This document shows, one piece after another, positions 1 through 64,000 of a stretch of DNA of 64,000 nt. Source of the DNA: Heptranchias perlo (Eukaryota); assembly GCF_035084215.1 (NCBI RefSeq), contig NW_027139729.1, forward strand, positions 1,612,001 through 1,676,000. The letters are read 5' to 3'. The notes under the pieces were generated by a model. That model saw only the letters and a list, made by a program, of their open reading frames with translations, was not told the DNA's origin and did not search any database. Position numbers and translations under genes: made by a program. Position 1 is the stretch's first letter. Each line of letters starts with the position of its first letter.

Positions 1-561
1 ACAAACTGTTCGCCAGATTGACAATTCCCGGGACAGGCTTTCCTCCCCGCTCGGCCTGTGCTGCAGATTCTCGGGGGTTAGTTGTCGTTTCCCAGCTCAG
101 TAATTGTTAAACACTCTGAGGCCGCCGCTCCCCACAGTGTCTGGTCCCCAGTTTCAGGGGCAGGAGACAATCACAGCTGTGGATGTGATAATCCATATCT
201 GGTTTTACATGGTTATATTAGTCACACTCAGCAATATGTTTGGTTGAGACGATAATACAAATTATCTGCTCTGGGCTCCTCCAGTCTCTCTGTCTTTCTC
301 TCCCTCCTCCTAAACTGACTGACAGACAAAAGTAACTGGTGTCCTATCCGTCCCATTCTCAACACCCAGAGACGGCCAGTTACTGAATAAATTCAACATT
401 CATCGGCAGTCCAGTGTCAGACAGTTGCAGGCTGTTTCTCTCCACCTTTCCTTACTGGACTGGAGACTGATAAATGCACCGTCAGATCGGCTCATACAGA
501 ATAGAAGGGACAGTGACCGTCTCACCAACAGCACCGGAGGTCTGTTCACAGACACAGAATC
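1..561 (+). repeat. Direct segmental duplicate of 11313-11871 (region upstream of H1)
   Basis: ACAAACTGTTCGCCAGATTG... through CAGACACAGAATCAG aligns at high identity with 11313-11871. Confidence 0.9.
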
Positions 562-1287
562 AGACAAATTCACATTGTCTGTCGTTGTGACAGATTCAGG
601 ACAAAGTGCAATGTGAGGAAATAGTTTCTCTCTGTAACTTCTACTCTCGTATTTTTTCATATTTTGACAGTGAAATATTAAGACAATTGAATCAGAATAA
701 AGTTTTGGTTTCACTCATTCGATAGTTGTGAATTTGCCCCATTATATTTCACTCGACATTGCGCAATATTTCTGTCTGATTTCTCAGGACACGATTTAGA
801 TTAATACAAATAAACCGAACTGAAACAGAAATAAAAACTGAGCACAAAGCTGGAAGTTTTAATGGCGCCCGTCAAAGGTGAAAGGGATAAAATAGAGAGA
901 AAAAAATACCAAAAATGCTGGAAAGACTCAGCAGGTCCGGCAGCATCTGTGGAGAAGGGAAGCTCGGGTTAACGGGTCAGGACTATGACCCTTCTACAGA
1001 TCAGAAAGATTAATCCGACATAATTTAAATAAGGAACGGGAATCAGCAGAGGGAAAAACTTCAGAAAATCAATTAATTTCACTGAATCCGGACAATTGTG
1101 TCCAATATCCACAGTACAGATCAGGGGAAATAATAATACAAAGGGACAGAGTTAAATTCAACATTATGGGGGAAATAAATGAGCTTTAAAAGTATTTTTT
1201 AATATAAATTACACCCGTTTATGTTTTGGAAGCACTATCCCTCTGAACATCATCAAATTCGGTTCCAGTCTTGGTGTTTCTGAATTA

Positions 1288-1356
1288 AGCGAACTGGGAT
1301 TCAAACCTGTTGGAATTAACTGTTTGGAAGGCAGCTATACTCACCATTATAGCGCC
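1288..1356 (-). pseudogene. Degenerate tRNA-Gly(TCC) relic
   Basis: Minus strand TATAATGGTGAGTATAGCTGCCTTCCAAACAGTT matches the D arm and anticodon arm of vertebrate tRNA-Gly-TCC; acceptor stem and T arm are decayed. Confidence 0.65.
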
Positions 1357-1539
1357 TTAGTTCACTCAGAGGGAGAAATAGAGTGTTTCTGTGGAGTTTG
1401 GGTTTTGAGTTTCTGGTACTTTAATCACAGACAATAAATATTTCCCAAACACCAGCCCCTGAACAGACACAACAAACTGGTGGAATTTCTCATTCATAAA
1501 TATTAGATAAGAGGATGACAACAGAGAATAGGAAACGGT

Positions 1540-2470
1540 CAGGAAGATTTCACAAGAACAATTGGGGAAGCAAAGAGGAACTACGAAATTAAATTATCAA
1601 GGAATATCAAAAGAAACAGTAAATTATTCTACAGATGCATAAATAAAACAAGGAAAATCAGAATAGCTTCAGTGCCACAAAGGGATGCACAAAATAAACT
1701 CAGTGGTAACGTCAGTGAAATGCCAGAAATATTGAATGATTACTTTTCCTCAGTATTTACCCGGGAGATTAACAGGGTGAACATGATATTAGAGGAAGGG
1801 GTCAATAAATATATCAAGACATTTAAGTTAGAAAGGGTGGTTAAACTCCTGGTCCAGATGGATTGCATCTGCACATATTAAATGAAGCAAGGGAAAAGAT
1901 AGCAGAGGCACTGTTACATATATCGAAAAAATCATCACAAAAAGGAATAGTGCCAGAGGACTGGATGACAGTTAATGTGATTCTTATAATTTAAAACAGG
2001 AGATAGAACAATTCCAGGGAATTATAGACCAGTTAACTAAAGGTCGGTGGTAGGAATGATCATGGAATCTTTTACTCAATGAAGCAATAGAAAAAAATCT
2101 AGAAACCGAAAATATAATAAAGAATAGTCAGCATGGATTTCAGAAAGGGAAGGTTTAACAGTTTGGCAGAAGGTTTGACAGTTTAAATTACAGTTCACCA
2201 TAACTTATCTGCTTATCAATTCTATTCCTCTAGAAATAAACCCCAGTGCTGTGTTTGCTTTCTGTGGCCTCATCAACCTGTGTTGCTACTTTTAATGATT
2301 TGTCAATCTGTACCCCTAAATCACTTTGCTCTTCTACACCATTTAGACTCTTATTTTCCAAGCAGTGTTTGGCCTCCTTATTCCCCCGAGCAAAATGCAC
2401 CACCTCACAACTTTCTATTTGGTAACTAAATGTCCATTTCCTCCGCCTTTCAGCAAGCTTATTAAATCTT
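1540..2470. mobile_element. CR1-type LINE fragments (mixed orientation)
   Basis: Decayed CR1 ORF2 peptides (LNDYFSSVFT; CEVVHF...EEQSDLGVQI). Confidence 0.65.
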
Positions 2471-2675
2471 CTTGTATTTTGTTGCATTCTTCCTGAGTTT
2501 AGGCTATACCCCCAAAATTAATTACAAGCATTTAATACAGCATTCCAACTCATGTTTGGTCCAACAAAATGTTCTCCATTCCCAGTTTCTCCAAATCCCA
2601 CCCGTGCAATATAATGTGAAGAATGAGTTTATCTTCTGTCCCTCTCTCATCTGTAAACTTCAATGACCCGGGGTT

Positions 2676-2709
2676 TGGGGACATCTACTGGCCGGAAGCA
2701 GAACTGCAA
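2676..2709 (-). promoter_or_regulatory. Candidate CTCF site with upstream motif
   Basis: Minus strand TGCAGTTCTGCTTCCGGCCAGTAGATGTCCCC. Confidence 0.5.
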
Positions 2710-3229
2710 GAGTTCGGAACAAATTGCTGAAACCGGACAATGTGCAGTGTGAGCGTGTTTGTGATTGGTGGCAGATACTAAATGTGATTGGATATCTGAA
2801 GAAACCAATCAGAGAGTGAAAGTAAATGTTTTGTGTCCTCACGCCCAATCGTCCAATCACAATCATTGCCTTCCCCCATCCCTCATTACCATAGGGCTGT
2901 GGGGCTGCCTATTTAATCCGAGCTCGGAGCGGATTTGGGTCATTTCTGGGTCTGAAATTGAGTTTGAAAATGCCTGAGGACAAGAAAGCAGCTCCCAAGA
3001 AGGGCGCCAAGAAAACCTTGAGTAAAGCACCAGCCAAGGGCGGCAAGAAGCGGAGAAAGTCGAGGAAGGAGAGTTACTCCATCTACGTCTACAAAGTGAT
3101 GAAGCAGGTTCACCCCGACACCGGCATCTCCTCCAAGGCCATGAGCATCATGAACTCCTTTGTGAACGATATTTTCGAGTTGTAAACAATTTTACAACAC
3201 CAAGTTATAGTCCAGCAATTTTATTTTAA

Positions 3230-3270
3230 ATTCACAAGCTTTCGGAGATTTTCTCCTTCCTCAGGCAAAT
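3230..3270 (-). ncRNA. Minimal type I hammerhead ribozyme of the PLE
   Basis: ATTTGC-CTGAGGA-A-GGAG(AAAAT)CTCC-GAAA-GCTT-GTGAAT: catalytic core, stem II, palindromic stem III, stem I. Confidence 0.8.
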
Positions 3271-3519
3271 GTTTCAAGATCTCCTTGAAGCCTACGCATT
3301 TATACATATTGAACAATACATGGTGTTTACAGACTGCCCCTGCAACTGCCCGTTGCCAAGGCAATCACCGTGTTCAGACAGAGAGGTGTTACCTGCAGAA
3401 CCCCCGAATACACATTCAACAAAAAAACAAACAGGGAAAAAAAAACAGAGAAAAAAAAAAACACAGAGAGAGGCAGAAACATCCGGAAGGCAGAGAGAGC
3501 CAGCAAATGACCCATTATA

Positions 3520-5498
<1,979 letters not shown>

Positions 5499-5531
5499 TA
5501 AAACTCGACAATGTACTGAAAAAAAAACAAC

Positions 5532-5547
5532 GGCTCTTTTAAGAGCC
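5532..5547 (+). terminator. Histone 3' stem-loop (H2B copy 1)
   Basis: GGCTCTTTTAAGAGCC followed by ACCCA and the purine-rich HDE GAAGGAGCTG. Confidence 0.9.
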
Positions 5548-6160
5548 ACCCACAACCTCTCTGAAGGAGCTGCATTTCCGATATATTTACATAGTATGTT
5601 TTTAATACCGCGATATTATTCCAATCGAAAACTGATACTCTACGCCGTTGAAATTTCTGACCCATAAACTGAACACGAGTTTCTGATCCGCTCCTTCCCA
5701 TTCGCTTTGTTCTTAAAGCGTTACTATTCCGGCGACGAACACACCCTGAATGACCCCTTAGCATTTCCATTATCTCTATGAATTCAGTCTCCCCACATTA
5801 AAAGCAAACCCACCCCTTGCAGTAACATAGCGGAATAGGGGCAGAATGAGAACTCCGTCCGGGTCCGTCTTTTCACAGAAACACTCTCGGCTCTGTGAGA
5901 AGGGACCAATCTATAACGTGTCACTTTTATAAAGACTAAATTGAAATGTGTCCCTTCACGGAATGCTGTGAATGGGGATTTAGTCCCGAACGGTACAGTT
6001 TGAAAGCGATGATAAAATTAGCGAAAATTTAAAGCAGATTTTAAAATAGCGCCAGCGATTGGTGACGGGTAGCGCTGAATAAGACAAGATAAAAAGAACG
6101 GGTTTAAAATCTTGTGCTCAGGGCGACATTGATCGAAATCCGGTCCTTTACTGCACTGAA

Positions 6161-6180
6161 ATTGGCGGGCTTTTTGAAAT
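6161..6180 (+). promoter_or_regulatory. E2F/CDE-CHR-like element upstream of H2A
   Basis: ATTGGCGGGCTTTTTGAAAT; CCAAT boxes and TATAAG follow at ~6248-6318. Confidence 0.45.
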
Positions 6181-6316
6181 TCATCAAATTCCTGGTCTGA
6201 CCGTTGAGGCCGGTAAATCCCGCCCTCTTCTGTTTCTCAGCTATCTGATTGGTTAATGAAATAGGCAAATGAGGTGTATTAAAGAAGAACCAATCAGATG
6301 ATCTTTCAGTCTATAA

Positions 6317-6766
<450 letters not shown>

Positions 6767-6796
6767 AGCGGTCAAGATTTAATCTGATAACCCAAA

Positions 6797-6812
6797 GGCT
6801 CTTTTCAGAGCC
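6797..6812 (+). terminator. Histone 3' stem-loop (H2A copy 1)
   Basis: GGCTCTTTTCAGAGCC ACCCA, HDE GAAAGGGCTG. Confidence 0.93.
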
Positions 6813-6938
6813 ACCCACTGTGTCTGTGAAAGGGCTGGCCACTGTCTGTGGGCTCAGGAATTAACTTCAAAAGGACTTGATTTCGATTCGAGAAACTAAC
6901 AATAACTTGTTATGAACAAATGATCCATATCGGTCTGT

Positions 6939-6971
6939 TGCAGTACTCGCTTTCGGACCGCAGATGTCGCC
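6939..6971 (+). promoter_or_regulatory. Candidate CTCF site with upstream motif
   Basis: TGCAGTACTCGCTTTCGGACCGCAGATGTCGCC. Confidence 0.5.
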
Positions 6972-7361
6972 AACCTCCAATAGATTGAAATTTGCAGTTT
7001 GTCTGGTGAATGAGACAAAATACCAGAACCGTTAGAATTGCCAACTGGGCGGGTGGGATACAGAAATACCAGGGACGCTTAATATTATTTACCGTCCAAT
7101 CCTCGGACAACACTGGTTCAGTCTGTGTTATTTTACCCAGATTTGTACAACAGATGCTGACTAATGTGCTGTTATTGTATCAGCGATTACTGAATTAAGA
7201 ATGTGAGTGATATTTGTGTTTGGATGAGTGAGGTATTTATTCTGTCCCTGTCCGTCTGATATCTGCTCCCTCCCCTTTGTACATTTCCCGTTTAAGCAAA
7301 TTTCTCACGGCCCTGCCATTTCAACAAAGGAGATCACAGCTCTTTCCATCGCCGATTTGGT

Positions 7362-7377
7362 GGCTCTGAAAAGAGCC
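7362..7377 (-). terminator. Histone 3' stem-loop (H3)
   Basis: Minus strand GGCTCTTTTCAGAGCC, HDE AAAGAGCTG. Confidence 0.93.
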
Positions 7378-7410
7378 TTTGTTGCACTTGGTGCTGAAGC
7401 CGGGTCGGGT

Positions 7411-7890
<480 letters not shown>

Positions 7891-8660
7891 TTATAAAGGG
7901 TCTAAGGGGATCCGCCCCTGGCCTCTGATTGGCTTCAGTCCCACACCCAGTCAGGGAGGGATCGCCCCTGGACGATGATTGATCCGAGCTCAGTCAGTCA
8001 GACCGAAACGGCGGGAGTTATTGGGCCCCAATTGGCTGAGCTGAAATTAATCATCAATTTCAAAAAGCCCGCCAATTTCAGAGCATCAAATAACAGTTTC
8101 AAGAAAATCTCATTTCCCTCCAGCAATTTAAGAATCTCTCTCTTTATAATCTCCATTATTTCCGACTCGTCAGCTTAAATCTCAGGCTGTTTCACATTCC
8201 GGTTCATTCTCTGATCTGTCTGTAAACGGGCGGGAATAAAGCCCCGGTCATTGCTTTCCGGAACGGGACAAAGTCCAGCTTCAATTTCAAAAATCCCGCC
8301 AGTTCCGGCCCGGTGAACCGCTCCTCAAACAGAAACTTCACATCGAACTGATAATTGAATGAGGGCAGGAAATAAAGACCGAGCAGAGAGGACACAGCGG
8401 GAGAGGGAGTGAGGCGGGATTTTACTCTGAGCGGAGAATGTAATGTCTGGGGAAAGACTCTGGATCCCCGCCTGTTCATTTATACCGTGAAACCGGGAAT
8501 TCCGCTGCTTCTCTCGGGATGGCCGAGAACCCCGGCCGTTGTTTCTGATCTCCCTGTACCGAGTGTTGGGGAATCTCCCCATAATAATTAAATATCGGAA
8601 ACTGATTCCCCATCCCGAGATCTTTCCTCTCCCGTTCCCAGGTCAGTGCTCTCTCTGTGA

Positions 8661-8817
8661 TGATGTGGAGATGCCGGTGATGGACTGGGGTTGACAATTG
8701 TAAACAATTTTACAACACCAAGTTATAGTCCAGCAATTTTATTTTAAATTCACAAGCTTTCGGAGATTTTCTCCTTCCTCAGGCAAATGTTTCAAGATCT
8801 TGAAAAATTGTTTACAA
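8661..8817 (-). mobile_element. Non-autonomous 157-bp PLE derivative (pLTR with hammerhead and tail, plus a 14-bp inverted segment), 12-bp TSD CTCTCTCTGTGA
   Basis: 8698-8800 is identical to 3180-3282; TSD at 8649-8660 and 8818-8829; empty site in the paralogous H4 at ~14265-14276. Confidence 0.92.
8748..8788 (-). ncRNA. Minimal hammerhead ribozyme (second copy)
   Basis: Identical to 3230-3270. Confidence 0.8.
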
Positions 8818-8839
8818 CTCTCTCTGTGAGGCGGTGGGT

Positions 8840-8855
8840 GGCTCTTAGAAGAGCC
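8840..8855 (-). terminator. Histone 3' stem-loop (H4 copy 1)
   Basis: Minus strand GGCTCTTCTAAGAGCC ACCCA. Confidence 0.9.
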
Positions 8856-8890
8856 TTTGTTTTGTGTTTGGTCAGAAAGGGTCGAGTTGT

Positions 8891-9211
<321 letters not shown>

Positions 9212-10062
9212 TCACTCAAATCGCTGCTGAATGAATAACAAATTTATGCTGCTTCCGTTTTTATGCAGCCTGCCCCGACCTGACTGAAACAGGCACAGGG
9301 TAAGAGAGGGAGGGGAGGAGACAGAGTTAGATATTAAACAGGGAGGGGAGGAGACAGAGTGAGAGATCAAACAGAGAGGGGAGGAGAGATTCAGAGTGAC
9401 GGACAGAGCGGAGAGCGGCCTCTGATCTTCCAGCTCCACCTCCAGCTTTCTCCGCCCGCCAATTTCAAACCGTTTATCGATAATAGAACCGAAACACAGC
9501 GCTCCGCACAAACCCTTACAGACTCGGGCTTCATATTCAAGGATTTCCAGAAACCCGGAGCTTTTCAATAAGCCCCGTTACAATTAACAGTCAGTAATAT
9601 TCCTGCCTAAATACAGTCCTTTCTATAACAAGTCAACCCGCCTCCTTCCATTTCAGTCCCAGACCCGATTCGATCTCCCCACACATCCCCTCCCAGACGG
9701 GTTCAGCAGTTTACAAACACTTTATTCCAGCTGATTTGGAGAATCTCATGTGTTGGGGTTTGAATTGTGATAGTTGCGGATCTCCGCCAGTTTTACCCTG
9801 TCACCGACTCTCGCCCTGAATCTGGAAGAAAAAATGAACTGTGACTGGAGCCGAACACACGCCAGTTCCAGTGAGGCCCGGCCCGGACATCCCATTCTCT
9901 CTATTTTATTTCAGACAGTGGGGGTCGGGCGGGGATAGCGAATATCAGCGAGTCACCAGGACCCTGGGTTTATTTGAAATGATTTCTATCTGAAATCTGA
10001 GCCAGGCCCCTGGACAGGAATCATCTGATTCCGGGATCAGCTCTTTTCTGAGAGACGTGGGT

Positions 10063-10078
10063 GGCTCTGAGAAGAGCC
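10063..10078 (-). terminator. Histone 3' stem-loop (H1)
   Basis: Minus strand GGCTCTTCTCAGAGCC ACCCA, HDE AAAAGAGCTG. Confidence 0.93.
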
Positions 10079-10114
10079 GTTGGGTTCAGATGGTCACAAG
10101 TTGCACTTGATTTT

Positions 10115-10732
10115 TTATTTCTTTTTGCCCGCTGCTTTCTTGGGCTTTGCTGACTTCGGCTTGGGCTTGGCCCTCGGTTTTTTCACCTTCTTCGCCTTCG
10201 CCTTCACTGGCTTGGGGGTCTTGGGCTTCTTCGCCGCCGCTTTCTTCTTAATTGGTGATTTCGCCGCCTTTTTCGTGGTCGATTTCTTGACCGCTGGTTT
10301 CTTGGCCGTTAATTTCTTGGCGGCTGTTTTTTTGGCCGCTGTTTTCTTTCCGGGAGATTTCTTGGTCACTTGTTTCTTCACCTTCTTTACCACTTTTGCC
10401 TGGGTTTCCTTCTTAGCGACTCTGAAGGAGCCCGAGGCGCCCGTGCCCTTGATCTGCACCAGGGAGCCTTTTTCCACATTTCTCTTGATACTTAATTTGA
10501 TCTGGGACCGGTGCTTCTCCACATCCAGGCCTTTGGTAGCCAGAACCTTCTTTATCGCGGCCAGGGATATCCCCTTGCGATCCTTGCAATCCGCCACAAT
10601 CTTGAGGATCTGTTCGCCCAACGGGGGACCGGTGGTCTTGGGTCGGGGAACCGCCTTCTTCTTCTTGGGAGCCTTGGGTGGAGCGGCGGCGGCGGCAGGA
10701 GGAGCCGCTTCTGCGGCTGCAGTGTCTGTCAT
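10115..10732 (-). CDS. H1: Linker histone H1
   Basis: MTDTAAAEAAPP..., globular domain ending KGTGASGSFRV, Lys/Ala/Pro-rich tail; 205 aa. Confidence 0.96.
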   Translation of the reverse strand: MTDTAAAEAAPPAAAAAPPKAPKKKKAVPRPKTTGPPLGEQILKIVADCKDRKGISLAAIKKVLATKGLDVEKHRSQIKLSIKRNVEKGSLVQIKGTGASGSFRVAKKETQAKVVKKVKKQVTKKSPGKKTAAKKTAAKKLTAKKPAVKKSTTKKAAKSPIKKKAAAKKPKTPKPVKAKAKKVKKPRAKPKPKSAKPKKAAGKKK

Positions 10733-10876
10733 GTCCGGGAATCTGCAGAAAACCTCTCTGACAGTCAGAGCTGGGTGAGAAATGAAACGAGAGGCGGCGG
10801 CACAGAGCAACTTAAAGGCACAGAGCGGACGGGGCGGAGACATCCTGCTGTCAGCTCCCGGCCCCTCCAGCCTCTC

Positions 10877-10883
10877 TGTGTTT
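10877..10883 (-). promoter_or_regulatory. H1 box (AAACACA)
   Basis: AAACACA on the minus strand upstream of H1, with a GC box at ~10831. Confidence 0.6.
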
Positions 10884-11312
10884 CTCTCTCCTCTTAAACT
10901 CCCCGATTCCAATTCAAATCGGGCACTCCAGAGTCCCAGACTAGCCCCTTCCCATCTCTAACACCGGGATGTTTGCTGTCGAAAAACTTTCACCGGAATT
11001 AAAAGCACCAGTTTCGATTTAAACCCGTTTCATTGCTGCACTGATCGCGCTCTCTCACCCGATCGCTGACATGATCTCCGTTTTTCGGCTGAAATCTTGA
11101 ATTGATCTGAAACTTTACCTTAAATTTCCACTTCGGAGCTCGGCAGGGGAGGAGGGCGTTCCTTTGACAGGGATTTTTTTAAATTTTACTCAAAATAGAC
11201 TTGGAAATCCGGCGATGAGACCGGCCACACAAACACAGTGACATTAATCTAACCCGCCCGCCCCTTTAACACACTCTCTCTGACACAATGTTCACATCTT
11301 CACATTCACAGG

Positions 11313-11871
11313 ACAAACTGTTCGCCAGATTGACAATTCCCGGGACAGGCTTTCCTCCCCGCTCGGCCTGTGCTGCAGATTCTCGGGGGTTAGTTGTAGT
11401 TTCCCAGCTCAGTAACTGTTAAACACTCTGAGGCCAGCGCTCCTCACAGTGTCTGGTCCCCAGATTCAGGGACAGGAGACAATCACAGCTGTGGATGTGA
11501 TAATCCACACCTGGTTTTACATTATTATATTGATCCACACCGAAATATGTTTGATTAAGATGAAAATACAAATTATCCGCTCTGGGCTCCTCCAATCTCT
11601 CTGTGTCTCTCCCTCCTACTAAACTGACTGACAGACAATCGTAACTGGTGTCCTATCCGTCCCGTTCTCAATACCCAGAGACGGCTAGTTACTGAATAAA
11701 TTCAACATTCATAGGCAGTCCAGTGTCAGACAGTTACAGGCTGTTTCTCTCCAACTTTCCTTACTGGACTGGAGACTGATAAATGCACAATCAGACCGGC
11801 GCATACATAATAGAAGGGACAGTGACCGTCTCACCAACAGAACCGGAGGTCTGTTCACAGACACAGAATCA
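11313..11871 (+). repeat. Direct duplicate of 1-561
   Basis: Collinear high-identity match. Confidence 0.9.
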
Positions 11872-12419
11872 GTCTTTACCTTACAACAGGGTGTTCATAT
11901 TACGCTCAGTAACAGTATCCTGCTTTCATGTACAGCACTAGAGAGAGAAAGACAGACCGACAGATAAACAGAGAGAGAGACATACACACAGACACAGTAT
12001 CAGTCTCACACTTCCTATCAGTGTGTCCGTTTCACGCTCAGTAACAGTATCCCACCTTCATGTACAGCACTAGAGATAGAGACACAGAGAGGCACAATAT
12101 CAGTCTCACATTCCCACCAGTGTGTCCGTTTCACACTCAGAATGGGAAGAACCTGCTATTTAAAATCATTGCTGCTTTCTCCCCCCAAACCAATCGTGAA
12201 TGTTCCTGGTTTAGTTCCAGTCTCACTCTGTGGTTGGACAGTGAAGAGTGGAAACAGAGCCGGACAGTAAGGATGTGGGGAGTTATACAAAGAGCATCTA
12301 TTGAAGGCACCAGGTGAGAAGTGTGAAGGATACATTTTAAACAGCGGCTGTTGGGTTTCGGTTGAAAGGTTAGTCCCATGGGAGAGGGGATCAGAAACCT
12401 GACCTGAACAAAGGTCCCT

Positions 12420-13010
12420 GCCCTCTCACACTCACATACAGTTCCACGGACTGAGAAATACAGAATGAATCCCACACTCACACACAGTGCCAGGGAGTGA
12501 GAGATACAGAATGAATCCCACACTCGCACACAGTGCCAGGGAGTGAGAGATACAGAATGAATCCCACACTCACACACAGTGCCAGGGAGTGAGAGATACA
12601 GAATGAATCCCACATTCACATACAATATCAGAGAGTGACAGTTACAGAATCAATCCCACGCTCAGACAAAGTATCAGAGAGTGACAGATACAGAATGAAA
12701 CCCTCAGTCACATACAATACCAGAGACTGACAGATACAGAATCAATCCCACACTCACACATAGTACCAGAGAGTAAGATACAGAATAAATTCGTCACTCA
12801 CATACAGTATCAGAGAGTGACAGTTACAGAATCAATCCCACGCTCAGACAAAGTACCAGAGAGTGACAGATACAGAATGAAACCCTCAGTCACATACAAT
12901 ACCAGAAACTGACAGATACAGAATCAATTCCACACTCACATACAGTTCCACAGACTGACAGATACTGAATGAATCCCACACACACAGGACCAGAGACTGA
13001 CAGATTCAGA
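12420..13010 (-). repeat. ~46-bp minisatellite (same family as 20410-21230, opposite strand)
   Basis: Repeated GATACAGAATGAATCCCACACTCACACACAGT. Confidence 0.85.
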
Positions 13011-14286
13011 ATTGCTGCTTTACTCGGTCTTCATCCTTTGAATCTGGTGGAGAAATTGAAATAAAGTCAGTGAAACTGCCCCATTTTAATGTTTGTCTCT
13101 GTAGAATTTACTGCCCAATAAAGTGAACACGGATCCGGGGTCCGTTCAATTCCCCTTTTGCTTTGCTCTTGCTCTCATTCAGATTTACACCGCCCCCGGT
13201 TTTCCCGTTAACCACCACTTTCAGGGCGAAGAATCAGAATTCAGTTCCTTCCTCTTTCTCACTGCGGAGCCAGTCTCTGAAATAATTAATTACTGATATT
13301 AATATCCCGCATATTAGCAGCCCGTTCCCCGCATTGTAACAATCCAGAATGAACGCCTCGGGGAAAAGAACAGGCTCATTTTCAGGCTTCGTCAATGATT
13401 CCGTTTTCAGGACACACGGCTCCTGTTCAGTCCCTGCAACGGAATCAATCGATAACCTGTAATTTGTTACTTTTACAGGTAGAAGTGAAATTTGTCCATA
13501 TCAGCAATCTATGAATGGGGTTTTATTCCGCAATTTATGGACAATGTGTTTTTAAACAGCGCTAGGAATCTGGGACGTGTAATACGGAATAACATTATTA
13601 CAAAGAGATTTTAAGTCTTTGTCTGAAAACGACATGTCCGGAGTAATTCACTGATTTCATACACTGAAATTGGCGGCCTTTTTCAAATTTTAAAAAATCG
13701 GTCAATTCTGGCCAATAATTTGCTCTGATTTCTTATTGACGTCTCTCCGATTGGTTAAGGAAATTAGTTTTCAAGCAAAGCAACCAATGAGAAGTAGCCT
13801 CAGTTTGGAGCGGGCTTTGAGAGTTGGGCCTGTGGTAATTCCAGGTCCCCAATGACTGAGCTCAAACGGTTCAATTTCACAAACCCTCTCAGTATCAGTG
13901 TCAGAAACAACCATCAGAGTGAAAATCCATATCACAAGCTGGCCCCTTATCACAGCGGCTCAGCTTAACCTGTTCTCCCATGGAAACCCCCGGTCCCACA
14001 TCACAACATCTGACTGAGAAACAGAACCAAAACAGAGCGAATGGAGTGAAGGAGCATTTCACTGAGGGGGGAAATGCAGGTCCGGGTAAACTCACTTGTA
14101 ACGTTCCCTGGACAATTCAGTGCACTCATTCAGGGAAATTTTCCTCTCAGTAACCGGTGCAGCACGCCGCCGATCCCACGTCACCGTATTGTGTTCCTGA
14201 AAACTCCTTAATTATAAAACTATTCCCGAGCCCCATATATCCCGCACCAGTTCCCAGGTCAGTGCTCTCTCTGTGAGGCGGTGGGT

Positions 14287-14302
14287 GGCTCTTAGAAGAG
14301 CC
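14287..14302 (-). terminator. Histone 3' stem-loop (H4 copy 2)
   Basis: Minus strand GGCTCTTCTAAGAGCC ACCCA. Confidence 0.92.
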
Positions 14303-14337
14303 TTTGTTTTGTGTCCGGTTTGAAAGGGTCGAGTTGT

Positions 14338-14658
<321 letters not shown>

Positions 14659-15182
14659 TCACTCAGATCGCTGGTGAATGAAAAACTCTCGCCTTTCTTC
14701 TCGATTTATAAAGCCCGCCCCGACCTGGTTGAGAAAGGCACATTATCGGAGAGGCCGGGGAGGAGTGTTTGAATGACAGACAGAGCATGAAGTGCGGGAG
14801 GGGAGGAGACTGGCTCAGAATGACGGACAAGCGGACGTGTAACTTCGAGCTCCGCCTCCAGGAATCAGTTACCGTCCTTTATAAAATTTTCACCAGCATC
14901 AAATGCGAAATACAAATTCAGACACAACCCTTACAGACTCCGGCTTGATATTCAAGGATTGCTGGGAAAAAAGGCGGAAAATACAATTTAAATTCAATAA
15001 TTGAGGCACACTACAGTTCCAATACAATCACGATCATAACAGAATCAATCAGTGCCGCTCCGGGACCGTTGGAAGAGGGAGTTTTAGTTTTCAGATTTGT
15101 AGCTGACAGTAGGCGCCCAATAGTTCAATAAACATAAATCGGTGTGGAAGGCACCCGATACCTTTCCGTGCTTGGGTCAGTA

Positions 15183-15552
15183 TGGGACTGGATAGATTCA
15201 GGCACTGGGATGGATGGAGACTGGTCCTATGTGGGGACTGGATAGATTCAGGCACCGGGATGGATGCAGAATTATCCTGTGTGGGGACTGAATAGATTCA
15301 GGCACTGGGATGGATGGAGAATGATCCTGTTTGGGGACTGGATAGATTCAGAGACTGGGATGGATGGAGACATTTCCTGTGTGAGTACAATGAGTTTCAT
15401 TAGAGCTGAGGTCATTGGGGACTGGATAGATTCTGGGAACGGAATGGATGGTGACACATCCTATGTGGGACTGGATAGATTCAGGGACCGGGATGGACAG
15501 ACCCTGGTCCTGAGTGGGGAATGGATAGATTCAGGGACCGGGATGGACAGAG
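15183..15552 (+). repeat. ~50-bp minisatellite, about 7 copies
   Basis: GGGACTGGATAGATTCAGGCACTGGGATGGA-like units recur at 15184, 15234, 15284, 15334 and onward. Confidence 0.85.
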
Positions 15553-15639
15553 ACTTGCCCCGGGCCACTGTGCGAGGCGGAATCTTACCTTTCGCAACCT
15601 TGGCGTCCAATCTGACCCTGAGACGGGCATCCGACCACA

Positions 15640-16035
15640 TATAGGAATATGGGGAAAGTGCGGGAAAGTGGAGTTGAGGTAAAAATCAGATCAGGCATGA
15701 TCTCATTAAATGGCAGAGCAAGCTCGAGCGGCTAAATGGCCTACTGCTGCTCCTTTCTCTTATGGTCTTTTCCGCTCCATCACCAAGGCCGCCGACTTCC
15801 ACCTCCGAAGCATCGCGCGTCTCCGCACCTGCCTCAGCTGATCTGGTGCAAAAACCCTCATCCATTCCCTTCTTACCTCCAGACTTGGCTATTCCAATGC
15901 TCTCCTGCTCAGCCTCCGATCTTCTGCCCTGTGTAAACTTGAACTCCTCCAAAACACCGTTGCCCTATTCTAATTCCCACCAAGTCCTGTTTACCCATCA
16001 CCCATGTTCTCGCTGACTGACATTGGCTCCCATTC
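15640..16035 (+). mobile_element. CR1 3' end followed by an L2-like fragment
   Basis: GATCAGGCATGATCTCATTAAATGGCAGAGC...GGCCTACTGCTGCTCC tail, then an L2-like TCCAGACTTGGCTATTCCAATGCTCTCCT. Confidence 0.6.
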
Positions 16036-16122
16036 CTTTAACCGCTGGAGAGATGTAATATATTAACGTAGAACGGGGATAACAGTGATCAATAGTTCAG
16101 CCCTTTCATAGATACAGTGGGT

Positions 16123-16138
16123 GGCTCTGAAAAGAGCC
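16123..16138 (-). terminator. Histone 3' stem-loop (H2A copy 2)
   Basis: Minus strand GGCTCTTTTCAGAGCC ACCCA, HDE GAAAGGGCTG. Confidence 0.93.
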
Positions 16139-16168
16139 TTTGGGTTATCAGATTAAATCTCGGCCGCT

Positions 16169-16618
<450 letters not shown>

Positions 16619-17538
16619 TTATACCTTCTGGAGGAGTAGAGTGGGGGAAATTGTGATTGGTCCATCTGTCCTCAATCTCATTGTTTCAATGAACAGTCCA
16701 TTCAGAGAGCTGTTTTATTCACCAATCAACAGCCGGCAATGAGAAAAAGGCGGAAAATACCGAACTGAACCGTTTTTTTTAAAATTTGAAAAGCCCGCCA
16801 ATATATTTGTAACACAAGGAGCGGATTAAGTAAATAATGTCGCCTTAAGACAAATATTTAAAAATCTCTCTCCTTTTACTCTGTTATTCCACATTTCCCG
16901 TCACAACTTCCAGAATCTTTTACAATCCGGTTAAAATCCGGCTTCATTCACCGTTCGCTTTCAATCGGGCGGGAATAAAGTCCCATTTTGTAACGGGACA
17001 GATTCCAGCTCAATCTTTGTAAAAGTAACAAACCACAGATTGTGGATTGATCCCTGTTCACAGGAGCTGCAGCGCGATCGAAACCGGAGCCGAGACTCCT
17101 GGTGTAAGAAGTCGAACAGTGACAGAGCCTTTAGACTATTCTGTACTCGGTGTGAAGTCCCTTTCAGGGCTGCTGTTTTACAAAGGATTGCGGTTCTGAA
17201 AGTGATATTCCCGAATAATGAACAAACAAACGTGAAAAGGAGAAAAAAATGACTGAAGTCTAATCCACCGCCTTAAAACGGCTGTGAAGGTGCAGACGCG
17301 GGGAAAAGGGCGGAATATGATTGGAAATGAGAGGATGATGGACACGTTTTTGGTTATTGGGACCAAATAAAACAGAGACACACAGATTATAACGGGCAGT
17401 GATTATGAGAATCTTCCAGATTTGAAGAGAAATTACAATAGCACATCAGTTATAGAGAGACAGTTAGTATCAAACTATCTACAGTAAAATGATTCCATGC
17501 AGAGGTGTCGTTACAGCGTCTTCAGAGAGACTATGGGT

Positions 17539-17554
17539 GGCTCTTAAAAGAGCC
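17539..17554 (-). terminator. Histone 3' stem-loop (H2B copy 2)
   Basis: Minus strand GGCTCTTTTAAGAGCC ACCCA. Confidence 0.9.
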
Positions 17555-17588
17555 TTTGTGTTAATTTTTTTCAATAGATTGTGGAGCT

Positions 17589-17963
17589 TTACTTGGAGCT
17601 GGTGTACTTGGTCACCGCCTTTGTCCCTTCCGACACGGCGTGCTTGGCCAGTTCCCCGGGCAGCAGCAGGCGCACGGCGGTCTGGATCTCCCGGGAGCTG
17701 ATGGTGTGGCGTTTATTATAATGAGCCAGGCGGGAAGCTTCACCCGCGATGCGCTCGAAAATATCGTTCACAAAGGAGTTCATGATGCTCATGGCCTTGG
17801 AGGAGATGCCGGTGTCGGGGTGAACCTGCTTCATCACTTTGTAGACGTAGATGGAGTAACTCTCCTTCCTCGACTTTCTCCGCTTCTTGCCGCCCTTGGC
17901 TGGTGCTTTACTCAAGGTTTTCTTGGCGCCCTTCTTGGGAGCTGCTTTCTTGTCCTCAGGCAT
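17589..17963 (-). CDS. H2B: Histone H2B (intact)
   Basis: MPEDKK...AVTKYTSSK, 124 aa. Confidence 0.98.
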
Positions 17964-18225
17964 TTTCAAACTCAATCTCAGACCCAGAAATGACCCAAAT
18001 CCGCTCCGAGCTCGGATTAAATAGGCAGCCCCACAGCCCTATGGTAATGAGGGATGGGGGAAGGCAATGATTGTGATTGGGTCATTGGGAGTGATACAAC
18101 GTCACCTTTTCCTTTCACTCTCTGATTGGATATCTGAAGAAACCAATCAGATTTAACATCTGCCACCAATCACAAACACGCTCACACTGCACATTGTCCG
18201 GTTTCAGCAATTTGTTCCGAACTGT

Positions 18226-18257
18226 TGCAGTTCTGCTTCCGGCCAGTAGATGTCCCC
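18226..18257 (+). promoter_or_regulatory. Candidate CTCF site with upstream motif
   Basis: TGCAGTTCTGCTTCCGGCCAGTAGATGTCCCC. Confidence 0.5.
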
Positions 18258-19578
18258 AAACCCCGGGTCATTGAAGTTTGCAGATGAGAGAGGGACAGAA
18301 GATAAACTCATTCTTCACATTATATTGCACGGGTGGGATTTAGAAAAACTGGGAAAGGAAAACACTTGGTAAGACCAAACATGAGTTGTAATGCTGTATT
18401 AAATGCTTGTAATTAATTTAGGGGGTTTAGCCTGCACTGAGCAAGAATCCAACAAAATGCAAGAAGACTGTATTAAGCTTGCTGAAAGGCAGTGTGAATG
18501 GCCATTGAATTTCCATATCGAAAGGTGTGAGGTGGTGCGGTTAGCTCGGGGGAATAAGGAGGCCAAACACTGCTTGGAAAATAAGAGTCTAAATGGTGTA
18601 GAAGAGCAAAGTGATTTAGGGGTACAGATTGACAAATCGTTAAAAGTAGCAACACAGGTTGATGAGGCCACAGAAAGCAAACACAGCACTGGGGTTTATT
18701 TCTAGAGGAATAGAATTGTTAAGCAGATAAGTTATGTTGAACTGTAATTTAAACTGTCAAACCTTCTGCCAAACTGTTAAACCTTCCCTTTCTGAAATCC
18801 GTGCTGACTATTCTTTATTATATTTTCGGTTTCTAGATGTTTTTCTATTGCTTCATTGAGTAAAAGATTCCATGATCATTCCTCCCACCGACCTTTAGTT
18901 AACTGGTCTATAGTTCCCTGGAATTGTTCTATCTCCTGTTTTAAATTATAAGAATCACATTTACTGTCATCCAGTCCTCTGGCACTATTCCTTTTTGTGA
19001 TGATTTTTTCTATATATGTAACAGTGCCTCTGCTATCTTTTCCCTTGCTTCATTTAATATGTGCAGATGGAATCCATCTGGACCAGGAGTTTAACCACCC
19101 TTTCTAACTTAAATGTCTTGATTTCTTTATTGACCTCTTCCTCTAATATCATGTTCACCCTGTTAATCTCCCGGGTAAATACTGAGGAAAAGTAATAATT
19201 CAATATTTCTGGCATTTCACTGACGTTACCACTGAGTTTATTTTGTGCATCCCTTTATGGCACTGAAGCTATTCTGATTTTCCTTGTTTTATTTATGCAT
19301 CTGTAGAATAATTTACTGTTTCTTTTGATATTCCTTGATAATTTAATTTCGTAGTTCCTCTTTGCTTCCCCAATTGTTCTTGTGAAATCTTCCTGACCGT
19401 TTCCTGTTCTCTTTTGTCATCCTCTTATTTAATATTTATAAATGAGAAATTCCACCAGCTTTTTGTGTCTGTTCAGGGGCTGGTGTTTGGGAACTATTTA
19501 TTGTCTATGATTAAAGTGCCAGAAACTCAAAACCCAAACTCCACAGAAACACTCTATTTCTCCCTCCTAGTGAACAAA

Positions 19579-19646
19579 GTGCTACAATGGTGAGCATAGC
19601 TGCCTTCCAAACAGTTAATTCCAACAAGTTTGAATCCCAGTTCGCT
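19579..19646 (+). pseudogene. Degenerate tRNA-Gly(TCC) relic
   Basis: TGGTGAGCATAGCTGCCTTCCAAACAGTT; paralog of 1288-1356. Confidence 0.65.
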
Positions 19647-20409
19647 TAATTCAGAAACACCAAGACTGGAACCGAATTTGATGCTGTTCAGAGCGATAGT
19701 GTTTCCAAAACACAAACGGGTCTAATTTACATTTGAAAAAATACTTTTAAAGCTCATTTATATCCCCCATAATGTTAAATTTATCTCTGTCCCTTTGTAT
19801 TATTATTTCCCCTGATCTGTACTGTGGATATTGAACACAATTGTCCGGATTCAGTGAAATTAATTGATTTTCTGAAGTTTTTCCCTCTGCTGATTCCCGT
19901 TCCTTATTTAAATTATGTCGGATTAACCTTTCTGATCTCTAGAAGGGTCATAGTCCTGAACCGTTAACCCGAGCTTCCCTTCTCCACAGATGCTGCCGGA
20001 CCGGCTGAGTCTTTCCAGCATTTTTTTCTCTCTATTTTATCCCTTTCACCTTTGACGGTCGCCATTAAAACTTCCAGCTTCATGCTCAGTTTTTATTCGT
20101 GTTTCAGTTCGGTTTATTTGAATTAATCTAAATCGTGTCCTGAGAAATCAGACATAAATATTGCGCAATGACGAGTGAAATATAATGGGGCAAATTCACA
20201 ACTATCGAATCAGTAAAACAAAAACTTTATTCTGAATCAATTGTCTTAATATTTCACTGTCAAAATATCAAAAAACACGAGACTAGAAGTTACAGAGAGA
20301 AACTATTTGCTCACACTGCACATTGTCCTGAATCTGGAACAACGACAGACAATGTGAATTTGTTCCACTCTGTTACAGTTCTCCCTTCCGGCCAGTAGAT
20401 GTCAGACTG

Positions 20410-21245
20410 TATATTCATTCTGTATCTGTCAGTCTCCAGTACTGTCTGTGAGTGTGAGACTAATTCTCTCTCTGTCAGACTCTGGTACTGTGTGTGAGTG
20501 TGAGATTCATTCTATATCTGTCAGTCTCTGGTACTGTGTGTGAGTGTGGGATTCATTCTGTATCTGTCAGTCTCTGGTACTGTGTGTGAGTGTGGGATTC
20601 ATTCCGTATCTGTCAGTCTCTGGTACTGTGTGTGAGTGTGGGATTCATTCTGTGTCTGTCAATCTCTGGCACTGTGTTTGAGTGTGGGATTCATTCTGTG
20701 TCTGTCAATCTCTGGCACTGTGTGTGAGTGAGGGATTAATTCTGAATTTGTCAGTCTCTGGTACCGTGTGTGAATGTGGGATTCATTCAGTATCTGTCAG
20801 ACTCTGGTGCTGTATGTGAGTGTGGGATTCATTCTGAATCTGTCAGTCTCTGTATGTGAGTGTGGGATTCACTTTGTATCTGTCAGTTTGTGGTACTGTG
20901 TATGAGTGTGGGATTCATTCTGTATCTGTCAGTCTCTGGTACGGTGTGTGAGTGTGGGATTCATTCTGTATCTGTCAGACTCTGGTCCTGTGTGTGAGTG
21001 TGGGATTCATTCTGTGTCTGTCAATCTCTGGCACTGTGTGTGAGTGTGGGATTCATTCTGTATCTATCAGACTCTGATACTGTGTGTGAGTGTGGGATTC
21101 ATTCTGAATCTGTCAGACTCTGGTACTGCCTGTGAGTGTGGGATTCATTCTGTGACAGTCAGTCTCTGGTATTATATCTCAGTGTAGGATTTATTCTGTA
21201 ACTCAGTTTCTGGGACAAAGTGCAAGTCTGGATTCGTTCTGTATT
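20410..21245 (+). repeat. 46-bp minisatellite, about 17 copies
   Basis: TCAGTCTCTGGTACTGTGTGTGAGTGTGGGATTCATTCTGTATCTG, period 46 (20521, 20567). Confidence 0.9.
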
Positions 21246-21449
21246 CTTATTTCAGGTTACAGTATGTTGCTTGAAACTGTATCTTTAATACATGAATGTA
21301 TGCATAGTCCTTTGTCTAGTGTTAATTTGTAATTATGGATACACTTTAGAACTTTGTTTTAATCATGTAATGTTTGTGAGTTTTGATGTAGGATTACATC
21401 TTAATTTCTGTGAAGACTATTTTAAATGAGAATGTACATTTCAATACCT

Positions 21450-22720
21450 TACTGTGAAATTATTGGACTGGTATTTATTGTGTAGCTCAGGCTGGGCTAG
21501 TGGAATTGATACTTTATCTTTCAAGCTGACACTGTGTGATTTTTGGACTGGTATGTAATGTGTAGTTCAGTCTGCATTAATGGGAATGAGACTGTATCTT
21601 TCAGTCTGACACTGTGTGCTATATTTGGACTTGTGTGTAAGGAATAACTCAGTCTGCAATAATGGAATTGATGCCGTACCTTTCAGCATGAGCTTGACCT
21701 GATTATTGGACTGGTTTGCAATGTGTGCTGAGTCAACACTAATAGGATTGATACTGTATCTTTCAGTCTGACACTGTGTGCTATATTTGGACTTGTGTTT
21801 AAGGAATAACTCAGTCTGCAATAATGGAATTGATGCCGTACCTTTCAGCATGAGCTTGACCTGATTGTTGGACTGTTTTGCAATGTGTAGCTGAGTCAAC
21901 ACTAATAGGATTGATACTGTATCTTTCAGTATGATACTGTATTCGAATTTTGGACCATATATAATGTGTAGCTCAATCTGCACTAATGGAATTGATACTG
22001 TATCTTTCAATCTGACACTGAGATTGTTGGGCTCATATCTGTTGTGTAGCTCAGTCTGCACTAATGGAATTCATACTGCATCTTTCAGCATGACCCTGAA
22101 TGTGATTTCTGGACTGATATCTAATGTGTAACTCAATCTGCACTAATGGGATTGATACTGTATCTTTCAGTCTGATACTGTGTGAGATTTGTATACTGGT
22201 ATGTAACGTGTGGGTCAGTCTGTACTAATCAAATCAAAATTGTACCTTTCAATCTGACACTGAGATTTTTAGACTGGTATTTGATGTGTAGCTCAGTCTG
22301 CATCAATGGAATTGATACTGTATCTTTCAATCTAATACTGTATGAGAATTTTGGACTGGTATCTAACGTGTACCTCAGTCTGCAGTAAAGGAATTGAAAC
22401 TGTACATTTCATTCTGACACTATGAGATATTTGGACATATATGTGAGTCAAATATGGGTCACATCTGAACTGATATCTAATTTGCATCTCAGGGTACAAT
22501 ATTGGCATGAATACTGCATCTTTAAGCTCATAATGTGTGAGTTGTGGGCTGGTATTTAATTTGATTCTTGGAGTACACTATTGTAATTCATGCTGTACCT
22601 ATCAATCAGTACCATGTGTCAGTTCTATCTGGTATGTAATTCGTAGCTAATTCTGAACTAATGTGAGATTAACACAGTTCGTTTCAATCTGATAGTGGGT
22701 GTGATTTTGGACTGGGAATT
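21450..22720 (+). repeat. ~82-bp degenerate satellite
   Basis: TTGGACTGGTATGTAATGTGTAGCTCAGTCTGCACTAATGGAATTGATACTGTATCTTTC units. Confidence 0.8.
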
Positions 22721-23477
22721 ATTTATCTGCCGATCAGTGGTACTGAGTTGTTGTGAAATGGAAATTCCGTCTGTCTCTCCTGCTCTGTTTTGACTGTTGG
22801 ATTGGGATCAGTGTGGGACTGACTATTTCTGCTGTCTGAGACTGTGGGACTGATGACCTGTCTGTGTCTCTGTGCTCTGTGTGTGATAATATACATACTG
22901 TGTGTGAGAAGGAGCTGGCTGCACTGACTGCTCCTTGTGCCTCGGGAGGAGTAAACATCACACTGATTCTGGGTCCTTCAAGTATTTGCCTGTTGGAAGA
23001 TAAATTATACCTTGCAATTCAAAAAAAGATGAAGTAGAAAATACATAAGTGATCAATTGAATCTCTCTGTTAATAATCATTGTAATAACAACAAATGAAA
23101 ACCAGCGATACAAACAGTGTCAGTGTCTGACTCCACTGCAGTGCTGCAGCACTCAGCTTCTGCACACCAGGTGTGTTAGGCTGTTTTTGCAAAAATTTAG
23201 TGACATCCAGACACAACCCAACCCCTGCACTGATCCATGAATGGGGCTACACGATGGACCTTTGTACAGGTCAGGGTTCTAATCCCCTCTCCCTTGGGAC
23301 TAACCATTCAACTGATACATATCACCCGCTGTTTAAAATGTATCCTTCACACTCCTCACCTGAAGCCTGCAATAGATGCTCTTTGTATAACTTCCCATAT
23401 CCTTACTGTCCGGCTCTGTTTACTGCTCAATAACAAACACTAAAGGTTAATGGGCAGGTTTAAAAATTTAGATTTAA

Positions 23478-26400
23478 TACCCGCCACCAATCACAAACAC
23501 GCTCACACTGCACATTGTCCGCTTTCAGCAATTTGTTCCGAACTGTTGCAGTTCTGCTTCAGGCCAGTAGATGTCCCCAAACCCCGGGTCATTGAAGTTT
23601 ACAGATGAGAGAGGGACAGAAGATAAACTCATTCTTCACATTATATTGCACGGGTGGGATTTAGAAAAACTGGGAATGGAGACGAGCTGCAAGTACATTT
23701 TGTTAGACCAAACATCAGTTGTAATAGTGTTAAATTCTTGTAATTGATTTCGGAAATATAGTCAATACTGAGGAAGACTGGGACAAAATAAACTTGCAGA
23801 ACGGCCGTGTCAATGGCCATTGAATTTCAATATAGAAAGATGTGAGGTGGTGCATTTCGCTAGGGGGAATAAGGAGGCCACATACTGCATGGAAAATAAG
23901 AGTCTAAATGGGGTAGAGGAGCAATGTAAATCGTGTCCTGAGAAATCAGAGAGAAATACTGCGCAATGTACAGTGAAATATAATGGGGCAAATTCACAAC
24001 TATGGAATGAGTGAAACAAAAACTTTATTATGAATCAATTGTCTTCATTTTTCATCTTCAAAAAGTGCAAAAATACGAGAGTAAACGTAACAGACAGAAA
24101 CTTCCCTCACATTGCACATTGTCCTGTTTCTGTCACCATGACAGATAATGTGAATTTGTTCCCTCATTGCAGTTGCCGCTTACCGCCAGTAGAGGTCAGT
24201 CTCTGATACTGTATATGAGACTGGGATTTATTCTGTATCTGTATCTCTGGTACTGTGTACGAGAGTGGGGTTTATTCTGTATCTGTATCTCTGGTACTGT
24301 GTACGAGAGTGGGGTTTATTCTGTATCTGTCAGTCTCCAGGTACTATGTATAAGTGTTGCGTTTATTCTGTACCTGTCAGTCTCTGCTACTGTCTGTGTG
24401 TGGCGGATACATTCTGTATCTGCCATTCTCTGCTACTTTATCTCAGTGTGGGATTTGTTCTGTCATTCAGTCTCTGAGACAATGTGCAAGTCTGGATTCA
24501 TTCTGTATTCTTATTTCAGTTTACAATATTGCATTGAAACTGTATCCTTAACACTTTAAAGTATATACAGTTCTTCATCGAGCATTTAATTTGTAAATAT
24601 GGATACACTTTTTGATTTTCTTTAAACAAACGACGTGTGTGCGTTTTGGAGTAGCATTACATCTTAATCTCTGAACTCTATTGTGAACGATAATATACCT
24701 TTCAATCTGTTCACGATGAAATTACTGGACTAGTATGTAATGTATAGTTCAGTCTGCAATAATGGGATTAATTCTGTATCTGAGTCTAACACTGTATGAG
24801 ATTTTTGGACTGGTATGTAATATGTAGCTCATCCTGCACGAAATGAATTGATACTGTATCTATCAGTCTGATACTGTATGAAATTTTTGGACTTGAATGC
24901 AATGTATAGCTCAGTCTGCACGAATGGAATTAATACTGAATCTTTCATTGTGATACTGTATGAGATTTTTGGACTGGTGAGTAACATGTAGCTCAGTCTG
25001 TGCTAATGGAATTGATATTGTATTTTTGAGTCTGATAGGGTATGAGATTCTTGGACTGCTATATAATGTGTGGCTCAGTCTGCACTAATTGAATCGATTC
25101 TGTATCTTTCAGTCTAATATTGTATGAGATTGTTGGACTGATATATAATGTTGAGCTCAGGCGGTGTGAATAGAATTAAATTATATCTTCCAGTCTGATC
25201 ATTTATGATTTTTGGACTCGTATGTAATGTATAGCTCAGTCTGTACCAATGGTATGGATTATGCTTATTTCAGTATAATACTGAGTATTGACCAATATAT
25301 CTAACATGTAGCTCAGTCTGCACCAATAGAATTCATACTATATCTTTCAATCTGACACTATGAGATCTTTGGACTGGTCTATAAAGTGTAACTCAGCCTG
25401 CAGTGATGTGATTGTGGGATTCATTCTGTATCTGTCAGTCTCTGGTACTGTGTGTGAGTGTGGGATTCATTCTGTATCTGTCAGTCTCTGGTACTGTATG
25501 TGAGTGTGGGATTCATTCTCTATCTGTCAGTCTCTGTACTGTGTGTGAGTGTGGGATTCATTCTGTATCTGCAGGTCTCTGGTACTGTGTGTGAGTGTCG
25601 GATTCATTCTGTATCTGTCAGTCACTACTGTGTGTGAGTGTGGGATTCATTCTGCATCTGCAGGTCTCAGGTACTGTGTGTGAGTGTGGGATTCATTCTG
25701 TATCTGCCATTTTCTGCTACATTATCTCAGTGTGGAATTCATTCTGTAATTCAGTCTCTGAAACAATGTGCAAGTGTGAATTCATTCTGTATTCTAATTT
25801 CAGTTTACAGTATCGGACTTGAAACTGTATCTTTAATACTTTAAATTACATATAGTTCTTCGTCTAGTGTTTAATTTGTAAATATGGATACACTTCTCGA
25901 TTTTCTTTAATCAAACATGTGTGAGTTTTGGAGTAGTATTGCATCTTTATCATTCACAATAGAGTTCAGAGATTATGTATCTTTCAATCTGTTCACAGTG
26001 AAATTATTGGATTGGTATGTAATGTTTAGCTCGGTCTGCAATAATGGGATTAATTCTGTATCTCAATCTAATATTGTATGAGATTTTTGGACTGGTATGT
26101 AATATGTAGCTCAGCCTGCACTAAAGGAATTAATACTGTATCTATCAGTCTGATACTGTATTAGATTTTTGGACTGGAATGTGATGTGTAGCTCAGTCTT
26201 GAATAATGGAAGTGATACTGAATCTTTCGATCTGATATTCGATGTGATTTTTGGACTGGTGAGTAACATGGAGCTCAGTACGTGTTATGTAATTGATATT
26301 GTATCTTTGAGTCTGATGGCGTATGAGATTCTTTGACTGCTATATAATGTGTGGCTCAGTCTGCACTGATGGAATTGATACTGTATCTTTCAGACTAATA

Positions 26401-27920
26401 TTGTATGGGATTTCCAGTCTGGTATGTAATGTACAGTTCAGGCAGCGCTAATAGAATTGATACTGTATCTTCAAGTCTGTTCATTTATGAGGTTTTTGGA
26501 CTGGTATATAATGTGTAGCTCAGTCTGAACCAATGGTATTGATACTGTTTATTTCATTCTGTATCTGTCCACAATTATTCTCTCAGATTACATTATGGTA
26601 TTCAATACTGTAGCTTTAATATCTTAATGTTTAAGTCGTTTTTCTCATTATTTAATTGGTAAATATGGATACACTTTAGGATTTGATGCTGGAGGTTTTA
26701 ATCAGATAATTTGTGTGATTTTGGACAACTATTAAATCTGTATCTCTGTGAGTAATATTGTGAATGGTAATATATCTTTCAAACTGATATGGTGACATTT
26801 TTGAATTGGTATATAATGTGTAGATCTTTCTGAACTAAAGGAATTGATACTGCATCTTTAAGTTTTATTGTAAGATTTTTGGACTCGTGTGTAATGTGCA
26901 TCTCGGTCTGTGCTAATAGAATTGATACTGTATCTGTAAATCTCATACTATCAGTATATTATAAACTGGTTTCTAATGTGTTTCTCAGGTTACACTGTCA
27001 CAGCATTTCTCAATCTGATACTGTACATGAGTTTTGGACTTGCAATTTGTATTTGAATGGTACACAATTCGAATGGATACTTCATGTATTAAACTCACGT
27101 GTGTGTGTGAGAGAGTTTTGGGCTAGAATACAATTGGAATCTTGTGGTATCTGGGATTTAATTCATGGCTAATGTTGTCCTTTTGTGAAATTGACAATCT
27201 GAAAGCATGACTTTGGACTGGGATTTTTGTATCCACCTTTCTGCGGGACTGAGTGAGGGGGAAATGGACCAGCGTCTGCCTCACCTGCTCTGTTTGACTG
27301 TTGGATTGAAAATGTGTCTCTGGAACTTGGGATCAGTGTGGGACTGACTACTTCTGCTGTCTGAGACTGTGGAACTGATGACCTGTCTGTGTCTCTGTGC
27401 TCTGTGAGTGATAATGTACTTACTGTGTGTGAGAAGGAGCTGGCTGCACTGTTCCTTTGCCTCGGATGGAGGAAACTTCACATTCATTCTGGCTCCTTCA
27501 AGGGCTTGGCTGTAGAAAGTAACATATATCTTGTAACTCAAGAACAGTGGAGGTAGAAAATACAGAAGTGATCAGTTTAATATCGCTGTTAATAATTATT
27601 TTGAATATCCACAAATGAAAACCAGTGATACAAACGGTGTCAGTGTCTGACTCCACTGCAGTACTGCAGCACTCAGCTTCTGCACACCAGGTGTGTTAGG
27701 CGATTTTAAAGCAATTTAGTGACATCCCCTCCACTGATCCATGAATGGGACGACCCGATGGGGGAGGGACCTTTGTACAGGTCTGGTTTCTAATCTCCTC
27801 TCCCATGGGAATAACCGTTCAACTGAAAGCAAACAACCGCTGTTTAAATTGTGTCCTTCATACTTCTCACCTGGTGCCTGCAATAGATGCTCTTTGTATA
27901 ACTCCCCACATCCTTACTGT
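23478..27920 (+). repeat. Diverged tandem duplicate of ~18160-23425 with an internal deletion
   Basis: 23478-23920 matches 18160-18605; 23928-24190 matches 20128-20400; the satellite blocks and 27285-27920 match 22780-23410. Confidence 0.75.
24700..27040 (+). repeat. Alternating 82-bp satellite and 46-bp minisatellite blocks
   Basis: GGACT recurs at 24807, 24889, 24971, 25053 and 25135 (period 82); 46-mers at 25413-25790. Confidence 0.8.
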
Positions 27921-28149
27921 TCACTGTCCAGTAACAGGGTGAGACTGCAACTAAACCAGGACCATTCACTCCTGGTTTGGGGAGAGAAAGCAGCAATGAT
28001 TTTAAATAGCAGGTTCTTCCCATTCTCTCTCCCTTCCCCTGGACACACCCTGTGCACACACAGCCCGAGAATGACCTCTCCCTTCCCCCGCTCACTCCAT
28101 GTTCCGGGACCAGTTCCTTATCCACTCCGCCTCTTACAAACAGCCCCCG

Positions 28150-28430
28150 GACTCCCCCTGACCTTCCCCCGGACTCAATGCCGATCTCTGAGCCCATCTG
28201 CGGACACGGTCCCGAAGCGATGAGCTGCTGTAACGAGGCTGCTCTTTGCTCCCTTCCCCCGGGGGCCGTGATCTCTCCATTCCCGGCTGTTTTAAACCAT
28301 CTTCTTCCGCTCACTGAGGGAATGGCGCCCACAGGCCGAGCTGGGGGAGGGCAGCGCGCATGCGCTCTTCTGCTCACCAACAACCAGCGCTGGGGGCGGG
28401 GCTGAGTCACGCATGCGCAGATATCTGGTT
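28150..28430. promoter_or_regulatory. GC-rich promoter-like patch with NRF1-like and GC-box motifs
   Basis: GCGCGCATGCGC, GGGGCGGGG, TGAGTCA, GCATGCGCAG. Confidence 0.4.
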
Positions 28431-42067: not shown

Positions 42068-42635
42068 ACAACAAGACTGAGTGTCCCAGCACTGACGGTG
42101 TGGATAGCAGGACCGAGTGTTCCAGCACTGACAGTGCATATAACAGGACCGAGTGTTCCAGCACTGACTGTGTATATAACAGGACTGAGTGTCCCAGCAC
42201 TGAATGTGTGTATAACAGGACTGAGTGTCCCAGCACTGACAGTGTATGTAACAGGACTGAGTGTCCCAGCACTGACGGTGTGTATAACAGGACTGAGTGT
42301 CCCAGCACTGAATGTGTGTACAACAGGACTGAGTGTCCCAGCACTGACTGTGTGTATAACAGGACTGAGTGTCCCAGCACTGACAGTGTATGTAACAGGA
42401 CTGAGTGGCCCAGCAGTGATTGTGTGAATAACAGGACTGAGTGTCCCAGCACTGACGATATAACAGGAATCTGTATCCCAGCACTGACTGTGTGCATAAG
42501 AGGACTGACTGTCCCAGCACTGACCGTGTGTCTTACAGGACTGACTGTCCCAGCAGTGACTGTGCGTATAAGAGGACTGAATGTCCCAGCACTGACTGTG
42601 TGTGTAACAGGGCTGAGTGTCCCAGCACTGACTGT
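42068..42635 (+). repeat. 36-bp minisatellite, about 16 copies
   Basis: AACAGGACTGAGTGTCCCAGCACTGACTGTGTGTAT. Confidence 0.92.
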
Positions 42636-43204
42636 TCTTCCAGTGTACATGATTGTGCGTAGAATGTACATGGGCTGTGGAGGAGATAAATGGGTAGGGT
42701 AGACTCCATGATAGGGTGCAATGAAATGCGGTTGACGGTGGAGATGAAATCGGTTGGAGGAGGTTACAGAGATAGGGAGGGGGTAAGGACCATGGAGGGA
42801 TTTGGAAACCAGAATGAGGATTTTAAAATCGAGACGTTGCCGGATCGATAACCAATTTAGTAACACACGAACATAAACTTACGGTTCACTGCCCGGCAGA
42901 CAGGTGGAGAAGACATTGATGTCCGCGGAGGAACAGTCAGGGTCACAGCAGCAGTCGAGTTCGCAGACTCCGGCAGTCAGGTCACAGGTACAAATGGGAA
43001 CGGCTGGAACAAGACACACAGTGAGATCTTACAACAGAGCACGGACGGTCTCAAAGACCACCTCCCTCCCTTGTCTGAATCCACGATCACCGTCTTCACC
43101 ATCCCAAAATCAATCTGCAGACTTATCCTCCCACTGCTTTCTACTCACCGAATTACAGCTACCAGATACCCAGCACAACCCACTTAATAAATAATAATAA
43201 TTAT

Positions 43205-43695
43205 GTGGAGAGAATAGAGAAGCTGCGATTACTCTCTTTGGAGCAGAGAAGGTTCAGGGGAGATTGACTCGAATGGTACCGGGGATGAGGGACTTCAGTT
43301 CCCGGGAGAGACTGGAGAAGCTGGGATTGTTCTCCTGAGAGCAGAGACGGTTAAGGGCAGATTTAATGGAAGGGTTGAAAATGAGGAGGGGTTTTGATGG
43401 AGTCGATGGGGAGAAACTGTTGCCACTGGCGGGAGGGTCGGTAACCAGAGGACACAGATTGAAGAGAATGTTTTTAGGCAGCGAGTTGTTCTGATCTGGA
43501 ATTCACTGCCTGAAAGGGCGGTGGGAGCAGATTCAATAATAACTTTAAAAAGAGAATCTGGTCAATCCTTGAAGGGGGGAAATTTGCAGGACTGTGGGGA
43601 AAGAGCAGGGGGAGTGGGACTAATGGGATCGCTCTTTCACAGGGCCGGCACAGGCGCGATGGGCCGAGCGGCCTCTCTCTGTGCTGTTTGATTCT
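43205..43695 (+). mobile_element. CR1 LINE 3' end
   Basis: GAGCAGAGACGGTTAAGGG...GATGGGCCGAGCGGCCTC tail. Confidence 0.7.
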
Positions 43696-43849
43696 CGCTC
43701 ACTTTTGGGCTCCGAACCACGGCCCGTTTGACCGGGAGGCGGGAGAGTGACTCCTCCCCGAGCCCAGCTCGACACCGGGCGCTGCCAGAGTGGAGATTCA
43801 CGGGGCCCGCAGGAGGCCCCGAGTAACGCCGCCCGTCTCCGTAAACCGA

Positions 43850-44145
43850 GGGGCTGCAATCAGGGAAAACCCCCCTCGGGCAGAATGTAAAATTCAAATT
43901 GCTGTAATGTACCTGTAATGAATCTGAAATGAATCTGTAAGCAATAATCTGTGTTGAGTATGATGCAATGAGACACCCTAGAGTGTCATGAACTGTAATT
44001 ATGTCCAATGTGTTCATTGAACTGTACTTGACGTAACCTGCAAATTGTATAATCTGTATTGTGTACGTTTGGAAAGTGATATGACAACTGTATTGTATGT
44101 ACTGCTGCAAATTTTATGAATAAAGTATATTTTTTGGAAAAAAAA
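43850..44145 (+). mobile_element. Tx1/L1-like LINE 3' UTR with poly(A)
   Basis: AATTTTATGAATAAAGTATATTTTTTGGAAAAAAAA, resembling the end of the element at 45085. Confidence 0.5.
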
Positions 44146-44149
44146 CTCC

Positions 44150-44510
44150 GCCCGTCTCCCCCGGACCCCCCCCCCCATCTACCCCCGCTCTCCCCTCCCA
44201 GGCCACTCCCGGGTGCGGGCCCTCCCTCTATCGGCCTAGCCTCCGCCCACAGCAGCGCCCGCCCGCCCGCCGGAACACGCCATCCTCATGCTCCCGACGT
44301 CGGCCTGTTGCTGGTGGAACGCGGCACAGCGACAGCGCGGCGCATGCGCGGCGTCCCTGGGGCCGGTGCGGCACGTACGCGTCTTGACATCAGCGCGCAA
44401 ATGCGAGTGACGCCGCAGCGTGTCACGTGACGGGAGGACTCAGCCCAGGAGCATGGGGGGAGGGGAGAGCTGTCAATCAAAGGACCCGGAGTCAACACTC
44501 ACTGCGCACA
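44150..44510. promoter_or_regulatory. CpG island / promoter-like region
   Basis: High CpG, GCGCATGCGC, GTGACG, TCACGTGA, GC boxes. Confidence 0.5.
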
Positions 44511-45084
44511 GAATTTGTTTAAAAATGCAAAATCTGCAAGAATGAAATCAAAATACAATTGAACAAAAAAAGGAAAAAACTGTAAATGAAAAATTCGGAA
44601 TTAAAAGCTGAAATGTCCAAACTCACATCAGGCTGATGGTCTGGGTCCTCCCGTCAATATTCGTCTCCTTAACCTGGGGCACAGGATGAGCAGAATGTTT
44701 GAATGTCACTTTTTTAATGCAGAGGGCGCTGGATGGATGGAATGGACCAGCGAGGGAGGCAGTGGGGCCTGATTGTATCAGCAAATTCCAGAGAGTTGGC
44801 TAAGTACCTGATAGCGGTACTTTGGGATATGACAGCCGAGAAATTGGGATCTTCAAAATTATTTTGGTGCATGTGCACTAGTTTTTAGTGATTGGTGTAC
44901 CTGGACACCCAAACACCTTTGCTCCCCTGCAGTTCATAGTTTCCCAATCTTATGAAAATACTCCTATTTCTCACCTGGTGCCTGCAATCGATGCTCTTTG
45001 TATAACTCCCCACATCTTTACTGTCCGGCTATATTCCCACTCTTCACTGTCCAATAATAACAGACACGGTGAAACAGGAACATT

Positions 45085-45876
45085 GTTTTTTGTATTTCAA
45101 AGTGTAGTTTATTTCATAAAATTTATGGATACACACAGTTCAATGTAAATATCACAGTTACAATTCAAAAATACACAATACAGATCGTATACACTAAGAC
45201 TCCGTTATTACATTTCAAAACACAGTACATATCTTCTAATACGTGCAGTACAATACAAGGTGAAATGGCCTTATACGGTGGCCTTTCCCCATAGAGCCTT
45301 TGCATCGGCCGCACCTCACTTCAATATGTCCCACAACACTTATTCCTGGACATTGGAGTGTGTCAGTGGGCAACACTTAGTCGTGGACAGCTCCTTCAGC
45401 TGGATGACCAGCAGGGTTCTGGTGGTCCAAAGGACCTCCTTCACCGAGTTGATGATCTTCCAGCAGCAGTTGATATCTGTCTCAGTTTGCGTGCCAGAAA
45501 ACAGCCCGTAGAGCACGGCGTCCTGTGTCACCGAGCAGTTGGGGATGAACCAGGACAGATACCAACGCATCTCTCTCCACACATTCTGCAGGGAGGGGCA
45601 GTCCCCCAGGAGATAGACGATGGTCTCGCCCCCCTGCAACCTCGTGGGAAGCTCACGGTGGCGCTGAGATGCTGTGTGCTGGAAAGACGGCACTGGGAGG
45701 GCCCTTCTCACCACCATCCAGGCTACATCCTGGTGCCTGTTGGTCAGTTCCGGCGATAAGACGTTCCACTAAATAGTTTCAACCGTCTGATCAGAGAACT
45801 GACCAACCGGATCTACCCTCCCCTTTCCCTGCAGGACACTCAAAACATTCTGTGCCGTTCACTGTTTGATGGCCTT
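45085..45876 (-). mobile_element. Tx1-clade (L1-like) LINE 3' fragment
   Basis: zf-RVT-like ETIVYLLGDC...VW...TQDAVLYGLF...CCWKIINSVKEVLW. Confidence 0.75.
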
Positions 45877-48420
45877 GTTGTATAAAGGGTTAACTTCACG
45901 ACAAGTGGTGGGGTACGGTCTAGCTGGACGAGACATCCTGCATCTGCTCGGCCAGCGTGGCCAGACCCAACCTTCTCAGTGTGGGGACTGTCACTACCTT
46001 TGGTATCAAACCCCAAACTTGCTCCATTTGATTACACGGTTTGTGGGTGTAACAGGCAGAGCTGCAGCCTTTCAATTTACACTCATCTGAAGTTCCCTTG
46101 AACCACCCCTTTATATAACTATCTTGGCTCAAATTTGGAACTTGAATACTTTCTGTGGGATTTAAACCTTTTTGGATCCGGGTCACTAAAAATTCTCCGA
46201 ACACCTTCTGCTGGTGGGACCTCGAGGGTCTCGGTGAACAAGGCGGCCAATCAGTGATTCGGGCCAATCAGTGATTCGGGCACTCGACACATTTACGTCT
46301 TTAATTCGGTCTTTTGTTTGGAAAAGCCCTGGACTGTGATGGGTGTAAACTTTAACCTTCTGACCTCCAATGATGTGGAGGGACTTAGAGAGGGCGCAAT
46401 ACAATGGAAGGACCTGCCTCTCTCATTCTGTGTAGATTAGCTCAGCTCCCTGGAGACGAGTTGATGTAAAATTAATGGGATTAGTCTTACCATGATAGAC
46501 TGGCCCAAGCATGGTGACGGAACTCTCTGATGGGGAAGGGGTAAAGGGCACAGTACTTTGTATAATGGGGGCGGCAAGCATTGGAACAGTAACAAGTCTA
46601 GTATTAAGGGTGGTGATGGTGTTGGTGTGGCTCTCCGTTCACTGGCATTCAACTCCCTCCAGAAGTAGCCCATACAGGGGAGCAGCAATTTCTGTATAGT
46701 CAGAGATACAATCCCCACACAATCCTGTCATACCCAGAAACAAGTGCAGGGAGGTCTCATCAGTGGACCGTGGTAAGGAGGTGATAACCTTGACTTTATC
46801 CTGGTCCATAGACCGGGACCCTGCCTCTACGATGACACCAAGGAACGTGATCTGAGGTTTCATCAACTGCAGCTTAGTGACATTGATCCTAAGTCCAGAG
46901 GATTCCATTCGATGGGAAACCTCACTCACCATTCGCAGGTGCTCTTCCCGTGTCTCGGTATGTATTAGGATTTCATCCACATATTGGATGACAGCCCAGG
47001 GATTCGCGGCCCTGTCGAAGCTCCTTTCATGTGAGCAGGGAAAATAGCGGGGCTGTTGTGGGAACGTTGAGGGAGGACGGTCCCAGTGTACTGATGTCCT
47101 TCGAAAGTAAAGGCGAATTTGCAATGTGAATCGGGTTAGAGCGGGAGATTCCAGAACCCGTTCAAGATATCTGTCACTGAATACCAGTGAGACCGATGGA
47201 CCATTCGAGATATCTCTCACCGAATACCAGTGAGACCGATGGACCATTCGAGATATCTCTCACCGAATACCAGTGAGACCGATGGACCGTTCGAGATATC
47301 TCTCACCGAATACCAGTGAGACCGATGGACCATTCGAGATATCTCTCACCGAATACCAGTGAGACCGATGGACCGTTCGAGATATCTCTCACCGAATACC
47401 AGTGAGACCGATGGACCATTCGAGATATCTCTCACCGAATACCAGTGAGACCGATGGACCGTTCGAGATATCTCTCACCGAATACCAGTGAGACCAATGG
47501 ACCGTTCGAGATATCTCTCACCGAATACCAGTGAGACCGATGGACTATTCGAGATATCTCTCACCGAATACCAGTGAGACCGATGGACCATTCGAGATAT
47601 CTCTCACCGAATACCAATGAGACCGATGGACCGTTCGAGATATCTCTCACGAATACCAGTGAGACCGATGGACCATTCGAGATATCTCTCACGAATACCA
47701 GTGAGACCGATCGATCAGCTTGACTAACATCTCTGGGTATGAGGCCAAAATAGGACTCATTGTTGGAGTATATTTGATTAATTGCTTGTAATTATCTGTT
47801 GCTCACAAAGCACCATTTGATTTGCACAGAGTTCCCCCCTGATACACCATAATTTCCTGAACAGCCCTGGTGCTCTAAACTTATTTTTTTCGTTCGCAAG
47901 CTCTCCACTGCCTCTCTCAGATAGGGGGTCCTGTCTCTATAGAGGGGGTTATCACCTTTTACCCGAATACACTGAACCATTCGCCCACGTTCATGTCAGT
48001 GTTTGGAAAACACTGCCTGATGCCTTTCACACACCTGTCGAACCTTGCGGTCAGAGACGTAGAGGGTAATTTCACCTTCAGTGCTTGGGCTGTAAACTGA
48101 CGCAGCTGAATTTAAAATCGGGCCGGTTCTATAAGGGGCGGGTGATCCGCTCTCCCATTTCAGTCCCCAGCGATGGTGGAAATTTCCCTCCACGTGATGT
48201 GAACGGATGCAGTTTGAGACAAAGCACGACTTGTGGGGTTCGAAGATTAATACTAGGGCGTAGGTCAGGAAAGGTGTGGCCGATCTTATGTATCTCGGCC
48301 TGGCGGAAATGGGGTGGAAGAGGCTAGTAAATGATGTCAGGTCACTTACCGCCCCTTTAATACTGTCGTTCCTGCCTCCGCCATCGTGGGTAGGGTCCTG
48401 AGAAGAGCGGCCTGATCAAC
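45877..48420 (-). mobile_element. Decayed Gypsy/Ty3 LTR retrotransposon (RT/RNase H remnant ~46440-47180; LTR-like ~45877-46430)
   Basis: DILNGFWNLPL, KFAFTF, VLPQ..HNSPAIF, QYVDEILI, FLGMTG...IAAPLY; TATATAAA on the minus strand at ~46110. Confidence 0.7.
47158..47711 (+). repeat. 43-bp minisatellite, about 13 near-identical copies
   Basis: GAATACCAGTGAGACCGATGGACCATTCGAGATATCTCTCACC at 47179, 47222, 47265, 47308 and onward. Confidence 0.95.
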
Positions 48421-49310
48421 ACCCACCTGTTTCCGGTCAGGCCACGTGTTACATGTAAATCAGTGTATTATGACTTACGGGGAACTTCATTTAATGTTGG
48501 GCACAAATGGTTGGAGGAGCCGCCCTTTCGATGGGCATTGACTGGTCCAGAACACTGAGAAGTATCTTTTTAACTCATATTTTTTGGAGTAAGGATGAGC
48601 CGGAGAGCTTTCCCTTGGCCTGCTGCGGCCGTGAGAAATCTCCCGGCCCCTGATTGTCTCAGAAATGTATCAGGAGGTTTCCTTATAGATCTGTGTAACC
48701 AGGCCCAGCCTCATGTCCCATTAAACTCCCTGCAGTGAGTAAACATTGCTGCACAACAGCTCAGAGAGGAAACGATCTCCGGAACTCCCCACTGGAGTTT
48801 GAAATTACATTAATATTTTACCAGTTAGTAACGGTCCGGGTGTTGGTCCATTATTATTCTGTTCTGGTCAAAACAAATGTCCCAATGAACAGGACGCTGT
48901 CTGACCCTGACAGCTCACCCTCAGTCCATCACACCGGGCAGTCTGTGTGTTGGGAAATAATCATCAACCGAAAAGGAGGATTTGATTTTATTCATTTCAG
49001 GATTAAACAGTTAATATTGAAATCATATTATTTCCAGACTAATAACAGCAAAAAATGTCATGTTAGAATCACATCTTGTATCATTTCACAACACCGCATT
49101 TGTTTGATAAATTATAATTTCTGTCTGGTATTTCCAAATTTATGTGAAGTATTAGATTGATATCAGTTACTTCAGTGAACTCATTGATGTCAATGGAGAG
49201 TAAAATCAGGCGTGGTTAATAAAGGGCGCCCGATTGCCTACCGCCCGTCTTATGCCACCGAAAAACGTGAAAACCTACTCGAATGGACTGTAATTTTTGA
49301 GGAAATGTAT

Positions 49311-50209
49311 TCAGATGTTTCTATATTTAAAAAATGTAACAATTAGATTCAGTGGGTATTTCAGCCCGTTCTTCAGCTCCTCTCTGAATTTAGTCTGGGT
49401 CACAGCATAAATACACGTGTTGGTGCAGGAACTGAGAAGTTGAAGCATCAATCCGGCTGACTCAATGTCACTGGCCGTATAATACTGGGCGTTTGTTACA
49501 CGCAGAGAGATAAAATAAAAAACTTCTGCGCTCCATAACAATATAAAACTGCCTGATATACAGAAGAGTAAAATAATGGATTTCCTTCGGTTCTCCATCT
49601 CTGGATCATTGTGATTCTCTCCATTGCTGCGGCCCCGGAGTCCCCTGCGGACTCTATTGGCCGCTAAAACGTGCCTGGCGGTGAGAACATTGAACAGTAA
49701 AATCAGAATGAATGGGAGACAAGGCATTAATGCAAGATTAAACAAGTCAAACGCAGCAAATGTGGGTGAAGTGAAAAATGTAGGTTTGAAGACACAACCC
49801 CGGGGTACATTGTCCATTATATATTCCGGGTCTACTGCAAAGTACCAGGGAATGCTTAGTAAACAGCTCAGCGCACTCACCACCCCGATAACAACAGCCG
49901 CTGTTTTCTCGGTGCAATATTTTGTTTTCAGCTTCTGACAACAAATGGCCACAAATCGATCAAAGGTGAAAACCACTGTGAACCAGACAGAGGCCGCCGT
50001 GGCTGTTAGAATCAGGAAGAAAATGAAACGACACACGGGGGTAATGGTCAAGAATGAAACTGGGAAATAAATATCAGCAATGCGCCACATTATGACATCA
50101 GTGATAACGACCAGGAGATCGGCCGCCGCCATTCCCACCAGGTAGCGAGTGATACATTTGGAGAGTCCGCACTTTCCTCGGGACAGGATCACAATCGCCA
50201 CCAAGTTAA
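49311..50209 (-). CDS. Class A GPCR, GPR139/GPR142-like, exon 2
   Basis: Hydrophobic TM segments, AAADLL, FDRFVAIC, SCTNTCIY; acceptor CTCTCTTACAG at 50210. Confidence 0.9.
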
Positions 50210-52457
50210 CTGTAAGAGAGAGAAACAGAAGCAGAGAAATTACTGTTCAGACCTGGAGACAAAGCGGCAGTTTGAGAGGATCAGGGTGAAATTTCCAGCT
50301 TTGTTGCTGCATCAAACGGTGGGAACTGATTTACTGACCTGGGCTGCGCTTTCGGGCAGAGAAATGTTTTTAAATACAATGATCAATAAGGAATTGGGAA
50401 ATTGATACAGAAAGTTAACAAAGCGAGCATCGGATCCACTGGAAGGGCTGAGTGAGGGCGCAATGCCGGTGGGAAAGGGTGAGGTGTTTTACTGAGTGGG
50501 AATCCAACGGGTGAAATCCAGATTTGGGCTCCTGATGGACGGGAAAGTGAGCGAGGGTCGGGAAGGTAAGGGGACAGGGGGAGGTGCTGCTGATTTGTTG
50601 CTCTGGGTTGAGAGAGCTGACAGGGGCCAGCTCAAAACGGGAAAGACCGAGATCCGAGTCGGTGAGTTTGAAACTTTGAATACGCATGGAAAAGGCAGCT
50701 GGAGGCGGAGCCAGTGATTGAAATTGGGAGGGAGACAAAGAAAATTGACATGTCGGAGGGGAGGGGAGTCAGGAGCAGTTGGTTTGGGAAAGAGGATAAA
50801 CTGAAGCAACAGATGAGATGAGAGTGGGAGGAGAGGCGGGGATTCACAGGGAGAGACTGCAACAGAATGTTAGGGGAAATCAAGTCTACAGGTCTCAGTA
50901 ACACAAAGCAATTAATAAATTCAACTTTTAACGTCCGTGGTTATTGGTGTCAGGGAACAACTCGTTGGTTACATAATGTTTCAATAAATTTACTTTTCAC
51001 ATTCAATTGCAATTAAACTCGAATGTATTCTTTAAGTTAGCCTCGTTCTTTATTGAACTAAGTTGACATATAGCTTCCAGAGTATAGTATCCTAATAAAT
51101 CAATGCGATCAAGAAATCACTGATTTTATTATTTAAATACATTTCAATTATGTTTATATATTCAATCAGTAAACAAGTAAAAGGAACATTCACATAAACA
51201 GACTGAGGACCTGATAGCGATAAACACACCCGGAGAGAGTACAATAAAACTCTCACAATCTGACAACATCCTGATAACACTTTCAATTCACATTTCATCT
51301 TCATAATTATACTGGAAGTTTCAGCAGTTCATTCCGATTAATTATTCTCAACGCTGCCGTTCCCCCTCTCTCCACATCTCATTCTCTTTGTTTGTGTGAC
51401 TCTCTCTGTCTCTTTCTCTCCCGTCCCTTCTCCACCTCCCTTCTCGTTTTCCTTCTCAGTCGCGTTCTCGATCGTTCCTCTCTGTCTCTCCGCACTCTCT
51501 CTACTCTCTTTCTCAATGTCGCTTTTCACACCCGAGTAAATCCTAACTTCCTGCGCCTGCTTTCTCTTCACCAGCCCCGTGTTCCAACGATCCTATTCTT
51601 AAAGTCAGTTTGTTCAATGGTGAAGCCTCTGTGAACAGTTTAATGTTTCTACAGATCATTCAAGTCTCCAACTGTTCACCTACACTGTTCACTTCATCTA
51701 CAATGTAAGGAATGAAGAGAATCGAATGCCTCTTCCAGACACACCTCACAATTATTGAAATTCCTTCTCCTGAATTACAAAGTAAAGCGTTAGATGGCGG
51801 CATTGTTCAATTAACAAAACGCCAACATCACTGCTGCTGCAAAAAATCTACAGATAAATAGAAGGGCTCATGATTCCAACAGATAAAGTGCAAACTGATA
51901 CAAAATAACCTCAAAACATTGCATTTTACAGTGAATTCATCGACAGTGAAGCAGAGAATGAGATGTGAAAGAATCAGCAGCAAACTCAGTTCAGTAACCA
52001 GAACTCTGGAGCTTCTTCAGATACACACACAATGAAATAATATTTCATAAGAGTGATAACTAATAAATACATTGAAATCCCAGTTAAACTGAACCATGTT
52101 ATTGTGGGGGGAGGACATTGCGCTGCCTCCTTGTAACACTGAGACCGTGAGCTGTCTCATTATCAATCACTGAAAACACATTGATGAAAAAAATTCCAGG
52201 TCAGATTAGTTCCACAACATGAAACTGTTAACAGCTCCTGATGGTCTGATACCAGCACTTGGCCCAGACATCTGATTCCAATAATTCAAGTGCAGAGAAT
52301 AATCGAGTAACAAAGCCAGGGTTGGATAAACAAAGTTCACTATAGATACAATGCAATTGCTACAGGTCCGACCGTTTGAAGCGTCGACCATTACTCCACA
52401 ATAAATTCAGTGCACAGAATAATTCAGTAACAATGCCAGGGTTGGATATGCAAAGAT

Positions 52458-53036
52458 CATAAAATCATGCAGAACCCTGGTTAGAGCGCACCTGGAGTAC
52501 TGTGAGCAATTCTGGGCACCGCACCTTCGGAAGGACATATTGGCCTTGGAGGGAGTGCAGCGTAGGTTTACTGGAATGATACCCGGACTTCAAGGGTTAA
52601 ATTACGAGGAGAGATTACACAATTTGGGGTTGTATTCTCTAGAGTTTAGAAGGTTAAGGGGTGATCTGATCGAAGTTTATAAGATAATATGGGGAACGGA
52701 TATGGTGGATAGAGAGAAACTATTTCCGCTGGTTGGGGTTTCTCGGAGTCGGGGGCACAGTCTAAAAATTAGAGCCAGACCTTTCAGGAGCGAGATTAGA
52801 AAACATTTCGACACACAAAGGGTGGTAGAGATTTGGAACTCTCTTCCGCAAACGGCAATTGATACTAGCTCAATTGCTAAATTTAAATGTGAAATAGATA
52901 GCTTTTTGGCAACCAAAGGTATTAAGGGATATGGGCCAAAGGCAGGTATATGGAGCTAGATCATAGATCAGCCATGATCTGATCGAATGGCGGAGCAGGC
53001 ACGAGGGGCTGAATGGCCTACTCCTGTTCTATGTTC
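52458..53036 (+). mobile_element. CR1 LINE 3' fragment in the GPCR intron
   Basis: LEGVQRRFT...YEERL...LEFRRLRGDLIEVYKI...IKGYG. Confidence 0.85.
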
Positions 53037-53346
53037 ATATAATAGATAGAATGCAGCTCCTCCAAGACCAAGCGTTTTGAATTTAATGACATACCATTAT
53101 TCAACAATATATTCAGTACAGAGAACAATCCAGTAACAGTGCAAGGGTTGGATGTACAATGTTCATTACAGATATAATACAGCTCCTGCAAGACTGAAAG
53201 AGCAGAGACTTTAAACAATCACTCATTCAACTGATATAAGAGAAGAGGTGACTGCGCAAAACATAGTGGGAGAAAGAATAATTAGCCAAATACAGCAGCA
53301 CAGTTAACACCGATTTGCAATATTCACAGATGAGATGACGGCTTAC

Positions 53347-53416
53347 CTGGAACTCCAATGGCTGCAAGAACAGGATAGTAAATGCGTTCGATCTGCAACA
53401 ATACTGGATATTCCAT
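53347..53416 (-). CDS. GPR139-like GPCR exon 1 (spliced protein 322 aa)
   Basis: MEYPVLLQIERIYYPVLAAIGVP G|GTAAG; joins exon 2 in frame to give GVPVNLVAIVILSR. Confidence 0.88.
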
Positions 53417-54269
53417 TTCTGTGAGAAGCGGTGACTTCTGTTGATCTGAAAACCGCAGCTCCAGAAGGCACTCTGGGCTGACATATTGCAACGAGCTTAA
53501 TTTATGCAGGGGATTAATGTCCACTGACACGGTTATACCCCTGATCATTGCTATTAGTTACAGTCACCTGAACAAACACATTACATCAGCAGCTTTGTCT
53601 CCAATGTAAATAATGACGTGAATATATCACAAACATCTCAAAGTCCAGCACATTATCTTAATGAGACCTCTCTCAGGAATAAAGTTAAAAGCTGTGCTCA
53701 TAAAGGACTGGTCCAACAATCATGAGCGGCTCCATTTACAGTTTTCATATAATTGTATTGACTATGTTCACTCCTGCCCATTCATTTATAAATTTTACAG
53801 ATTTCACCGCGTCTACACTGAATCCAAGGACAAAAGCAGACCCGTTTCACTCTGTCCCTGAAGTTTCCCAGTTAAAATATGTATTTTGAGTCTCTGACAC
53901 GGGGACAGTTCAAGGTCACGCTTAGGACTGTGCGTGATATCAGGGATCACTAAACGAGTTTCATTGCCATTCCTCTCTCCGTTATTTTCCTGCAGATATT
54001 TACCCGTTTATTTTATATTGGTTGAAGGCTGCAGTAAAATTGCTCCCGTGCAACCCCGAGCTGAGCTCATGACCCGATTTGACCTCCTTCACAAAGGCCC
54101 CGTGCTTCCCTCACCCGCCTCCATTCCTTCCTCAGCATATTGCCATTCAAACCCTCATTAATGTCTCTGACCCTCCAGACTCCATTCCTCCAATGCACGC
54201 CTGTCCGGTCATTCAGCCTCCTCCTTCCAACCAGCACCAGGTCCTGCTTGGCCCCACGGACCGTCACTG

Positions 54270-55065
54270 ACTCCCAGTTCCCGATTGCCTAAAGTTTAAC
54301 ATTTTCAGACTGGGGTTTGAATCCCTCCATGGCCCACCCCTCCCCATCTCCACCCTCTCCTCCGCACCTACAGGAAACCCACCCGTGACCTCCTCATTCA
54401 TCGATCATTGGCCTCTTTTGGTGGGACATCCCTCGCTTGGTTCCACTCACCTATCTGATCATAGCCAGGAGAAGCTTCTCTTCCCACCCTATCGCCGTTA
54501 TCTCTGATGTATCTAAAGGTTCAATCCTTTGCTCCCTCCTCTTCCTCATCCACATGATGCCCTTTGGTGACATTGTCCACAGACATGGACCAGCTTTCAG
54601 ATTTACGCTGACAAAACCACCGCCTCTCTTGACCCTTCCAATGTCTTTGTGTTGTCATAGCACCATTCTGTTTTAGAGGAGCCATAATTTATTCCAGTTA
54701 AAAATTGTGAAGTCAAGATCTTTGACCCCCTCCCAATCTCCACATCCTTGCCACTGATTCCATCTCGAACCCTCTCTTTTTGATTGATGAGTCCCTCACC
54801 AATCACCCAATCCTTACTGAACTGCATTGGCTTCCAGTCTCCTAAGCCTGTAGTTTATTTTTATTGTTCCTTACACTTAAATCCACTAGGGCCTCACCCC
54901 TCCCTATCTCTGTAACCTCCTCCAGCCCCTGAAAAATACTCCATTCCCCCACCTCTGGCGCTTGTGCATCCACAGTCCATTTGCCCTACTGTTGACAGCC
55001 GTGCCTTCAGCCTTATCCACGCTCCAGAATGCCCTCCCTCTGCCCCTCCATCTCCCTCTACCCCT
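54270..55065 (+). mobile_element. L2-like LINE fragments
   Basis: GSILCSLLFLIHM (PQGS-like region) and pyrimidine-rich L2 3' segments. Confidence 0.55.
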
Positions 55066-55074
55066 TTCAGGTAT

Positions 55075-55535
55075 CAGACGTGGCTCAGTGGTAGCGGTCT
55101 CACTTCTGCGTTCGAAAGTTGTGAGTTTTAGTCCCACTCCAGAGACTTGAACACATAATCCAAGCTGACACAACAGTGCAGTACTGAGGCAGCATTGCAC
55201 TGTCGGACATATCGACTTACGTAAGACACGTTGAACGGAAGGCCTATCTGCCCTCTCATGTAGATATAAAAGATCACACGGCAATATTCGAGAATAAACA
55301 GAGGAGTTCTCCCCATTGACCTGGGCAATATTTATCCCTCAACTAATATAACTGAAACCGATTTTCTGGTCATTTATCTCACTGCAGTTTGTATGAGCTT
55401 GCTGTGTGCAAATTTGCTGGCGCGTTTCCCACATTACCACAATGACTACACTTCAAAGTGCATTTCATTGACTGTAAAGCATTTTGGGACGTCTGGGGGT
55501 CTTGAAAGGCGCTGTATGAAGGCAAGTCCTTTCCT
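55075..55535 (+). mobile_element. tRNA-derived DeuSINE (SacSINE1-like)
   Basis: A box GTGGCTCAGTGG, Deu-like core GTGCAGTACTGAGG...GGAGTTCTCCCC...TTGCTGTGTGCAAAT, L2-like tail TGTAAAGC...AAAGGCGCT. Confidence 0.75.

Positions 55536-64000: not shown

Follow-up and report, generated by a model that had tools for sequence, protein, structure and literature searches.

Two minimal hammerhead motifs in a Heptranchias perlo histone cluster read as separate insertions of one Penelope-like element family

Two identical minimal type I hammerhead motifs lie on the minus strand of a 64-kb stretch of Heptranchias perlo DNA (the window). We read both as the ordinary minimal hammerhead of an abundant Neptune-type Penelope-like element (PLE) that entered redundant histone genes in two separate insertions, the copy in the histone H4 flank being a likely neutral passenger that rarely cuts (probability about 0.8). 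A preliminary description had called the motif duplicated. The second copy is indeed identical, and both lie within a 103-nt perfect repeat (3180-3282 = 8698-8800), but they were delivered by insertions independent of each other, with a separate target-site duplication at each site, and not by a duplication. The motifs are laid out as follows.

3230..3270, minus strand: minimal type I hammerhead, copy 1; C3 at 3264, predicted cut 3236/3235
3270-3265, minus strand: copy 1, 5' strand of stem I
3264-3258, minus strand: copy 1, core CUGAGGA, then a single A at 3257
3256-3244, minus strand: copy 1, stem II GGAGA/UCUCC, with 5 pairs and a 3-nt loop or 4 pairs and a 5-nt loop
3243-3240, minus strand: copy 1, GAAA, with the palindrome AGCU at 3240-3237
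3236 and 3235-3230, minus strand: copy 1, U17 and the 3' strand of stem I
8748..8788, minus strand: minimal type I hammerhead, copy 2, identical; C3 at 8782, predicted cut 8754/8753

The core follows the type I order, with CUGAGGA, GAAA and UU set against the consensus CUGANGA ... GAAA ... UH. The nucleotide left unpaired between 9 and 10.1 is the A at 3257, the G10.1-C11.1 pair is G3256-C3244, and stem I of copy 1 has 6 pairs, two adjacent G-U among them. The core, stem II, GAAA, AGCU and a stem I with G-U pairs are all present on the minus strand as originally claimed. There is no loop 3, and a palindromic run occupies 15.1-16.1 (AGCU in these copies, ACGU in another family found in this genome). 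Without a loop, AGCU makes no stem within one molecule, so helix III could only be an intermolecular 4-bp helix; what had been called stem III is a palindrome and not a stem of a single molecule. The motif is positioned in the PLE pseudo-LTR, downstream of the stop of the reverse transcriptase (RT) ORF at 3520, and in tandem copies it lies directly upstream of the ORF start. At the sequence level it has all the features of a PLE minimal hammerhead, which supports the proposal of a minimal type I hammerhead in a PLE pseudo-LTR with a dimer-requiring palindromic 15.1-16.1 run.

A descriptor for the minimal type I hammerhead matched exactly twice in the window, at these two copies, and in none of 200 dinucleotide-preserving shuffles of it. 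The Rfam hammerhead families gave no match at or above the gathering score in the whole window and none at E<=10 in 3100-3600, so the covariance-model check proposed with the preliminary description came out negative. We read this silence as a gap in the library for motifs that lack helix III, not as absence of the motif. Because Rfam misses the motif although the motif covaries, the lack of a covariance-model hit is an unfair refutation. A covariance model made from the genome's own variants gave high scores solely to the two known copies and found no third convincing motif in the window; this result is circular, the model having been built from variants of the same genome.

Covariation was scored on 21 variants, hand-picked from 52 distinct rows with junction-truncated and mutated rows left out. 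In this set 93.4% of cells are paired and 9 of 13 pairs changed on both sides; none of 500 shuffles was as high, and slid controls gave 22-50%. Independent covariation events in stem I are few because three rows of one distant family supply most of the signal. Within the main family the fifth pair of stem II occurs as G-C, A-U, C-G and G-U. Conservation was examined in the 78 core-spanning copies among 94 found by downstream sequence, a sample pre-filtered on the core start and GAAAG: G8, A9, G12-A15.1, U16.1 and U17 are constant in 78/78 copies, and N7 and the stem II and loop columns vary. The folding energy of the motif is ordinary (z -0.74 to -1.10). The same genome also carries a second, distant family of minimal hammerheads with the ACGU palindrome and different stems I and II (for example L060:2182-2226, L088:885-929 and L016:2445-2489).

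Copy 1 is part of a 5'-truncated element that splits a histone H2B gene.

2970..3179, plus strand: 5' half of H2B, 70 codons, ending in the target-site copy TCGAG at 3175-3179
3180..5333, minus strand: 5'-truncated Neptune-type PLE of 2.15 kb, ending at site A with no tail, antisense to the interrupted H2B
3299..3304, minus strand: TATAAA box in the pseudo-LTR; transcription would start ~30 nt downstream (~3274), 10 nt before C3
3520..5333, minus strand: 3' part of the PLE ORF, two-thirds of its length and open; it corresponds to residues 300-902 of the complete ORF, with 4 differences
5332..5501, plus strand: 3' half of H2B, beginning with the second TCGAG (5332-5336), with a 2-nt overlap with the PLE homology
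5527-5572: H2B stem-loop, 3' of the H2B 3' half, a match to Rfam Histone3

This element has 99.3% identity to a full-length tandem genomic unit and is flanked by a 3-5-bp target-site duplication in H2B. Its ORF part (3520..5333) covers RT, a CX4CxxC linker and a GIY-YIG-type endonuclease with CCHH. The full ORF is intact in another genomic copy (L126; 902 aa), where tandem units have a motif spacing of 3,081 bp. The RT domain of the 902-aa ORF matches RVT_1 (E 3e-10), and a motif scan found DKG, YIDD, CX4CxxC at residue 753, VVY-CxxxC-YIG and a later His pair. Pfam GIY-YIG gave no match in the 902-aa ORF, and the endonuclease is called by this motif scan. Traits of endonuclease-bearing PLEs are present, namely tandem units, inverted truncated arms and a 38-nt tail (50/100 copies). 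A CX2-5CxxC linker between RT and endonuclease is described for Neptune and Nematis, with Penelope and Poseidon lacking it (PMC8557442). A Poseidon identity, favoured at first, was dropped since the window element has this linker. We assign the parent to a young Neptune-type PLE, the clade being taken from the linker motif alone, rather than from a tree, and the linker being shared with Nematis. The family is young, with copies more than 99% identical and intact tandem units. Separately, the TATA box of this element (3180-3304, minus strand) aims into the 5' half of the broken H2B, and antisense H2B RNA is possible. Elsewhere the window has seven Rfam tRNA matches (32815-32886 and 57988-64000; six near the window end, several near-identical) and tandem arrays of 46-nt and 50-nt units between histone genes (12383-13078 and 15182-15568).

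The element shares with the Neptune clade, as described by Craig et al. 2021 (PMC8557442), the C-terminal GIY-YIG with CCHH, the CX2-5CxxC linker, DKG, an inverted 5'-truncated arm and a 30-40-bp tail at one end only. It differs in that (TA)n targeting is absent at both window sites. With the PLE minimal hammerheads reported by Cervera and De la Pena 2014 (PMC4209133) the motif shares the type I order, the lack of helix III and loop 3, a palindromic 15.2-16.2, the extra nucleotide between 9 and 10.1, G10.1-C11.1, a short helix I, and dispersal as thousands of single copies with some opposite-strand pairs. Helix II has 4-5 bp here compared with 7-8 bp in the Schistosoma families of that report, and the 71,548 copies counted here with one pattern are ~8-fold above its figure of 9,000 for Xenopus. 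Its abstract, results and discussion do not name cartilaginous fish, and a Penelope/shark/hammerhead literature search returned no publication on PLE hammerheads of this host group; supplements may list shark motifs.

Copy 2 lies in a short insertion behind an H4 gene, whose limits were set by comparison with empty paralogues.

8649..8660, minus strand: 12-bp target-site duplication, second copy
8660..8697, minus strand: 38-nt PLE tail, site A to site B, ending at the AT of the ORF start codon of full-length tandem copies
8661..8817, minus strand: 157-bp solo PLE-end insertion, consisting of inverted 14-nt stub, palindromic joint, sense arm and tail
8790..8805: head-to-head joint of the arms, a perfect 16-nt palindrome with AGATCT at its centre; the same -47/-47 joint occurs in other copies
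8804..8817, plus strand: inverted 14-nt stub of the element end (site A)
8818..8829, minus strand: first copy of the 12-bp target-site duplication; contains the H4 histone downstream element's purine core, normally spaced
8840..8855, minus strand: H4 3' stem-loop, then ACCCA; U7-guided cut expected after 8835
8891..9202, minus strand: histone H4 gene lying upstream of the solo insertion; its frame is open and it carries T71I as a private change

The sense arm runs from -47 (47 nt before the cut) through the hammerhead. The stub is likely the remnant of an inverted arm that lost ~80 nt, including an antisense hammerhead, because L157 and L169, which have this joint, are intact head-to-head pairs. 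Either window copy as donor of the other was considered and rejected: a tail is missing from the H2B copy, and the H4 copy lacks both ORF and promoter. Among sequencing contigs (4 runs) on the H4 3' flank, two from one sample cross the site without the insertion and may come from an allele that lacks it or from a paralogue; the filled junction is spanned by none of the contigs, and they are no proof either way.

How such copies end was tallied across the family, using the first places on contig C1, a non-random sample that includes paired arms. The 3' ends fall evenly on two sites (50 at site A and 50 at site B of 100; 51 and 45 of 96 in a second sample), which matches the two internal RT start sites and tail of the Anolis element (PMC11167929). 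That report describes two internal RT start sites that define the tail, and uncut RNA as the dominant substrate. No 5' end coincides with the ribozyme cut site in 100 copies of the downstream 24-mer. Four of 100 lie within 3 nt of it (~2 expected from local background), and 55/100 lie at -29 to -70. In the window's subfamily, 15 of 96 distinct copies end exactly at -39, which is TATA+30 counted from the T of TATAAA, and the 5'-end rate is 3.0% per nt at -34..-45 vs 0.05-0.4% beyond -60. Where a subfamily has its TATA box 6-7 nt further upstream, the 5' ends of 13 among 32 short copies fall at TATA+29..31. That 5' ends track the TATA spacing suggests run-off reverse transcription of uncut RNA from the start site. 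The copies ending at -39 have plain genomic flanks (6/15) or inverted joints (9/15). Since the peak sits on a quasi-palindrome that joins inverted arms, part of it could stem from the chemistry of joining or from stalled RT. Short palindromes immediately upstream of the hammerhead recur as the joints of head-to-head pairs (joint -39/-34 in L017, L148, L168, L176 and L194; joint -47 in L157 and L169), and within a pair site A is the end of one arm and site B usually that of its partner.

We propose that a TATA promoter ~10-17 nt upstream of the hammerhead core would drive PLE transcription and that RT would start inside the RNA at sites A and B, as in the Anolis element. On the first pseudo-LTR/ORF junction of uncut RNA, RT would run off at the RNA 5' end, leaving solo stubs of ~95-140 nt, frequently in head-to-head pairs with a short palindrome at the joint. 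The copy behind H4 would be one of these pairs, minus most of one arm. The ribozyme would cut slowly, solely as an AGCU dimer or with help from the PLE protein, and its product would not be the main insertion template. With about even odds, the tens of thousands of solo stubs in the genome may be a fossil map of the PLE RNA, which would start at a capped end at TATA+30 and carry in its first 45 nt a hammerhead that never defines the template end and acts as a dimer- or protein-triggered switch removing the cap and ~40 nt.

Similar copy structures are known from other PLEs. Poseidon of Anolis carolinensis (Frangieh et al. 2024, PMC11167929) shares the tandem units and two 3' ends ~30-40 nt apart, and is reported to have no RNA or genomic ends at the hammerhead cut, as the window's family has no genomic ends there. 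The Poseidon ORF starts inside stem II whereas the hammerhead here is wholly upstream of the ORF; Poseidon RT starts 111-118 nt into the ORF whereas site B here is at the start codon; and the linker of the window element is missing from Penelope and Poseidon in the account of PMC8557442. Penelope of Adineta vaga (Arkhipova et al. 2013, PMC3846280) shares head-to-head pLTRs with palindromic joints and an optional tail, and we count its 8-10-bp target-site duplications and its TATA and initiator-like pLTR motifs as further likenesses. Its palindromic joints were read by the authors as self-priming on an antisense template (PMC3846280). The joints here would fit a pair of cDNAs, one from site A and one from site B, linked through microhomology.

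Another reading is that the hammerhead of the youngest subfamily is decaying, no longer cuts, and is retained because it overlaps the promoter and RT-start region. The 5' strand of stem I reads TTCAC, TTTAC or TTTGC by subfamily, a series that puts G-U for two Watson-Crick pairs, though the change is unrooted, with monomer energies of -10.7, -8.2 and -7.2 kcal/mol, respectively. The window has TTTGC, the weakest stem I among the main variants. In a transcript modelled from the predicted start, the probability of stem I goes from 0.85 to near 0 as the RNA lengthens. A nearest-neighbour model that omits the catalytic core gives -13.5 kcal/mol for the active dimer vs 2 x -7.2 kcal/mol for the monomers and -21.7 kcal/mol for an inactive dimer, and predicts no drive towards the active dimer. 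None of the 100 copies begins at the cut site, catalytic mutants in the Anolis work kept inserting in vitro (PMC11167929), and Naiads are reported to thrive without canonical hammerheads (PMC8557442). Against decay, both stem I changes preserve pairing, and the catalytic core is constant between subfamilies whose sequences vary freely immediately upstream and in loop II, and also in the distant second family with its different palindrome. A constant core amid variable surroundings points to selection on the fold, and we regard decay as unlikely, at odds of roughly one in five.

Two insertions 5.5 kb apart could also indicate that the element prefers histone clusters. By pattern counts in the 3.25-Gb genome, the exact 35-mer has 9,181 copies, the downstream 24-mer 48,126 matches and the degenerate core the 71,548 copies given above. 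Two motifs in 64 kb are unremarkable because 1.4 degenerate motifs are expected (P for two or more, 0.41); for the exact 35-mer, two in 64 kb has a Poisson P of 0.015 before allowing for the choice of window. In the 200 kb around the window there are 10 motifs vs 4.4 expected, and the other H4 loci (60 kb in total) hold 6 motifs in 4 of 19 vs ~1.3 expected, one of them splitting the H4 coding region. A mild excess in histone clusters, 2-4-fold, is possible. It is at most few-fold, however, and includes motifs that occur as paired arms; the two window sites have no common target sequence, the family is spread genome-wide (the first 4.9 Mb of contig C1 have ~100 motifs), and histone-gene redundancy or open chromatin would yield the same excess. 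Targeting is accordingly improbable in our estimate. Family insertions in or near other H4 paralogues were seen at L137, L138, L140, L141 and the G000:C1562 flanks, the interrupted H4 being split at codon 7.

The preliminary description also raised the idea that the H4-flank copy, in the H4 sense orientation, could cleave H4 read-through RNA 60-90 nt past the stem-loop. The orientation is confirmed, and so is the distance: the predicted cut is 86 nt past the H4 stem-loop and 81 nt downstream of the normal U7-guided cut, whose position follows from established histone mRNA processing. A meaningful role is not borne out. The stem-loop, ACCCA and the purine core of the downstream element are all intact upstream of the ribozyme. 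The insertion is present in 1 of 20 H4 paralogue loci (the best 20 of 40), that one being the query locus itself, and its gene has T71I, a change missing from the window's other H4 and from 16 other paralogue loci with a readable H4 start. Pairing with U7, counted by hand with the human/mouse U7 of PMC7026596, which may differ from the host's U7, runs for 13 nt in a row in the filled allele and for 8 plus 4 in the empty allele, so normal H4 processing should not be weakened. The host U7 snRNA was not found in the genome by family search or short motif. The inverted stub (8804-8829, minus strand) happens to lengthen the duplicated downstream element, giving better pairing with mammalian U7.

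H4 transcripts would normally be cut 81 nt upstream of the ribozyme, and the motif-bearing downstream piece would normally be degraded; the downstream histone cleavage product is reported to be degraded 5'-3' by CPSF73 (PMC7026596). A single minimal hammerhead did not cleave in vitro and dimers were weak (PMC4209133), and cleavage by the Anolis PLE ribozyme required the element's protein (PMC11167929). The antisense arm has probably been lost, which would leave the motif free, and in the folded read-through RNA stem I has a pairing probability of ~0.4 and stem II of 0.96. Lunse et al. are said to have described dimeric cleavage of small PLE hammerheads. Since the motif is predicted to be partly folded, rare cleavage in trans is conceivable, and nothing suggests a function. 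A fail-safe cutter of H4 read-through RNA, working by trans pairing with any of thousands of identical copies or through PLE protein, would draw on this freedom and on the confirmed orientation and distance. It is opposed by the insertion's presence in one paralogue with a private change, U7 pairing that is not worse, degradation of the downstream product, the inactivity of single motifs and the weakest stem I among the main variants, and we consider it very improbable. A regulatory role of the ribozyme in H4 expression is unlikely because of the 1/20 paralogues, the private T71I, U7 signals intact 81 nt upstream and a lone copy without helix III. The literature search, judged by title and abstract start, found no related publication on hammerheads and histone read-through.

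Least credible is that the short H4-flank element is a non-autonomous retrozyme spreading through its own circular RNA. In favour, it is small, non-coding and hammerhead-bearing with a target-site duplication, and PLE ends are the source of non-LTR retrozymes, hammerhead-bearing ones being reported from one chondrichthyan (10.64898/2026.07.22.740005). Against this, it is a single unit with no tandem array and no TATA box, the joint at its 5' side belongs to a set of many variable ones, and it ends at sites A and B of the PLE itself. The preprint in question (Li, Clavereau and Pollet 2026) describes, as here, a type I hammerhead in a short PLE-derived unit. Its non-LTR retrozymes need tandem repeats with the hammerhead in at least 2 consecutive units, whereas both window copies are single, with 5.5 kb of histone genes and PLE ORF between them. 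We file the window motif as a PLE minimal hammerhead, and neither as a canonical Rfam hammerhead nor as a non-LTR retrozyme.

The motif as such is ordinary, PLE minimal hammerheads having been described in 2014, and the H4 idea would amount at most to a one-off accident in one of dozens of paralogues. A literature search by title found nothing on 5'-end clustering at PLE start sites. The family offers a clean genomic read-out, in which no copies start from the cut site and 5' ends follow the TATA box. If confirmed, this would put the ribozyme right at the beginning of the mRNA and would speak against it as the maker of the insertion template.

Follow-up and report, generated by a model that had tools for sequence, protein, structure and literature searches.

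Endonuclease-bearing (EN+) Penelope-like elements (PLEs) leave a characteristic insertion unit in which an inverted pLTR stands head to head with its partner, a tail of 30-40 bp is present at one end only and a target-site duplication flanks the whole, as described for Pen2a_Av in two papers (PMC3846280; PMC8557442). The first of these reports junction palindromes and a TATA/initiator motif in the pLTR of Adineta Penelope elements, and prefers self-priming on an antisense template as the explanation for the palindromes (PMC3846280). The second describes the same insertion architecture and calls the origin of PLE tandem and inverted repeats unresolved (PMC8557442). In vitro work on Poseidon of Anolis carolinensis (PAc) found two start sites that flank the tail, cutting and extension of both target strands, and reverse transcription for which hammerhead cleavage is dispensable (PMC11167929). 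PLE hammerheads that lack helix III have also been described (PMC6155905). The inverted pLTR with a one-sided tail is already published PLE architecture; what we add is that, in two subfamilies, arm ends heap ~30 nt past the TATA box and not at the predicted ribozyme cut, and that the spelling of the centres is biased towards CG over TA. A literature search, with most subscription journals and supplements outside its coverage, returned no report of twin priming or of centre heteroduplexes in PLEs.

The window analyzed here, a stretch of 64,000 nucleotides from Heptranchias perlo, is a histone gene cluster with nine histone stem-loops over the Rfam cut-off and H1 and H3 open reading frames (ORFs). 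It also has a tRNA cluster (57988-64000) and two ORFs named by eye, one C2H2 zinc-finger-like (38028-39158) and one GPCR-like (49311-50246). Minus-strand positions 8817-8661 form a 157-nt insert, the bounds of which were set by comparison with an empty H4 paralog. The empty 3' end of this paralog, near 14250-14285 in the same window, confirms a 12-bp duplication. The parts of the locus are as follows:

8815..9202, minus strand: host histone H4 gene; stop codon 8893-8891, start placed from the length, Rfam 3' stem-loop 8815-8860
8818..8829, minus strand: upstream copy of the target-site duplication, 12 bp, directly 3' of the H4 stem-loop, from filled versus empty paralog
8804..8817, plus strand: stub (12-14 nt) of a tail-less inverted pLTR arm, antisense; its first base is that of the 100-nt inverted arm of sister copies
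8791..8804, no strand: TTCAAGATCTTGAA at the centre of the inversion, symmetric about the 8798/8797 boundary, foreign to the long element
8698..8797, minus strand: pLTR arm in sense orientation, 100 nt, with no difference from the long copy or the youngest subfamily
8661..8697, minus strand: PLE tail, 37 nt, equal to the beginning of the next unit
8649..8660, minus strand: downstream copy of the target-site duplication, 12 bp, from filled versus empty paralog

Positions 8698-8800 match the end of the long copy (3180-3282) at 103/103 nt. The long element reads TTCAAGGAGATCTTGAA where the insert has its 14-nt palindrome; thus the palindrome is an inversion junction and not native pLTR. A native subfamily with TTCAAGATCTTGAA was rejected, as 96 palindromes, each counted twice, and 4 more matches make up its 196. 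The insert leaves the H4 coding region and 3' stem-loop intact. The 12-bp duplication spans a purine-rich stretch right behind the stem-loop, and the upstream copy retains that stretch; a U7 snRNA search gave no match in the genome, nor in controls.

Within the sense arm we predict a minimal type I hammerhead-like motif, and across the end of the pLTR a hairpin:

8748..8788, minus strand: predicted hammerhead-like motif, from core motifs and pair conservation
8788-8783 with 8753-8748, minus strand: predicted stem I
8782-8776, minus strand: core CTGAGGA, with one extra A before stem II
8774-8762, minus strand: predicted stem II
8681..8732, minus strand: predicted RNA hairpin TGGACT...AGTCCA, -13.1 kcal/mol, covering the pLTR end and the first 17 tail nt

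The motif has the CUGANGA and GAAA core, stems I and II and a reduced helix III, as GAAA and a palindromic AAGCTT occupy the position of stem III; cleavage is predicted between 8754 and 8753, 56 nt from the pLTR end. Stems I and II are ~99% paired over 17 subfamily variants, with two-sided changes in 2 pairs, values that relatedness inflates, and the free core position (N7) is G or C among the copies. The ribozyme call rests on these core motifs and pair conservation; an Rfam scan of the window lists no hammerhead among its 20 matches at E<=1. Single-sequence folding of four stretches gave z from -0.2 to -1.6, none significant. The lowest value belongs to the 100-nt region around the hairpin, which shows no informative covariation, its 3' side being fixed by sequence selection. 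An earlier note, made from the letters of the window alone, had listed the parts of the insert, and most of its list stands: 14 antisense nt (8817-8804) followed by a switch to sense pLTR on the minus strand, the predicted hammerhead, the long hairpin, and a tail (8697-8661) that the long copy (3180-5331) lacks. The palindrome that it placed in the sense part is indeed present (8804-8791) but is not pLTR sequence, and the fold that it proposed to check is predicted for the hairpin but does not stand out against shuffles. The list leaves out the 12-bp target-site duplication.

The parent is represented in the window by a truncated copy:

3180..5331, minus strand: long copy, 5'-truncated and tail-less, reverse transcriptase (RT) plus GIY-YIG part, within an H2B gene, 5-bp duplication
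3274..3304, minus strand: TATAAA box in the long copy, first T at 3304, with the A at 3274, 30 nt downstream, where most short arms of this subfamily end; putative transcription start

Its RT domain is over the cut-off (PF00078, E 1.7e-8), and its GIY-YIG-like domain falls just under (E 4e-4, 21 bits versus a cut-off of 22.6); RT followed by a GIY-YIG endonuclease in one parent ORF is the arrangement of EN+ PLEs. This copy has only a 5-bp duplication and neither tail nor inverted arm, and an intact H2B paralog lies near 17514-18032. A full-length copy elsewhere (L062) is a tandem of a 3,088-nt unit, in which the tail is the beginning of the next unit, as expected of a pLTR, and the ATG of the ORF starts at tail nt 37. 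Genome-wide we counted 31,485 exact junctions of pLTR end and tail. Among the first 100 listed, 90 were examined (85 distinct), and for 62 of these a duplication lies within 1.15 kb; 50 units are no longer than 260 nt, of which 37 start with at least 10 exact antisense bases and 5 more do so by eye. Kilobase-long insertions obey the same end rule and have the same outer ends as short copies, and short stumps arise separately from several subfamilies of the same PLE. Head-to-head long copies on G000:C1 (two of them L176 and L177) repeat identical spacings of 33, 587 and 3,001 nt, each at two sites that are not linked, as fixed junctions or re-mobilised inverted units would. Some stumps (L182-L184; G000:C1:15341351-15372201) were multiplied later via tandem duplication of host repeats.

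A DNA search of the 3.25-Gb genome yielded 81 matches from 40 scored candidates. All 29 of the best other matches fetched (29/29) are palindromes with an inverted arm and the same centre, one of them with a complex centre and two with eroded left ends. Their standard layout, 237 nt in all, is a tail-less inverted arm of ~100 nt, the centre TTCAAGATCTTGAA, a sense arm of 100 nt and the tail; the inverted arm measures 90-100 nt and is not a 14-nt stub. We counted 96 loci with the exact 32-nt centre, and 18 further loci of this kind that we fetched agree, although two (L162, L167) are tail-less on both arms yet carry duplications. No diagnostic mutation sets the 237-mer apart from the long element. 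The subfamily of the window has 1,039 loci with two back-to-back hammerhead arms around a centre of at most 30 nt and, partly overlapping with these, 492 loci with a centre of 31-61 nt; a single subfamily carries many different centres.

Short inverted units with a tailed arm are nearly always flanked by duplications. Among 127 such units, drawn from all fetched loci of searches that had enriched for palindromes, a duplication of at least 8 bp is present in 124 (control, 1/127) and one of 12-14 bp in 111, mostly 12-13 bp; the duplicated sequences are 72% AT. Tails on both arms occur at only one locus (L131), counted twice among the 127. Inverted 5'-truncated copy, one-sided tail of 30-40 nt and target-site duplication are features of EN+ PLE insertions. 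The two arms are identical in 102/124 pairs, and their alleles at diagnostic sites differ in 0/79 young and 7/48 older units; later mutation could give as much, so these differences do not point to two different RNA templates. In three of four recurrent mismatched pairs the arms are separated by 447-812 nt and may belong to insertions that are merely neighbours. At G000:C13:28742810-28742833 and G000:C2:63592854-63592919 the arms of short palindromes differ in subfamily alleles beside the centre, which makes these two candidates for two-template insertions.

Against this family, the insert of the window equals a 237-mer (L002) minus 80 nt of the left arm. The 80-nt gap is bounded by direct repeats that, read from the sequence, are 8/10 identical, and the exact junction with the 14-nt stub occurs once in the 3.25-Gb genome. 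The insert is likely a shortened version of the recurrent mirror-image stump. It might have arisen from a normal 237-nt insertion by later slippage between the imperfect 10-nt repeats 80 nt apart; alternatively, the tail-less cDNA might have ended early, at ~14 nt, with a short templated patch added at joining or integration. Under either route this copy is a single accident and not a lineage, and the locus is a damaged stump, probably inert, behind one of many histone genes. The proposal that it is a snapshot of PLE integration agrees with the duplication, the tail, the inversion and the short sister palindromes, which number more than a thousand. The 14-nt stub is not the form of the family. 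The other suggestion in the earlier note, that the insert derives from a SINE- or retrozyme-like RNA, is not supported; it is at odds with the many centres, the several subfamilies, ends shared with kilobase insertions and arms that miss the predicted cut. As for the copy count that the note had proposed, the precise structure is unique to the locus, but other short copies abound.

We mapped arm ends to subfamily references and numbered positions from the first T of TATAAA. The ends cluster 84-104 nt from the pLTR end and peak at +28 to +32. Nested counts, which contain mutational decay, locate the edge genome-wide. In the subfamily of the window they fall from 7,979 (+39) to 6,436 (+31), 5,317 (+29) and 4,436 (+21, counted with a degenerate and slightly shorter pattern), and from 2,799 to 2,568 between +14 and +1; the loss per nt is 2.7% from +39 to +31, steepest at 9.1% from +31 to +29, 2.2% to +21 and 0.7% from +14 to +1. 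Likewise, the second subfamily declines from 12,271 (+35) to 6,389 (+30), 4,257 (+27) and 3,696 (+21), a loss, by hand arithmetic, of 12.7% per nt from +30 to +27 and of 2.3% thereafter; its 48% drop from +35 to +30 is equally steep, in part through allele variation. In this subfamily the distance from +30 to the pLTR end is 7 nt larger; the edge still lies ~30 nt behind the TATA box, at 102-105 nt from the element end versus 95-97 nt in the subfamily of the window. Three single-arm copies with duplications (L110, L222, L228) start at the same stop. RNA polymerase II as a standard starts near 30 nt from the TATA box. The short arms may thus be run-off cDNAs of the 5' pLTR, with a transcription start that the pattern of ends places ~30 nt behind the box. 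Assembled contigs from four sequencing runs of one sample, presumed to be RNA, show neither a start nor an end. In the subfamily of the window the +31 stop falls on a self-annealing site of 8 nt, and start site and annealing preference are therefore confounded there; only the second subfamily and the rarity of AAGCTT centres (74 loci, beside the predicted hammerhead cut) tell them apart.

The spelling of the centres bears on how the arms were joined. A cDNA ending at +31 has the terminus AAATGTTT, which pairs with a second copy of itself across 8 nt, two T·G mismatches lying in the middle; one ending at +23 pairs via AGATCT. The commonest centre, AAA-NN-TTT at +31, is present at 400 tailed loci, and the first 100 listed, oriented by the tail and counted by hand, read TG in 50, CA in 43, CG in 7 and TA in 0. 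Genome-wide, with the sister allele included, CG centres number 52 and TA centres 1 (binomial p about 1e-14). CpG decay was rejected as the origin of the three spellings: the parent reads CA at this position, and a CpG ~20 nt away is intact in 99/100 of those listed. Ordinary mutation would favour TA and quasi-palindrome correction would yield both alike, whereas CG alone results when the T of a T·G pair is repaired. Thymine glycosylases have a known bias to repair the T of such a pair. Two adjacent centre bases cannot pair within a hairpin; hence it was likely two same-sense strands that annealed. The spellings suggest that two cDNA ends would have annealed across a tandem T·G mismatch, followed by T-to-C repair. 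Centre variants near AGATCT (AGATCTCGAAAC, GGATCTTGAAAC) match this prediction, with a templated 3' base kept as mismatch. Fillers at many centres (e.g. L108, L212, L221) are short, are copied from the element or from other DNA, and are expected of repair-type joining. The centre in the window belongs to a minor class: it is a perfect palindrome that bears no mismatch signature, so its mechanism is carried over from the sister classes, and it requires a template that reaches +23 to +25, beyond the main stop by 6-8 nt in the upstream direction, and therefore a minor start or a read-through RNA.

At the locus itself we see a 12-bp duplication, a tail on one arm, identity with the long element, the same centre in a class of 237 nt and a junction found nowhere else. 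An EN+ PLE left the insert as a short side product, which quite probably arose when both target ends primed cDNA, the cDNA ends paired at AGATCT and 80 nt were lost. In such a process the GIY-YIG nuclease would cut the target with a stagger of 12-13 nt, and both cut ends would prime short cDNAs on the front end of the element RNA, one strand beginning at the tail end and the other at the pLTR end, the two start sites seen with PAc in vitro. On the 5'-most pLTR, copying would run off the RNA start ~30 nt behind the TATA box, or end a few bases further; the two cDNA 3' ends would anneal at their self-complementary terminus, and repair would fill in. For the copy in the window, the palindrome AGATCT would have been the site of pairing, and the left arm would have lost 80 nt. 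For the family as a whole, we lean towards the view that PLE head-to-head inverted repeats reflect obligate double target-priming from sense RNA, that the palindromes result from double run-off at the 5' pLTR and record the transcription start, and that the 52-to-1 bias is a fossil of a cDNA-cDNA heteroduplex which, like a doubly deaminated CpG, the host repaired from T to C. One RNA copied twice, or a single active source, would also account for the shared arm alleles.

The published interpretation of such junctions is fold-back (PMC3846280): one cDNA, or an antisense RNA as that paper proposes, would snap back at a palindrome and copy itself, and the hairpin would integrate with loss of one tail; for the copy in the window, a 5-nt snap-back at AGATCT would come first, and a second end of 14 nt would then be joined on. 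Arm alleles that are nearly always shared, centres located at self-complementary cDNA ends, and the short templated fillers at many centres, which resemble snap-back and re-annealing, all fit this idea. We nevertheless consider it improbable. Centre bases in a hairpin loop cannot make a T·G pair, which predicts neither a CG class nor a bias of CG over TA, against the 52 to 1 observed. The near 1:1 ratio of TG to CA, taken alone, speaks less clearly, as fold-back predicts a fixed orientation unless tail loss is random, in which case the same ratio is expected. Furthermore, in the reported assays sense RNA serves the anole enzyme to extend both target strands (PMC11167929). While a joint is being repaired, some limited snap-back may occur, including at the copy in the window. 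A related reading, which we hold still less likely, retains two cDNAs and lets RNA structure (the hammerhead exit, an upstream hairpin) or an annealing preference set the stop in place of the RNA start. It accommodates stops within 5-20 nt of stem I, the many arm ends between +32 and +50, and the fact that both hotspots of the subfamily in the window are self-annealing sites. Yet between subfamilies the edge tracks the TATA box and not the hammerhead, single-arm copies end at the same place, and the AAGCTT palindrome inside the hammerhead is seldom used.

Another reading takes the stumps for a SINE- or retrozyme-like non-autonomous element, in which a master locus would supply a short RNA, palindromic or processed by a ribozyme, for mobilisation in trans; 96 near-identical 237-nt copies, 400 loci with another exact centre and conserved hammerhead stems speak for it. 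This reading is largely refuted, and we regard it as very unlikely. Each subfamily has its own stumps, a single subfamily has many centres, TG, CA and CG centres occur together, the outer ends are those of long insertions, the form in the window is single-copy, and we found no fixed, master-copied structure marked by diagnostic mutations, the 237-mer included. Nor did we find units bounded by ribozyme cuts or by ribozyme-bearing direct repeats: arm ends lie mostly at 84-104 nt from the pLTR end and the predicted cut at 56. The hammerhead cut was likewise rejected as the 5' end of the short copies, since only ~8 of 142 mapped arms, a set that includes duplicates, end 49-56 nt from the pLTR end. 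The hammerhead rides along and does not set the ends.

The statistics of the family weigh more than the locus, and with them a mechanistic question about PLE repeats becomes testable. Centre statistics are a discriminator between fold-back and two-cDNA annealing that needs sequence only, and the run-off reading predicts the RNA start to the base. The two start sites of PAc, as reported for the in vitro reaction (PMC11167929), become tied to both ends of every insertion. If true, double target-priming replaces the published hypothesis of antisense self-priming. In annotation, stumps of this kind should be filed as truncation products of PLEs and not as MITEs, SINEs or new ribozyme elements.

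In LINE-1 twin priming the second target strand also primes a cDNA, and microhomology joins the two into an inversion with a target-site duplication. The second LINE-1 cDNA is primed at variable internal sites and the two segments do not overlap; here the same stretch is copied by both cDNAs from two fixed starts, which gives a palindrome. With retrozymes and hammerhead-bearing satellite- or SINE-like retroelements (PMC6155905), the stumps share small size, non-coding content, a hammerhead, dispersal and target-site duplications, but they have no tandem or LTR-flanking ribozymes to release a unit RNA, their ends lie off the cut, and they form no master lineage. PAc (PMC11167929) likewise has two adjacent start sites that bound the tail, uses both target strands, has AT-rich targets and does not need the hammerhead cut. 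Its tail lies 111-118 nt inside the ORF, which begins in stem II, whereas here the tail ends at the ATG. The Pen2a_Av-type unit (PMC3846280; PMC8557442) is matched in having an inverted 5'-truncated copy, a one-sided tail, a target-site duplication, a palindrome at the inverted junction, a TATA box and initiator-like motif in the pLTR, and a parent with RT plus a C-terminal domain of the GIY-YIG type. The stumps differ in being minimal, with no coding part, in numbering thousands, and in junctions that heap at the putative RNA start; and where self-priming was proposed for that unit (PMC3846280), the spelling of the centres here favours two annealed cDNAs.
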